The translations under genes were made by a program, and so were the position numbers. A stretch of 64,000 bases of DNA from an uncultured delta proteobacterium (GTDB lineage: Bacteria > Desulfobacterota > Desulfobaccia > Desulfobaccales > 0-14-0-80-60-11). The stretch spans positions 3,393 to 67,392 of the forward strand of contig CAVZAM010000013.1 in the NCBI GenBank assembly GCA_963773285.1, in the 5' to 3' direction. Of the stretch, positions 1 through 64,000 are shown one piece after another (the first letter of the stretch is position 1; every line of letters starts with the position of its first letter). The notes beneath the pieces were generated by a model. The model saw only the letters and a list, made by a program, of their open reading frames with translations. It was not told the DNA's origin and did no database searches.

Positions 1-81
1 AGCCGCGCCAAAACCGTGGCCGTGCACGATCTTGCCCCGGACCTCGAGGCGCGCCTCAGGGCGCTGCTGCCGGAGCAATAA
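1..81 (+). CDS. 3' end of an unidentified CDS (partial, enters from outside the window)
   Basis: Open frame from base 1 to TAA at 79-81 (...LEARLRALLPEQ*). Too short to assign a family. Confidence 0.25.
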   Translation, partial: SRAKTVAVHDLAPDLEARLRALLPEQ

Positions 82-153
82 ATCGGGCGGAAACTATGAC
101 AGAGCCTACTTGACAAGGCTAGGCGGGATGGTAACTATAAATATAAGTGAGTC

Positions 154-1257
154 ATGTACCGATCTAATACCCGAGAAGGCTTGAGGGAGACGGCATTGGA
201 CTATTACGAACTGTTGGGGGTGCTTCAAAACGCCACCCTGGAAGAAATCAAAAGCGCCTACCGCCAACTGGCCCTCAAGCATCACCCCGATCGCAATCCC
301 GGCAACAAAGCCGCGGAGGAAGAATTCAAAAAAGTCTCCGAGGCCTACCAGGTCCTCTCCGACCCGGAAAAACGCAAAATCTACGACCTCTATGGTCCTG
401 AAGGCCTGAAGGGTTTCGATGTGGGCGGCTTCGGCGGCTTCGAGGACATCTTCAGCAATTTCGGGGACATTTTTGAAGATTTCTTCGGGTTCGGCCGCCG
501 GGGGGACCGCACCAGCCGGGCCCAGGCCGGGGCCGACCTGCGCTACACCATCACCCTGACCCTGGATGAAGTGCTCAAGGGCGTGGACAAGGAAATTACC
601 GTGGAGCGCCGGGTCCTGTGCCAGCGGTGCGAAGGGCAGGGGATGGAGCCGGGCACCTCGGCCAAGGCCTGCGCCACCTGCGGCGGCCGGGGCCAGGTGA
701 CCCAAAATCGGGGCTTGCTGCGGGTGTTTACCACCTGCCCGACCTGCCGGGGCGCCGGCAGCTTAATCCCCCACCCCTGTGAAACCTGCGGGGGCGCCGC
801 CTCGAACAAAGAGGAGCGCCAGATGCAGGTGCGCATCCCCCCCGGCGTGGACACCGGCACCCGGCTGCGCCTCCGGGGAGAAGGGGAGGCTGGGCGCCGG
901 GGCGGACCCCCGGGCGACCTCTACATCGAGGTGCAGGTGGCGCCCCATCCCTTCCTCCGCCGCCGGGGCCGCGACCTGCTCTACCGCACTGAGCTTTCCT
1001 TTGTGGAAGCGGCCCTGGGCTGGAAAGTAGCGATCCCCACGTTAAACGGCGGCGCCTCGCTGGCCATTCCCGCCGGCACCCAGTCCGGCGAGATTTTCAG
1101 CCTCTCCGGGATAGGCCTCCCGGATCTCAAAAGCCGCAAACGGGGTGACCTTCTCGTGGAAGTCGCCCTCAAGACCCCCACCAACCTCACTTCCCATCAG
1201 GAAGAACTCCTCAAGGAATTCCTCGGCAGCGACCTCCGGGAACAAAGCTTGGAATAA
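154..1257 (+). CDS. dnaJ: Molecular chaperone DnaJ
   Basis: J-domain with HPD motif ([10 protein letters not shown]), G/F-rich linker and four CxxCxGxG-type zinc motifs ([32 protein letters not shown]), followed by C-terminal client-binding domains. TTG at 196 preceded by AGGGAG is an alternative start (MDYYELLGV). Confidence 0.95.
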
Positions 1258-1261
1258 GCGG

Positions 1262-1711
1262 TTACTTAGCCCCGGCCGGCGTCTCCCCGGCCTCGAAACG
1301 CAGGCGCACCCGCTCCTCCTGGTCTTTTAGTTCCAGGACGTTGCCGGCGATCTGGCGCGCCGTAGTGGCGTTCAAGGCCGCTAAAAAAGCCCGCTCCTGG
1401 GCGTCCAGGGGGGGCGGGCACATCATCTTGGTGGCGGCCATCTGGGAGAAGCACAGGGCCGGCGCGGTGTCGGTGAAGGTGCCGGTAATCCGGTTGCAGC
1501 CGGTGGAGCCGCTGACCCGGGAGCCTTCCCGGTTGAACACCAGGTGCGCCTGCCGTTTTTCCGGCTGGGGGGCCACGGGGTTGCCGTCAATGGCCACGAC
1601 CCGCCAGTACGTGCCGGTGAGGGGCGCGTCCGGCGCGGGGTGAGCCGCCCCTGCCATCATGAGGAGCAGGGTTGCCATGGCCGCCAGGAGGATAACAAAG
1701 CATCGTTGCAT
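1262..1711 (-). CDS. META/HslJ-like domain secreted protein
   Basis: N-terminal signal peptide (ILLAAMATLLLMMAGAA). META-type motifs LTGTYWRVVAIDG and GSTGCNRITGTF. Confidence 0.7.
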   Translation of the reverse strand: MQRCFVILLAAMATLLLMMAGAAHPAPDAPLTGTYWRVVAIDGNPVAPQPEKRQAHLVFNREGSRVSGSTGCNRITGTFTDTAPALCFSQMAATKMMCPPPLDAQERAFLAALNATTARQIAGNVLELKDQEERVRLRFEAGETPAGAK

Positions 1712-1811
1712 AGGATTGGTCCCTCCATGACCTGAGCGAGGGTTTTTTATGAGCTGCCGCGCCTGCCGGAAGACCTTCAGGCGCCCCCGGCCAGGCGTAC
1801 TTCCATAATGC

Positions 1812-2606
1812 TTACGGGCGCAGGAGGTATTGCACCTTCACCTCGATGCCGGCCGTCCGGTTGGCGATGCGCTGAATCATGTTCACCGTCTGCTGTTCCT
1901 CTGACAGGATGCCCTGGATGTTCACGAAGACCTCGCCATGCTTGGCCTCCACCTTGGCGGAGGGGAATTCCTCCACCAGGGCCGCCTCCACCTGGGCCGC
2001 CAGGGTCATGTCATCCAGCAGTTGCTGGGACTCCGGGGTGGCCTGGAAATGGGGCAGCTGGGCCGCATGGCTGACCAGTTCCACGGCGTCGCTCACCCGG
2101 AGGGACTTGATGTGCAGGACCATGTCGTAGAGCATGGGGTCCCAGGTGTCGATGCCGAAAACAAAAATGCCCCAGCGGCGGCGCTCGTCGTCGTCCTTCT
2201 TGATGATATAGCGGGCTTCATCCTCGGTGATTTTTTCCCGACGCATCTCTTCCTGCACCCGGTCTTCCAGGTCGGCCAGGATCCGCACCTTGAGGACGTG
2301 GGGAATCCCCCTGAGCAGGTAATGCCCCGCCAGACCGTGATAGACCACGTTGTCCTTCTGCACGTGCTTGAGCAGGGTGGCCCGGATGTAGGCCACATAC
2401 CGTTCTTTCCCGTAGGTGAAGCGTTCGAGGACGGAGGGGGCGTCGTGAATGGCCCGGACCAGCTTGATCTCCGGGATATTGAACTTCTCCGAGGCCTCGA
2501 GGAGAATGTCCCGGGACAAGATATCGTAACCCAGTTTCTGGGCCAGTTTTTCAGCTACTTCCTTGCCGCGGCTGTAGGATCCTCTTGAGATGGTGATAAT
2601 CGGCAT
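1812..2606 (-). CDS. Cytidylate kinase-like family protein
   Basis: N-terminus MPIITISRGSYSRGKEVAEKLAQKLGY is typical of the cytidylate-kinase-like (PF13189-type) family. Clean 264-aa ORF. Confidence 0.7.
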   Translation of the reverse strand: MPIITISRGSYSRGKEVAEKLAQKLGYDILSRDILLEASEKFNIPEIKLVRAIHDAPSVLERFTYGKERYVAYIRATLLKHVQKDNVVYHGLAGHYLLRGIPHVLKVRILADLEDRVQEEMRREKITEDEARYIIKKDDDERRRWGIFVFGIDTWDPMLYDMVLHIKSLRVSDAVELVSHAAQLPHFQATPESQQLLDDMTLAAQVEAALVEEFPSAKVEAKHGEVFVNIQGILSEEQQTVNMIQRIANRTAGIEVKVQYLLRP

Positions 2607-2867
2607 GCCTGCTCCTTGTCGCAGAGTATGTTAATGGCCAAGTGATGGGATGAGAACCTGAACGAGTCCGGCCTGGCCGGGACCCCGGACCCTGGAACCG
2701 TTGTTGCCGGCCCCGGTTCCGGTGTTTCTTCAGGGAGTGTAACCCAAGTTTTCCCTGGTGGGAATGCAGTTATTAGGGGGGATGACGGCGGCGGGATTTT
2801 TTTCGGCGCGACTCCCAAGGGGCTTGGTTTGTTGCAGATTTTCCTCTTACCGGTTAATTTTTATAAA

Positions 2868-3338
2868 ATGAGCGGAAGATTGTCCCGCCCGAAAGACCTT
2901 TTCCCCGACTGGCTCACCGCCTGGATGGCAGACCGGGGTCTCACCCAGTTTGGCGCCGCTGACCTGCAGGGCTTTACCACGCCGAAGGACCGCGCCGGTG
3001 CGGGCTTTCCCCGGGCCCTGGCCTTCCTTGTCCCCATGTCGCCCCGCATTATGGGGGCAATAAAAAACGGCCCCACCCAGGCCCAGGCGGACGAGTATGA
3101 CCGGGTGAACCGGCGCAGCGACGAGGCGGCCGCTGCCGCCGCTGCGTGGAGGCCTGCCCGGCCGGGGCCTTAAGCGGCGCCGCCTGGGAGCCGGGCCTGT
3201 CCCGGGAGATCATCCTCGATGCCGGGGTCTGCGACCGCTATAAAAAAGAACATTTCCTGCACCTCCACCAGGGGGCATAACTGCGGCATCTGCGCCGCGG
3301 CGTGCCCCTTCGGTCTAAAAACTCTCCAGGCCGGCTGA
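2868..3338 (+). CDS. 4Fe-4S cluster-binding protein (QueG/reductive-dehalogenase-like C-terminal module), two apparent frameshifts
   Basis: Three frames join into one protein: MSGRLSRPKDLF...QADEYDRVN, then GRCRRCVEACPAGALSGAAWEPGLSREIILDAGVCDRYKKEHFLHLHQG, then HNCGICAAACPFGLKTLQAG*. Two ferredoxin-type Cys motifs are present. Frame changes lie near 3110 and 3275. Confidence 0.5.
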
Positions 3339-3395
3339 AGCGGGCCGGGAGCGGCCGGCCCCCGGCACCCCGCCTCACCTCATGCGTCCCCGTGA

Positions 3396-3854
3396 TTACG
3401 GCTGGCCGTGGTACCCTCCATACCAACCCCGGCCCTGGCCATGATGGTACCGGTTGTAGAAAGCCTCGTCATAGTGGTGGCCGGCCCGGTGCTCGTGCCA
3501 GTAGGGGTAGGCCTGGTGAAACCTCTGCCAGTAATCCGGGTGGGTCTGGTACCAGGTGTGCCATTGCGGCCCGTACCAGTGCGCCGGCCTCACGACATAA
3601 GTGGGTTCATAAGCATAATAAGGGGCCCAGCCATGCTTGGGGCCGAAGAAGTAATAGAGGGTGCCGTTCCTGAACCAGTCACCGTTGTAATAGGTCCAGG
3701 GCGTATTGTTGCCCACCCAGGGCGCCATCCCCATCACCGGGGCCGGCTGGGGCACCGGCGCCAGGAACTGGGCCTGGGACGGTATGGTTGTAAAGCCCAG
3801 GGCGCTGCCGGTCAGAAGCACGGCCAACGCCAGTATGATACTTACCTTTTTCAT
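3396..3854 (-). CDS. Secreted W/Y/H-rich hypothetical protein
   Basis: MKKVSIILALAVLLTGSALG signal peptide after a GGGAGA SD. The mature part is extremely rich in Trp/Tyr/His/Pro (HWYGPQWHTWYQTHPDYWQRFHQAYPYWHEH). No family recognised. Confidence 0.6.
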   Translation of the reverse strand: MKKVSIILALAVLLTGSALGFTTIPSQAQFLAPVPQPAPVMGMAPWVGNNTPWTYYNGDWFRNGTLYYFFGPKHGWAPYYAYEPTYVVRPAHWYGPQWHTWYQTHPDYWQRFHQAYPYWHEHRAGHHYDEAFYNRYHHGQGRGWYGGYHGQP

Positions 3855-4336
3855 GATGTTATCTCCCTTCAGCATCAAAGCGGCCTTGGTCCGGCGCCAG
3901 GGTAACCTCGGCGGTCAAGGCCTGGGATTTTTACCTGCATTGAACCGTTAGATGCCTTCCCGCGAAATTTGTTAAAGGCCCGTGCACAGTCACGCATTTT
4001 CTCCGTAAGTCATTGATAGCCTTCATTGAAAAAATAGTTTTTAACCTTCTTGCCATTATGCCCTCTAACAGTGCAAAAGGTTATTTGCGCAGCCGCTTTA
4101 TTTTGTAGGCCCACGCTTTCTGCATAGCTTGAGTATTTGGTCAGCCCGGCTGCAGCTGACTCGGGACTGTAAGCAGGAAGTCCGGAGCATCAAGGGCAGG
4201 CCCGGGGGCGGGCCTGGAGGGGGGCCCCCCACCCCTCAAACTCTGAGGTTCCGGTCACCGAACCAGCCTTAGGCTGGGATATACCCAGGAAAATCGGGTT
4301 TTGATTTTTCTGACTCTCCCCAGGAGGATCATTCTG

Positions 4337-5819
4337 ATGTGTAAGCGGAGTACCAGCATAATCGTGGCAGGACTGACGCTGGGGGGCCTGTTGTTCATCG
4401 GCTCGCCGGCCGGCGCCCAATCGGTCTATAACCTCGACCAGCGGGAGGACCGCCAGCAGCAACGGATCCAGCAGGGGGTGGACTCCGGGGCCTTAACGCC
4501 CGGGGAAGCCCGGCGCCTGGAAGGGGAACAGGCCCGCATCCAGGCCACCGAAGACAGGATGAGGGCCGACGGCCACCTGTCACCCCGGGAGCGGGAACGG
4601 CTCAGCCAGATGCAGAACCGGGCCGGCCGGGACATTGACCGCCTGAAGCACAACGACCGCACCGCCGAAGGCTGGGGCGGCAACAATTACAATGGCTGGG
4701 GTGGCCATCAGAACTCCGGTTGGGACGGCAATGGCCGTGGCGGCTATGCCTATGACCCCCGGGTGGACCGCCGGGAGGACCGTGAGCAATACCGTATCCA
4801 GCAGGGGATTCACTCCGGGGCCCTGGCCCCTGGAGAGGCCCGGTATCTTGAAAGGGAACAGGGCCGCATCCAGGCCACCGAGGACCACATGAAGGCGGAT
4901 GGCCGCCTGTCCCCCTGGGAGCGCCAACGTCTCAACCAGATGCAGAATCGGGCCAGCGGGGACATCAACCGCCTGGACCACAACGGCCGTACCTATGGCG
5001 GTAATCAGGCCGGCGGGCAGGGAAACAACCAGGGTTGGGGCGGCCGAGGCTACGGGCAGGGGAATAATCCCGGGCAGTACGGCACCACGCCCAGCGGCAC
5101 CCCTGTGAACGGCGCCACTTCAGGTACCACAACCCCGGGCTACCAGGGCTGGAGAGGCAATAACCCCGGGTGGAACGGCTCCTCCTCCACCGGCACTTCA
5201 ACACCACCGGCACTACCCCCGGGACCGGCACCACCCACGGCTGGGGCACTCACTCCGGCGGCTCCGGGTATCCGTCTAACGGCACTGCCACCAGCGGCAC
5301 CACCACGCCAACCCCCACCACCGGGGCCACCTCGACCACCGGGAATACCCAGGGCTGGAGGGGCAATCACGCCGGCTGGAATAACAGCACCTCCCCCGCC
5401 GGGACCGCGGCCGGCAGCACCACCCACCCGGCACCGCCACCGGGACTACCACCGCCACCAATACCCAGGGCTGGCAGGGGCATCACCCCGGGTGGAATGG
5501 CTCCTCGCCCAGCAGTACGACGACCGGCGGCACCACCCCGAGCGGCACCCCAGCAGCAGGGAATACCCAGGGCTGGCGCGGGAACAATGGCCGCAACGGG
5601 CAGGCGGGCGCCTATCAGCAACCGAACTTCCAGAGGGGCAATCCCGGACAGAACGCCAACTGGCAGGGTCAGCCCCGCTTTCAGCAGCCCCGCCCCCAGG
5701 TGGCGCCAAATATGATGAGACCGAACGCCAATATGATGGCTCGCCAACCGGGCGGCTTTGGCAATATCGTCAATCGGGCCGCTTCCACCGCAGCCAGGGT
5801 CGCTCCCCGGAAACGGTAG
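4337..5819 (+). CDS. Secreted repeat protein: 2 x ~70-aa helical repeats plus a G/N/T/W low-complexity tail (frame changes in the tail)
   Basis: AGGAGG SD and ATG at 4337, with signal peptide MCKRSTSIIVAGLTLGGLLFIGSPAGAQS. Two copies of RED-R-x-Q-x-RIQQG-x-SGAL-x-PGEAR-x-LE-x-EQ-x-RIQATED-x-M-x-ADG-x-LSP-x-ER-x-RL-x-QMQNR. The GNTQGWRGN-x-x-GWN-x-SS motif continues in three different frames (switches near 5205 and 5425) and ends at TAG 5817-5819. Confidence 0.55.
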
Positions 5820-5902
5820 CGGACTGGGAAAAATGGCCGGGGAGGGCAGGTAAGCTAAGGTTCCCGCCCTCCTCCGCCGCATCGCTGCCCAGCCGCGGCT
5901 GA

Positions 5903-7489
5903 TCAGGTCAGCCGGCGCAAGCGCTCCACCGGGTCCACGGCTCCCTTGCGCAGCTCATCGGGAGTGGGCAGGTGTTCGAGACGCATCAGCTCCGCGATGG
6001 CGGTCATTTCCCGATCGAACCCCAGCCCCGCTGCGGCCAGCACCCGGTTATCCCTGACATAGAAGGCCAGAAATTTCCGCTCCTGCAGATCCCCGTCAAA
6101 GATAATCTCGTCCCAACTCGAGGCATAACCCACGTACTGCAGGGTCTGGTCGAATTGCTCGGTCCAGAAGAAGGGGATCCCCCGCCAGGGCTGCGGTTTT
6201 CCAGCCATGTTGTGGGCGGCCAGGCGGCCATGCTGTTCCGCCAGGCGCCAGTGCTCGATTCTGACGGCTTCCCCCGTGCGCCAGTCGGGAAAACGGGCGA
6301 TATCGCCGGCGGCATACAAGTCTTCCCCGGCCCGCAAGTGCTGGTCCACGGTGAGGCTGCCGTCGGCATTGAGGGGCACGCCTTGGAGAAACCCGGTAGC
6401 CGGCCTAACCCCCAGGCCCGCCAGCACCAGGTCGGCGGCCAGCGAGGTGCCGCTGTCCAGGACCACCGACTCGACCCGGCCGTTCCCTGCCAAACGGGCG
6501 ACCCTTTCCCCCATCCGGAAGGCCACCCCCTGCTCCTGGTGGAGGTCGATGAGCATCTTGCCGATCTCCGGCCCCAAAGTGCTGGTGAAGGGGATGGCGC
6601 CCGGCCCCACCACGGTGACCTTGAGCCCGCGCTTGGTCAGGCTGGCTGCGGTTTCCATGCCGATAAAGCTCGCCCCCACCACCACGGCCCGCTGGTCACT
6701 TCCGGCCGCGGCGACAATGGCGTCGGCGTCATCGGCGCTCCTCAAGGTGAAAACATTAGCTAATCCGGCTCCCGGGACCTCAAGAGGGCGAGCCTTGCCG
6801 CCCGGGGCCAAAAGCAGGGTGTGATAGGACAGGGCGTCGCCATCGGCGAAGGTAATGGCCTTGGCAGCCGCGTCCACCTTGGCTACCTGTTTCCCCAGGA
6901 GGACCTCGATGTCGTGGCTGCGGTAGAATTCATCGCTTCTGAGAGGCAGGGAGTCGGGCCCCGCGGCGCCGGCCAGGTAACCTTTGCTGAGGTTGGGCCG
7001 GTCGTAGGGCAGGCGCTTCTCCTGGGTGATCATGAGGAGGCGGCCCTCATAGCCGTCCTCTCTTAAGGTCTGGGCCGCCATATTCCCCGCCGCACCCGCT
7101 CCCACAATGACCAAGGTACGCCCGTCCGCCTCGCGGTTGCACCGGCACATGGGCGGCGGCTGGGAAGCTGCGCCGGTTTCGGGGATGCCCACGATAATAT
7201 CATCGCCCTCCACCCGCACCTTGAACACCGGGAGGGCGTCGAGGGCCGGCGGCTCTAAAATCGCCCCGGTGGTGACGTTGAAGTTGGCCTGGTGCCAGGG
7301 GCAGACTACCCGCTCGCCCTTCAGGGAGCCCTCCGCCAGCGGCCCGCCATAATGGGTGCACTCACCCGCAGTGGCATAAAAAACCCCGTTTATCCTGGCC
7401 AGCAGGACCTTGGTCTCGCCAACCACCACCTCTTTCATGCCCCCGTCTTGTAGATCACTCACCTTGGCGACAATAGCCTCGTTATTCAT
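5903..7489 (-). CDS. Rieske [2Fe-2S] domain fused to an FAD/NAD(P)-dependent pyridine nucleotide-disulfide oxidoreductase (ferredoxin-reductase-like)
   Basis: Rieske motifs CTHYGGPL and CPWHQANF at the N-terminus. Then GAGAAG and VVVGASFIGMETA Rossmann motifs and AAGDIA, typical of ferredoxin/rubredoxin reductase-type flavoproteins. Confidence 0.8.
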   Translation of the reverse strand: MNNEAIVAKVSDLQDGGMKEVVVGETKVLLARINGVFYATAGECTHYGGPLAEGSLKGERVVCPWHQANFNVTTGAILEPPALDALPVFKVRVEGDDIIVGIPETGAASQPPPMCRCNREADGRTLVIVGAGAAGNMAAQTLREDGYEGRLLMITQEKRLPYDRPNLSKGYLAGAAGPDSLPLRSDEFYRSHDIEVLLGKQVAKVDAAAKAITFADGDALSYHTLLLAPGGKARPLEVPGAGLANVFTLRSADDADAIVAAAGSDQRAVVVGASFIGMETAASLTKRGLKVTVVGPGAIPFTSTLGPEIGKMLIDLHQEQGVAFRMGERVARLAGNGRVESVVLDSGTSLAADLVLAGLGVRPATGFLQGVPLNADGSLTVDQHLRAGEDLYAAGDIARFPDWRTGEAVRIEHWRLAEQHGRLAAHNMAGKPQPWRGIPFFWTEQFDQTLQYVGYASSWDEIIFDGDLQERKFLAFYVRDNRVLAAAGLGFDREMTAIAELMRLEHLPTPDELRKGAVDPVERLRRLT

Positions 7490-7600
7490 AATGAGCCCTC
7501 CCTCCGATGATGCGAGCAGTTAACGCTAATATAAGCATCTGGGGAAGCCGTGCAATGGCGACAGTCTGCTTGAGGGAGGGGACCAGGGGTCGGCCCGGGG

Positions 7601-7638
7601 AAACGGTATTTGGGGGGAGGGCCAGGGACCTGAGGTCC
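7601..7638. repeat. G-run repeat, type 2 (half copy)
   Basis: AAACGGTATTTGGGGGGAGGGCCAGGGACCTGAGGTCC. Confidence 0.65.
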
Positions 7639-7673
7639 ACTGACTCCGGGCCCCCTTCCGCAAAATTCTTTTC

Positions 7674-9686
<2,013 letters not shown>

Positions 9687-9716
9687 ATCTTATCGGCTTA
9701 TTGAAAATTTTGTTGT

Positions 9717-9757
9717 GGGGGGAGGGCCAGGGAGCAGTGGCTCCCTGCCCTCCCCCC
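9717..9757. repeat. G-run palindromic repeat, type 2 variant
   Basis: GGGGGGAGGGCCAGGGAGC-AGT-GGCTCCCTGCCCTCCCCCC, a ~19-bp arm hairpin in the uvrB upstream region. Confidence 0.7.
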
Positions 9758-9820
9758 ACGCCCCCTCCCAACCCTTTGGGGGTTTTGGTAAATGGCCGGG
9801 GACTAATTCCCCGGCCATTG

Positions 9821-10896
9821 TCAGAATTTTCCCCCCTTAAGGGATTGGGGGAGGGGGTGTGGGGGAGGGGGTAAGGGCCCTCTGGCCCTTAGCCTCCTCT
9901 CCTTGAGCGCCCGGCAGTGCTCTTCAAACATGGCCAGGTGGTGCTGGATGGTCTCGGCGATGGGGAGATTGTAAGGGCAGCGCGCCTCGCACTCCCGGCA
10001 TTGGATGCACTCTTTCACCGTGGGCATGATCTTGGTGGCGAAGGCCGCGGCTTTGGCCGGGCCCATGCGGTGGGCGACGATGCCGTAGAGCATGGCCGGG
10101 GTGATCAGCACCCCCTGGGGGCAGGGCTGGCAGTATTCGCAGCGGCGGCAGAATTTGTCCCCCAGCTCCTCCCGGTAGCGCCCCATCTCGGCCCGGTCTT
10201 CCGGGGTGACGACGTTTTCCCGTTCATAGAGGTCCAGGACCTCGTCGACGCCGGCCACCGTGTCCCAGCCGGGCAGCGGGATGATGTCCGGATACTGGCG
10301 CAGATAGGCGAAGGCCACCCGGGCCCGGTCCACCAGCCCCCCGCAGAAGGGCTTCATGGCCATAATACCCACGCCCGCCTCCCGGGCCGCGGGGTGCAGT
10401 TCCTCGGCCGCAGCCTCCTCCACGAAGTTGAAGGGAAACTGGATGGTCTCGAACAGCCCCGTTTTCACCAGGCGCACCGCCATTTCCAGGCTGTGGGAGG
10501 TGACCCCGAGGTGGCGGATCTTCCCGGCCTTTTTGGCCGCCATCACCCCTTCCAGGGCCCCCTGGGGGCCGGTAATGCGCCTCGAGGTCTTTTTCCTGGG
10601 AGACCTGGTGGAACTGGAAGAGGTCCAGGTAATCGGTGCGCATCCTGGTCGAGGCTCAGGTTGATTTCCGCCTCCACCCCGGCCCGGTCCCTTTTAATGC
10701 TCTTGGTGGCCAGGACCAGCCGCGGGCGCTCCCCGGCCAGGGCCCGCCCGAATTTTTCCTCGCTGTCCATGTAGAGGTTGGCGGTGTCAAACAGGGTGAC
10801 GCCCCTTTCTACGGCCCGGCGCAGCACCGCCACCGCGTCCTCCATGGACAGCCGGATGATGGGAATGCCGCCGAACCCCACCTCGGAGACCTTCAA
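9821..10896 (-). CDS. Aldo/keto reductase with C-terminal 4Fe-4S ferredoxin-type domain (two apparent frameshifts)
   Basis: N-terminal part MKVSEVGFGGIPI...FDTANLYMDSEEKFG (10543-10896). The middle part RTDYLDLFQFHQV is in a second frame. The third frame carries ITGPQGALEGVMAAKKAGKIRHLGVTSH...CRRCEYCQPCPQG...CIQCRECEARCPYNLP. The last ~25 codons are read from a G-rich repeat element. Confidence 0.75.
9837..9900. repeat. G-run palindromic intergenic repeat, type 1
   Basis: TTAAGGGATTGGGGGAGGGGGTGTGGGGGAGGGGGTAAGGGCCCTCTGGCCCTTAGCC... Confidence 0.8.
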
Positions 10897-10914
10897 GCCC
10901 GGTTTTTCCCAGTG

Positions 10915-11405
10915 TCAGCCCAGTGTCATGTAGCGCATGTGTGATTTCTTTTTTAGATCATGTGATGCATTTTGGAGCAGATTTACTACCAAGTAATTAA
11001 AATAGTTAAAACCTTCTTGAGTAAAATGGCCATGATTTAAGTATCTCTTGAACAGATTCTTTTCTCGATAGCATTCATGGAAATACAATCGGTTAAACTA
11101 TATTCCTTATCAGGGCGATTTTCGTATAATTCTGAATCCCTCACAAACTGAATCCCTGGATTGAGGGACCACTTTAACATTCGGGTTATTGACGAATAGC
11201 TCTTACCATCTTGGCAGCTTGTCGCCTTATATTGGCTCCACCAGCTCTAAGAGTCTATTAAGAATTCTGTTAGTATTTCGTCAGTTGTAATTAGCCTTAC
11301 ATTACCTAATTTTGCTTTTGCCCTCTGAGATGGCTCTTTCCAATGATCATGAGGAAGTGTAATTGCAATCCAATAAAGTGTGACAACAAATACTGCTCTC
11401 ATCAT
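10915..11405 (-). pseudogene. Decayed PIN-domain (VapC-like) toxin gene
   Basis: PIN signature pieces are scattered over three frames: MMRAVFVVTLYWIAITLPHDHW...GNVRLITTDEILTEFL, AAKMVRAIRQ, NPNVKVVPQSRDS, ELYENRPDKEYSLTDCISMNAIEKR, HGHFTQEGFNYF. The expected first acidic residue reads V (FVVT). Confidence 0.5.
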
Positions 11406-11660
11406 TTTGGAATTCCATACATGATAGTGGCCTATATTAGTTGTAAGGTCAGATCGGTAATCTAGTCCGAATCTGTCCCCAGGGACTTCAGAAGCTAATT
11501 CTTCAATTATTTCTTCGATCGGGCGTGCAGATTGAACAAATTTAATATCTCGCCTAATTCTTGAATATCCCATTCAATAATTTCAGTTACTCGTTGTAAC
11601 TTACCTTGTGAAGTGAACTCTCCCTTACCTGTGATGTGTAATTTGCACTTTTCGTGCTCT

Positions 11661-12245
11661 TTAAGTGGCATGTTGCAACTTCATTTGTCTAATGATTGTG
11701 AAAAAAGTTACTATTATGCATGTCTTTTCATCGGTCCAAAGTTGAAATCGTTTCAAACGTATGTCGGCCTCCAATACTTCTCCTATTATGTCCACATAAT
11801 CTTCATATTTTAAATCGGCAAAATTTTCTAAGCGCAATCGGGAAGTTGTGGTCAATCGTGTTGGTTCTTTACCTGGCCTGCTAACTTCTATCTCTTCACT
11901 TTCACCTAATTGTTGGCCCCATTTGGCATATTCATAAGAAGTGATTTCGGAAAATTTTCCGGAAGATGGTTCGTTTGCCTCCAATGCTCTAATTGTCTTA
12001 TAGGCTATCTCAACTGCCTCTTCTATTTCAGTTGATAGTTCTAAAAGTGGCTGTTGCTGAATATAAACTTCCAATGGAGCAACGGCACTACCTTCTTCAA
12101 TCCTCCTTAAACATAAGCGTGTGCGGTCTTCAAAATTTTTTGGAAGTCGTTCACGCTGAAGGTTACCTGCAAGCCATAATTCCTTTGCAGTGTCAGCAAT
12201 CACCTTTTGAAAATGGCTAAGCTCGGAAAGTGCTGTAAGGTCCAA
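11661..12245 (-). CDS. Hypothetical protein in the low-GC islet
   Basis: 194-aa ORF (TTG start) at about 35-40 % GC in a >60 % GC background. No family recognised. An overlapping ATG (11671) opens a further 54-codon frame, so it may continue by frameshift. Confidence 0.4.
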   Translation of the reverse strand: MDLTALSELSHFQKVIADTAKELWLAGNLQRERLPKNFEDRTRLCLRRIEEGSAVAPLEVYIQQQPLLELSTEIEEAVEIAYKTIRALEANEPSSGKFSEITSYEYAKWGQQLGESEEIEVSRPGKEPTRLTTTSRLRLENFADLKYEDYVDIIGEVLEADIRLKRFQLWTDEKTCIIVTFFTIIRQMKLQHAT

Positions 12246-12400
12246 GGCATGATCTTGAAATCTATCGCCTTTAAAGGCAATACGGATTACCTCTTTCCAT
12301 TAGCCCTTCATGATCTAACCTCCTCTCCCGATCTAAGACCCTTTGAAGATTTTCTTGCACGAGTTTAAGAAAAATTAATCAATTTGTTTAGGTATTATCC

Positions 12401-13880
<1,480 letters not shown>

Positions 13881-14061
13881 AGAGGCTACTTTCTGATCAT
13901 ATGAGGTTGTCGAGGCCGGGGGCAAAAGGCCGCAAGCCCCGGGGGAGTTGCGCTCCCAGGCCCTCTCCGCAAGAATCTAAACAGGGTTGACAAAATCTCC
14001 CGGATAGGCGAAGTCTTTTCCAGGCCGGCATGGCAACGCCGGCTGCCAAGGGGGAGCCAGT

Positions 14062-14322
14062 ATGTCCGAAATCATCAGCAAGTTATCCAAAAATTCCCGG
14101 GAGACCATTTTTCTGTCGCTCTCGGAATTCAAAGGCCGCCGCCTGGTGGACATCCGGGTGCACGTCCCGGGGGACCAGGAAGATGAGTGGGTGCCCACCC
14201 GCAAGGGGGTATCCCTGGCGGTGTCTCTCTATCCCGCCTTCAAACAGGCCCTGGCCGAACTCGAGGAGGCCCTGGTGGCCCAGAAGCTTCTTGACCCGGA
14301 AGACCTGGAGATTGCTGATTGA
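14062..14322 (+). CDS. PC4/p15-like single-stranded-DNA-binding transcriptional coactivator family protein, copy 1
   Basis: 86 aa. SRETIFLSLSEFKGRRLVDIRVHV...WVPTRKGVSL matches the bacterial PC4 (PF02229-type) pattern. Confidence 0.65.
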   Translation: MSEIISKLSKNSRETIFLSLSEFKGRRLVDIRVHVPGDQEDEWVPTRKGVSLAVSLYPAFKQALAELEEALVAQKLLDPEDLEIAD

Positions 14323-14520
14323 ACTCCGGTCAAAGTTTATTGTACCCAAAGAGCCGCAAGGGGGCAACGACGTCCTGCGGGGCTAAAAAACTTGTTTTTG
14401 CGAATATTTTCGTCTACCCTGCGTCCCATCCGCAGAAAAAGTTCGGCCTGCCTTGATAATTCATTAACAAGGACTATCTTTAAGGGTAAATCCCGGGTCT
14501 AAGACCAGAGAGGAGCAAGA

Positions 14521-15105
14521 ATGAAGGCTTATCAAATCCTCGATTTTTCGCACCTTTTGGGCATGGAAGGATTCAGCGATACCCTTCTTAAAAATCACTT
14601 TACCCTTTACCAGGGGTACGTCAACAACACCAACAAGATTATGGAAACCCTGGAGAATATGGCCAAGGCAGGCAAAATGGGAGACCCTGAGTATGCCGAA
14701 CTCAAAAGGCGCTTTGGGTGGGAATGGAACGGCATGCGCCTCCACGAGCTTTACTTTCAGAACCTGGGCGGCAACGGCGACCCCGGCAAGGCCCCGACCC
14801 TGATGAAGGCCATGGAGCAGGCGAAAGGCTCCTTCGAAGTGTGCGCTAAGGAGTTCAAGGCCACCGCAAGCATGCGGGGCATCGGCTGGGTGGTGGGCTA
14901 CCAGGACATCGCCCACGGCATCGTTTTCCATCAGTGGATCAACGAGCATGACGTGGGGCACCCGGCGGGGTTGAACCCCATCCTGGTCCTGGACGTCTTC
15001 GAGCACGCCTTCATGATCGACTACGGCCTCAAGAGAGCCGACTATATCGAGGCCTTCTTCAAGAACGTCAAGTGGGAAGAAGTGGAAAAGCGTTTTGTCA
15101 AATAG
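14521..15105 (+). CDS. Fe/Mn superoxide dismutase family protein, copy 1
   Basis: HFTLYQGYVNNTN, WEWNGMRLHELYF and GWVV...LVLDVFEHAFMIDY (D-x-x-E-H-A metal-ligand motif), with a C-terminal ...FFKNVKWEEVEKRF. Confidence 0.8.
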   Translation: MKAYQILDFSHLLGMEGFSDTLLKNHFTLYQGYVNNTNKIMETLENMAKAGKMGDPEYAELKRRFGWEWNGMRLHELYFQNLGGNGDPGKAPTLMKAMEQAKGSFEVCAKEFKATASMRGIGWVVGYQDIAHGIVFHQWINEHDVGHPAGLNPILVLDVFEHAFMIDYGLKRADYIEAFFKNVKWEEVEKRFVK

Positions 15106-15211
15106 TAATTTTTAAGTACGACAGGACCACACAAGCAATGCCAGGGGAGGGGCCAACAAGCCCTCCCCTTCATGTTTCTTTGACTGCCGGAACGGCTCGA
15201 GGAGGAGCATC

Positions 15212-16168
15212 ATGCGGCGCATTACCGGTCTGGTCTACGACGACCAATACCTGCGGCATGTCCCCGGGGAATGGCACCCGGAGCGCCCGGCCCGCCTGGA
15301 GGCCATCATGCAGCGCCTCCAGGACACCGGTCTCCTGGAGGAAGTGTTCCTCATCCGCCCCTATTCGGCCCCTCTCCCCTGGATCGAACGCCTCCACGAC
15401 CCGGGCTACATCAAGCGCTTCGAGGAGACCTGCCAGAAAGGCGCCAGCATTTTCGGAGTCCCGGACTGCGGCATCTCCCCGGAATCCTATGAGATCGCGC
15501 TGCTGGCGGTGGGGGGGGTATTTGCCGCCATCGAGAACGTCATGAACGGCACGGTGCAGAACGCCTTCTGTGCGGTGCGCCCCCCGGGCCACCACGCCGA
15601 ACACAGCCGGGCCCTGGGCTTTTGTTTCTTCAACAATATCGCCCTGGGGGCCATCTACCTCCTGGAGAATTTCCACCTGGAACGGGTGGCCATCATCGAC
15701 TGGGACGTGCACCACGGCAACGGCACTCAGCACCTCTTTGAATCAGACCCCCGGGTGTTCTATCTGTCCCTCCATGAAGACCCTTCCAGCTGCTACCCCG
15801 GCACCGGCAGCAGTTCGGAGCGAGGCACGGGCCTTGGCGAGGGCTTCACCCTGAACCTGCCCATGCCCGCCGGCAGCGGCGACGCCGCCTATCTCGAGGC
15901 CTTTCGGGATCAAGGTCTGCCCCGGCTCAAGGAGTTTGCCCCCCAGTTTGTCCTGATTTCGGCGGGCTTCGACGCCCACCAGGATGACCCCCTGGCCAAC
16001 CTGAACCTGACACGGGATGCCTATAAAGAGATGGGGGCAATGCTCCTGCAGCTGGCCGAGGACAGCGCCGCCGGCCGCCTCATCAGCGTCCTCGAGGGGG
16101 GCTACAACCTCACCGTCCTGGCCGACTGCGTGGAGGACCACCTGCGCCTGCTGTTAGGTGAAGGTTAG
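15212..16168 (+). CDS. Histone deacetylase-family (AcuC/HDAC class II-like) amidohydrolase, copy 1
   Basis: RPPGHHAE, IIDWDVHHGNGTQ, SAGFDAH and EGGYN motifs. Confidence 0.9.
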   Translation: MRRITGLVYDDQYLRHVPGEWHPERPARLEAIMQRLQDTGLLEEVFLIRPYSAPLPWIERLHDPGYIKRFEETCQKGASIFGVPDCGISPESYEIALLAVGGVFAAIENVMNGTVQNAFCAVRPPGHHAEHSRALGFCFFNNIALGAIYLLENFHLERVAIIDWDVHHGNGTQHLFESDPRVFYLSLHEDPSSCYPGTGSSSERGTGLGEGFTLNLPMPAGSGDAAYLEAFRDQGLPRLKEFAPQFVLISAGFDAHQDDPLANLNLTRDAYKEMGAMLLQLAEDSAAGRLISVLEGGYNLTVLADCVEDHLRLLLGEG

Positions 16169-16398
16169 GCCAAGTTCCCGAAAAAGATTACCTTTCTGGC
16201 TTTTTGAGGCGCGGAATTCCTTGACGCCGGAAAATCTCCGTGCTAAGGATGGCTATCCTTTCATCAGGCGTACCAGCAGTGGTTGAGGCACCAGCGACAA
16301 CAGGAGGGCAAAGGGGAGGGCCGTGAGGCCGCCCTTTTTTTGTGCCTGCAGCCGGCGGCAACCGCCCCGGAAGGAATATTTTCGCAGCAGGAGGACTT

Positions 16399-16722
16399 AT
16401 GGGCTTCATGGGCAAGGTCAAGTGGTTCAACGAATCCAAGGGCTACGGGTTCATCGAGCGGGAGGACGGCGCCGACGTTTTCGTGCACTACACCAACATC
16501 GTCGGCCAGGGCTTCCGCACCCTCAAGGAAAACGACGAAGTGGAGTTCGAAGTCAACGAGGGCCCCAAGGGTCTCCAGGCGGTGAACGTGGAAAAGGTAC
16601 CCGCCACACCGTCCCGCCGGGCTTGTCCTCCAGCAAAATCCCCATGGCCAGCAGCTCATCCCGGATCTTGTCGGCGCCGGCCCAGTCCTTGTTTTTCCTG
16701 GCCTCGGTGCGCCGGGCGATGA
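16399..16722 (+). CDS. cspA: Cold-shock protein, copy 1; stop codon lost at the duplication junction, giving a chimeric 3' extension
   Basis: AGGAGG SD, then [24 protein letters not shown]...VNVEKV. The frame then continues for about 40 codons antisense to cysS copy 2 ([11 protein letters not shown]...) because the junction at 16598/16599 removes the TGA seen in copy 2. Confidence 0.8.
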
Positions 16723-18070
16723 GGGCCTCGATCTCCTCGGGGCCGATGGCCAGGTCCGCGGGCTTCTGGCGCAGGGTGGCCACGGTCTCGGACGGGTCGG
16801 CCTGGAGGAGATTGAGGACCTGCCCCAGGGAGATTAACTCTTGTTGTATATGGGCCAGCAGGGCAAGATAGGCCGGGTCGTCAGTGGGGTTTTCCAGCAG
16901 GCGGTTGGTGAGGCGCACCGCGTCGAACATGTACCCCAGGGCCTGGGCGGTGTTGACGTCGTCGTCCAGGGCCTCGTCGAAGCGCTGGGAGAGGGTAAAG
17001 AGGCGCTCCAGTTCCTCCGGCGCCAGGCCGGCGGCGCTAAAATCCCGGGGCGGCGGATTCCCCGGGGCCGGGTGCGCCCGCAGGATGTCCTGGATGGCGG
17101 CCAGGGGGGCGTAAAGGCGCAGGAGCGCGGTCTCGGCTTCGGCCAGGGCTGCATCCGAAAAGTCCAGCGGGCTCCGGTAGTGGCTGCTGATCAAAAAGAA
17201 GCGCACCACCTCGGCCGGGAATTTTGCCAGGACTTCCTTGACGGTGAAAAAGTTCTTGAGGGACTTGCTCATCTTCTCATGGTTGATGGTGAGGAGCCCA
17301 TGGTGCACCCAAAAGCGGGCGAAAGGCGCATCGTTGGCCGCCTCGGATTGGGCCAGCTCGTTTTCGTGGTGGGGGAAGACCAGATCCCGGCCGCCGCCGT
17401 GGATGTCCAGGGTCTCGCCCAGGTATTTCATGCTCATGGCGGAGCACTCGATGTGCCAGCCCGGGCGCCCCGGTCCCCAGGGGCTGGGCCAGGCGGGCTC
17501 CCCGGGCTTGCTGGCCTTCCACAGGACAAAATCCAGGGGGTCTTCCTTCACCGCGTCCACCTCGATCCGGGCGCCGGACTCCAAATCCTCCAGGCTCTGG
17601 CCCGAGAGCTTGCCGTAGCCCGGGAAACGCCGCACCCGGTAGTAGACGTCGCCGTTGGCCGCGCCCTGGTAGGCAAAGCCCTGGTCCACCAGGCGCCCGA
17701 TGATGGTGAGCATCTCGGGGACGTGGTCCGTGGCCTTGGGCTCGATCTTAGCCGGGGGAATCCCGAGCGCCGCCATGTCTTCCTGAAAAGAGGCGATGTA
17801 GCGGGCCGCGATCTCGTCCCAGGCCACCCCCTCCTCCTTGGCGCGCTTCAAGATCTTGTCGTCGATGTCGGTGTAGTTCCTGACCCAGGTGACCTCGTAG
17901 CCCCGGCGCCGGAGATACCGCACCAGCACCTCGAAGAACACGCTGGAGCGGGCGTGCCCCAGGTGACAGTCATCGTACACCGTGACCCCGCAGGCATATA
18001 AGCCCACCTTGCCGGGGTGCAGCGCCGCAAATTTTTCCTTGCGCCGGCCTAACGTGTTGTATAGCTGCAT
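16553..18070 (-). CDS. cysS: Cysteine--tRNA ligase, copy 2 (last Lys and stop replaced by a 15-aa junction-derived tail)
   Basis: Same motifs as copy 1, uninterrupted. Ends ...GGTVWRV then [14 protein letters not shown], read antisense through the csp copy 1 3' end. Confidence 0.92.
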
Positions 18071-18251
18071 AGAGGCTACTTTCTGATCATATGAGGTTGT
18101 CGAGGCCGGGGGCAAAAGGCCGCAAGCCCCGGGGGAGTTGCGCTCCCAGGCCCTCTCCGCAAGAATCTAAACAGGGTTGACAAAATCTCCCGGATAGGCG
18201 AAGTCTTTTCCAGGCCGGCATGGCAACGCCGGCTGCCAAGGGGGAGCCAGT

Positions 18252-18512
18252 ATGTCCGAAATCATCAGCAAGTTATCCAAAAATTCCCGGGAGACCATTT
18301 TTCTGTCGCTCTCGGAATTCAAAGGCCGCCGCCTGGTGGACATCCGGGTGCACGTCCCGGGGGACCAGGAAGATGAGTGGGTGCCCACCCGCAAGGGGGT
18401 ATCCCTGGCGGTGTCTCTCTATCCCGCCTTCAAACAGGCCCTGGCCGAACTCGAGGAGGCCCTGGTGGCCCAGAAGCTTCTTGACCCGGAAGACCTGGAG
18501 ATTGCTGATTGA
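18252..18512 (+). CDS. PC4/p15-like family protein, copy 2
   Basis: Protein identical to 14062-14322, offset exactly 4190 nt. Confidence 0.65.
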   Translation: MSEIISKLSKNSRETIFLSLSEFKGRRLVDIRVHVPGDQEDEWVPTRKGVSLAVSLYPAFKQALAELEEALVAQKLLDPEDLEIAD

Positions 18513-18710
18513 ACTCCGGTCAAAGTTTATTGTACCCAAAGAGCCGCAAGGGGGCAACGACGTCCTGCGGGGCTAAAAAACTTGTTTTTGCGAATATTTT
18601 CGTCTACCCCGCGTCCCATCCGCAGAAAAAGTTCGGCCTGCCTTGATAATTCATTAACAAGGACTATCTTTAAGGGTAAATCCCGGGTCTAAGACCAGAG
18701 AGGAGCAAGA

Positions 18711-19295
18711 ATGAAGGCTTATCAAATCCTCGATTTTTCGCACCTTTTGGGCATGGAAGGATTCAGCGATACCCTTCTTAAAAATCACTTTACCCTTTAC
18801 CAGGGGTACGTCAACAACACCAACAAGATTATGGAAACCCTGGAGAACATGGCCAAGGCAGGCAAAATGGGAGACCCTGAGTATGCCGAGCTCAAAAGGC
18901 GCTTTGGGTGGGAATGGAACGGCATGCGCCTCCACGAGCTTTACTTTCAGAATCTCGGCGGCAACGGCGACCCCGGCAAGGCCCCGACCCTGATGAAGGC
19001 CATGGAGCAGGCGAAAGGCTCCTTCGAAGTGTGCGCTAAGGAGTTCAAGGCCACCGCAAGCATGCGGGGCATCGGCTGGGTGGTGGGCTACCAGGACATC
19101 GCCCACGGCATCGTTTTCCATCAGTGGATCAACGAGCATGACGTGGGGCACCCGGCGGGGTTGAACCCCATCCTGGTCCTGGACGTCTTCGAGCACGCCT
19201 TCATGATCGACTACGGCCTCAAGAGAGCCGACTATATCGAGGCCTTCTTCAAGAACGTCAAGTGGGAAGAAGTGGAAAAGCGTTTTGTCAAATAG
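18711..19295 (+). CDS. Fe/Mn superoxide dismutase family protein, copy 2
   Basis: Protein identical to copy 1, with a few synonymous differences. Confidence 0.8.
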   Translation: MKAYQILDFSHLLGMEGFSDTLLKNHFTLYQGYVNNTNKIMETLENMAKAGKMGDPEYAELKRRFGWEWNGMRLHELYFQNLGGNGDPGKAPTLMKAMEQAKGSFEVCAKEFKATASMRGIGWVVGYQDIAHGIVFHQWINEHDVGHPAGLNPILVLDVFEHAFMIDYGLKRADYIEAFFKNVKWEEVEKRFVK

Positions 19296-19401
19296 TAATT
19301 TTTAAGTACGACAGGACCACACAAGCAATGCCAGGGGAGGGGCCAACAAGCCCTCCCCTTCATGTTTCTTTGACTGCCGGAACGGCTCGAGGAGGAGCAT
19401 C

Positions 19402-20358
19402 ATGCGGCGCATTACCGGTCTGGTCTACGACGACCAATACCTGCGGCATGTCCCCGGGGAATGGCACCCGGAGCGCCCGGCCCGCCTGGAGGCCATCATG
19501 CAGCGCCTCCAGGACACCGGTCTCCTGGAGGAAGTGTTCCTCATCCGCCCCTATTCGGCCCCTCTCCCCTGGATCGAACGCCTCCACGACCCGGGCTACA
19601 TCAAGCGCTTCGAGGAGACCTGCCAGAAAGGCGCCAGCATTTTCGGAGTCCCGGACTGCGGCATCTCCCCGGAATCCTATGAGATCGCGCTGCTGGCGGT
19701 GGGCGGGGTATTTGCCGCCATCGAGAACGTCATGAACGGCACGGTGCAGAACGCCTTCTGTGCGGTGCGCCCCCCGGGCCACCACGCCGAACACAGCCGG
19801 GCCCTGGGCTTTTGTTTCTTCAACAATATCGCCCTGGGGGCCATCTACCTCCTGGAGAATTTCCACCTGGAACGGGTGGCCATCATCGACTGGGACGTGC
19901 ACCACGGCAACGGCACCCAGCACCTCTTTGAATCAGACCCCCGGGTGTTCTATCTGTCCCTCCATGAAGACCCTTCCAGCTGCTACCCCGGCACCGGCAG
20001 CAGTTCGGAGCGAGGCACGGGCCTTGGCGAGGGCTTCACCCTGAACCTGCCCATGCCCGCCGGCAGCGGCGACGCCGCCTATCTCGAGGCCTTTCGGGAT
20101 CACGGCCTGCCCCGGCTCAAGGAGTTTGCCCCCCAGTTTGTCCTGATTTCGGCGGGCTTCGACGCCCACCAGGATGACCCCCTGGCCCACCTGAACCTGA
20201 CCCGGGACGCCTATAAAGCAATGGGCGCAATGCTCCTGCAGCTGGCCGAGGACAGCGCCGCCGGCCGCCTCATCAGCGTCCTCGAGGGGGGCTACAACCT
20301 CACCGTCCTGGCCGACTGCGTGGAGGACCACCTGCGCCTGCTGTTAGGTGAAGGTTAG
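19402..20358 (+). CDS. Histone deacetylase-family amidohydrolase, copy 2
   Basis: Three amino-acid differences from copy 1 (Q/H, N/H, E/A). Confidence 0.9.
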   Translation: MRRITGLVYDDQYLRHVPGEWHPERPARLEAIMQRLQDTGLLEEVFLIRPYSAPLPWIERLHDPGYIKRFEETCQKGASIFGVPDCGISPESYEIALLAVGGVFAAIENVMNGTVQNAFCAVRPPGHHAEHSRALGFCFFNNIALGAIYLLENFHLERVAIIDWDVHHGNGTQHLFESDPRVFYLSLHEDPSSCYPGTGSSSERGTGLGEGFTLNLPMPAGSGDAAYLEAFRDHGLPRLKEFAPQFVLISAGFDAHQDDPLAHLNLTRDAYKAMGAMLLQLAEDSAAGRLISVLEGGYNLTVLADCVEDHLRLLLGEG

Positions 20359-20588
20359 GCCAAGTTCCCAAAAAAGATTACCTTTCTGGCTTTTTGAGGC
20401 GCGGAATTCCTTGACGCCGGAAAATCTCCGTGCTAAGGATGGCTATCCTTTCATCAGGCGTACCAGCAGTGGTTGAGGCACCAGCGACAACAGGAGGGCA
20501 AAGGGGAGGGCCGTGAGGCCGCCCTTTTTTTGTGCCTGCAGCCGGCGGCAACCGCCCCGGAAGGAATATTTTCGCAGCAGGAGGAGTT

Positions 20589-20792
20589 ATGGGCTTCATG
20601 GGCAAGGTCAAGTGGTTCAACGAATCCAAGGGCTACGGGTTCATCGAGCGGGAGGACGGCGCCGACGTTTTCGTGCACTACACCAACATCGTCGGCCAGG
20701 GCTTCCGCACCCTCAAGGAAAACGACGAAGTGGAGTTCGAAGTCAACGAGGGCCCCAAGGGTCTCCAGGCGGTGAACGTGGAAAAGGTCTGA
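20589..20792 (+). CDS. cspA: Cold-shock protein, copy 2 (intact)
   Basis: 67 aa, [19 protein letters not shown]...[10 protein letters not shown], with RNP1-type KGYGFI and RNP2-type VFVHY motifs. Confidence 0.93.
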
Positions 20793-20821
20793 AGATTTCC
20801 TGTAGGTCACCGGCGATTACC

Positions 20822-20847
20822 AAAGGGGCGCTGGCGCCCTTTTTTTA
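20822..20847 (+). terminator. Rho-independent terminator of csp copy 2
   Basis: AAAGGGGCGCTGGCGCCC hairpin followed by TTTTTTTATT, 30 nt after the csp stop. Confidence 0.7.
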
Positions 20848-21099
20848 TTGTCTGATACCGCCGGGTTAACTGGCCTAGGACTTAAGCTTCCTCTTCTCCC
20901 TGATACCGTACTTCCCAAAATCCCGGCGCCTCACCCGGGGAACCCGGAGACCCGCGTGGTGAATTTATATCAGCCAAAATGGACAACCGCGTCCATTGTT
21001 TTCCTCCCCGGAATGCCCATTATATAAGACAAAGGAACAACCCCTACCCGCAGGTGCTTTCGCACCTTGACCGGTCTCTAGACCGAAGGAAGGCAGATC

Positions 21100-21192
21100 A
21101 TGTTCTGGATGTCACTCCCCTTGGGCTTGATCTTGGTCATCGGCAGCTGGTTGGCAATTTTCTGTCTGCGCCTTTTGTTCCTGCGCTTTTAG
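21100..21192 (+). CDS. Candidate 30-aa hydrophobic peptide
   Basis: GAAGGAAGG SD 6 nt before the ATG. MFWMSLPLGLILVIGSWLAIFCLRLLFLRF* is a single TM helix with a basic end. Below the ORF-track size cutoff. Confidence 0.25.
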   Translation: MFWMSLPLGLILVIGSWLAIFCLRLLFLRF

Positions 21193-21335
21193 CGGCTGCA
21201 GCGCCAGATCACGGCAGACGGCGGCCTTAGGCTGCCACAGGAAAAATCCCGATGGTGAGCGCCAACGCGGGCTGGAGGAACGCCCCGGCGGTACCAGGCG
21301 AAAACGGGATTGATCAGGCGGAATTACTGCCTGCC

Positions 21336-22514
21336 TCAGCTGATTTCTGCATCTGAGAGATAGCAGGCGGGATCGGGGGCCCACAGGTCGCCGGTGACGG
21401 CCTCGGCCCGGACCCGGAAATTGCCGGCGCACACCGTGAGCCAGCGGCAAGCGGCGCAGCGGCCGGTAACGTGCCGTTTTTTGTCCTTGAGCCTGGCCAT
21501 GAGGGGATCGGCCAGGTCCGTCCAGATGGCGCTGAACGGCCTCTCCCTCACATTCCCGAAGCTGTGATGCCGCCAGAACTGGTCGGCGTGCACCGCCCCG
21601 TCCCAACTGATGCAGCCGATACCCCGCCCGGAGCTGTTCCCTTCGTTCATCTTGAGGAGTTCCAGGACCTCGGCGGCCCGCGCCGGGTCTTCCTTGAGCA
21701 GTTTCAGGTAGATGTAGGGCCCGTCGGCGTGGTTGTCCACCGTCAGGACCTCGACGGGTTTCCCCCGGTCAAAGAGGCCGCGGGTGCGCCGGCAGATGAG
21801 ATCCACGGTGGCCCTGGTCTCGTCGTGGCTCAAGGCCTGGTCCAACATCGCGCTCCCCCGGCCGGTGTAGACCAGGTGGTAAAAGCAGATGCGGGGGATA
21901 TTATACTCCTCCACCAGGTCGAAGATGGCCGGCACCTCCCGGAAGTTGGCCTGGTTCAGGGTGAAACGCAGCCCCACCTTCAAGCCCACCTCCTGGCAGC
22001 GGCGGACCCCGGCCATGGCCGCGGCGAAAGCGCCCTGTTTGCCCCGGAAGCGGTCGTGGGTGGCCTCGACGCCGTCCAGGCTGATGCCCACGTAGGACAG
22101 CCCCAGGTCCTTGAGGCGGAGGGCGATTTCTTGGGAGATGAGGGTGCCGTTGGTGGAGATCACCGCCCGCATCCCCAGTGCCACCGTGTGGGACACCAGG
22201 TCGAACAGGTCCGGCCGCATCAGGGGCTCCCCCCCGGAGAACAGCACCACCGGCACGCCGAATTGCTTCAGGTCGTCCAGCACCGCCAGGCCCTCGGCGT
22301 GACTCAGTTCATCGGGCGCCACCTGGTGGTCGGCGTGGGCATAACAGTGGACGCATTTCAGGTTGCAGCGCCGGGTGACGTTCCACACCACCACGGGCTT
22401 TTTGTCCGCCGAGAATTGCAGGAGGTGGGACGGCAAATCCCCGGAGTGGCACCGATAACGCAGCACGTCCCCCGGCTCCACCGCCCCGCAGTATAGCTTC
22501 GAAATACCGATCAT
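21336..22514 (-). CDS. Radical SAM/SPASM protein, AhbC/NirJ-like (alternative heme biosynthesis; tentative)
   Basis: MIGISKLYCGAVEPGDVLRY...LPSHLLQFSADKKPVVVWNVTRRCNLKCVHCY (CxxxCxxC), and a C-terminal Cys-rich SPASM-like region (GRCAACRWLTVCAG). The family call is from memory of NirJ/AhbC N-termini. Confidence 0.6.
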   Translation of the reverse strand: MIGISKLYCGAVEPGDVLRYRCHSGDLPSHLLQFSADKKPVVVWNVTRRCNLKCVHCYAHADHQVAPDELSHAEGLAVLDDLKQFGVPVVLFSGGEPLMRPDLFDLVSHTVALGMRAVISTNGTLISQEIALRLKDLGLSYVGISLDGVEATHDRFRGKQGAFAAAMAGVRRCQEVGLKVGLRFTLNQANFREVPAIFDLVEEYNIPRICFYHLVYTGRGSAMLDQALSHDETRATVDLICRRTRGLFDRGKPVEVLTVDNHADGPYIYLKLLKEDPARAAEVLELLKMNEGNSSGRGIGCISWDGAVHADQFWRHHSFGNVRERPFSAIWTDLADPLMARLKDKKRHVTGRCAACRWLTVCAGNFRVRAEAVTGDLWAPDPACYLSDAEIS

Positions 22515-22646
22515 AAGCAAGTCCTTTGAGAGGAGGGCCGGGGGACCAGGGGGTCCCCCGCCCTCCGCCAGACCCCCCTCCCAACCTGCAGAATAATCTG
22601 GTAGCCCGGGCATCTTGCCCGGGCCTCACGGCTGGAAGCTACACGC

Positions 22647-22729
22647 TAAGGGATTGGGGAAGGGGGTATGGGGGAGGGGGTAAGGGCCCGCTGGCCCTTA
22701 GCCCCCTCCCCCACGATCCATCACATAAA
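22647..22729. repeat. G-run palindromic intergenic repeat, type 1 (best copy)
   Basis: TAAGGGATTGGGGAAGGGGGTATGGGGGAGGGGGTAAGGGCCCGCTGGCCCTTAGCCCCCTCCCCCACGATCCATCACATAAA. Confidence 0.85.
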
Positions 22730-22735
22730 CCCCAT

Positions 22736-24481
22736 TCACTCCCGGAACAGGGATTTCTGGTAGTAGTCCCTGATGACCTGGTTGAGGTAGGCGTCCAGGT
22801 TGTCGATGGCCTCCCGGGTAAGGAGGAAGCTGTCCTGGGAGGTGCGGTCCCGCACCAGTTTCAAGGCGTGTTCCAGGTCCTCGGCCAGGTTCTGGCAGAC
22901 GCTCAGGGCCGGCACTTCCCGATCGAGGGCCTCCTCTAAAATCCCGTCCACCGCGTCGTCCTCGAAATGCAGGGTCAGGTCGTGGTCCTCCTGGAAGCGC
23001 TCCTCGAACTGCCGCACCTGCTGGTGCAGGTTGCCCATGGCCGTAAGCGCCGCCTTGAGGTCGCCGTCAAAATGAAAATAAAGGCTCACCAGCATCTCCA
23101 CCCGGGTCTCGGTGAGGGGGAGTTGGTGCTGGATGAGGATTTCCTGTTGCCGGCGCCAGATCGATTCCCGCAGGAGTTCCTGTTCCTTGCGGCCTGCCTG
23201 TGCATAGCGTTCCCGACGGGCGGGGTCGCCGGGATTGGCCAGGAGCCGGTCCAGCTCTTCCTGGGGTTGGGTCACCATCTCGGGGGTCACCACCAGTTCC
23301 CGGATGTCCGTGGACGGCAGGCGTTTCTCGAACTGGATCAGCACCCGCTCGATGACGCTCACCAACCCCCGGGCCCCGGTGCGCTCCTGGGCGCCCCGCT
23401 CGGCCACCAGGCGCAGGGCTTCGTCCTCAAACTTGATGTCGATGCCGTAGGCCGCGAAGTCCCGCCGCTTGCTGGTGATGATGGGGTTGTTGGGATTGAG
23501 CAGAATCTCGTAGAGATCGTCGGCGCTGAGTTCCTGGAGCACGGCGATGACCGGCAGCCTTCCTACGAACTCCGACTCGAAGCCATACTTGATCAGGTCT
23601 TCGGCGGTCACCTTGGAGAACAGCTGCTTCTCCTCTTCTTTGGTGGTCACCTTGGCCCCGAAGCCGATCTCCTGCTTGCTCAGGCGCTCCCGGATAATCT
23701 TCTCCAGGCCGGTGAAGGCCCCGCTGACGATGAACAGGATGTGCCGGGTGTTTAAGGTGCGCTTCTCTTTCTTGCCGGTGCGGCGGTACTGCTCGATGGC
23801 CTGGATCTGGGAAACCGGGTCGTGGGCCACCTTGAGGTCCACGTCCGTTTCTTCCATGGGCTTGAGCAAGGCCCGCTGCACCCCGGTGCGGGAGACATCC
23901 GGGCCCCAGACGCTCCCGGAGGAGGCGATCTTGTCGATTTCGTCGATGTAGATGATGCCGTACTGGGCCAGCTCCAGGTCGTCGTCGGCGGCGTACACCA
24001 GGTCCCGCACCAGGTCTTCCACGTCCCCGCCCACGTAGCCCGTCTCGCTGAACTTGGTGGCGTCGCCCTTCACAAATGGGGCGCCGAGTTTGTTGGCGAT
24101 GAGCTTGATGAGGTAGGTCTTCCCCACCCCCGTGGGACCGATGAGGATGATGTTATTCTTGATGGCCCCCACCCCGGGTTCGGGTTCCCGCCCTTTCTCC
24201 AGGTAGTGGCGGATGCGGTTGAAGTGGGTGCAGACCTTGGTGGCGAGGATGCTCTTGGCGTCTTCCTGCTTGATGACGTACTCGCTGAGGTAGGCCTCCA
24301 GCTCTTCGGGCTTCAGGTCGAAGTTGATCCGGTCGAGCGTCTCGGCGCCTTTGCCCCCGGCGCCGGCCTCGGCCTTGGCCACCCAATACGGCGACGTCAC
24401 CTGAATACGGCTGCCGTATTTCTTGGTGAGATAATCGCTGATTTCTTTTTCCAGCTCTTTTTGGCCGGGTATCTTGTCCAT
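22736..24481 (-). CDS. ClpX/HslU-like AAA+ ATPase without an N-terminal zinc finger, with a ~200-aa C-terminal extension
   Basis: Walker A GPTGVGKTY, GIIYIDEIDK Walker B, and ClpX-like FIVSGAF, RLPVIAVLQELS and GARGL. No C4 zinc-binding N-domain. Confidence 0.75.
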   Translation of the reverse strand: MDKIPGQKELEKEISDYLTKKYGSRIQVTSPYWVAKAEAGAGGKGAETLDRINFDLKPEELEAYLSEYVIKQEDAKSILATKVCTHFNRIRHYLEKGREPEPGVGAIKNNIILIGPTGVGKTYLIKLIANKLGAPFVKGDATKFSETGYVGGDVEDLVRDLVYAADDDLELAQYGIIYIDEIDKIASSGSVWGPDVSRTGVQRALLKPMEETDVDLKVAHDPVSQIQAIEQYRRTGKKEKRTLNTRHILFIVSGAFTGLEKIIRERLSKQEIGFGAKVTTKEEEKQLFSKVTAEDLIKYGFESEFVGRLPVIAVLQELSADDLYEILLNPNNPIITSKRRDFAAYGIDIKFEDEALRLVAERGAQERTGARGLVSVIERVLIQFEKRLPSTDIRELVVTPEMVTQPQEELDRLLANPGDPARRERYAQAGRKEQELLRESIWRRQQEILIQHQLPLTETRVEMLVSLYFHFDGDLKAALTAMGNLHQQVRQFEERFQEDHDLTLHFEDDAVDGILEEALDREVPALSVCQNLAEDLEHALKLVRDRTSQDSFLLTREAIDNLDAYLNQVIRDYYQKSLFRE

Positions 24482-24701
24482 GTCTTAAGAGTCTGCCGGG
24501 TCAGGGAAAATGCCGGCGTTTCCCTTAGTATAGCCACTCTGCCCCGGCCCCGCAAGGCGCCCGAGCCATAGCCCCCTTGACGATTATCTCGAACTCGTTT
24601 ATTTTGATGCACACCTGATCCGGCCCGAATTTGTCAGCAACTGACCCCGGACGATGGGGCCGGCAGGTTTGGGATTATCCGAATATTTTACCCGACCAAT
24701 C

Positions 24702-25311
24702 ATGAACGCCTCCTTTATCGATCAATTGTCCCAGGCCCGTCCCGACCCCGGTGGCGGGGCGGCAGCCGCCTACAGCGCCGGTGTGGGGCTGGCCCTGCTC
24801 ACCAAGATCATCCGGTTGGAAAAATCCCGCCCCTATAACGATGCCTCCCAGGGGAAATTCTGGGCGGAGCAGTTGGCGGAAACCCGCCGCCTCACCCGGA
24901 TTTTCCAGCACCTGCGCCAGGTGGACGTGGAGGCTTATCTCACCATGTCACAGGCCTTGGCGGTCCGGCAGCAGGGGGCCAACCTGCAGCGGGCGGTGGA
25001 GGAAGCCACCCGCTGTCCCTGGCAGATCATGGAGCAGGCCCTGGTGGCCCTGGGACCTGGTGGCGGCCGCCGGGGCCCAATGCCGGCGCCATCTCCTCTC
25101 GGACCTGCTGGTGGCCACCGAGCTTCTGGGGGGCGCCCTCCAGGGGGCCTATCACATCGCCGCGGCCAACCTCTCCCTGATCAAGGCGGCCAACCGGCGC
25201 CAGGAGTGGTCCGGCCGTCTGTCCCAAGCCTCGCACCAGGGCCTGGAGGCCACCCTCCGGGTGCGCAGCCAGCTGGTGGCCAAGGTCCACGCCGCGCTTA
25301 ACGGTAAATGA
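24702..25311 (+). CDS. Cyclodeaminase/cyclohydrolase (FTCD_C) family protein, one apparent frameshift near 25060
   Basis: MNASFIDQLSQARPDPGGGAAAAYSAGVGLALL is the FTCD_C hallmark. The C-terminal part LLVATELLGGALQGAYHIAAANLSLI continues in a second frame. Confidence 0.7.
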
Positions 25312-26082
25312 TCATCGCCGCGGACAACCTCACCGGGGCCAACCCGGTGGTGGCTCAGGCCTTAAGAGACCTCGATCCCGCGCCCATCCAGGACCTGGCC
25401 CGGCGCAGTGCCGCGGCCGGGGCCCACGTCCTGGACCTGAACCCCGGCTACCTCTCCCGGCGCCTGGAGGACCGCATGGCCTTTATGGTTACGGCCGTGC
25501 AGGAGGTGACCACCCTTCCCCTCATCCTTGATTCCCCCAACCCCCGGGTGCTGGCCGGCGGGCTCGCGGTCTCACGGGACAAACCCATCCTGAACGCCGT
25601 CACCCTGGAAAAAAACAAGCTTGACGAGATTCTCCCCCTGGCCGCGGCGCACCAGACCCGGGTGGTGCTGCTGCTCATCGACGAAAAATCCCACCCCCCG
25701 CCCACTCTCGAAGGCAAGGTGGCCCTGGCCGTGGAACTGCGGGAGCGGGCCCTGGCCGCCGGCCTCACCGATGAGCAGCTCATCTTCGATCCGGTGCTCC
25801 CCAACTTAAGGTGGCCGGATGCCTGGCCCCAGACCGGCGCGGCCTTCAAAACCGTGGGCTACCTGGCCTCGGGCTCGCTCCTGGGCGTCCCGGTGAGCAC
25901 CATGGCGGGGCTTTCCAACCTGCGCAGCGGCCTGCGGCGGAGTCTACCCGGTCGGGTTGGAGATCACCGTTCTGGCGCTATTGGCCGGCGCGGGTCTCAG
26001 CCTGGCCCTGGTGGACGTCCTCAACCCGGCCCTGCGGGAACAGGTGCAGCTTATGGCGCAGATCGTAGGGTCAACATCTTGA
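25308..26082 (+). CDS. Pterin-binding (dihydropteroate synthase / methyl-THF methyltransferase-like) domain protein, frameshift near 25945
   Basis: Start ATG overlaps the upstream TGA (ATGA). IIAADNLTGANP, HVLDLNPG, LILDSPNP, NAVTLEK and LIFDPVL resemble the MeTr/AcsE-type TIM barrel. The end ...VLALLAGAGLSLALVDVLNP...QIVGSTS* is in another frame. Confidence 0.55.
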
Positions 26083-26230
26083 GATTTGACTAAATTCAGC
26101 GGTTTTTTTTGATATACTAATTTGTCGCAGATCTTATCCTTCGGTCGCCCTGAACGAAGGTAAGATGCAGGCTGGCAAGTCGGGCCTATAGCCCCGCCTC
26201 ATCAATCCCCTTCGCGGGTTGGGAGGGGGG

Positions 26231-26286
26231 CTTGGGGGGAGGGCAGGGACCTCAGATCCCTGGCCCTATCCCCAAGATACCGTTTT
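26231..26286. repeat. G-run palindromic repeat, type 2 (full palindrome)
   Basis: CTTGGGGGGAGGGCAGGGACCTCAGATCCCTGGCCCTATCCCCAAGATACCGTTTT. Its reverse complement matches 7601-7638. Confidence 0.75.
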
Positions 26287-27996
26287 TCAAAGGGTTCAAA
26301 GGAGCCGTTATCAACCGGCCGCTTGGCAATCTCACCGGACTGAAGCACCAGCAGACCCAGCGGCTGGAGCGCCTTTACCGCCGCAAGGTGCCCCCCCATG
26401 AACTGGTCACCCCGGAGTTGGCCCGCCAGCTGGCCGAAATCTCCCGGGAACTGCACCGCCAGGTGGGGATCCTGGTGAACCGGGCCGGGGTGGTGACCCA
26501 CGTCATCGTGGGGGACGCCAAGGGTCTGCTCATCCCCTACCTCCCCCGGGAGCGCGGCGCCAAGGGCCGCCTCAAGGGCCTGCGCCTCATCCACACCCAC
26601 CTGGACGCCAGCCCCCTGTCCCAGGACGACCTCATGGACCTGGCGCTTCTGCGCCTGGACGCGGTGGCAGCCCTCACCGTAAACCCCCAGGGCCTGCCGG
26701 GGGCCGTGCACCTGGCTCACCTCCTGCCCCACGCCGAAGATGGCAGCAACTGGGCCATCATCACCGCCGACCACCTGGCCCACCTTGACCTGCATTTCAC
26801 CCAGCTGGTGGAGTCCCTGGAAGAAGAGCTGGCCCGCCGGGAGAGCGGCCGGGGTGCTTCGGGGCGGGAACGGGCCATCCTGGTGGGTTCCACAGCCGCA
26901 GCCGCCCGGACGCCGAGGACTCCATGGCCGAACTCGCCGAACTGGCGGAGCTCCGCCGGGCTCACGGTGGCCGCCACCGTCATCCAGCACCGCCAAAGGG
27001 TGGACACCCGTTTGCTCATGGGCAAGGGCCGCCTCGCCGAACTGGTCATCCAGGCCCTGCAGCTCGACTCCGACCTCCTGGTGTTCGACGCCGAGCTCAC
27101 CCCGGCCCAGGTGCGCTCCATCACCGACTTCACGGAACTGCGGGTCATCGACCGCACCCAGCTCATTTTGGACCTCTTCGCCCAGCGGGCCCGGAGCCGG
27201 GAAGGGAAACTCCAGGTGGAGATGGCCCAGGTTAAGTACCTGCTGCCGCGCCTCAGGGGCCGGGACGACGCCCTGTCCCGCCTCACCGGGGGCATCGGGG
27301 GCCGGGGTCCGGGTGAAACCAGACTGGAGATCGACCGCCGCCGCCTGCAGGAGCGCCTCCACCGCCTCAACCGGGACCTGGAGAAGGTGCGGGCCGAACG
27401 CAAGGTGAGAAGGGAAGGGCGCAAACGCCACCAGCTCCCCATCCTGTCTATCATCGGCTACACCAACGCCGGCAAATCCACCCTGTTTAACGCCCTGACC
27501 CACGCCAGCGTCCTGGCCGAGGACCGCCTCTTTGCGACCTTGGACCCCACCAGCCGCCGCCTGCGCTTCCCCAAAGAACGGGAGGTGCTCATCACCGACA
27601 CGGTGGGCTTCATCCAGGATCTCCCCAAAAATCTCCTGGAGGCCTTCAAGGCGACCCTGGAGGAGCTGGAGGAAGCCGACCTCCTCATCCACGTCATCGA
27701 CCTCGGCAACCCCCGCTTCCCGGAGCAGATGGCCGCGGTGGAGAATATTCTGGCCTCCCTTAACCTCATGGACAAACCAGTCCTCCATGTCTTCAATAAA
27801 ATGGACCTGGTGCCCCCGGAACTGGCCGCCCTGCAAGTCCGCATCCACCAGGGCGTGGCCATCTCGGCCCTGGACGAGACGACCCTGCCGACCCTCATTG
27901 CCCGCCTTGCAAGAAAGGGTGGAGGAATTGCCGGTGCCGTCGAAAACGTCATTGCCTGCTGTAACGCATGCTCCGGAAGGCCTGCAGGGGGATTGA
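26232..27996 (+). CDS. hflX: GTPase HflX (several apparent frameshifts; start uncertain)
   Basis: GNLTGLK...LERLYRR N-extension, the HflX N-domain (KGRLAELV...[12 protein letters not shown]...[23 protein letters not shown]), G1 [15 protein letters not shown]3 DTVGF and G4 NKMD. Frames switch near 26890, 26950 and 27905. Confidence 0.88.
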
Positions 27997-28077
27997 GCTT
28001 TGTGGGGATGGGCCAGGGAGTAAACAGGCGTAACCCCGCGGTCCTGCTTTTCCCTTCAATTCTATACTCTTTCAAGC

Positions 28078-28587
28078 TCAAGGAAAAAGGCGCAGGGTTC
28101 CCGAGGCGCCGACGGGATCGCAGACCAGCCAGATTTCCTCGAAGGCGTGGTCCCGGGGCACAATGATTGCGGCGCGGTAGGTTTCAAAATCCCCTTTCAT
28201 CCAGAGGGGATAGGTGTTGCGGATCACCAGCCAGGTTCGGTCGCCGTACTGGTGTTTGGCCTTGTACTCCAGGATGCGGTTCAGCTCATGGGGCAGCCGG
28301 TGATGCATGGCCGCCGGCGGTGCCTCCACCCCGAGACTCCCCTCCAGGTCCTCCCCGTTGTTCAGCTTGCCCAGCACCTTTTTGGCGTCGTGGTTGTTGC
28401 CGCACAGGTGGGTGACCTCGATGCCGATCTGTTTACCGTCAAGGAGGCAATAAGTATCCGGGTTCGGCGGTTCGGAGAATTCCTTGAAGACGAGCCACCG
28501 ATGGTGATGCTTGCGCTGGTCCCGGATGAAGTAGAGGACGGCGTAAAATTCCAGCTGCTTTTTTTGGGTGAGCTCCTTGATATTCAT
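28078..28587 (-). CDS. Hypothetical protein (possible PD-(D/E)xK-like fold)
   Basis: Clean 169-aa ORF. The LLDGKQIGIEVTH segment loosely resembles a nuclease D...E-x-K core, but the Lys is missing. No confident family. Confidence 0.45.
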   Translation of the reverse strand: MNIKELTQKKQLEFYAVLYFIRDQRKHHHRWLVFKEFSEPPNPDTYCLLDGKQIGIEVTHLCGNNHDAKKVLGKLNNGEDLEGSLGVEAPPAAMHHRLPHELNRILEYKAKHQYGDRTWLVIRNTYPLWMKGDFETYRAAIIVPRDHAFEEIWLVCDPVGASGTLRLFP

Positions 28588-28654
28588 GGAAGGCTCATTC
28601 CTCTTGAAGGTTAAAAGCCGGGCTGGTTTTGGAAGTGTATGAGTGGGACTCCCT

Positions 28655-29580
28655 TCAAGCCTGCCAGAGCACCTGGCGAAACTGTGAACCCGGGCTGCCG
28701 GACTGCCAGAGGGCCCAGCCGCAGCCCCGGGGGCCGAGCCCCGGACGCAGCTCCCGGGGGGTGCCGGTCAGGGGCGACGGCAAGGGCCAGGACGTGGCCG
28801 GCAGGGCCAGGTGAGGAGGTTTGCGGTTGGCGGTTTTCAGTTCTCGGCAAAGCCGGTCATCGGGGGCCGGGATATTAAGAGTATTTCCGACTGGTCCCAT
28901 CGCCGTGGTGGACATGGCCGTGGACATACGTAACGTTATGGAAGTCGGCCAGGCGGTCTAACCAAGGGCCGCTGTCCCTGGTCCACTGGCCCCAGGCGCG
29001 GTAGATGGGGGCCAGGGGGGCGTGGGACAGCACGATCAGCGGGGCGGCGGGGTCCAGCCGGGGCAGCATCTCAGCCAGCCAGCGCTGCTGGGGCCCCCCC
29101 AGGACAAACCCCGGGCCGTGAGCGTTCATACTGCCAGGCAGTGTCCAGGCCGAGGAGATTAAACCCCTGGCAGGTGTAAAAAAAACGGCCGCCCCGGAAT
29201 AGTTGCCGGCTGGCGGCGCCTCGAAGATCGCCGTCGCCTTCGCCCCGCACCGCCAGGAGCGGCATGGGCAGCTCCGCAAGAATCTCACGTCCCAGGGCCA
29301 GGGCCTTGGGGTCGCCGTCGTGGGCCAGGTCTCCGGCAAAGAGCACCAGGTCTGGCGCGGGCTTAAGAGCCTTGATCTCCGCCACCGCCCGGGCCAAGGA
29401 ACGGGCTTCGAGTCGCTGGTCGCTCCCGTCCCTCAGGTGGGCGTCGGCCAGGCAAGCGATTACCAGGGCTGGGTGGGCGGCGGGTTCACCTGAAACGGCC
29501 AAGGCCTCCGGCCAGCATTTGTATGCCCAGCCTGCCGCCATCCCGGCAGCCAACATTTTTAGAAAGTCTCGCCGGTACAT
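28655..29580 (-). CDS. Tat-signal metallophosphoesterase (calcineurin-like), apparent frameshifts
   Basis: MYRRDFLKMLAAG twin-arginine-like leader, then ACLADAHL, FAGDLAHDG, VLSHAPL and YVHGHVH phosphoesterase motifs spread over at least three frames. Confidence 0.65.
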
Positions 29581-29667
29581 GCTCTGTTACCTGGGTGCGA
29601 CTGCCTTTATGGCGTAGGCAGCATCCTCACCTGAATTTCTTGGGATAATGATCAGCCGGCAGCCTCA

Positions 29668-30375
29668 TTATGGCTCGAATTTCCAGAAGGGCCGCGTTTT
29701 GGCCAGTTCGGCTATTTCTGCTAGAAATTCCCCGAGATACTCCTTGCTGCGGGAAACATAATCCGGGTCCAGGCGCTTCCTGAAAAAATTCCCGGAGAAT
29801 ACCTTCGCCAGGTTTGCCAGGGGCAGGATGCCCTCCCCGGTGGCGGGATCAAAGCGAGCCCAGTTCCGGATGTGCTCTTCCGACCGGAAGAGATTCATGG
29901 TGCTTCAGGCCTGTGGCAGCCGTTCCAGCCATCGGGAAAACGGGGTGGCCACATAGGCGGTGACGCTGTCCGGAGTGGTCGTGGTGATCCTCCCATCCTG
30001 CATCTCCACCTTAAGCGGGGTGCCACAATCGAGACAAGGAGCAGTGATCTGCACCGGTTTACCGGGAAAAAGCCAGCAAACTGCCAGCGCCTCGAAGCCG
30101 CATTGGGCGAACCATTTCTGTTCACCCGCCACCGTGATGCGGTACTGGGTGGGGAGGTTGCTGAAGGGCGCAAAGCTGCTGATATAGTCCGTATCCGGAA
30201 ACAGCCAGGTCCCTATCACCCCGGCGGCCATCAGTTCATGCAGAGCGCTGCGGCCCTGTTCCACCGGGACCCCCAAGGCCGAGGCAATCTCGGTGTAGTG
30301 GGGCGCCTGACCGGTTTTCACCAAACTGGTGATGATTATGTGGTAGGTCTTGTCCAGGAGAGTTGGGGAACCCAT
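29668..30375 (-). CDS. MerB (organomercurial lyase)-like protein with an in-frame TGA (candidate selenocysteine) at 29905-29907
   Basis: ORFs 30375..29905 and 29898..29668 share one frame and are separated only by TGA AGC ACC. The joined protein is collinear with MerB (FAQCGFEAL vs AWCALD; APCLDCGTPLKVEM vs SHCAATGAPVSLTV; LPQA-TGA-STMNLFRSEEHIRNW vs QSFCC-HVHFFASVPTAEDW). Confidence 0.55.
29875..29892 (-). promoter_or_regulatory. SECIS-like stem-loop downstream of the in-frame UGA
   Basis: CUCUUCC-GGUC-GGAAGAG is a perfect 7-bp stem with a GU-containing tetraloop. It starts 12 nt after the UGA. AUG/CAU can extend the lower stem across an internal loop. Confidence 0.45.
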
Positions 30376-30436
30376 GATGAAGTCCTCCTCTTGAAGAAGA
30401 TGCGGCCTTTATCGGCTCGGCCGGCATTTCGTGGTA

Positions 30437-30546
30437 AACACAGGCTAAAAGCCTGTGCTCCGGTTTAGGGGATTGGGAGGGGATGGGTGGGGGAGAGGGG
30501 AGGGAGCCATTACCCCTTAGCCCCCTCCCCCACAATCACAAATCCT
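30437..30546. repeat. Composite repeat: CACAGGC hairpin module plus type 1 G-run palindrome
   Basis: ACACAGGCTAAAAGCCTGTGCTCC, then GGTTTAGGGGATTGGGAGGGGATGGGTGGGGGAGAGGGGAGGGAGCCATTACCCCTTAGCCCCCTCCCCCACAATCACAAATCC. Confidence 0.8.
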
Positions 30547-31130
30547 CATAACACCCCCTTGGTGGACGGGGCGCCCTGGGCCCGGGGCTCTGGCTGGGTG
30601 GCCCGGTCAAAGGCCCGGCCCATGGCCTTGAAGACGGCCTCCATGATGTGGTGGGTGTTCTCCCCGTAGGGCACCTCGATGTGCATGGTGATACCGCCGT
30701 GGACGGCCACGGCCCGCCAGAACTCCTTCAGCAGTTGGGGGTCCAGGGCCGCGGAGACCGGGGCGAAGCGCACGTTGAAATGGAGGAACGGCCGGTTGGA
30801 GAAGTCGAGGGTTGCCTGGGCCAGGGTCTCGTCCATGGGCACCCGGGCCTCGCCGTAGCGCCGCACCCCGGCCTTCTTCCCCAGGGCCTGCTTAAAGGCC
30901 TGCCCCAGGCAGATGCCGACGTCCTCCACGGTGTGGTGCTGGTCGACTTCGAGGTCGCCCTTGGCCTTGACGGCCAGGTCGAAATACCCGTGCGCGGCAA
31001 AGAGGTGCAGCATGTGGTCGAGGAAGGGAATGCCGGTGTCAAGACTCACCTGGCCCGAGCCATCAAGGTTCAGTTCCACCTCCACGTCAGTTTCCCTGGT
31101 TTTCCGGGTCACTAGGGCTTGGCGGGGCAT
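30546..31130 (-). CDS. hisB: Imidazoleglycerol-phosphate dehydratase
   Basis: MPRQALVTRKTRETDVEVELNLDG, IPFLDHMLH, DQHHTVEDVGI and GENTHHIMEAVFKA. Confidence 0.95.
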   Translation of the reverse strand: MPRQALVTRKTRETDVEVELNLDGSGQVSLDTGIPFLDHMLHLFAAHGYFDLAVKAKGDLEVDQHHTVEDVGICLGQAFKQALGKKAGVRRYGEARVPMDETLAQATLDFSNRPFLHFNVRFAPVSAALDPQLLKEFWRAVAVHGGITMHIEVPYGENTHHIMEAVFKAMGRAFDRATQPEPRAQGAPSTKGVL

Positions 31131-31371
31131 GGACGGGCCTCCCTCGGCAGGTGATTTCCGCCTATTATATACCACTTCGGGTCCCGGGTAAAAGGCCAAT
31201 ATGGAGGGCGTCTCCCGGGGGCGGGGGCAGGGGGAAAATTTCCCCCGTGTCGCCGGAACTGCTTTGTGCTACAATGGGAGGTAGCGAAGGCCGGGCTGGG
31301 AAGCGGCATCTTCGGTTTCCCACCGACCGGTTTTCTCTCACACCACCTGCCTTACTTCCGGGACGAATTTC

Positions 31372-32103
31372 ATGGCCTTATCCGATCAAAAACTTTTTTC
31401 GTACCCCCTCCTGGTCTCCTTGTTCGTGGCCCTCCTGGCGGCGGCCGCGGCGGTGGCCTCCCCGGCCCAGGCCCAGCCCAAGGCGGAGCTTGCCGAAACC
31501 ACCCACGACTTCGGTCCGGTGCGGGAGGACATGTCGCTTACCCACGCCTTTGCGGTGAAAAACACCGGCAACGCCAACCTGCAGATCATGGACGTGGACC
31601 CCGACTGCGCCTGCACCGTGGCCAACTACGACAAGGTCATCCCCCCCGGCGGCACGGGCAACATCAACCTGGAAATCAAGCCCTTCTCCGTGGTGCATGC
31701 CTTCAAGAAGAAGACCGCGGTCAAGTTCAACGACCCCAATCAGGGCGGGACGACGCTGGTGTTAACCGGCAACGCCTCGAAAAGCATCGAGATCGAGCCC
31801 AGCCACATCGTCCGTTTCCGGGGGAGCCCCAGTGACACGCTCACGGCCCAGGTGCGGTTGGTTTCCAACCTGACCTTCCCTCTGGAGATCACCCGGATGG
31901 AGAATTCCCTGCCGGATAAAGTCGAGGCGACCCTGAAAACCGAAAGGCCGGGCAAGGTCTATGTGGTGGAAGTGAAAAACAAGAGCCGGGATGCGGAACA
32001 CTACGTGGATACGATCGAGCTGTTCACCAATGTCGTGCACAAACCCAAGATCGTTATGCGGGTCATTGCCGATCTTGATTCGGGCCCGCCGGTAAGGCCG
32101 TAA
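31372..32103 (+). CDS. DUF1573 domain-containing secreted protein
   Basis: Signal peptide (LLVSLFVALLAAAAAVASPAQA), then HDFGPVREDMSLTHAFAVKNTGNANLQI, typical of DUF1573. Confidence 0.7.
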   Translation: MALSDQKLFSYPLLVSLFVALLAAAAAVASPAQAQPKAELAETTHDFGPVREDMSLTHAFAVKNTGNANLQIMDVDPDCACTVANYDKVIPPGGTGNINLEIKPFSVVHAFKKKTAVKFNDPNQGGTTLVLTGNASKSIEIEPSHIVRFRGSPSDTLTAQVRLVSNLTFPLEITRMENSLPDKVEATLKTERPGKVYVVEVKNKSRDAEHYVDTIELFTNVVHKPKIVMRVIADLDSGPPVRP

Positions 32104-32668
32104 GCATTAGCTCGTTCAAGAGACGGTGAATGGCCTCCCTGGCCATCTGGCGCAGGAGCAGCTCCTGTTCCCGGGGGGCGGGCGGCCCCGGGGCCAGGGG
32201 TGAACTTACCTCTACCACATCCTGAAACGCGAAGAGCACCTGGTCCCCCCGGGTGATGGTCCCGGCCATACCCAGGGAGGCTTGCAGCCTGCCGGTCAGC
32301 CACCTGAGGCGGGTCCCCTGGACGGCAAGGTGCCAGATGGTCCCGGAGAGGGTGGCGGCATTCTCCCCCGGACCCAGTTTCAAGCCCTGGGCCTGCCAGT
32401 TTTTGATCAGCTCATCCTGGAAGATTTTTAAAAATAATCCCGGGGACGCCCCGTTGGTTTCGGTCACCGTGAAGTCGCCCAAGGTGTAGGATATCTCATC
32501 CGGTTTGAAGCCCGGGGCAAGATAGGATTCCCTGACATAGATCCCCGGCTGCAGGGGCACGCCGGCTGGGGCCGCGGGCAGCATCAGGCGCGGTCCGCAG
32601 GCGCCCACAGCCAGGACTGCCAGAACGGAGGTCACCCACAGGCAAAGACGGCACATGGCCATCTCCAT
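32063..32668 (-). CDS. Putative lipoprotein
   Basis: Lipobox-like LAVLAVGAC after a short basic N-terminus. No family recognised. Confidence 0.5.
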   Translation of the reverse strand: MEMAMCRLCLWVTSVLAVLAVGACGPRLMLPAAPAGVPLQPGIYVRESYLAPGFKPDEISYTLGDFTVTETNGASPGLFLKIFQDELIKNWQAQGLKLGPGENAATLSGTIWHLAVQGTRLRWLTGRLQASLGMAGTITRGDQVLFAFQDVVEVSSPLAPGPPAPREQELLLRQMAREAIHRLLNELMLTALPAGPNQDRQ

Positions 32669-32721
32669 ACCACATCCATCGGCGTGATACCAAGAAATTT
32701 GGTGTCCGCAAGGAGGACGTA

Positions 32722-34638
32722 ATGGCAGCCGAGCAGAAGATCACCCTGTCGGTTATCAAGGCGGACGTCGGCGGTTGGGTGGGGCACAGCTGTTCCCACC
32801 CGGATATGCTGGCCCTGGCGGCTAAGCATGTGGAGGGTGCCGTCAAGCGAGGCTTGCTGGTGGACGGTCAGGTCCTCCATTGCGGCGACGACGTGGAGTT
32901 GATTATGACCCACCACCACGGCGAAAACAACTCCGAGGTCCACAAATTTGCCTGGGACACCTTTCTGGATCTCACCGAACTGGCCAAACGGATGAAGCTT
33001 TACGGGGCCGGCCAGGACATGCTGGCCGACGCCTTCTCCGGCAACGTCAAGGGCATGGGGCCGGGCGTCGCCGAAATGAGCTTCGTGGAACGCAAAAGCG
33101 AGCCGGTGGTCATCTTCATGGCCGACAAGACCTCGCCCGGGGCCTGGAACCTGCCGCTCTTCAAGATGTTCGCCGACCCCTTCAACACCGTCGGCCTGGT
33201 CATCGACCCCTCCATGCACCGGGGGTTTCGCTTCCGGGTGCTGGACGTCTTTGAAAACAAGGAATGGTTCCTCTCCTGCCCGGAGGACATGTACGATCTG
33301 CTGGTCCTGGTCGGCGCCTCGGGGCGATACCTCATCGAGAGCATCTACCGCAAGAAAGACAACGAAATCGTGGCGAAGGCTTCCTCGCAGAAACTTGCCC
33401 TCCTGGCCGGCCGCTACGTGGGGAAAGACGACCCGGTCTTGGTGGTCCGCTCCCAGTCAGGTTTTCCTGCCATCGGCGAAATCCTCGAGCCCTTTGCCTT
33501 CCCCCACCTGGTGGAAGGCTGGATGCGGGGCTCCCACCACGGCCCCCTAATGCCGGTGGCCTTTGCCGACGCCCGGCCCATCCGCTTCGACGGGCCGCCC
33601 CGGGTCATCGCCGCGGGCTATCAACTGGCCAACGGCAAATTCATCGGGCCCGTGGACCTGTTCTCCGACGTGGCCTATGACGAGGCCAGGAAGGAAGCCA
33701 GCCGCATCGCTACCTATATGCGGCGTCACGGTCCCTTCGAGCCCCACCGCCTGGGTCTCCATGAAATGGAGTACACCACGCTCCCTCAAGTCATGGCCTT
33801 CATCTTCGAAAAGTCGGCCATCCCCCGGCGGAGCGACCTGGAGGATGAGCTCAAGAAGCTCTACCCGCACCTTAGAGAACTGCGGGTGGTGGACCCGGGG
33901 ATCCAGGACATGGACGCCACCCAGAAGACCGTGGCCCGGGAAGGGGCGTACTATCTCGAGGAAATCGCCTGGAACGGCGCCAAAATCGGCCTGTCCGGCG
34001 GCAAGACCCTGTATTACCTGATTACCTATCTCGAGCCGGAGCGCCTGACCGGGCTGCACCTCTACCCCCTGACCTTGACCCCCATCATGACCATGCCGGG
34101 CCTCACCGCCAACGCCATGGTGGGCATGATGAGCACCAAGTATCCCGATGCCTCCGCCTACAACCTCCCCACCATCCCGGTGAGCTCCCGGGAGGAATAC
34201 GAAAAGCAGATGGCGGTGAATAAGGAGATGCTGAAGATTTACCGGGACATCTGGGAGGTGGACATCATGGTCCTGGGGATAGGGTATCTCACCGGGCCGC
34301 TCCCCGGGTTCAGGGCCCTGGCCCAGCAGGAGCTCAACCTGACTGCCGAAGACCTGGCCAAAAAGGGGGTGGTGGCGGAGATCAACCACACGCCCATCGA
34401 CGCCAAAGGCGAGCCCATGCTGAACACCAAGGACCAGGAGCTCGCGGCCCTCACCCGCCGGGTCATCGGCGTCGGGGCTCTGGAGCTTAGGGAGCGGGCG
34501 GCCATGGCAAATCGCTACGTGGTGGCGGTGGCCGGGGGGCTGGACAAGACCGAGGCCATCCGGGCCTGCCTCAAAGGCCGGTATTTTAACGTGCTCATCA
34601 CCGACGCCTATGTGGCCGAGGCCCTGGTGAAAGGGTAA
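32722..34638 (+). CDS. fbp: Fructose-1,6-bisphosphate aldolase/phosphatase (class V FBPase) fused to a SorC/CggR-type sugar-phosphate-binding domain
   Basis: The first ~365 aa (KITLSVIKADVGGWVGHSCSHPDML...GDDVELIMTHHHG...RRHGPFEPHRLGLHEMEYTTLPQV) are class V FBP aldolase/phosphatase. Residues ~375-638 (LKKLYPHLRELRVVD...AYYLEEIAWNGAKIGLSGGKTLYYL...VAVAGGLDKTEAIRACLKGRYFNVLITD) match the SorC/CggR effector domain without its HTH. It is a single uninterrupted ORF. Confidence 0.8.
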   Translation: MAAEQKITLSVIKADVGGWVGHSCSHPDMLALAAKHVEGAVKRGLLVDGQVLHCGDDVELIMTHHHGENNSEVHKFAWDTFLDLTELAKRMKLYGAGQDMLADAFSGNVKGMGPGVAEMSFVERKSEPVVIFMADKTSPGAWNLPLFKMFADPFNTVGLVIDPSMHRGFRFRVLDVFENKEWFLSCPEDMYDLLVLVGASGRYLIESIYRKKDNEIVAKASSQKLALLAGRYVGKDDPVLVVRSQSGFPAIGEILEPFAFPHLVEGWMRGSHHGPLMPVAFADARPIRFDGPPRVIAAGYQLANGKFIGPVDLFSDVAYDEARKEASRIATYMRRHGPFEPHRLGLHEMEYTTLPQVMAFIFEKSAIPRRSDLEDELKKLYPHLRELRVVDPGIQDMDATQKTVAREGAYYLEEIAWNGAKIGLSGGKTLYYLITYLEPERLTGLHLYPLTLTPIMTMPGLTANAMVGMMSTKYPDASAYNLPTIPVSSREEYEKQMAVNKEMLKIYRDIWEVDIMVLGIGYLTGPLPGFRALAQQELNLTAEDLAKKGVVAEINHTPIDAKGEPMLNTKDQELAALTRRVIGVGALELRERAAMANRYVVAVAGGLDKTEAIRACLKGRYFNVLITDAYVAEALVKG

Positions 34639-34813
34639 ACTTTTTTGGCAATTTGGGCCTTATAGAGGTAAACTTGGCGGGCAAAGTTTCAATTATCTGG
34701 GATTTCTGGTAGGGGCGGCCGCAGGTGGCCGCCCGTTGGGAGGGCGCCCGCACGGGTGCGCCCCTACTTTGGTAATCGCTATTGAGACATAACCTGGAGC
34801 CCGTGCCGACTGG

Positions 34814-35812
34814 ATGCCAAGATTAACCAAAATCCTCCTCTGGGGCGCCAGTCTCGCGACCCTGCTGTTCCTGGGGAGCCTGGGTTATGTCCTCATCGAG
34901 GGCTGGAGCTTTTTTGACGCCCTGTACATGACCATCACCACCCTCACCACCGTGGGCTATGGGGAGATCCACCCCATGGACCAGGCGGGGCGGGCCTACA
35001 CCATGGTCCTCATCCTGGCGGGGGTGGGGGTCATGCTTTACATTGTCGGGGCCCTGGCCCGGGTAGTGGTGGAAGGGGAAATCCAGGCAGCCCTGGGAAA
35101 GCGGAAGATCAGGCGACGAGTGCAAAAACTCAAGGATCACTATATCATCTGCGGCTATGGCCGCCTGGGCAAAATCATCGCCAGGCAACTGTCCAACGCC
35201 GGCATACCCCTGGTGGTGGTGGAAAATGATCCGGAGGTCATCGCCAAGGTAGAGGCCCAGGGGTATTCTTTTGTGGCCGGCGATGCCACCCAGGAGGAAG
35301 TGCTCCTGGAAGTGGGCATCGAACGGGCCAAGGGTCTGGTGGCGGTCCTGCATTCCGACGCCGGTAACGTCTACATCACCCTGACGGCCCGGAGCCTCAA
35401 CCCCCGGCTGTTTATCGTGGCCCGGGGGGAGGAGCCGGGCTCCCAGCAGAAGCTGCTCCGGGCCGGGGCCGACAAGGTGGAGTCGCCCTATGAGATGGGG
35501 GGCCGGAAGATGGCCCACACCATCCTGCGCCCCACGGTTACCACCTTCATGGAGCTGGCCATGCAGGAGGGGGTGGAGTGGAGCATGGAGGAGGTCGCCG
35601 TGAGCGAACGCTCCCCCATGGTGGGGGTGCCCCTCATGGACACGGGCATCCGCAAGGATCTGGACCTCATCGCCGTGGCTGTCAAGCGGGCTGACGGGAC
35701 CTTGCTCTTCAATCCCACCCCCCATACCACCCTGCAGGGCGGGGACACCCTGATCGTGGTGGGCATGCGGCATAACCTGGAAAAGTTTGAGGAGATGCTG
35801 GGACCTCACTAG
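34814..35812 (+). CDS. Potassium channel with RCK/TrkA domains (MthK-like)
   Basis: Two TM helices flank the selectivity filter TLTTVGYGE, followed by TrkA-N (IICGYGRLG) and TrkA-C domains. Confidence 0.9.
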   Translation: MPRLTKILLWGASLATLLFLGSLGYVLIEGWSFFDALYMTITTLTTVGYGEIHPMDQAGRAYTMVLILAGVGVMLYIVGALARVVVEGEIQAALGKRKIRRRVQKLKDHYIICGYGRLGKIIARQLSNAGIPLVVVENDPEVIAKVEAQGYSFVAGDATQEEVLLEVGIERAKGLVAVLHSDAGNVYITLTARSLNPRLFIVARGEEPGSQQKLLRAGADKVESPYEMGGRKMAHTILRPTVTTFMELAMQEGVEWSMEEVAVSERSPMVGVPLMDTGIRKDLDLIAVAVKRADGTLLFNPTPHTTLQGGDTLIVVGMRHNLEKFEEMLGPH

Positions 35813-35871
35813 CAGATTTTCACCGGCCCCTTTGATTCATCTATTGCTTATGTGGTCTTGATTCCCTGCCA

Positions 35872-36600
35872 TTGGAGGCTACCGTGTCTGAACCAATAAT
35901 CGGCCGCGACGTCAGCATCACCTTTTACGGTCACTCTGCTTTCAAGCTGTCCGGGCAGGGTGTGAATGTAGTCATCGACCCCTGGCTCAGCAACCCCCTC
36001 CTCGACACCCCGGTTGCCAAGGTGGGGCCGGTGGATGTGATTCTCGTCACCCACGGTCACGGCGATCACGTGGGGGAGACCGTGGCCCTGGCCCAGGAAA
36101 CCCATGCCCAGGTGGTGGCCATTCACGAGCTTTCCCAGATCCTGGCCGATCAGGGCGCGCCTCAGACCATCGGCATGAACAAGGGGGGCACCCTGGACCT
36201 CAAGGGCCTCAAGATCACCATGACTAATGCGGTACATTCCTCCACCGCCCAGGTAGAGGGAAAGGCCTTGTCCGCCGGCGAGGCGGGGGGCTTTGTCATT
36301 GCTTTCCCCAACGGTTTTACGGTCTACCACGCCGGGGACACCGCGGTCTTCAAGGACATGGAGCTCATCCAGGAACTTTACCACCCCGAGGTGGCCATGC
36401 TCCCCATCGGCAGCCACTACGTCATGGACCCCAGGGAGGCGGCCCTGGCCTGCCGGCTGCTGAAGCCCCGCGTGGTCATTCCCATGCACTACGGCACCTT
36501 CCCGGTGCTCACCGGCACCCCGGAGGAATTGCAGGCCCTCCTGAAGGACCAGCCGGAAACCCGGGTGCTCCCCATGAAACCCGGGGAGACCGTAGAGTAG
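35872..36600 (+). CDS. Metal-dependent hydrolase, UPF0173/MBL-fold family
   Basis: ITFYGHSAFKL, VVIDPWL, THGHGDHVG and PMHYGTFP. Confidence 0.85.
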   Translation: MEATVSEPIIGRDVSITFYGHSAFKLSGQGVNVVIDPWLSNPLLDTPVAKVGPVDVILVTHGHGDHVGETVALAQETHAQVVAIHELSQILADQGAPQTIGMNKGGTLDLKGLKITMTNAVHSSTAQVEGKALSAGEAGGFVIAFPNGFTVYHAGDTAVFKDMELIQELYHPEVAMLPIGSHYVMDPREAALACRLLKPRVVIPMHYGTFPVLTGTPEELQALLKDQPETRVLPMKPGETVE

Positions 36601-36667
36601 CGCTAGGTGAGGGGAGGGCCGGGGGAGCGGTTTCCCCCTTCAAACTCTCTTCCCTAACTTCTTGACC

Positions 36668-36790
36668 GGAGCACAGGCATCCTGCCTGTTCTGCACAGGC
36701 TGGAAGCCTGTGCTCCCGAATTAAGGGGTTGGGGATGGGGGCTTGGGGGAAGGGGTAGGGGCCCACCGGCCCCTGGCCCCTTCCCCCAAA
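36668..36790. repeat. Composite repeat: two CACAGGC hairpin modules plus type 1 G-run palindrome
   Basis: GGAGCACAGGCATCCTGCCTGTTCTGCACAGGCTGGAAGCCTGTGCTCC, then CGAATTAAGGGGTTGGGGATGGGGGCTTGGGGGAAGGGGTAGGGGCCCACCGGCCCCTGGCCCCTTCCCCC. Confidence 0.8.
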
Positions 36791-36812
36791 AAAACATATC
36801 CAAGGAGCGATA

Positions 36813-38528
36813 ATGAGGCGGCGGAAGGTGTGGCAGGAGTATCCGGAGCAGCTGGAGGTAGTCCAGCAGATGAGTTCCCATCATGGTTTTCCGCCCCTTA
36901 TTGCGAGGCTCCTGGTGAATCGGGGGCTTTTGGACCCGGATGATATCCTGGCCTTCCTGGACCCCACCCTGGAGCGCCTGATTTCCCCCTTAAGCCTCCC
37001 GGACCTGGATGTGGCCGCCGCCCGCCTGGCCCGGGCCGTGCGCCGCCGCGAGCCCCTGGTGGTCTACGGGGATTATGACGCCGACGGGGTCACGGCTGCC
37101 TGTCTTTTAACCCAGTTTTTCCAGGAATTGGGCCTCCCCTGCCTCACCTACATCCCCGACCGCCTCACCGAGGGCTACGGCCTCAATGTGGCGGCCCTCG
37201 AAAAGTTGGCGGCCCAGGCCAAGCTTCTGGTGACCGTGGACTGCGGCGTCAGCGACCTGGCGGAGGTGACCTGGGCCCGGGACCACGGCCTCGAGATCAT
37301 CGTCACGGACCACCACGAACTGCCCCCGGAGTTGCCCCCGGCCCTGGCGGTGGTGAACCCCAAGCGGGGCGGCGAGGCCTATCCCTTTGACATGCTGGCC
37401 GGGGTGGGGGTGGCCCTGCTTCTGGCCCTGGGGGTGAGGGCGCGGCTGAGGGAGGAGGGCTGGTTCAAGAATCACCCCGAACCCAATCTCAGGAGCTACC
37501 TGGACCTGGTGGCCCTGGGCACCGCGGCCGACGTGGTCCCGGTTTTGGGGGAAAACCGCATCCTGGTGCGGGAGGGGCTCAAGGTCCTGGGGGAGACCAG
37601 GCGGCCGGGGCTTCTGGCCTTGAAGGAAGTGGCCAGCATGAACGGCGCGACGGTCTCCTACCGGGACCTGTGTTTCAAACTCGCCCCCCGCCTCAACGCC
37701 GCCGGGCGCCTGGGCCAGGCCATGGGAGCCCTGCAGTTGCTCCTGTCTAATGATCTGGGGCAGGCCCGCAGTCAGGCGAGAATCCTCAACGATTTGAACC
37801 GGAAGCGCCAGACCCTGGAAGGGGAGGTCCTGGACCAGGCCCGGGACCTGGTCCGCCGGCAGGGACTGGACCAGCGGCCGGTCATGGTCCTGGGCGGGGA
37901 GGGCTGGCACGCCGGGGTCATCGGCATCGTGGCCGCCCGCCTGGCCGAGGAGTTTCACCGGCCCGTGGCCCTGGTGAGCCTGCAGGATGGGCTGGGCAAG
38001 GGTTCGGCCCGCTCCGTCCCGGGGTACCATATCTTTCACGGGCTGGAGGCCTGCCGGCAGTATTTCATCAAGTTCGGCGGCCACGCAGCCGCGGCGGGCT
38101 TCCTCATGCATGAGGAACATCTCCCGGCCCTGCAGGCGGACCTGGAAGAGACCTTTCTGGTCCAGACCGGGGCGGACCGCCTGCGACCCACCCTCAAGGT
38201 GGACGCGGCGGTGGCCTTAAACGACCTGGACCCGGACTTCTATGAGCACCTGGAACGCCTGCGCCCCTTCGGCCCGGGCAACCCCGAGCCGGTTTTCGTG
38301 TGCGACGCGGTGGACTGCCTCACCTCCCGGGTGGTGGGCAAGCGCCACCTGAAGGTTCAGTTGGCCCATGACGGCGTGGTCATGGAGGCCATCGCCTTCG
38401 ACCAGGCGGCGCTTCATCCTCTCAATGGCCCCCTGGAGATCGCCTTCAGCACCCGTTTCTCCACCTTCATGGGCCGCACCACCCCGGAACTCATGCTCCT
38501 GGACTGGGGCCGCCCCGTAAGACGTTAA
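36813..38528 (+). CDS. recJ: Single-stranded-DNA-specific exonuclease RecJ
   Basis: DHH motifs VVYGDYDADGV, TVDCG and VTDHHE, the DHHA1 GGHAAAAG motif, and a C-terminal OB-like region. Confidence 0.95.
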   Translation: MRRRKVWQEYPEQLEVVQQMSSHHGFPPLIARLLVNRGLLDPDDILAFLDPTLERLISPLSLPDLDVAAARLARAVRRREPLVVYGDYDADGVTAACLLTQFFQELGLPCLTYIPDRLTEGYGLNVAALEKLAAQAKLLVTVDCGVSDLAEVTWARDHGLEIIVTDHHELPPELPPALAVVNPKRGGEAYPFDMLAGVGVALLLALGVRARLREEGWFKNHPEPNLRSYLDLVALGTAADVVPVLGENRILVREGLKVLGETRRPGLLALKEVASMNGATVSYRDLCFKLAPRLNAAGRLGQAMGALQLLLSNDLGQARSQARILNDLNRKRQTLEGEVLDQARDLVRRQGLDQRPVMVLGGEGWHAGVIGIVAARLAEEFHRPVALVSLQDGLGKGSARSVPGYHIFHGLEACRQYFIKFGGHAAAAGFLMHEEHLPALQADLEETFLVQTGADRLRPTLKVDAAVALNDLDPDFYEHLERLRPFGPGNPEPVFVCDAVDCLTSRVVGKRHLKVQLAHDGVVMEAIAFDQAALHPLNGPLEIAFSTRFSTFMGRTTPELMLLDWGRPVRR

Positions 38529-38715
38529 AAATTAAAAGTAAAAAGTTAAAAGTTAAGGGTCAAGGTCCAAAGAAGGTGTAAGAAGAATTGGGCTTGTCCT
38601 GATTATTTTTCCCGAAAACCGAAAACTGGAAACCGAAAACAGTATTACCCTTGCCCGGGGGTCCTTTGTGTGATAGAGGAGAGTAATTCCAGGCCAGGGG
38701 CCTAGGGGAGGACAT

Positions 38716-39126
38716 ATGGCTGGGGGCATCAATAAAGTGATCCTGGTGGGCAACCTGGGGGCTGATCCCGAATTGCGCTATACCGCCAGCGGTACGGCCG
38801 TGGCGAAATTCCGCATTGCCACCAGCGAGTCGTTCACCGATAAGCAGGGGCAGAAACAGGAGCGCACCGAGTGGCACCGCATCACCGCCTGGGGCAAACT
38901 CGCCGAGATCTGCGGCCAGTACCTCGCTAAAGGCAAAATGGTCTACATCGAGGGCAAAATCCGCTCCGACACCTGGGAGCAGGACGGCGTCAAGCGCTAC
39001 TCCTATGAAATTGTGGCCGACACCATGCGGATGCTGGGTGGGGGGGGAGGCAGGGGGGAACGGGAAACCGAAGCACCCTTCTCGCCGCCGGAAGGTGGCG
39101 TCCCGGACGACGACATCCCCTTTTAA
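38716..39126 (+). CDS. ssb: Single-stranded DNA-binding protein
   Basis: [33 protein letters not shown], a Gly-rich linker and the acidic tail DDDIPF. Confidence 0.95.
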
Positions 39127-39287
39127 AGCTGTGAAATAAAAGAGCTGCAGTCCCCGGCCCCTGTGACGTATGAGGGTTTCGGGGGACTGGTAAAAAACTT
39201 TGCAGTTTTTGTAGTTAAAGAAGGGAGTTCGCTCCGATTGTTGTAAAATCAAACATTTTTTCCCAACCCTGACATCCCTAATATCCC

Positions 39288-39927
39288 ATGAAAAGCCGAG
39301 CCACCCTGCGCCAAGAGATCCGCACCCTGCTTCAGGACGGCAATTTCCCGGGACTGGTGGCCCTGGCCAGCCGGGAGGCCCAGGTGACGGGCCTGCTCAT
39401 GCAGTTCCTCTATGACCCCCACGACCCCCTGCACTGGCGGGCTCTGGAAGGCCTGGGCCACGTCGCCCACGGCCACCCCGGCCAGGTGCAGAAGATCATC
39501 ACCCGGCTCCTGTGGCTCTTAAACGAGGACTCCGGCAGCTTCGGGTGGGGGGCGGCCGCCGCCCTGGGGGAGATCGGGCGCCACGAAATTGCCGTGGTGG
39601 CGCGACATCATCCCCATGTTCTGCGGCTTTCTGGACGAGACCTTCTCCCGGGCCCCCATGCTCTGGGGCATCGGCCGCATGGCGGAGGTGCACCCGGACA
39701 AGCTCGGCGAGGTGGTGCCCTGTCTTTGGCAATGCCTGGAAGACCAGGACCCCCAGGTCAGGGGTTTGAGCGCCTGGGCTCTGGGAAAATTACCGGCCCG
39801 GGAAGACCTGGAGCCGTTAGAGAAATTACTGGCCGATGAGGCGCCAGTCCAGCTGTATGACCGGGGCGAGGTGCATGGGGTGACCGTGGCCCAGTTGGCC
39901 CGGGAGGCGTTGGCTGCCCTCAAATGA
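39288..39927 (+). CDS. DVU0298-family HEAT-repeat protein (frameshift near 39600)
   Basis: [14 protein letters not shown]...[12 protein letters not shown]...[20 protein letters not shown], then in a second frame [11 protein letters not shown]...LWGIGRMAE...[16 protein letters not shown]. Confidence 0.6.
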
Positions 39928-40004
39928 GCTTGCCATTTTCCCCCGTCACAGGTATGAATACCTACCACGAGTGAACCTGATTACGCTGAGGAAGGAAAAG
40001 GGAT

Positions 40005-40166
40005 ATGCTGGTGCTGATTCTGATTTTTCTGGTGGGTGTGTATGTAGGCTATAGGTACCCCGACCAGGTGACCAAGGCCGTTGACAACATCAAAAAGTTG
40101 TACAACGACATCAAGGACAAGTTTACCAGCAAAGAACCACCGCCGCCCCCGCCACCTGTCCATTAG
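40005..40166 (+). CDS. Small membrane protein (53 aa)
   Basis: GAGGAAGGAAAAGGG SD, then MLVLILIFLVGVYVGYRYPDQVTKAVDNIKKLYNDIKDKFTSKEPPPPPPPVH*. Below the ORF-track cutoff. Confidence 0.4.
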   Translation: MLVLILIFLVGVYVGYRYPDQVTKAVDNIKKLYNDIKDKFTSKEPPPPPPPVH

Positions 40167-40229
40167 AGGCCACGGGGAGGGCAGGGGTGCCCCTGGTCCC
40201 TGGGCTGCTTCCCGATGCCGCCTCGAGGT

Positions 40230-40994
40230 TCAGGGCAGGAGGGCGATAACCGCGGCCTGGCGGCCGGTGGTCCCGTCCCGGCGGTAGGAAAAGAAGTCCT
40301 CCGCCCGGCAGCGGGTGCACAGACCGGCCACTTCGATGTTTCCGGGCTGTAGGCCCGCGGCCTTGAGCTGGTCGAAGCTCAGCTGCCAGAGGTCGAAGTA
40401 GTTCCGCCGCACCTGGTATTTCCAGACCTCCGGGGGCAGTTCCTGCCGATAATTCCGGAATTCGGCGCAGCAGGGCCCCAGGCCCGGCCCGACGGCGGCA
40501 TGCAGGGCCTCGGGGCGGGAGTCGAAGTGGCGGGCCAGGCGGCTCACGGTGGCGGCCAGGATGCCGGCCATCTGCCCCCGCCAGCCGCAGTGGGCGTGGG
40601 CCACCACCCGGTGCTCCGGGTCATAGAACATCACTGCCTGGCAGTCGGCCTGCTTGATGAGGAGGCCCAGGCCCGGCCGGGCAGTGATGAGAATGTCCGC
40701 CTCGGGTGTCTTCCCCGGGGACTCCGGGGTCCCGCCGGCGATCATGGCGTCTACGCCGTGCACCTGGGAGGCGTTGGCCAGGTCGTCCAAACCCAGGGCC
40801 TGCTGAATCCGGCGCCGGTTGGCCTCGACGTGCCCGGGCAGGTCCCCCACGGCCCGGCTGATGTTAAGGCTGGAGTAAGGTCCGCCGCTCACCCCGCCCT
40901 GCCGGGTGAACACCCCGTGGGTTATGCCGGGAAGGGCCGCCAGGCCCGGAAAGCGGTACCACCGGAGGCCGTTTTTTTCCACCAGTTCCATCAT
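40230..40994 (-). CDS. pgeF: Peptidoglycan editing factor PgeF / YfiH (polyphenol-oxidase-like, Cu-oxidase_4) family protein
   Basis: GVFTRQGGVS..PYSSLN, QVHG, ITARPGLGL..ADC and AHCGWRG motifs. Confidence 0.88.
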   Translation of the reverse strand: MMELVEKNGLRWYRFPGLAALPGITHGVFTRQGGVSGGPYSSLNISRAVGDLPGHVEANRRRIQQALGLDDLANASQVHGVDAMIAGGTPESPGKTPEADILITARPGLGLLIKQADCQAVMFYDPEHRVVAHAHCGWRGQMAGILAATVSRLARHFDSRPEALHAAVGPGLGPCCAEFRNYRQELPPEVWKYQVRRNYFDLWQLSFDQLKAAGLQPGNIEVAGLCTRCRAEDFFSYRRDGTTGRQAAVIALLP

Positions 40995-41086
40995 CGCTAC
41001 ATCGGCAGATCCCTTGATTAACTATACCTGGCCGGCCATCCGGTCAGGTCCGCCACACTCTATCATGCTTCGGTAAGGACGGGGTT

Positions 41087-41812
41087 ATGAGCGCAAAAAA
41101 AATTCTCATCGTCCAGCACATGGACTGGGAGGGGCCGGGGGGGCACCTGCTCGCGGCCCTGGCCGGCGCCGGGATTGCTTATGAAATAGCCGAGGCCTGG
41201 CACCGCCCGCTGCCGCCCCTTGACCCCTTCGCCGCTCTTATAGTGCTGGGGGGTTCGCCCAACGTCGATGAGGAGCAGGACTTTCCCTACCTTGTGCCCC
41301 TGAAGGCCATGATCCGGGAGGTTATCGCCTCGGGCCGCGCTTACCTGGGGTTCTGCCTGGGCCACCAGCTCCTGGCCCACGTGCTGGGCTGCCAGGTGGG
41401 CCCCATGCTCAGGAAATCCATCGGCTTTGTCACCGGGCACCTGACCCCCCGGGGGGAGGGCCACCCGGTTTTTCAGGGCCTGCCGGCCGAGTTGCCCCTG
41501 TTCAAGTGGCACGGCCAGGGGGTGATCATGCCGGTCCCCCACGGCCTGGAAATCCTGGCCACCTCCCCGGCGGCACCGGTGGAGGCCCTGGGCATCATCG
41601 ACAACCCCCGGGTGGTGGGGCTGCAGTTCGACAACCACGCCGACGCCCGGGACGTGGCGAAATGGCTGGACCATGACGGTGACTGGGCCCTGGCCGGCAG
41701 CGGCGTCGACCCCAAAAAGCTCCTGGCCCAGGCCCCCGAGGAAGAAGCCCCCATGGGCGAAATCTTCCGGCGCTTGATGGGCAATTTTTTCCGCATCGCC
41801 GGCCTTACCTGA
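41087..41812 (+). CDS. Type 1 glutamine amidotransferase
   Basis: ILIVQHMDWEGPG, the nucleophile elbow GFCLGHQLL, and a conserved H...E region near the C-terminus. Confidence 0.8.
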   Translation: MSAKKILIVQHMDWEGPGGHLLAALAGAGIAYEIAEAWHRPLPPLDPFAALIVLGGSPNVDEEQDFPYLVPLKAMIREVIASGRAYLGFCLGHQLLAHVLGCQVGPMLRKSIGFVTGHLTPRGEGHPVFQGLPAELPLFKWHGQGVIMPVPHGLEILATSPAAPVEALGIIDNPRVVGLQFDNHADARDVAKWLDHDGDWALAGSGVDPKKLLAQAPEEEAPMGEIFRRLMGNFFRIAGLT

Positions 41813-42456
41813 GCCTGCCTGTCTATCCGGCCAGCCCGGTAAATCCCTCTTTCTTTAATTTGCCGAAAATTGCCGAAGCCCCGATCCCTGCGTTGGCTCG
41901 AGGTGCGCTCAATTTTCATCCCCCTGCCGTTCGATCTTCCAGGCCTTGCAAAAGTACTTACAGAAATGTGGCACCAAACTTGAATAGATATGAAGAAAAA
42001 TCTGTGGGGGGCAATCATGAAACGCAACAAGCGCACCACCATCCTGGCCCATGAGGACTTGACGCCGCTAACCGAACATATCCTCACCAAAATGGGGAAA
42101 GAAGGCCTGACAATAAGGAAGCGCCTGAAGAATTTCTACCGGGACCGGGCCTCGAGCGGCGAGATCTCCTTCGAGCAACCCCTGGAAGCACCGGTGTGTG
42201 AGGCCGCCTCGAATTAAAAAAAGATTCTCCCGGGGGCAAAAATTTCCGCCCTGCGGCCGCTAATATGTCCCAAAGTGTGGGTGCCGCGGGGCCAAAGTAT
42301 AGTCTTTTCTGACAGGAGGGCAACAATACCGTCAAATAAATGACAACAAGAGGAGGGCAAGGCGGGGTTATGCCCTTGAGTTTGGCCTCGGCCAGATAAC
42401 CGCCAGGCGGACGTTTGGGATTACCAAACCCCGGCAGATGGGGCCTCGGGTTTCTA

Positions 42457-42485
42457 TTGACGCCGCCCCTGCCTGCCAGTATATT
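42457..42485 (+). promoter_or_regulatory. Sigma-70-type promoter (TTGACG-17-TATATT) immediately upstream of the lipoprotein gene
   Basis: -35 TTGACG at 42457-42462, exact 17-nt spacer, -10 TATATT at 42480-42485. The ATG at 42493 lies only 7 nt after the -10 box, implying a leaderless or near-leaderless mRNA. Confidence 0.4.
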
Positions 42486-42492
42486 GTCAGCC

Positions 42493-42927
42493 ATGTTGAA
42501 CAGGAAATTCATGCTTTGGCTGTCTGTAGTGGTGGTTTTGGTTATCGCAGCTTCCGGCTGTGGCGGGGGAATTCAAACGCAATGGCCCCAGAAAAATATT
42601 TTTAACGAGTACTTCCGCCAGCAGGAGATCAAGCTGGGCATGAGCCGGGTGGAAGTGGAAGCCATCATGGGGCCTCCCCAGGTCCAGGAGGAGGCGGATT
42701 ACCGGCAGGGACATTTCGTGCTGTATTTCTACCGCACCCACAACATGGACTACCCCGAGAGCGACACGGTGCGGGGCGGCTTTACCCCGTTTATTTTCAA
42801 GGATAACGTCCTGGTGGGCAAAGGCAGCCGGGCCTACATGAAAGCCGTGGACCGGTCATCCTGGTCCGGGAATATCACGGCGCCGCCTTCCCCTCCCAAC
42901 CAGACCCCCAGGACCCGGAGCTGGTGA
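42493..42927 (+). CDS. Lipoprotein with SmpA/OmlA (BamE-like) domain
   Basis: MLNRKFMLWLSVVVVLVIAASGC lipobox. GMSRVEVEAIMGPP is the BamE/SmpA-OmlA hallmark. Confidence 0.6.
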   Translation: MLNRKFMLWLSVVVVLVIAASGCGGGIQTQWPQKNIFNEYFRQQEIKLGMSRVEVEAIMGPPQVQEEADYRQGHFVLYFYRTHNMDYPESDTVRGGFTPFIFKDNVLVGKGSRAYMKAVDRSSWSGNITAPPSPPNQTPRTRSW

Positions 42928-42938
42928 GGCTTGACACC

Positions 42939-43892
42939 TCAGGACCCCGGCTGTCCTGAGTGGCGGCAAAACCAGGCGTAGGTCTCGCGCAGGCCGTCCT
43001 TCAGTGATGTTTGGGCCCGCCAGCCCAGGCGCGTCAGGCGGCTGACATCCAGAAGCTTCCGGGGGGTGCCATCCGGGAAGGCCGGGTCAAAAACCAGGCG
43101 CCCCTCATAGCCCACCACCCGGGCCACCAGCCGGGCCAGTTCGCCGATGCTCAGGTCTTCACCCACCCCCACGTTGACGATGTCATCCTCGCCGTAGCGT
43201 TCCATGAGAAAGAGACAGGCGTCCGCCAGGTCATCCACGTAGAGAAATTCACGCCGGGGCGTGCCGGTGCCCCAAATGACCACCTCCGGGGCGCGGTCTA
43301 GCCTGGCTTGGTGAATGCGGCCCATGAGCCCTGGAATGACGTGAGAGTTTAGCGGGTCGAAATTGTCCCCGGGGCCATACAGGTTCGTGGGCATGGCGGC
43401 AATGAAGCGGTCGCCGTACTGCCTGCGGTAGGCCTGACACATGGTGATCCCGGCAATCTTGGCCACCGCGTAGGGCTCATTGGTGGGCTCCAGCTTGCCG
43501 CTCAGCAGATGCTCCTCCTGCATGGGCTGGGGGGCAAATTTCGGGTAGATGCACGAGCTTCCCAGGAACAGGAGCTTTTTTACCCCGTGCAGGTGGGACT
43601 GGTGCAGCACGTTGGTCTGGATCATCAGGTTGTCGTAAATGAACTCCGCCGGATACGTGCTGTTGGCCTTGATGCCGCCCACCCGGGCCGCGGCCAGAAA
43701 AACCAATTCCGGCTGCACCTCGGCAAAAAACCGCGCCACCGCGGCCTGGTCCCGGAGATCCAGCTCTGCGGAGGTGCGGCCGATGAGATTGGCATAACCC
43801 GCCTTTTCCAGCCGGCGCCAGATGGCGCCGCCCACCAGGCCGTGATGCCCGGCCACAAAAATCTTGGCGTCTTTCCTCAGTGATTCCGTCAT
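42939..43892 (-). CDS. fcl: GDP-L-fucose synthase
   Basis: [48 protein letters not shown] and [16 protein letters not shown]. Confidence 0.93.
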
Positions 43893-43913
43893 GTTCCAAG
43901 CCTTGTCCTTCTC

Positions 43914-45334
43914 TTAATAAGCGTTCTTGTCTAGAATCGATTTCCACACCGTCAGGCAGATGAGCTTCACGTCCAGCCACAGGGACCAGCGGCGCAGATA
44001 CTCCAGGTCGTAGGCCAGCCTTTTGGCCATTTTTTCCATGGTTTCTGTTTCCCCCCGGAGGCCGTTGACCTGGGCGAGGCCGGTGATGCCGGGCCTGACT
44101 TTGTGGCGCAGCATGTAGCGGGGCAGGTGCTGCCGGTAAAACTCATTGTGGGCCACGGCGTGGGGGCGGGGGCCCACTATGGACATGCGGCCCTGCAGGA
44201 CGTTGAACAACTGGGGCAACTCGTCCAGGCTGGTGCGCCGGAGGAATTTGCCGAAGGCGGTCAACCGGGGATCGTCCCGTATGACCTGGGAGATGTTCGT
44301 GCCGTCCTCGCACACCGTCATGGTGCGGAACTTAAAAATTTTAATCTCCTCGCCCTCCAGGCCGTAACGGCGCTGGGTAAAGAACACCGGGCCCGGGGAG
44401 GTCAATTTCACGCCCGAGGGCGAGCACCAGGAGCAGGGGCGCGGTACACACCAGGAGAAAGCCGGCCAGGACCACGTCCAGCACCCGCTTCAACATGGCG
44501 TTCACCCCGAAAAAAGGCGTCTCCCAGAGGGAAATGAGGGGGATGCCCCTAAGATCGGTGAGGCTGGACTGGAACAGGGAGAAAATAAAGACGTCCGGGG
44601 CGAAGTAGACTGAGGCGGTGGTGTCCTGAAGCTTTTCAATGATGCCGCGCAGCCGGGCCTGGGCCCGGAGCGGCAGGGCCAGATAGACGATATTCACCTG
44701 ATAATCCCTGACAAAGGCTACCATCTCGTTTAAGTCACCCATAACCGGGTAACTCCGGGGTTCGGCGTCCAGGCTGATTTTCTCCCCCGGCTTGTGGTCG
44801 TCGAAAAAGCCCAGGAACTGGATCCCCAGCCAGGGGAGGTCCATGAGGCTCTGGGCCAGGTGCTGACCCAGGGCCCCGGCCCCGGCAACCACGGCGGTGC
44901 GGCGGTTGCGGCCATAGCTTCTGAGCCACCCCAGGCTCTTGTATACCAGCAGGCGCATCCCCAACAGCACCAGGGGCGTCGTGAGAATCCAGGGAAGGAG
45001 CACCCCCCGGGAAAAAGCGGCCGTGGTCTTGGTGACAAACCCCAGGACCAGCAAAAGGCCGGTGACGATAATCCAGGCCACCGCCACCCGACTGCCCCAG
45101 GCGGACGAAGTCCACTCCCCGCCAGGGGCGGTAGATCTGGGAGGCGCGGAAGACCAGGAGGGTAAGGATGAAGGCCAGGGCGGACAGGACCTGGTAAGGT
45201 GTTTGGAACGGCACGCCGTACAGGAGCGCCAGGGAGGCCAGGAACAGGACCACCACCAGCCCGTCCAGAAGCCACTGGATCAGGATCACCAGCCACTGGT
45301 AGTGAGTGAAAATGCCATCCCGCATTCGAGGCAC
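43914..45334 (-). CDS. Polyprenyl-phosphate hexose-1-phosphate transferase (WcaJ/EPS priming sugar transferase), two apparent frameshifts
   Basis: N-terminal TM segments (44735-45334), a central Rossmann-like domain (TAVVAGAGALGQHLA...NIVYLALP), and a C-terminal bacterial sugar transferase domain (SPGPVFFTQRRYGLEGEEIKIFKFRTM...SLDELPQLFNVLQGRMSIVGPRP). Confidence 0.85.
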
Positions 45335-45429
45335 GGTTGCGCCGCCTTCCTTGAAAAAGCCTGTCCGGCCAGTATGCCAGAAATTGTGAAAAATATATCG
45401 GCATTTTTACCGGGGATGGACACCCCATC

Positions 45430-46599
45430 CTAAACCAGACCCGGCTTACCTCTTGCCCTTCCGCCAGCCTGGAACTCGCCCCACTTGTCATCCACAAACT
45501 GCCTGAACTCTTTTTGAAAACGGGCCCGGTCAAAACCGCGGGCGTGATCCCGGCAGGCCCGCGGGGAGATCTCAGCGCGGCATTGGTCAAACCACATAAG
45601 GGCCTCGAGGATGGAAGGCAGCGTCTGTTCCCGGAAAAATACCCCGGTGGTGTCCGGCCGGGGCCGATCCCCGGGGAAAACGCCCTGGACGGTTTCCAGG
45701 GAACCACCGGCCCCGAAGGCGATCACCGGGGTGCCGGCGGCCTGGGCCTCCACCGCGACAATGCCGAATTCTTCCCGGGCGGCGAAGATAAAGCCTTGCG
45801 CCCGGCGCACCAGGTCCACGACCACATGGTTCGGCTGGTATCCCAAAACCGCAATTTTTTCCCCCTGCAGCGCCATCACCTTGGATAGCTCCGGGCCTTC
45901 CCCCACCACCACCAGCCTCTTGCCGGCCCGGGCACAGGCGGCGGCGATGAGGTCCACCTTCTTGTAGGGCACCAGGCGGGAGACGGTGATCAAAAAGTCC
46001 TCCTTGTTTTCCTGCAGGGGGAAGCGGGCCACGTCCACAGGGGGGTAGATGACCGTGCTGTCCCGCCCGTAAAACCGCTGGAGACGGCCGGCGTTGTAGC
46101 GGGAGTTGGTGATGAAATGGTCTACCCGGCGGGCGCTGGCGGCATCCCAGCGGCGGAAGTACCGAAAAGCCAGCCGGGCCAGGGCGTTTTTTATAACCCC
46201 TGCAAACCCTCTGGATTGCAGATAATCGCTGGTCAAATCCCAGGCGTAGCGGGCCGGGGAGTGGCAGTAGCACAGGTGCAGCTGGCCCCGGTGGGTGCGG
46301 ACGCCTTTGGCGATGGCCGCGGAAGATGACACCACGAGGTCCGCCGCCGACACGTCCAGGCTCTCCACCGCCAGGGGCATGAGAGGCAGGTAGAACCGGC
46401 GGTGGGTGCGGCTCAGGGGCAGGCGTTGGAGAAAAGAAGTGGTGACCGGGAGGCCTTGCAGAAAAAAACGCTCCGGCCCCGCCAGGAAGTCCACCAGGGC
46501 GAAAATCCTTTCAGCCGGCAGGCACTGAAGGATGGCTTCCAGGACCCGTTCCGAGCCGGCGTAGGTATACAGCCAGTCATGAATGACCAAGGTTCTCAA
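45430..46599 (-). CDS. Glycosyltransferase family 4
   Basis: GT-B fold with the EEFGIVAVEAQAAGTPVIAFGAGGSLETV E-x7-E-type motif. Confidence 0.85.
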   Translation of the reverse strand: MRTLVIHDWLYTYAGSERVLEAILQCLPAERIFALVDFLAGPERFFLQGLPVTTSFLQRLPLSRTHRRFYLPLMPLAVESLDVSAADLVVSSSAAIAKGVRTHRGQLHLCYCHSPARYAWDLTSDYLQSRGFAGVIKNALARLAFRYFRRWDAASARRVDHFITNSRYNAGRLQRFYGRDSTVIYPPVDVARFPLQENKEDFLITVSRLVPYKKVDLIAAACARAGKRLVVVGEGPELSKVMALQGEKIAVLGYQPNHVVVDLVRRAQGFIFAAREEFGIVAVEAQAAGTPVIAFGAGGSLETVQGVFPGDRPRPDTTGVFFREQTLPSILEALMWFDQCRAEISPRACRDHARGFDRARFQKEFRQFVDDKWGEFQAGGRARGKPGLV

Positions 46600-46702
46600 A
46601 GTCGCGCCCCTGGATCGGACCCGAACAGGGGCCCGGCGGCGATCCTGATACTCACCCGCGTGCCGGTATTCCCCCAGAATGGCTTGACCACGTGAGCCCC
46701 GG

Positions 46703-48090
46703 TTAATCCCGTGCCAATGGCTTCAGGCTGACCGGCTTTTCCGGAAGCTTTGCCTGCCCCATAACCGGGAGGAAGAAGAGCAAGAAGATCAGGCCGATAA
46801 TAACCTGGATGAGCGTGGCGGCCGCGAAGTCGAATTCCTGTTCGATGCCCAGGGCCGCGGGTGTGCCGAACAAGGCGAGTATAATCGAACTCCCCAGCGG
46901 CCCGCGGCTTTGCTGCCAGCTTTCCAGAAAGCCCACCAGCACACCGTAAAAGGCGGCCCCCACCGCCACCAGAAGAATGCCGTTAATTTGATATAAATCA
47001 GCGCACATGCTGGGGGAAATATTAGCCTCCTCCCGCTTGGTGAGACCCCGTTCGCCCATGGCCCAGATAGTCGTGGAGAAATTCCGGCCCCGGTGCGTTT
47101 CGGACTTTTTGTCAACGATGGAGCGGGGGATGACCCGCCAGGCCAGGTCGGCGAAAATATTGAGTTGCGAATAGGGGAAAAAGGAAGGCACGAGATTGAC
47201 CGTAAGAGCCACAGAGTCAAAACCGTGGAAGCGGTTGACCAGCCGCACCCATGAGGGCTTGATGTGCTGTTGTTTGGAACCCCAGATTTCTTCCCCGAAG
47301 CTGGCCGCCGGCCGGTTAAAAATCCCGGTATCCATACTGGACCGCCGGTAGTCATTCACTATGGTGGCCACCAGCAGCAGGGCCAGCATACCCACCAGGA
47401 AGGCGCCGAGCGACCTGAAACGCCGGGTCTTCAGGGCCGGCACCAGGATGCAGAGGATGACCGCAAAAATCAGGGTCCGGAAAGGGGAGTAAAGATATGC
47501 CAGTATCCCCGGGATCAAGTAAAGAAACGGCCGCAGACTTAAGGGGTGCCCCTGAAAATAATTAAACCAGGCCGTGGCGGCGGCGATGGCATAAAAACTT
47601 CCCAAGATGGCCAGGGGAGTATTGATGACCCGGGGAATGACATCCAACCCGGTTAACACGATGAGGACGCTGCAGCAAAAGACCAGGACATCCAGAGTCA
47701 GATAATTCTCCGGAGCGGCCATCAGGTCTAATTTATCCAGGAGGACGGGGCGCGGGGGGGCAACCTCACCACCAGGAGATAGCCCAGCGTGAAGGCCAGC
47801 CAGTACAGGGCCAGGGCAATCCAACTCCAGGTGAAGATAGCTGCCGGCATCCGCCACAAGGGGTACAGGGTGGCCTGGAAAAACTTGGGGTCGCTGACCA
47901 GGAAAATAAACCGGAGCACAAAGGTAACCCCGAAGGCGATCCAGGCAAGCCCGAAAAAAGAGACGGGAATGGCCGTCCAGGTCAAGCGATGGAGGCCGGC
48001 GGCCTCGCTGGTGAGGCGGACCGACCAGAGCCAGAGGCCGGCGGCCGCGGCAAAGGCCAGCCAGGCGGAGGCGGTCAGGTCAAGATACAT
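46703..48090 (-). CDS. O-antigen/EPS repeat-unit polymerase (Wzy-like) polytopic membrane protein, frameshift near 47800
   Basis: About 10 or more predicted TM helices over two overlapping frames (47728-48090 and 46703-47857). The position inside a GT cluster fits Wzy. There is no strong sequence signature. Confidence 0.5.
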
Positions 48091-48223
48091 GGGTTTCTGC
48101 TCTTATTCATCACGTGTTTGATGGCCGACCCATTCCCCGTCTTTTTTTGCCGGACCTGCCGCTTCAACCCGGCGATCCCGCCGGCGGAACTTTTTCGCAC
48201 CTGAACCGCCCGCCTTGCCGGTA

Positions 48224-49380
48224 TCATAGCACCACGCCGTGAAACACTCGAGCGATAAGCGCGGCGTGTCTTGGCGGTGAGAAGTGTTGCATGGCTGCCT
48301 CCCGGCCGGCCTGGCCCAGCCTGTCCCTAAGAGCAGGCGAGCGCAAGAGGGCGATCACGGCCGCGGCCAGCTCCTCTGAGTCGCCCATGTCGTAAAGCAG
48401 GCCATTGTCGCCGTGGCGGACGAATTCCGGAATTCCCCCGGCCCGGGGGCCCACCACGGCCCGGCCACAGGACATGGCCTCGAGGAGGGTGCGACCGAAT
48501 GGTTCGGGCTGCACCGAGGCATTCACCACCACATCCAGGGCCCGGTACCAGGGAGCGATATCCGTCTGAAAGCCGGTGAACAGCACCCGGTCCCCAAGGC
48601 CTGACTCCCGGGCCTGCCGCCGCAGGCAATCGCCATAGCCTGCCTCGCGGCCGGAATCATAGATGTCCCCCCCACCACCAGAAAACCGGCCTGGGGGAAT
48701 TCTTTGGCAATATCCCGGGCGGCGTCAAAAAACAGGGAGTGGCCTTTCCACCGGGCAAAGGCCGCCACCAGGCCTACCCGCAGACCAAATTGGCTCCAGG
48801 CTCCGGGAGGCGGCAGGGGGCCGTCGGGGGAAAATTCTTCGGGGTCCACGGCATTGTGCACCACGGTAATCTTGTCGGGATGCCTTAGGCGTTTCTGAAA
48901 GTCCTGGGCCACCGCCCGGGAGTTGGCGATAATGGCGGCGGGCCCCCGGTCGGCCAGGAGGCCGGCATAGCGGCCGGGCCAGAAATCCCGGAGGTGCCAG
49001 ACCACGCGCCCCTTGACCCAGGGTGCGAGCAATGCTCCCAGGACATGACCCTTGATGCCGTTGGTGTAGATGACCTCGGGGGCGAGATGGTTTATTCTGC
49101 GCCTGAGCCCTGTGGCATAACGGAGGCCCGGGAGTAAGGCTTTAAGATGCCTGGCGATGGATAGAGCACCCTGCCCCCGGGAAAGGCTCATGAATTCCCG
49201 GGGCATGGGGGCCACCTCCCAGGGTACGTTTATCCTGGTCAGGGCCGCCGCCAGAGGACCTTCCCGGGGGAGGAGCACCACGGCCTCCACCAGGGTTCCC
49301 TGGGCCGCCTTGAGAAAGGTCAGAAGGCTCCGTTCGGCCCCGCCCAACTCCGCGGCCGGAGACAGGATGGCCACCCGCAT
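48224..49380 (-). CDS. Glycosyltransferase family 4 (frameshift near 48560)
   Basis: N-domain MRVAILSPAAELGGAERSL. C-domain EPFGRTLLEAMSCGRAVVGPRAGGIPEFV in the second frame. Confidence 0.8.
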
Positions 49381-50201
49381 CAGGGTTTGGTTCCTTTGCC
49401 CGCGGCCAAAATTTCTCTTGCCGGCAGGAGGCCAGTCACCGCCGCCGCAATTTCTTCAGGGGCAATCAAGGCCAGGCATTGCGACTGCTCCCGGCAGGCC
49501 GGCTGCGCCTTTATCCCCCGGTGCGGCAGACACTCGCACCGGCAGTGCTGGAAAACCGATAAGGCCGCGTAGCGCCCCGGTACACCCCGCGGGTCCGTGG
49601 AAAAAATTTCCGTGGGCCCATAGAGGGCCACCACCGGGAGCGTGGTCGCCAGGGCGGCGTGCAGCAGCCCCCCGTCGATGGTCAAAACCACGTCACAGGC
49701 CGCCATGACCGCGGCGCTGGCCGAGAGAGATAGCTCCCCGCCCAGGTCCAGGCCCCGGGGGCCGAGCATGGCCAGGAGGTGGCCGTGACCGGAGCGGGAG
49801 TGCTGGTCTCCCAGGAGGACCACGGCGCCAACGGCGCCCTGATCAATGAGCCTGGTCAGGGCCTGGCCCAACTTTGCCAGGGGGTACTGCCGCTGGGGGA
49901 TGCTCTGGTTGACCACGGCATTTACCGCCAGGAGGGGCCGGGGGAGCTTTTTCAGCTGCAGCCGGGCCCGGGCCAGGGCATGTTCCTCCCACAGGGGCGG
50001 CGCCATGTGCAGCCTTAGAGGGTTAGGGGCCGCCACCCCCAGAAGGTCGCAAAAAGCTAAAATATCCTGCCGGCCCACATCCTGGGGCCGGGAGCGGTAA
50101 GGCCGGGGCAGCCGCCAGAAGAATTTCCCCAGGCGCAGGCTTGGCGACCACTGCGGCACCCAGGCCCGCCGGTCCTTCACCCCCGCCAGGGCCCCCACCA
50201 C
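49380..50201 (-). CDS. Glycosyltransferase family 9 (heptosyltransferase-like), C-terminal two thirds; continues the upstream ORF via one frameshift
   Basis: DGGLLHAALATTLPVVALYGPT is a GT9 motif. The frame is open upstream of the GTG (…YYRDLRRNPPDLLVSTLISRLAWVVGALAGVKDRR) and meets the GT9 N-terminal segment encoded at the end of 50219-52363. Confidence 0.7.
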   Translation of the reverse strand: MVGALAGVKDRRAWVPQWSPSLRLGKFFWRLPRPYRSRPQDVGRQDILAFCDLLGVAAPNPLRLHMAPPLWEEHALARARLQLKKLPRPLLAVNAVVNQSIPQRQYPLAKLGQALTRLIDQGAVGAVVLLGDQHSRSGHGHLLAMLGPRGLDLGGELSLSASAAVMAACDVVLTIDGGLLHAALATTLPVVALYGPTEIFSTDPRGVPGRYAALSVFQHCRCECLPHRGIKAQPACREQSQCLALIAPEEIAAAVTGLLPAREILAAGKGTKP

Positions 50202-50218
50202 CCAGGCCAGGCGGGAGA

Positions 50219-52363
50219 TCAGGGTGGAGACCAGGAGGTCCGGGGGGTTGCGGCGGAGGTCCCGATAGTAATGGCAAGAATTTCTTTAGACCCCCGCTGA
50301 TCAAAATCCACCGGAACCTGGCGGTCCACCGGGCTCACCCCCGCCATCACCTGATCGCTGCCGCGTCCCCGGGCCGTGTACAAGGTCATGGAGATGTTCG
50401 GGTCGGTGCGGCCGAACTGCCTGATACCCGGGGTCAGGCACAGGGTATCCCCGATGCCGGCCGGGGCAACCACCGCCACCCGCCGGACGGGCCGCCCCGG
50501 GTCAAGTTCCCGGGCGCAATCGGCCACCTCCCCGGGGTGCTCTGCCGCCTGCCCCCGGTCCAGGATGGCCCGGGCCCAAAATTCCAGGACCAGGAGCTGG
50601 TAGAGGCGGCGGCCGTGGGCCGCGTGCCCGGCAACATGCTCGCCCACGAGGCGGCGCAGCTCTTCTGCCTCCACCCAGCCCCGACCCAGGGTCCGGTCAT
50701 CCAGGAGCACGTCCTGGACCAGGGGCCGCCACTCGGCCCGCAGCCAGTCATCGATGGGCAGGTGGAAGGGTTTTTTACGGGACCAGGAAAGGTGCCCCGG
50801 CAGCAGATCCCCCACGGCTTCGGATAAGACCAGCTTCCCCCGCCAGAAACCCAGGCGCGCCCCCACCGGCATTGTCAAGGCCAGGTTCGCCACCTCCTGG
50901 TCCAAAAAAGGCGCCCGGATTTCCACGGACGCAGCCATGGACATCTTGTCGAGCTTCACCAGGATATTTTCCACCAGCCAGGATCTGATGTCCTCCCGCT
51001 GTATCTGCAGGACCGCCTCCGTCACCCCAACCCGCCCATCTCCCCCGGAAAAGGCCCCCCGGCGCCCTCGCCCGTGGTCCAGCCAGTAGCGGTCCCGGCG
51101 CAGAGGGTCCCGGGGGGCTGACAGGGTGCGCTCCAGGAGCGACCGTGGGGGCAGAAAGCGGCACAGGGTCTGCCTCAGGGCGGCGGGGAGCACGCCGGTG
51201 ACGGCCTGGGACAGGGCGTGCAGCCGGTACCGGGGGTAACCCAGGAGCAATTCGTCCGAGCCGTCCCCGGTGAGGAGCACGGTGACCTCCTGCCGGGCCC
51301 GGCGGCAGATGAGGTAGGTGGCCAGGGCCGAAGGGTCGGCGATGGGCTCGTCCATCTGGGAGGCCACAAAAGGCAGGAGCCGGCCGCACCGGGGATTGAT
51401 GAGGAGGGCGTGATGCCTGGCGCCGAAGTGACGGGCGGTTTGGCGCGCCAGCTCGCTCTCATCGAATTTTGACCCCCCGAAGCAGGCGGTGTAAGTGCGC
51501 ACCGGCTCCGGGGATTTTCGGGCCATCAGGGCCAGGAGGGTGCTGGAATCAACCCCGCCGGAAAGCAGCAGGCCCACGGGAACGTCGGCCACCAGCCGCC
51601 GGCGGGTGGCGTCGGCGAGCTTTTCCCGCAGCAAGGCGCCCGCCTCCGGCAGGGACAAGGCGCGGCCCTGGGCGTGGGGTTCGGGGAGCTGCCAGTAACG
51701 CTGTTCGGTTAGGCGGCCCTGCTCCCACACCAGGAAGCACCCGGGCGAGACTTTGCGGAAGCCCTGGACCAGGCACCGGTCCGGGGGGGGATAGCCCCGG
51801 TCCAGGTAATACTCCAGGGCCACCGGGTCGAGACGGCGGGGGTGGTCGGCGCTAAGCAGGGCTTTCAATTCCGAGGCAAAAGCCAGGCCCTGCCTGCCGC
51901 CGTCCCGGTAATACAGGGGCTTTTTCCCGAAGCGGTCCCGGGCCAGGAGCAGCCGGCCTGCCCCCCGGCCGTCCCAGAGGGCGAAGGCGAACATGCCATT
52001 GAGGCGCGCCACCACGCCGTCGCCCCACACCCGGTAGCCCCGGAGAATCACCTCGGTGTCGGTGCGGCTGCGGAAACGTTCCCCCTGGTCTTCAAGCTCC
52101 CGCCGCAGTTCGGGAAAATTGTAAATTTCGCCGTTATAAACCAGGGCCAGCGGCTCGTCCGGATGCTCCATGGGCATGCGGCCCGCCGGGCTCAGGTCGA
52201 GGATGGCCAGCCGGGTCGACCCCAAAGAGGCCGCCACCCGCCGGGAGGCGCTCACATACCGTGCCTCGCCCCGGCCGTCAGGCCCGCGGCAGGCCAGGAG
52301 GTCCAGCCGGAGAGGCGGCGGGGCTGTGTCCCGGAACCCTATCCACCCTGCTAGGCCGCACAT
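50219..52363 (-). CDS. Asparagine synthase (glutamine-hydrolysing)-family amidotransferase, with no stop before a GT9 N-terminal segment
   Basis: MCGLAGWIG Ntn-Cys, SGGVDSS PP-loop, and a C-terminal LLVLEFWARAIL typical of the AsnB end. The frame then continues into RRVAVVAPAGIGDTLCLTPGIRQF (GT9 start motif). Confidence 0.85.
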   Translation of the reverse strand: MCGLAGWIGFRDTAPPPLRLDLLACRGPDGRGEARYVSASRRVAASLGSTRLAILDLSPAGRMPMEHPDEPLALVYNGEIYNFPELRRELEDQGERFRSRTDTEVILRGYRVWGDGVVARLNGMFAFALWDGRGAGRLLLARDRFGKKPLYYRDGGRQGLAFASELKALLSADHPRRLDPVALEYYLDRGYPPPDRCLVQGFRKVSPGCFLVWEQGRLTEQRYWQLPEPHAQGRALSLPEAGALLREKLADATRRRLVADVPVGLLLSGGVDSSTLLALMARKSPEPVRTYTACFGGSKFDESELARQTARHFGARHHALLINPRCGRLLPFVASQMDEPIADPSALATYLICRRARQEVTVLLTGDGSDELLLGYPRYRLHALSQAVTGVLPAALRQTLCRFLPPRSLLERTLSAPRDPLRRDRYWLDHGRGRRGAFSGGDGRVGVTEAVLQIQREDIRSWLVENILVKLDKMSMAASVEIRAPFLDQEVANLALTMPVGARLGFWRGKLVLSEAVGDLLPGHLSWSRKKPFHLPIDDWLRAEWRPLVQDVLLDDRTLGRGWVEAEELRRLVGEHVAGHAAHGRRLYQLLVLEFWARAILDRGQAAEHPGEVADCARELDPGRPVRRVAVVAPAGIGDTLCLTPGIRQFGRTDPNISMTLYTARGRGSDQVMAGVSPVDRQVPVDFDQRGSKEILAITIGTSAATPRTSWSPP

Positions 52364-52423
52364 CGGCAGACCACCCGGTCATCCTCCAAGGTGGAAAACC
52401 CACCGGGAGGGCAAGTGTGTAAT

Positions 52424-53509
52424 TCAGCTGTGGCCATGGCATGCCAGCAATATATCCAGCAGCCTTGCCGCGTTGGCGGCGGCATCGCCTATCTCCCGGG
52501 CAGCCGGGTCTTGCGGCCGGAAGGCTTCCAGGGAACCCTCTCCGGCCAAACCTTGCAAGAGCTCTCGTAACCGCAGGCGCAGTTGGGGGTCGGCGGCAGC
52601 CTCCACCAGGCTGTGCGGATACAGGCGCCGGTGGAGTTCAACATTGCTGGTAAAAATCCCCGGCTTCCCCAACGCCGCGGCCAGAAAGGCGATGCGCCCC
52701 AGGACGCTGAAGCGGGGCAGGGTGATCACTGCATCGCAGCTGCCCAGAAAGCGCAGGAATTGGGGGTAAAGTTTCTTGCCCACCAGGACCGCGCCGAGCC
52801 GCCGCCCAAACCCCGATTGCTTCCAGGCCAGCCGGTCCTCCCGGGAATATACCATGCCGAAGAACTGAAAGCGCCGGCGCGTTGCCGGCCTCATCCCGGC
52901 CAGGGCCTCCGCTACCCAATCCTCCAGGAGGTGGGGGTCGTTGGCGGCAATGCCGGTAAAGCGCAGTGGCACCCCGAGCAACACCCGTATTTTGCCCGCC
53001 GCGGCGTTAGATGGCCGGCCCAGACCCAGGCGGCGGGTGGTGGCATAGTCAAAGGACCAGGGTATGACCCGGGCCACTTCTGCACCGGCCAGTTCATCGG
53101 CAAAGTTGGCCGCGGCCGGGGAATACGCCCAGACCTGGCCGGCGGTCTGCAGGAGCCGGCGGGCCAGGCGGGTGGCCTCCTCATTGGCATAGGCCCGGAA
53201 CACCTCCGGCGGGCCGGTGATAACCACCAGTTTACCGGGGTCCTCGGCCGCCAGATCAAGGGGGTAGCGGAGTTGACTGACGCCGGCATGCAACTCCGTG
53301 AAAATATACGTGTATTTTTTCGGGTCGATTTTTTGCCCCAGGGCCAAAAAGTCCACCTTGCCGGCCCCCAGCCACACCGGCAGGAAAGCTGCGTCCGGGT
53401 ACACCAGCCCCTGCCAGCGCATGAGGGTGTGTTTGGCCCGCACCAGAAGGTGCCGCCAGGGCGTGTCCCCCATAGTGATAAAGGCTGCCGCCGGAATCGG
53501 TGTGGACAT
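52424..53509 (-). CDS. Hypothetical protein of the EPS locus
   Basis: Clean 361-aa ORF between AsnB-GT9 and a methyltransferase. No motif recognised. Confidence 0.45.
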   Translation of the reverse strand: MSTPIPAAAFITMGDTPWRHLLVRAKHTLMRWQGLVYPDAAFLPVWLGAGKVDFLALGQKIDPKKYTYIFTELHAGVSQLRYPLDLAAEDPGKLVVITGPPEVFRAYANEEATRLARRLLQTAGQVWAYSPAAANFADELAGAEVARVIPWSFDYATTRRLGLGRPSNAAAGKIRVLLGVPLRFTGIAANDPHLLEDWVAEALAGMRPATRRRFQFFGMVYSREDRLAWKQSGFGRRLGAVLVGKKLYPQFLRFLGSCDAVITLPRFSVLGRIAFLAAALGKPGIFTSNVELHRRLYPHSLVEAAADPQLRLRLRELLQGLAGEGSLEAFRPQDPAAREIGDAAANAARLLDILLACHGHS

Positions 53510-53513
53510 GTTC

Positions 53514-54425
53514 TCAAGCGCGGGCGATGGCCTTCAGGGTATCGCCCCGGGCCGGTTTAAAAAAGTGGCCTCTGGTTATCAGGCCGGATGTGTGTCTCAA
53601 TCTGGAAAAGAAGAACTGATGGGGATATTTGGTCCACAGGTTGAATGTATGGAACTCAGCTTTTCTGAGCAATGCTGTTATGGTATCCGGCTCGAAAAAC
53701 CAGAAATGGACCGGAAAGCTGAGGCCCTCCCAATGGCGGCCCAAAATATAAAAGAAGGCACTGGCAATGTTAGGGACGGCTAGATGTAATTCGCCACGTG
53801 GCTTTAATACGCCCAAGCATTTCTTCAACACCGACAGAGGGTTTTGAAAGTGTTCAAGACTGTGATTCAAAACCACGACATCAAATGACCCGGGCATTAT
53901 ATTCACGTCAAGGACATTTCCATGGATGACGTTCACATTATTTTTTTTGGCCATTGCCACGGCTCTGGCGTCAAAATCAATTCCCAGGACCTCAGCTCCC
54001 CTGGACTGCCAGTAAATAAGCAGATCGCCGAACCCGCAGCCGATATCCAGGATGCGGGGCGGGACTTCTCTATCCAATGAGACATTAATATCAAACAGGT
54101 AATCCCCGGCGATCTGGAACAGGGGGTTCAATAACCGGAGGGCTTTGCTCCTTTGGGGAGCCTTGGACGCGCCATCGCGCCATAGGTCCCACAGGGCCTG
54201 TTTCAACCGTGAGCGCTGGCGGCCAAGGTAAGCTTCGTAATCGGCAGCATAATAGCCCGGGATTATGTCCGGCCCCGGCCGGGGCCACAGTCTCTTTAAG
54301 CCGCACCCCCGGCATGCCCGGATGAAGGCGGCGCCGCCCGGCGCGTCGGCGTGGGGCAGCCTCAGGATGTCGGTCCCTGCCGTGTCGCCGCAGAGGTCAC
54401 ACGCCGGGAAAACCCAACCGCTCAT
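53514..54425 (-). CDS. Class I SAM-dependent methyltransferase with N-terminal Cys4 zinc-ribbon-like motif
   Basis: MSGWVFPACDLCGD...CRGCGL, then motif I ILDIGCGFGDL and VVVLNHSLEHF. Lower GC than its neighbours. The upstream part of the 421-aa track ORF overlaps the next gene and is rejected. Confidence 0.75.
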   Translation of the reverse strand: MSGWVFPACDLCGDTAGTDILRLPHADAPGGAAFIRACRGCGLKRLWPRPGPDIIPGYYAADYEAYLGRQRSRLKQALWDLWRDGASKAPQRSKALRLLNPLFQIAGDYLFDINVSLDREVPPRILDIGCGFGDLLIYWQSRGAEVLGIDFDARAVAMAKKNNVNVIHGNVLDVNIMPGSFDVVVLNHSLEHFQNPLSVLKKCLGVLKPRGELHLAVPNIASAFFYILGRHWEGLSFPVHFWFFEPDTITALLRKAEFHTFNLWTKYPHQFFFSRLRHTSGLITRGHFFKPARGDTLKAIARA

Positions 54426-54429
54426 GTTC

Positions 54430-55476
54430 TCAGTGCTCGTCCTTGCCGTGGCCTGGAAAAATCTGGTGCAGGAGTCCCGCCAGCCGCTCGATATTGCTGT
54501 AGCCGCCCTCCAGGCAGCGCCGGTGGCCGGCTGCGGCAATGGCCAGGCGTTGGTCCGGGTGGCCGAGATAATACCGCACTTTCTCCAGCAATTCCTCCCG
54601 TGACCCGAAAAATTCGGCCTCCACCCCCTCCCGGAAAAGGCGCTGGTGCTCACCGGTGCGCTCCGCCAGCATAAAACCGCCGCAGGCCGGGATCTCAATG
54701 CTTCTGGTGGTCTGCAGGTCCCGATTGCCCTTGTGCAAGAAGGCGAGATTAATGTCGAAGGCGCAGATGGCCCGGGCATAGTCGTCGCCCCACACCGGCT
54801 CCCCCGGGACCTCGAGGTTGGGGTGACGGTGCTGCCAGCGCCGGGGCCATTGCCCCCAGACCTTCACCGGCAGGTTATGCTCGGCCAGAAAGGCCAGGAG
54901 TCTCGCCCGGGGCTCTTCGAACTGGCCGATGAAACCTATCTGGCCCCCAAAGCGCTCTTGGTCGGCGGGGGTAAGGGGCAGGGGCCGGTGCACGAGGGGG
55001 CAATAGGCGTTATCCAGGAAAAGCACCCTTGGCGCCCCTGCCGCCCGCAGTTCGGCGACGTTGTAGCTCTTGGTGGTGACGTGCAGGTCGTAAAGCGGGA
55101 TGCCAGCTCTATAGTGCCGGGACTGGTTTCTGGGATTCATCATGTCATCAGGGGAATATGACAGCCGCACCAGCCTGGGGGCCAGGGATTTCGCCATCCT
55201 GAGGGTTTCGGGCCAAACTGTCAGTCCCTTGTCCACCCATAGCACCCGGGGCTGCTCCTTTTTGACCAGTTCCAGGATCCGGGCATTGACCCGGGCCAGA
55301 TCCCTGGGCCCCAGGAGCCGGCGCCGAACCCGCTCCATGAAATATAACTCCCGGTTCGCCACCTCCGGGGGGCAGGTGTCCACGGGAAAGATGTTAAGGC
55401 CCAGTTGCTCGAGCGCGGCAAGTCTTTGCCGGCAGGTGCCGCCGTATACCAGAGGGCCCACGTAAATGATGTTCAT
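54430..55476 (-). CDS. CgeB-family glycosyltransferase-like protein
   Basis: MNIIYVGPL... and C-terminal GGFMLAERTGEHQRLFREGVEAEFFGSREELLEKVRYYLGHP, typical of CgeB/DUF3880-Glyco_trans_1_2 proteins. Confidence 0.6.
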   Translation of the reverse strand: MNIIYVGPLVYGGTCRQRLAALEQLGLNIFPVDTCPPEVANRELYFMERVRRRLLGPRDLARVNARILELVKKEQPRVLWVDKGLTVWPETLRMAKSLAPRLVRLSYSPDDMMNPRNQSRHYRAGIPLYDLHVTTKSYNVAELRAAGAPRVLFLDNAYCPLVHRPLPLTPADQERFGGQIGFIGQFEEPRARLLAFLAEHNLPVKVWGQWPRRWQHRHPNLEVPGEPVWGDDYARAICAFDINLAFLHKGNRDLQTTRSIEIPACGGFMLAERTGEHQRLFREGVEAEFFGSREELLEKVRYYLGHPDQRLAIAAAGHRRCLEGGYSNIERLAGLLHQIFPGHGKDEH

Positions 55477-55522
55477 AAAACGGCAAGTCCCTCAGGCGGA
55501 GGAGCAAATTTTGCCGGTACCA

Positions 55523-56359
55523 TCAGCGCCTGAGCCCGGCAAACCGGAAGACGGTCCCCGGCCGGGGGGGATAAAAAAGGCCCCGCCAGCCAAAGCGCCC
55601 ATACCGGGAAAGCACGAAAAACAGCGGGCTCAGGAGAACTACCTGCCAGGGGCTGACTCCGGCCAGGGCGTGGAGGCGGCGCCGGACCTTTTGTTCAATA
55701 GCCGGGAGCTCAGGAACGTCGAGGGTCACCCGGCCCTCATGTTCAGTGAATTCGCCGAGATAGGCATCAAGACGCTGCCACCGCCTGAGGCTGAGAGAGA
55801 GGCGGCCGAACCAGTCGAAGTCCATGGCGTAGCGCCGGCACAAAACCTCGTCCAGCTCCCCGGTTTGCCGGTGCAAGGCGGCCTTCCAGAAGGTGGCCTC
55901 GGAAAAGAGCAGCCCTGAGGCGTACAGGGCGTAGGGCCGGGGATGGAGGGCCGGCTGCCGCAGGCGCTTCACTTCGCAGCCCCGCCGGTCCACCACCACC
56001 CGGTGCCCGAAAACCATCTCCAGGTCCGGCTCCCGGGCAAAGGCTTCCCCCACCCGGCGGAGGGTCCCGGCGCGGTAGCGTTCGTCGCAGTTCAGCCACC
56101 CGAAGACCTCCCCGTCTGCCAGGCGGAAGCCCTTGTTGAGGGCCTGGGTCTGGCCCTCGTCCTGCTCCGACACGTAATGGCTCACCACGTCCCGCCGGGC
56201 TTTCAGCAAGTCCACCGTGCCGTCGGTGCTGCCGCCGTCCACCACGATGACTTCCAGGTGCGGGTACGCCTGTCCGGCCAGGGAGTCCAGGGCCCGCTCC
56301 AGGAAACGCCGCTGGTTAAACGACGGGATGACGATGGAGAAACGGGGCAGGGGGTTCAT
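55523..56359 (-). CDS. Glycosyltransferase family 2
   Basis: FSIVIPSFNQRRFLERAL and VIVVDGGSTDGT. The start ATG overlaps the upstream TGA (ATGA). Confidence 0.85.
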   Translation of the reverse strand: MNPLPRFSIVIPSFNQRRFLERALDSLAGQAYPHLEVIVVDGGSTDGTVDLLKARRDVVSHYVSEQDEGQTQALNKGFRLADGEVFGWLNCDERYRAGTLRRVGEAFAREPDLEMVFGHRVVVDRRGCEVKRLRQPALHPRPYALYASGLLFSEATFWKAALHRQTGELDEVLCRRYAMDFDWFGRLSLSLRRWQRLDAYLGEFTEHEGRVTLDVPELPAIEQKVRRRLHALAGVSPWQVVLLSPLFFVLSRYGRFGWRGLFYPPRPGTVFRFAGLRR

Positions 56360-57216
56360 GGTTTGTCCACCACAAACAGGGGATATTGCCCCAGTCTCCC
56401 CAGGAGGCCGGGATAACGCTCCTCCAGCCGATAGATAGCCGCCAGCAGACGCTTCCCCCCCAGGGCGGCGTGGATGTATCCCTTGAGAAAACCGACGCTT
56501 AGGCTTCGCCAGACCAAGATGCTGTAAGGCACCTCGGGCTTGATGTTTGCTTCGAACCACCTGAGATTGTGGGCATGAAAATATAAACCGGGGACTTGGG
56601 CCGGCGGCCTTGATGCCCCGCCAGCCGCGATGCGGCGCCGCACGTAGCGGACCAGCCGGCCGGGAAAGGCTATAATTTTAAGGGGCCAGGAGAGCAGGTT
56701 CATGAGCAGGGCATGATCTCCCCAGTTATAAACAATGACCGCCCTGCCTCCGGGTTTCAGCACCCGGTAGAGTTCCCGCCAGGCCTGGGCCTGTTCGGCG
56801 GCCGGCACGTGGTAGAGGGTGTGCAATGAGACGACGGCCGCCACGCAACCGGACTTGAAGGGCAGGTTGACGACGTCGGCGGCTACGTACAAACCCCGGT
56901 CGCCCAGCCGGTCCCGCGCCTCCCTTAAGGCTGTCAGGGAAAGGTCGACGCACAGGCGGCAGCCGAACCGGTCGCCATACGTCAGGTACTCGGCGTATTG
57001 CACGGGGCCCGAGGCCACGTCCAGGAGGAAATCCCCGGGACCGGGCAGGTAGCGGTTCACCCGCAGATGACAGTTCCTGATGTAGTCCCCCGACACCTCC
57101 CGCAGGTCTTCAAAAAGCACCGCATCGGCATACAAGCCCTGGCCGCACTTTTTCCAGCCGGTGTCATCGTAGAACCGTTGGACCTGTTTCTGAGTGGCGC
57201 CCCTGGGTGCAGACAT
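56356..57216 (-). CDS. Class I SAM-dependent methyltransferase
   Basis: LLDVASGPVQY (motif I variant), AADVVNLPF, LKPGGRAVIV. Confidence 0.7.
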   Translation of the reverse strand: MSAPRGATQKQVQRFYDDTGWKKCGQGLYADAVLFEDLREVSGDYIRNCHLRVNRYLPGPGDFLLDVASGPVQYAEYLTYGDRFGCRLCVDLSLTALREARDRLGDRGLYVAADVVNLPFKSGCVAAVVSLHTLYHVPAAEQAQAWRELYRVLKPGGRAVIVYNWGDHALLMNLLSWPLKIIAFPGRLVRYVRRRIAAGGASRPPAQVPGLYFHAHNLRWFEANIKPEVPYSILVWRSLSVGFLKGYIHAALGGKRLLAAIYRLEERYPGLLGRLGQYPLFVVDKP

Positions 57217-57251
57217 ATAGTTTCGCCAATAAATGCAAGAATTATGGTGAA

Positions 57252-58479
57252 TTACCGGCCTGTCAGATTGGCGCCGCCGCGGGAAGGAAGACCGAATAAA
57301 CCCGCCAGGACTTGACTATAGGCCTCGCAGCTGAAATGCTGCCGGTACCGGTCAAGACCCTTCTCCCGCAAGGAACGGCGCAGGTTGTCATCCGCCGCCA
57401 GTCTCTCGAGCGCGGCCGCCAGGGCCGAGCGGGTCGCCTTCGGGGACAATCAGGCCCGCCTCCCCGACCATCTCCGGGATCCCGCCGCTGCTGGAGCCAA
57501 TGACCGGCGTGCCGCAGGCCATGGCTTCGGCGATGACATTGGGGGATTGTTCCACCAGATGCCTGGTGGTAATGGCCGGCAGGACCAGGACATCGAACTG
57601 GGCATACGCGGCCAATAATTCTTCCCGGGGCAGGTACCCGGCAAAGTAAACCCGTTGGGCCAGTGCCGGTCGTTGCAGCCAAGCTTCGAGTTGTGGCCGC
57701 TCGTCCCCGTCGCCGACGATAACCACCTTGAATCTCTCCGGTAATTTTTGCGCGGCTTCCAGGAGAATCCGCCACCCCTTTTGCCTGCTGATGAGGCCGG
57801 CAAAACCCACGACAAAGGTGTTATCAGTTTGCCAGGGCAGGGTAAGCCCCCCGCCGACTGCATCCTCCGGACCCAGTACCGGAATATAACTGACGGTCAC
57901 GGGGACGCGTGCCGGTAAGCCGATGCGCCGCGCGCATTCCATGGATAAAGCAGTTGCAGCAGTAACGCCGTCCAACCGGGGCCAGAGGCACAGTTGCTTG
58001 AGCCGGGTCCTGCTCAGGAAAGGCGGCTGCAATGAAAAAAGAGACTCTTGGTCGCCGTGATTGTAATCGATATGGGCCACCACTTGAGCTCGCCTTTGAA
58101 ACCTGTAGTACCGCAAGAACTGCAGGGCGATGCCCTGGCTGAATTCCTCCCGGATGTAGATATACTTAGGATTGATTTTTTTTAAGACATTTTTTAAGAC
58201 AGAATAGTCGAAACCATATTGTGCGACGTTATTATGCCCTGGTGGAATAAAATGGACTTTGAGAGGTGTTGATTTGGTATCAAAATCATGGCAGCTGAAT
58301 TTGCCGTTTTTATACCAAACCGGACTGTCCTTATACTCCGTGGGCATGATGACATGACCGTGCAGACCATGTTCACCCACCAGCAGCTCAATGGGGCGCA
58401 GCCAGTGGCGATGATAAGGCCTGTTGCTGGTAAACAGGAAATCAGCCATTTTTCTTGAAAATCGCCGGGGAAACTCCAA
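57252..58479 (-). CDS. Glycosyltransferase family 4 (frameshift near 57420)
   Basis: FAGLISRQKG, VEQSPNVIAEAMACGTPVIGSSSGGIPEMV, and a C-terminal tail in the second frame (57252-57449). Confidence 0.8.
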
Positions 58480-59666
58480 TCAACTCCGCAAAATTACCCC
58501 GCATTTTATCGCCATTGAATTCCGTTTGAAAGGCCGCGCTGGCTGCTCGGGAACAGGCCTGCCTGCCGGCGGCATCGGCAATAAACCTATATAGAGAAGA
58601 TACCACCTCCTCCAGGTCAAGGCTGCACACCAGCGTCCCCAGGTTGTATTGATGGATTGTCCGGGTGATGCCGGCATAGGCCGGGCCGTGGTAAAGCACC
58701 GGGCGCCCTGCGGCCAGGTAGGTGGTGAACTTGGTGGGGAAGGAAAACTCGGCGTGGCGGCGTTTTTCCGGGGTAAACCAGTAGGGCAGGTAGCAAAAAT
58801 CGGTGGCCGCCAGGCGGCGAGAGCATTTCGTTTTCGGGGAGCCAGCCCGCTAAGATCACTTCAACCCCGGGGTGGGCATAGGGGAAGCCCTCGCTGCCGA
58901 AAACCATGATTTTAATGGGGGGCAGCCGGCCCTCGGCATTTATGCGGGCGCAAGCCCCCAGAAAGCTCCGCCACGCGTCTTCCCCGTAAACATTGCCGGC
59001 AAAACCCACCAGGACGTCCTCCCGGCGGCGGTGTTCAGGAGCGGCAACCCCGGCCGCGGCTTCGTGGCCGTGCCGCAATATGCTGCTCGTAAGATGGTAA
59101 CGCCTCCGGTAGTCTGCCTGCATGGCTTCGCTCACGGTGCTGATCCTCAGGGCCGCGTGCAGGGCCTCCCGGTAGCGTACCAGGAGGAGCCGCCGGCAGA
59201 AAGGGTCGTAGCCGCCGTCCATGAGCCAGCCGTCGGCGTCGTCCCAGATATGGCCCACCAGGGGAACCTTGAGGCCGGCCGCCACTTTGGCCGCCAAAAG
59301 CAGGGACTCCGCCTGCAGTTCGGCCCACACCAGGTCCACGCCATGACGCCGCCCGAAGGCCACCGCCTGCCGCACCCGGAAGGGGGCTGCCAGGGTAAAC
59401 CCCACCACCCGCAGGAAGGGCAGGGTGAACCGTGCCCCCCGCCAACGGGGTTCAGGGGTGACGGGGGCCAAAAGATATGGCACCCCCTTAAGGGACGGCG
59501 GGGTAAGCCCGGGGTTTGAGCCCCAGGCCGGAGGCTTCATGCTGACGCAGACATAACGGTCCCGGGGGTAGGCGCGGAGGATGGCGTCCTGGACCACCCC
59601 GCCGCCGTGCCGCGTCCCCGGCAGGGAGGTGCTGAGAACCATAAGCTTGGGAACGGTCCCCATCAT
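58442..59666 (-). CDS. Glycosyltransferase-like protein (GT-B-like, tentative; frameshift near 58800)
   Basis: Two frames join: ...VILAGWLPENEML, then ...YLPYWFTPEKRRHAEFSFPTKFTTYLAAGRPVLYHGP. The family is not securely recognised. Confidence 0.4.
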
Positions 59667-60065
59667 GTTTCACTGCACATGGCCAATTTAAGGCCTTCTC
59701 CGGGACGAGGGCGGATTTAACCAGCCAGGCCTTTACCCCAGCCGCATTTTTCAGGATATCAATGAGGTGCACAACCTGTATGGGAAGACCGGTACCCGGG
59801 CTTTCCCAGGCGTGCAATTTAGTCCCCGTAAATACTTTTCGGAATTTTGCCGGCGAAGTTCAACTGAGCCTGGCCCGTCGAGCATGATAACCGCGGTATC
59901 AGCCCGGTCCTGCCCGGCATGGCGGTTAAGCCACCGGCATTATAGCACTGCCAGCCGCGGTTGCAGCTTTTTCTTTGCATAGAGGTGTGGCGTACCGAAC
60001 CGGGGGAGGGCAGGGGGTCGCCCGGTTAATTCGTGGGACCGGTGGGGCTGGTGATGGACCCGTAA

Positions 60066-60093
60066 CAAAAAAGGCAGGGCGCGTGGCCCTGCC
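60066..60093 (-). terminator. Rho-independent terminator of the PEP-CTERM protein gene
   Basis: On the minus strand, GGCAGGGC-CACGC-GCCCTGCC is followed by TTTTTTGTT, about 30 nt after the TAA. Confidence 0.7.
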
Positions 60094-60120
60094 CTGAAAT
60101 GCCCTGGTAAATTACTTGGC

Positions 60121-60906
60121 TTAACTTTTCTTGCTGCGGTAGCCCATAAGGCCCAGGCCCATGAGACCGCTTCCCAGGAGGAGGACGCTGGCCGGCAACG
60201 GCACGGGGGTCAGGGCAGACAAATCGGCCCGGAAAACACATAGCCATTTTCACTAACAGAATCTCTGGTTGAAGGTGTCGGACCAGATCCAGTCATGCGG
60301 CGGGATCTGATGCCGCTTATTCGTCCATCTGTAGTGTGATTAGGGTGAGCATGATACCAGGGATCGTAGGTTGTGTTGCTTGGAACTGCTCCATTGGCGA
60401 GGGCGGCAACAGGCGTTCCCACCCGCCGCCGCTGATAAGACTTTGCACTGTGCTTAGGGTCGGAACAGGATTGGACTTAACGGAAGGGTTGCCGGAAGGC
60501 TTGCCGAGCTATCAGGGGTGGAGTAGATGTAGTGCCACTGGGTGAGGTTGGAATAGAGAGTCTGGTACCCAGGTACGGTGAATTGTCCCAGCCAGGCCTG
60601 GGGATTGCTGTTGGTTGTTGGGAGAGATAAGTCGTTCCATGCCAAGACGTACAAGTATCGATCGGTGTGTACATTTAAGGTGGTAAGCCTGGGTCCAATC
60701 ATTGCCGGTGGCGACCGACGGGGGTCAACTGGCCGTTTGGGCCAGGAATGGTGCCGTCGGCGTTGCCGGTAGTAAAGAATGAAATCGTTGTCCGCGGTAA
60801 GGGTTGCAGTTATGTCATAACCCATGGCGTTGGCTTGGACAGGCGCAACTACCACGGCCAGGGCCAGAATCAGCAGACCACCGAAAATCCATCTCAGGCT
60901 TGCCAT
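60121..60906 (-). CDS. Secreted protein with VPLPA/PEP-CTERM sorting signal (apparent frameshifts)
   Basis: Signal peptide MASLRWIFGGLLILALAVVVAPVQANA. The C-terminal frame reads ADLSALTPVPLPASVLLLGSGLMGLGLMGYRSKKS* (motif, TM helix, basic tail). The body is spread over at least three frames. Confidence 0.65.
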
Positions 60907-61204
60907 CGTATTTTCTCCTCCCGGGGAAGATCCAACTTGCCTTGACCTAAAGATTAAACCAGCCGTGATCTACCTGATATATGCGTTTGGTTTATTAACT
61001 TCCTCCCCCCGGAGAAAGACACAGCTCCCGTTCCCCAAACGGTGGCTGTTCCCCCGGGCAGGCAGGCCAGAGCCGAGGCAACCCGGGAAAAGGAGCGGCT
61101 TGCCAATATTACAATTGGCCTGCCTATAATACCATCCAGTTACCGTCAAGAAGCAATGGTACAAATATACCAAATAAAAATGGTAAAAAACAACCATTTT
61201 CTAA

Positions 61205-61219
61205 GCAAATTACGTGCCA
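61205..61219 (-). promoter_or_regulatory. Sigma-54 (-24/-12) promoter
   Basis: The minus strand reads TGGCACGTAATTTGC, an exact TGGCAC-N5-TTGC. It points toward the PEP-CTERM gene start, about 300 nt downstream. Confidence 0.6.
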
Positions 61220-61426
61220 TTTTGTCGTAGTATAACTATCTGGAATTATTGTCAAAATTAATAGCGCCGCATTTTCGTTCATAGAATGAATCTTTCTTAA
61301 TCCGTAATGTGAACATGGAAGGTCATGATGTTAAAAATTACTTTAAGCTAATGGCGCAGTAGCGCCTTCAAAGAAGGCAGATGTAACCGTAATAAAAGTT
61401 CTTGTTCTCACGCAACAAGAAACGCC

Positions 61427-62368
61427 TTATTTAAACCGGGCCTTGGCCCTTTCCCACCAAGCCCCCAGCAGTCCCCGGCGCCTGAGGCAGGCGGCCAGGG
61501 CAAGGCGGGAAGCCCAGTACCAGCTGTTCACGCGGCTCAATACCTGCGCCGTCTTTACCTTAACGGCCAGCCGGGCACCCCCGGTCTGGCCTGCCCGGTA
61601 AGTAAGGCTGCCCTTGGGGTAACACTCTTTAGGCGGCGTTGCCGTATCACGTAAAGACACCAGCCACTCCTGTGCATAAGGCTCATACGTAACCTTGAAG
61701 GCATTGTGGACCGGCACCTCGCCATATTCCGACCACGCCCATTTCCTGAGGAAATAATCATAATTGATTTTACTGTATTTTCCGGCGGTCACCGCCGAGA
61801 TGGCCGCCCAGGAGGCGTCCGTGGAGGGGGCCAGGTAATTGAGGATGCCATGGATATCCAGGTTTCTGACCCGGATGCCCTGCCTGGCCAGCCGGAAAAT
61901 GTAGTCGTAATCCTCGTAGCCCATGCCCTGGAAGCCTTCGTCGAACCAGCCCACCTGTCTGACCACCTCTTTATTGATGATGACGTGGCTCCAGGATTTA
62001 TTGATGGTGCAAACATCCGGCACCGACTCAAGTCTCTCCAGGTTATGGCGGAACTCCAAATTCATGGTAAGGTCGTCATTGAGCAGGAGGATATGTTGAC
62101 AGGCAGCCATCATGATGAGCCAGTTCCAGGCCCGGGCCAGGGGCTGGTGACTGATGTTGGTCAAATACCTGACCTGGGGAAACTGCGCCAGAAAAGTGGT
62201 GGCTTGCTGTAAGTAGCCGATCTGCTTTTCGAGGTTATGGTGACCGTTCAGGAAGACAATAATATCGTAGTCAGGAAAGATCAGGTTCAGCCGGCGGAGC
62301 AGGGGCTTAAAATACGTGTCGAAGCGGCCCAGATACGTCACCACCCCGATGGAAAAGCGAAAGGCCAT
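61427..62368 (-). CDS. GT-A-fold glycosyltransferase-like protein
   Basis: FSIGVVTYLGRFDTYF, ILLLNDDL (DxD-like) and YEDYDYIFRL. Lower GC than the flanks. Confidence 0.55.
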   Translation of the reverse strand: MAFRFSIGVVTYLGRFDTYFKPLLRRLNLIFPDYDIIVFLNGHHNLEKQIGYLQQATTFLAQFPQVRYLTNISHQPLARAWNWLIMMAACQHILLLNDDLTMNLEFRHNLERLESVPDVCTINKSWSHVIINKEVVRQVGWFDEGFQGMGYEDYDYIFRLARQGIRVRNLDIHGILNYLAPSTDASWAAISAVTAGKYSKINYDYFLRKWAWSEYGEVPVHNAFKVTYEPYAQEWLVSLRDTATPPKECYPKGSLTYRAGQTGGARLAVKVKTAQVLSRVNSWYWASRLALAACLRRRGLLGAWWERAKARFK

Positions 62369-62403
62369 TGCAGACTCTCCTGATGTATTGCCAGTCGTAT
62401 CTC

Positions 62404-63682
62404 TTATCGAGAGACTTTCGCATGATAAGGGATTATCGTGGGGGCATACTTAGTCTGATAATGATAACCGCTGCCGTTAAAGTCAGACTCCCGGACGTCA
62501 AAGGCAATGCCATTATCCCAATAGTCAAGGTCAATAACGTTGGGGACCCCCATCGCAAAGGAAAAGGCAAAACGGCCTGCGGTTAAAGGCAGGGGGCCGA
62601 TGGTGAAGGCAAGCTCCCGGGCCGACGGGGGCACGTCATCAGGCAGAAGGGTGTAGCTGGCCCCCCAGGCCACCCGGTTGCCGTACTCCAGGTCGTTCAG
62701 ATACCACTCCACGTAATGGCTTTGATGAGGCGGGGAGCCGTTCATGCCCAGGGTCAGGAGCAGGGTGTCCCCATAGTTGAACACCGTGGCGGGCTCGCCG
62801 GAGAGCCGGGCCAGGGAGACCCAGGAAAAATATTTCTGGGAAGGGGGCGGGTTCTGCCGCTCCACCCGGGCCAAACCTTGACCCTTCGGCCCCAGAAAAT
62901 CCGCCTCGTATTGATGCACCACCTCCCGGACCGGGCCCCTGGCCCTGACCCGGCCCTGGTCCAGCCACACGGCGCTCTGGCAGAGACGCCGGACACTGTT
63001 CATGTCGTGGCTGACGAAAAGCACCGTCCGCCCGGCCTGGGTCACGTCCTCCATCTTCCCCAGGCATTTCTTGTGGAAGCCCATGTCCCCCACGGCCAGC
63101 ACTTCGTCCACCAGGAGGATTTCGGGCTCCAGGTGGGCGGCCACGGCAAAGGCCAGGCGCGTACATGCCCGTGGAATAGTGCTTCACCGGCGTGTCCAGA
63201 AACTGCTCGATCTCGGCAAAGGCCACGATCGCGTCGAACTTGCGCTGGAACTCCCGGCGGCTCATCCCCAGGATGGCGCCGTTCAGAAAGATATTTTCCC
63301 GGCCGGTGAGTTCGGGGTGAAAGCCGGTGCCCACCTCCAGGAGGGACCCCACCCGGCCCCGATGGTCACCCGCCCCTCGGTGGGTTCGGTGATGCGGGAG
63401 AGAATTTTCAGGAGGGTGGTCTTGCCGGCGCCGTTCCTGCCGATGATGCCCACAATGTCCCCCTGGTTGATTTCCAGGGACACATCTTTCAGGGCCCAGA
63501 TGATATCCGGGGCGCCGGCGGCGGAAGGCGCGGCCTGGCATGCCTAGCCCCGGAAGTGGGTCCCCAGAAGCCCGGCGAGGCTTTCCCGCAGGGTGCGATA
63601 GTCCCCGTGACCGTCCCGAATGGTATTGCTTCCCCAGGTCGTGGACGGTGATGGCCATGGGAGGGGCGGTGGACATACGCAA
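62404..63682 (-). CDS. wzt: Polysaccharide ABC exporter ATP-binding protein (Wzt/TagH-like) with a C-terminal glycan-binding-type domain; apparent frameshifts
   Basis: Walker [17 protein letters not shown]-loop/ELTGRENI, signature YSTGM and Walker [13 protein letters not shown] are found in different frames. A ~150-aa extra C-terminal domain is present (62404-62850). Confidence 0.8.
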
Positions 63683-63712
63683 TCCTTATGACCAACCAGC
63701 AAAGATCACAGG

Positions 63713-64000
63713 TTAGACCACATCGGCAAAGGTCTTCTCCATGCGCCGGAAATAACAGGCCCACCCACCAGCAAGCCAGACTCACCAGGGCCGAGGCCAT
63801 GACCGGGCCCGGGGGCACCGGGTTTGCCCAGCAGGGCCCAGCGGAAGCCCTCCACCACGCCGACCATGGGGTTGAGGCCATAGAGCGTGCGCCAGGGCTC
63901 GGGCACCAGGCTGCTGGGGTAGGCGATGGGGGTGGCGAACATCCAGAACTGGGTGAGAAAGGGCACGGTATAGCGCACGTCCCGGTACTGGACGTTCAGG
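63713..64000 (-). CDS. wzm: ABC-2 type polysaccharide exporter permease (Wzm), C-terminal part, runs off the window
   Basis: FLTQFWMFATPIAYPSSLVPEPWRTLYGLNPMVGVVEGFRWALLG, then after a frame change YFRRMEKTFADVV* (TAA 63713-63715). Confidence 0.75.

What the first reader, a model, noticed from the sequence alone, without database searches (positions are those of the whole stretch)
29668..30375. Candidate selenocysteine-containing MerB-like (organomercurial lyase family) protein: in-frame TGA at the catalytic Cys position plus a SECIS-like hairpin
**Seen in the sequence.**
- The 156-aa ORF (30375..29905) and the 76-aa ORF (29898..29668) are in the same frame. They are separated only by TGA-AGC-ACC (…RLPQA * ST MNLFRS…).
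- Elsewhere in this window split genes change frame. This is the only clean in-frame stop I found.
- 12 nt after the TGA lies a perfect hairpin, CUCUUCC-GGUC-GGAAGAG (29892..29875), whose loop contains GU. A possible AUG/CAU lower stem extends it.

**From memory of MerB (R831b).**
- The joined ~235-aa protein is collinear with MerB. FAQCGFEAL aligns with AWCALD (Cys96/Asp99).
- APCLDCGTPLKVEM aligns with SHCAATGAPVSLTV.
- LPQA-[TGA]-STMNLFRSEEHIRNW aligns with QSFCC-HVHFFASVPTAEDW. The TGA therefore falls on the Cys159/Cys160 catalytic position.

**Inference.** UGA is read as Sec, giving a Sec-for-Cys variant of a C-Hg (or other C-metal/metalloid) lyase-like enzyme. I cannot tell from here whether this family is already listed among bacterial selenoproteins.
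Basis: partly seen in the sequence, partly recalled or inferred. Interest (0 to 1): 0.85.

Follow-up and report, generated by a model that had tools for sequence, protein, structure and literature searches.

The report
Overlooked selenocysteine MerB-like lyase gene
The two small reading frames are one gene for a MerB-like (carbon-mercury lyase fold) enzyme whose internal TGA almost certainly encodes selenocysteine at a catalytic position. It belongs to a large, stand-alone family that gene callers routinely cut into fragments and that is distinct from the one MerB-like selenoprotein already described (SaoL).

Summary
Confirmed. On the minus strand, 30375..29668 is one 235-codon frame broken only by TGA at 29907..29905. 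A perfect 7-bp/4-nt-loop hairpin (29892..29875) lies 12 nt downstream.

- **One gene:** Pfam MerB spans the TGA (76 bits joined, 50 for the N-half alone).
- **Active site:** alignment to solved MerB puts Cys92, Glu95 and the TGA on MerB Cys96, Asp99 and Cys159.
- **Relatives:** of 163 related loci fetched, 160 carry TGA at this codon. Rare homologues carry Cys there.
- **Second TGA:** 78 of the 80 nearest genome loci also have TGA at codon 92, so most close relatives encode two Sec. The window has TGC there.
- **Hairpins:** synonymous codon variation is near maximal along the gene but collapses at the hairpin after each TGA. The first hairpin is absent in the 80-locus clade that has Cys92. One compensatory stem change exists.
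- **Independent copies:** three other assemblies (about 97% identical DNA) show the same TGA.
- **Fold:** a Cys/Cys homologue models confidently and matches only MerB structures.
- **Not SaoL, not canonical MerB:** NCBIfam scores are far below cut-offs, there is no CU motif, and there is no SAO or mer neighbourhood.

Not shown: Sec machinery (none in the window), selenium incorporation, substrate. Verdict: a real selenoprotein gene and a new variant of a known kind.

The parts
29668..30375 (-). Complete selenoprotein gene: 235 codons including one in-frame TGA, plus the TAA stop at 29670..29668.
   Evidence: Single frame. Pfam MerB PF03243 covers aa 71-190 across the TGA at 76.4 bits, against 49.8 for the N-half alone. 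Full-length collinear homologues exist.
30384..30389 (-). Shine-Dalgarno AGGAGG, 8 nt before the ATG at 30375.
   Evidence: Read from the sequence. There is no comparable site before the internal ATG at 29898, where the upstream sequence is ...CAGGCCTGAAGCACC.
30211..30375 (-). N-terminal helical (winged-helix-like) domain, about aa 1-55.
   Evidence: Three helices in the model of homologue P0037. Weak HTH-type Pfam hits (DUF4423, FaeA). Foldseek partial hits to LexA/MntR-type HTH domains, not significant.
29806..30165 (-). MerB (alkylmercury lyase) domain, aa 71-190.
   Evidence: Pfam PF03243 E=2.5e-21. PDB phmmer hit to MerB2 5c17, E=2e-8. For the homologue model, all 11 Foldseek hits with E<=0.001 are MerB or MerB2.
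30100..30102 (-). Codon 92, TGC (Cys), equivalent to MerB Cys96. It is TGA (Sec) in most close relatives.
   Evidence: Alignment to MerB. Codon census: 78 of 83 loci in the genome set have TGA here; the window, L001, L027 and L043 have TGC.
30091..30093 (-). Codon 95, GAG (Glu), at the position of MerB Asp99, the proton donor.
   Evidence: Alignment. Glu in 82 of 83 loci.
30072..30088 (-). Relic of the first SECIS-like hairpin: GCTGGCA-GTT-TGCTGGC, 11 nt after codon 92.
   Evidence: In 79 loci with TGA92, six of the seven stem pairs are kept in at least 97.5% of loci (the seventh in 82%) and the loop is GUY. Synonymous variation collapses at codons 96-97. In the Cys92 clade the same positions mostly do not pair (six of seven pairs 1-54%) and vary normally. 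The consensus scan flagged this site as terminator-like.
30025..30036 (-). Invariant C114-L-D-C117 pair. C114 aligns with MerB Cys117; role unknown.
   Evidence: Cys in 83 of 83 loci at both codons. Invariant in alignments A1-A3.
29905..29907 (-). In-frame TGA, codon 157: proposed selenocysteine, equivalent to MerB Cys159.
   Evidence: TGA in 82 of 83 loci in the genome set and 80 of 80 loci from the metagenome scan. Cys in rare homologues. Same TGA in three independent assemblies.
29875..29892 (-). SECIS-like hairpin CUCUUCC-GGUC-GGAAGAG, 12 nt after the UGA. The loop GU lies at nt 24-25 counted from the U of UGA.
   Evidence: Mini-hairpin energy is -9.6 to -9.8 kcal/mol. At least 6 inner pairs are intact in 158 of 161 loci; loop GGUC in 153 of 161. 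Synonymous variation is nil or nearly nil at codons 162-167 in two clades. Compensatory C-G to G-C change in L086 and L087.
29671..29904 (-). Codons 158-235, translated only if UGA157 is decoded: the end of the MerB domain plus a helical C-terminal extension.
   Evidence: Amino acids are conserved while synonymous variation is near maximal at codons 168-235, which indicates protein-level selection in this frame. Confidently modelled helices in the homologue.

Best explanation
30375..29668 (minus strand) is one gene for a 235-residue MerB-fold selenoprotein.

**How the UGA is read.** When the ribosome reaches UGA157, a SelB/Sec-tRNA(Sec) complex bound to the mRNA hairpin 12 nt downstream inserts selenocysteine instead of terminating.

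**What the protein does.**
- Sec157 occupies the position of MerB Cys159, Cys92 that of Cys96, and Glu95 that of Asp99.
- The most likely chemistry is MerB-type protonolysis of a carbon-metal(loid) bond. The thiolate and selenolate bind the metal of an organometal such as methylmercury. The carboxylate then protonates the leaving carbon. The metal ion stays chelated until it is passed on.

**Family context.** In most close relatives both nucleophiles are Sec, each with its own hairpin. The window's lineage has recently changed the first one to Cys.

**Shown:** gene continuity, Sec/Cys column, two TGA-linked constrained hairpins, MerB fold, distinctness from SaoL and canonical MerB.

**Inferred:** actual Sec insertion, lyase activity, substrate. 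Confidence in the selenoprotein reading is about 0.9. Confidence in organometal lyase chemistry is about 0.5. Confidence in mercury as the substrate is lower.
For: **One gene, MerB-like**
- The MerB domain spans the TGA.
- Active-site columns align with solved MerB and MerB2.
- The AF2 model of the natural Cys/Cys homologue P0037 (55% identical) has pLDDT 93.3 and pTM 0.88. Its only significant PDB matches are MerB/MerB2, at E down to 2e-10 and TM 0.59-0.68.

**Sec/Cys pairing**
- P0037, P0046, P0049 and P0078 have Cys at the TGA column.
- 160 of 163 fetched related loci have TGA there.
- JGI proteins with W at both catalytic columns are TGA in the DNA.

**RNA element**
- In 81 loci, synonymous entropy is about 0.75-1.0 of its maximum at conserved residues. 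It is at most 0.1 at codons 96, 162-166 and about 0.2-0.4 at codons 97 and 167.
- In 80 loci of a Cys92/TGA157 clade, codons 162-166 show zero synonymous variation while codons 96-102 sit at the baseline. The disfavoured GAA is used 80 of 80 times where it pairs with UUC.
- Stem pair statistics and one compensatory double change support the hairpin.

**Not an error:** three other assemblies, 96-98% identical in DNA, have the same TGC92, TGA157 and hairpin.

**Translation signals:** a strong SD precedes the first ATG and none precedes the internal ATG.

**Literature**
- Sec replaces the Cys159-equivalent in the MerB relative SaoL (bioRxiv 10.1101/2022.07.06.499078).
- Selones cleave Hg-C bonds faster than their sulfur analogues (PMC11639659).
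- Complete Sec machinery was found in all the selC*-carrying genomes examined, which include Syntrophobacterales and Desulfobacterales (PMC5389517).
Against: - No tRNA-Sec, selA, selB or selD in the 64-kb window or in 50 related loci. Sec capacity of this genome rests on taxonomy alone.
- Rfam has no matching family.
- The hairpin is almost invariant, so classical covariation is limited to 2 loci.
- The conserved peptide LFRSEE partly dictates the hairpin sequence, and one Cys157 homologue (L085) still has a perfect hairpin.
- No mer operon, SAO locus or any conserved neighbour supports a substrate.
- The triad is Cys/Glu/Sec, not Cys/Asp/Cys.
- A Hg(II) product bound to selenolate would be very hard to release, and no MerA partner is nearby.
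Confidence: 0.85

Rival explanations
1. The protein is a selenoprotein on a MerB scaffold but not a carbon-metal lyase. It could be a selenol/thiol redox enzyme, a metal(loid) or selenium binding and hand-off protein, or a metal-sensing regulator. The Cys92/Sec157 pair (Sec/Sec in relatives) would cycle as a selenenylsulfide or diselenide, or act as a tight chelator. The invariant C114xxC117 would be a relay pair and the N-terminal helical domain an interaction or DNA-binding module.
For: - Invariant extra CxxC.
- Glu instead of Asp at the proton-donor position.
- No mer or SAO context and no conserved neighbours.
- N-terminal HTH-like domain.
- Most known prokaryotic selenoproteins are redox proteins (PMC9312934, PMC13188914).
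- Haft and Gwadz already doubt that mercury is the substrate of the Sec-containing relative SaoL.
Against: - The whole MerB fold is kept, and all three catalytic columns hold chemically equivalent residues.
- MerB itself has the same N-terminal region.
- No redox-partner genes are linked.
Confidence: 0.3
2. UGA157 is decoded, but at least partly as cysteine rather than selenocysteine. The route would be the SelC*-tRNA(Cys)UCA / SelB* system described in Syntrophobacterales and Desulfobacterales, using the same hairpin.
For: - That system is reported for exactly these orders and was shown to read a Sec-UGA as Cys in a reporter (PMC5389517).
- The nearest relatives of the window's gene are Syntrophobacterales MAGs.
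Against: - No selC*, selB* or cysS* in the window. The window's cysS is a normal full-length gene with its anticodon-binding domain.
- TGA is kept in 160 of 163 loci although TGC is one mutation away, which argues that Sec itself is selected.
Confidence: 0.08
3. The TGA is a real stop. The locus would be two genes (156 aa and 76 aa), or a truncated MerB-like protein followed by a spurious ORF, or a pseudogene or assembly error in an indel-prone long-read assembly.
For: - Gene callers annotate it that way everywhere, as 91-, 156- and 73/76-aa products.
- Neighbouring genes in sister assemblies are fragmented by indels.
- No Sec machinery was seen in the window.
Against: - The MerB domain and the homologues run straight through the stop.
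- The downstream frame is under protein-level selection.
- There is no SD before the second ATG.
- The TGA and the hairpin are conserved in 160 loci from many orders.
- A 156-residue product would lack the Cys159-equivalent nucleophile.
- Three independent assemblies agree.
Confidence: 0.03
4. The gene is simply a member of the published MerB-like selenoprotein family SaoL.
For: Same superfamily (PF03243), and Sec sits at the Cys159-equivalent column in both.
Against: - NF040728 scores 43.1 bits against a cut-off of 140, covering only aa 59-139. All 40 family members tested score about as low, with a best E-value of 2e-12.
- The motif is A-U-S, not C-U.
- There is Glu in place of Asp.
- Most relatives have a second Sec at codon 92.
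- There is no nine-gene SAO neighbourhood.
Confidence: 0.03

Closest known systems
SaoL (NCBIfam NF040728), the MerB-like organometallic lyase selenoprotein of the SAO system (Haft and Gwadz 2022/2023)
   Same: - PF03243 superfamily.
- Found in anaerobes.
- Truncated in databases at a UGA.
- Sec at the column of MerB Cys159.
- Substrate unknown.
   Different: - Far below the SaoL HMM cut-off (43 against 140 bits).
- A-U-S rather than a C-U dipeptide.
- Glu95 instead of Asp.
- Invariant extra CxxC.
- Most members have a second Sec at the Cys96 column, with its own hairpin.
- About 235 aa with a C-terminal helical extension.
- Stand-alone gene, not part of the nine-gene SAO locus.
- Found in several hundred species-level genomes and in many soil metagenomes, against about 50 species for SaoL.
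MerB organomercurial lyase (EC 4.99.1.2; R831b MerB, PDB 3F0O/3F0P; B. megaterium MerB2, PDB 5C17)
   Same: - Fold: Foldseek E=2e-10, TM about 0.65.
- Domain order.
- Positions of the two metal-binding nucleophiles and of the acidic proton donor.
- Cys117 equivalent present.
   Different: - Only about 20% identity; NCBIfam MerB models score 28-37 bits against cut-offs of 193-200.
- Cys159 is replaced by Sec (and Cys96 by Sec in most relatives), and Asp99 by Glu.
- No merA, merR, merT or merP nearby.
- Chromosomal in strict anaerobes and soil bacteria rather than on mer transposons or plasmids.
Bacterial SECIS elements (E. coli fdhF type; the bSECISearch consensus, recalled from my own knowledge)
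   Same: A short stem-loop starts 11-12 nt after the UGA. The apical loop begins with G and contains GU about 22-25 nt from the UGA. Hairpin energy is about -10 kcal/mol.
   Different: - Very small (7 bp, with a 3-4-nt loop) and no bulged U.
- Almost invariant in sequence across orders and phyla.
- Two different hairpins serve two UGAs in one 235-codon gene.

Membership tests
Bacterial selenoprotein gene (Sec-UGA plus SECIS) | In-frame UGA with conserved coding sequence on both sides | tested here: met
   Codons 168-235 keep their amino acids while synonymous variation is near maximal.
Bacterial selenoprotein gene (Sec-UGA plus SECIS) | Homologues with Cys aligned to the UGA | tested here: met
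   P0037, P0046, P0049 and P0078. TGC/TGT verified in the DNA of L083-L085.
Bacterial selenoprotein gene (Sec-UGA plus SECIS) | Stem-loop shortly downstream of the UGA, with G/GU in the apical loop, conserved beyond what the coding sequence requires | tested here: met
   Hairpin at 29892..29875. 158 of 161 loci keep at least 6 pairs. Synonymous variation collapses there, with a Cys92-clade control for hairpin 1. One compensatory change. No Rfam model exists to score it.
Bacterial selenoprotein gene (Sec-UGA plus SECIS) | selA, selB, selC (tRNA-Sec) and selD in the same genome | not testable with these tools
   No tRNA at all in the window, and no sel genes among the window genes annotated. The rest of the genome could not be fetched. 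Taxon-level support only (PMC5389517, PMC13326102).
Bacterial selenoprotein gene (Sec-UGA plus SECIS) | Selenium physically present in the protein | not testable with these tools
   Needs 75Se labelling or mass spectrometry.
MerB / alkylmercury lyase (PF03243, EC 4.99.1.2) | Pfam PF03243 above the gathering threshold | tested here: met
   76.4 bits against a cut-off of 27, aa 71-190.
MerB / alkylmercury lyase (PF03243, EC 4.99.1.2) | MerB three-dimensional fold | tested here: met
pLDDT 93.3. All 11 PDB hits with E<=0.001 are MerB or MerB2.
MerB / alkylmercury lyase (PF03243, EC 4.99.1.2) | Strictly conserved Cys96 / Asp99 / Cys159 | tested here: not met
   The columns hold Cys92 / Glu95 / Sec157, and Sec/Glu/Sec in most relatives. 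These are chemically analogous but not the canonical triad. Surveys that require the triad (PMC8261052) would exclude it.
MerB / alkylmercury lyase (PF03243, EC 4.99.1.2) | NCBIfam MerB equivalog models above cut-off | tested here: not met
   NF009710: 37 bits against 193. NF033555: 28.2 bits against 200. The same holds for family members.
MerB / alkylmercury lyase (PF03243, EC 4.99.1.2) | mer operon context (merA, merR, merT, merP) | tested here: not met
   The neighbours are hisB, DUF1573, an FBP aldolase/phosphatase, a K+ channel, hflX and others. No neighbour family is shared by more than 9 of about 80 loci.
MerB / alkylmercury lyase (PF03243, EC 4.99.1.2) | Organomercurial lyase activity | not testable with these tools
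   Needs an enzyme assay.
SaoL (NF040728) | HMM score of at least 140 bits | tested here: not met
   43.1 bits. Among 40 family members the best E-value is 2e-12.
SaoL (NF040728) | CU dipeptide at the active site | tested here: not met
   The sequence is ...LPQA-U-STM.... The residue before U is Ala, Val or Leu in relatives.
SaoL (NF040728) | Embedded in the nine-gene SAO neighbourhood | tested here: not met
   No ABC transporter, efflux pump or thioredoxin-like Sao genes within 10 kb either side, and no conserved neighbourhood. The neighbours were not scanned against the Sao HMMs.

The most novel reading that the evidence does not exclude
This is a widespread, systematically mis-annotated family of stand-alone MerB-fold enzymes. 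Their active site holds two selenols, or a thiol plus a selenol as in this window. The family could be the missing mer-operon-independent enzyme that cleaves methylmercury, or another organometal(loid) such as organoarsenic or organotin, in anoxic sediments and soils. Censuses of merB miss it because the called ORFs end before Cys96 or Cys159.
Probability: 0.2. Interest if true: 0.85.

Novelty: new variant of a known kind. Interest (0 to 1): 0.62.

Why it matters
- **Annotation.** At least several hundred species-level genomes and hundreds of metagenome contigs carry this gene, called as 91-, 156- or 76-residue fragments or with W in place of U. One rule fixes them all: read TGA at these two columns as Sec.
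- **Selenoprotein biology.** The family adds a second, much larger MerB-derived selenoprotein lineage. Usually both catalytic nucleophiles are Sec, each served by its own mini-SECIS. It also shows natural Sec-to-Cys switches, which are useful for asking what Sec buys the enzyme.
- **Mercury biogeochemistry.** Methylmercury degradation by anaerobes without a mer operon is poorly understood (PMC10114901). Surveys define merB by Cys96/Asp99/Cys159 (PMC8261052), so this family is invisible to them. It gives a concrete, clonable candidate to test.

Tried and rejected
- **Rfam.** A gathering scan of the window gave no hit. There is no usable bacterial SECIS family, so the scan says nothing either way.
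- **tRNA-Sec.** ARAGORN on the window and on 50 related loci found none. This was expected by chance and is uninformative about the genome.
- **Other selenoprotein genes in the window.** The in-frame TGA junctions with high GC3 all look like spurious frames of GC-rich DNA.
- **Neighbourhood clustering for functional hints.** Among 80 genome loci no family is shared by more than 9 loci. Among 80 metagenome loci the apparent clusters were antisense or out-of-frame ORFs, and the true neighbours vary.
- **A large Cys157 control set.** A metagenome scan seeded with Cys forms returned 80 of 80 TGA157 loci. Only three Cys157 loci could be compared, and they differ: the hairpin is destroyed in L083, partly kept in L084 and intact in L085. 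The Cys92 clade served as the clean control for hairpin 1.
- **Literature.**
  - Haft and Tolstoy 2025 (mSystems) and the journal version of Haft and Gwadz 2023 are not held.
  - The BSepDB and AEM-review supplements are not held.
  - The GOS and ISME papers do not mention MerB.
- **Rejected reading: TGA recoded as Trp or Gly genome-wide.** Many long window ORFs end in TGA, and both TGA columns align with Cys, not Trp.
Full report
**1. The observation**

- On the minus strand the frame opens at ATG 30375, which is preceded by AGGAGG 8 nt upstream.
- It runs 156 codons to TGA at 29907..29905 and continues in the same frame (AGC ACC ATG...) for 78 more codons to TAA at 29670..29668.
- Twelve nucleotides after the TGA lies CTCTTCC-GGTC-GGAAGAG (29892..29875).
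- Neither feature is remarkable alone.
  - The window has 13 perfect 7-bp/4-nt-loop hairpins, against about 6 in shuffles.
  - It has 104 in-frame TGA junctions with long open frames on both sides.
- The case therefore rests on homology and comparative data.

**2. One gene, MerB-like**

- The joined protein (U written as C) matches Pfam MerB PF03243 over aa 71-190, across the TGA, at 76.4 bits. The N-terminal ORF alone scores 49.8, and the 76-aa ORF alone matches nothing.
- phmmer against PDB sequences aligns it to B. megaterium MerB2 (5c17, E=2e-8) and to R831b MerB (3f2g). Cys92 falls on Cys96, Glu95 on Asp99 (Ser in MerB2), Cys114 on Cys117, and the TGA column on Cys159.
- The tool would not fold an edited sequence, so I modelled P0037, a natural Cys/Cys homologue that is 55% identical.
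  - The model has pLDDT 93.3 and pTM 0.88.
  - All 11 Foldseek PDB hits with E<=0.001 are MerB or MerB2, at TM 0.59-0.68 normalised to the target.

**3. Relatives: a large family that is almost always TGA here**

- A protein search found three classes.
  - Truncated proteins of about 155 aa that end exactly where our TGA lies.
  - 'Full-length' JGI proteins with W at both the TGA column and the Cys92 column.
  - A few genuine Cys/Cys proteins: P0037, P0046, P0049 and P0078.
- The DNA of one W/W protein shows TGA at both columns, so W is a gene-calling artefact.
  - The best 80 are mainly Thermodesulfobacteriota MAGs (Syntrophobacterales, Syntrophales, Desulfobacterales), with a few Nitrospirota and Acidobacteriota.
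  - The nearest is a Syntrophobacterales MAG at 83% identity.
- Codon census of these 80 plus L001, L002 and the window:

| Codon 92 / codon 157 | Loci |
|---|---|
| TGA / TGA | 78 |
| TGC / TGA (window, L001, L027, L043) | 4 |
| TGA / GTA (L004) | 1 |

- Glu95 is present in 82 of 83, and Cys114 and Cys117 in 83 of 83.
- A metagenome scan seeded with the Cys forms returned 80 loci, mostly soil. All have TGC or TGT at codon 92 and TGA at codon 157.
- Overall, 160 of 163 fetched related loci have TGA at codon 157. True Cys157 forms are rare.
- In the 50%-identity representative library, the hits are mostly fragments of 90-91 aa or about 155 aa that end just before codon 92 or codon 157.
- Cluster members are 91-, 156- and 73/76-aa pieces named 'hypothetical protein' or 'alkylmercury lyase'.

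**4. The RNA elements**

- In 81 loci of the two-TGA clade, synonymous-codon entropy at conserved residues is about 0.75-1.0 of its maximum along the whole gene, with two exceptions.
  - Codons 96-97, right after TGA92: TCG 97%, CTG 93%.
  - Codons 162-167, after TGA157: CTC 96%, TTC 100%, CGG 99%, TCG 100%, GAA 99%, GAG 92%.
- Codons 168-235 keep their amino acids but vary freely at synonymous sites. The downstream frame is therefore translated and under protein-level selection.
- Hairpin 2 (CUCUUCC-GGUC-GGAAGAG) keeps at least 6 inner pairs in 158 of 161 TGA157 loci.
  - The loop is GGUC in 153. Variants GGGG, GGGC, AGGC and AGUC change the encoded Ser but keep a G.
  - L086 and L087 carry GUC...GAC in place of CUC...GAG. 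This is a compensatory C-G to G-C change that also alters two amino acids.
- Hairpin 1 (GCUGGC-R-GUY-U-GCUGGC, with two G.U pairs) has six of its seven stem pairs kept in at least 97.5% of the 79 TGA92 loci.
- The natural control is the soil clade with Cys92.
  - There the codon 96-102 region encodes other residues, six of the seven hairpin-1 positions pair in only 1-54% of loci, and synonymous variation is at baseline (0.37-0.66, against a median of 0.51).
  - Codons 162-166 in the same sequences show zero synonymous variation.
  - Codon 166 is GAA in 80 of 80 loci, although GAG is strongly preferred elsewhere (75 of 80 at Glu95).
- Each hairpin is therefore constrained only where its own TGA exists.
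- Geometry:
  - The spacer is 11-12 nt.
  - The loop GU lies at nt 22-25 from the U of UGA.
  - The mini-hairpin energy is about -9.7 kcal/mol.
  - From my own knowledge, this fits the E. coli fdhF minimal SECIS and the bSECISearch consensus.
- The three Cys157 loci are mixed: the hairpin is destroyed in L083, partly kept in L084 and intact in L085. This fits recent Sec-to-Cys switches, but the sample is too small to weigh.
- The window still carries hairpin 1 (30088..30072) although codon 92 is TGC. Its nearest relatives, L003 (83% identical) and L002 (79%), have TGA there. This points to a recent Sec-to-Cys change at codon 92 in this lineage. The consensus scan flagged the relic hairpin as terminator-like.

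**5. Not an error and not a recoded genome**

- Contigs from three other ENA samples (ERZ25039488...490...502) are 96-98% identical to the window over 12-14 kb. Each has TGC92, TGA157 and the identical hairpin, with 6-11 differences in the 711-nt gene.
- Many long window ORFs end in TGA, so TGA is an ordinary stop in this organism.

**6. What could not be shown**

- The window has no tRNA gene at all and no sel genes.
- The genes annotated are housekeeping or polysaccharide-synthesis genes:
  - dnaJ, uvrB, cysS and a Rieske/FAD reductase;
  - a deacetylase-family gene, radical-SAM and Clp-type ATPase genes;
  - hflX, hisB, DUF1573, an FBP aldolase/phosphatase, a K+ channel, recJ and ssb.
- Sec capacity therefore rests on taxonomy.
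  - Complete Sec machinery was reported in the selC*-carrying genomes examined by Mukai et al., which include Syntrophobacterales and Desulfobacterales (PMC5389517).
  - Desulfobacterota top the selenoprotein counts in BSepDB (PMC13326102).
- The same paper describes a SelC*-tRNA(Cys)UCA / SelB* system in these orders, so partial Cys insertion at UGA157 cannot be excluded.

**7. Function**

- No neighbour is conserved, and there is no mer operon or SAO locus. The function must be read from the fold and the active site.
- That site is a MerB-type pair of soft nucleophiles (S/Se here, Se/Se in most relatives) plus a carboxylate.
- I commit to MerB-like protonolysis of a carbon-metal(loid) bond as the most likely chemistry, at about 0.5.
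  - Selenium analogues of MerB mimics cleave Hg-C bonds faster than sulfur ones (PMC11639659; also noted in PMC10114901).
  - Product release from a selenolate without a MerA partner is a real difficulty.
- The invariant C114xxC117 pair and Glu-for-Asp are unexplained. A redox or metal hand-off role is the main functional rival, at about 0.3.

**8. Comparison with what is known**

- A MerB-like selenoprotein is already published. SaoL (NF040728) has a CU motif, one Sec, sits in the nine-gene SAO locus and occurs in about 50 species (bioRxiv 10.1101/2022.07.06.499078).
- The 2022 and 2026 reviews list only SaoL under PF03243 (PMC9312934, PMC13188914).
- The present gene fails SaoL membership on every test.
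  - It scores 43 bits against a cut-off of 140. All 40 relatives tested are similarly low.
  - The motif is A-U-S.
  - There is no SAO neighbourhood.
- It also fails the NCBIfam MerB equivalogs (28-37 bits against cut-offs of 193-200).
- NCBIfam release 20 has no model that claims it.
- I found no description of a two-Sec MerB-like family in the library. Haft and Tolstoy 2025 and the BSepDB family table were not available, so prior description cannot be fully excluded.

**9. Verdict**

- The principle, Sec replacing a catalytic Cys in a MerB relative, is known. This lineage, its usual two-Sec active site with two mini-SECIS elements, its breadth and its systematic mis-annotation appear to be new.
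- I rate it a new variant of a known kind, with interest 0.62.

Noticed in passing
window 12408-16598 and 16599-20788: Head-to-tail duplicate of 4,191 bp at 98.9% identity (46 mismatches, 1 gap). Each copy carries a full-length cysS and a histone-deacetylase-family gene. It could be a real tandem duplication or a long-read assembly artefact that joined two strain variants.
   Followed up: partly
window 11247-11573 (-) and 11661-12299 (-): Two ORFs with GC3 of 0.26-0.31 in a genome where genes have GC3 of about 0.8. They lie immediately before the duplicated block and look like foreign DNA.
   Followed up: no
window 31372-32103 (+): A DUF1573 (PF07610) protein sits beside hisB. This family has known Sec forms with a UGC motif (PMC13188914, PMC2398784), but here the motif reads C-A-C, the Cys version.
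   Followed up: partly
window 30072-30088 (-): Relic of the first SECIS-like hairpin. It is retained although codon 92 is TGC, and the consensus scan reports it as terminator-like.
   Followed up: yes
L004 around 6469-6471 (codon 157) and codon 95: This Syntrophobacterales MAG has GTA instead of TGA at codon 157 and Gln instead of Glu95, while keeping TGA92 and the hairpin. It is either a decaying copy or an assembly error.
   Followed up: no
L063 + L069 (MFD03726.bin.2.121); L052 + L073 (D0819M20remetaG_Bin_304): Two paralogous copies of the two-Sec gene sit on different contigs of the same MAG.
   Followed up: no
L001 against L166 and L167 (sister assemblies of the window region): Neighbouring genes (hisB, recJ, lactamase_B, the K+ channel) are split into pieces in L001 but intact in L166 and L167. 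Alignments to the window show 40-70 gap openings per 10-14 kb.
   Followed up: partly
JGI proteins P0001-P0036 and others: Public gene calls translate both TGAs as Trp (code-4 style calling on short contigs). This produces 'full-length' proteins with W at the two catalytic columns and would mislead alignments of the family.
   Followed up: yes
window about 42900-63700: A run of sugar-nucleotide epimerase, glycosyltransferase, asparagine-synthase-like amidotransferase and methyltransferase genes. This is an ordinary surface-polysaccharide cluster, unrelated to the finding.
   Followed up: partly
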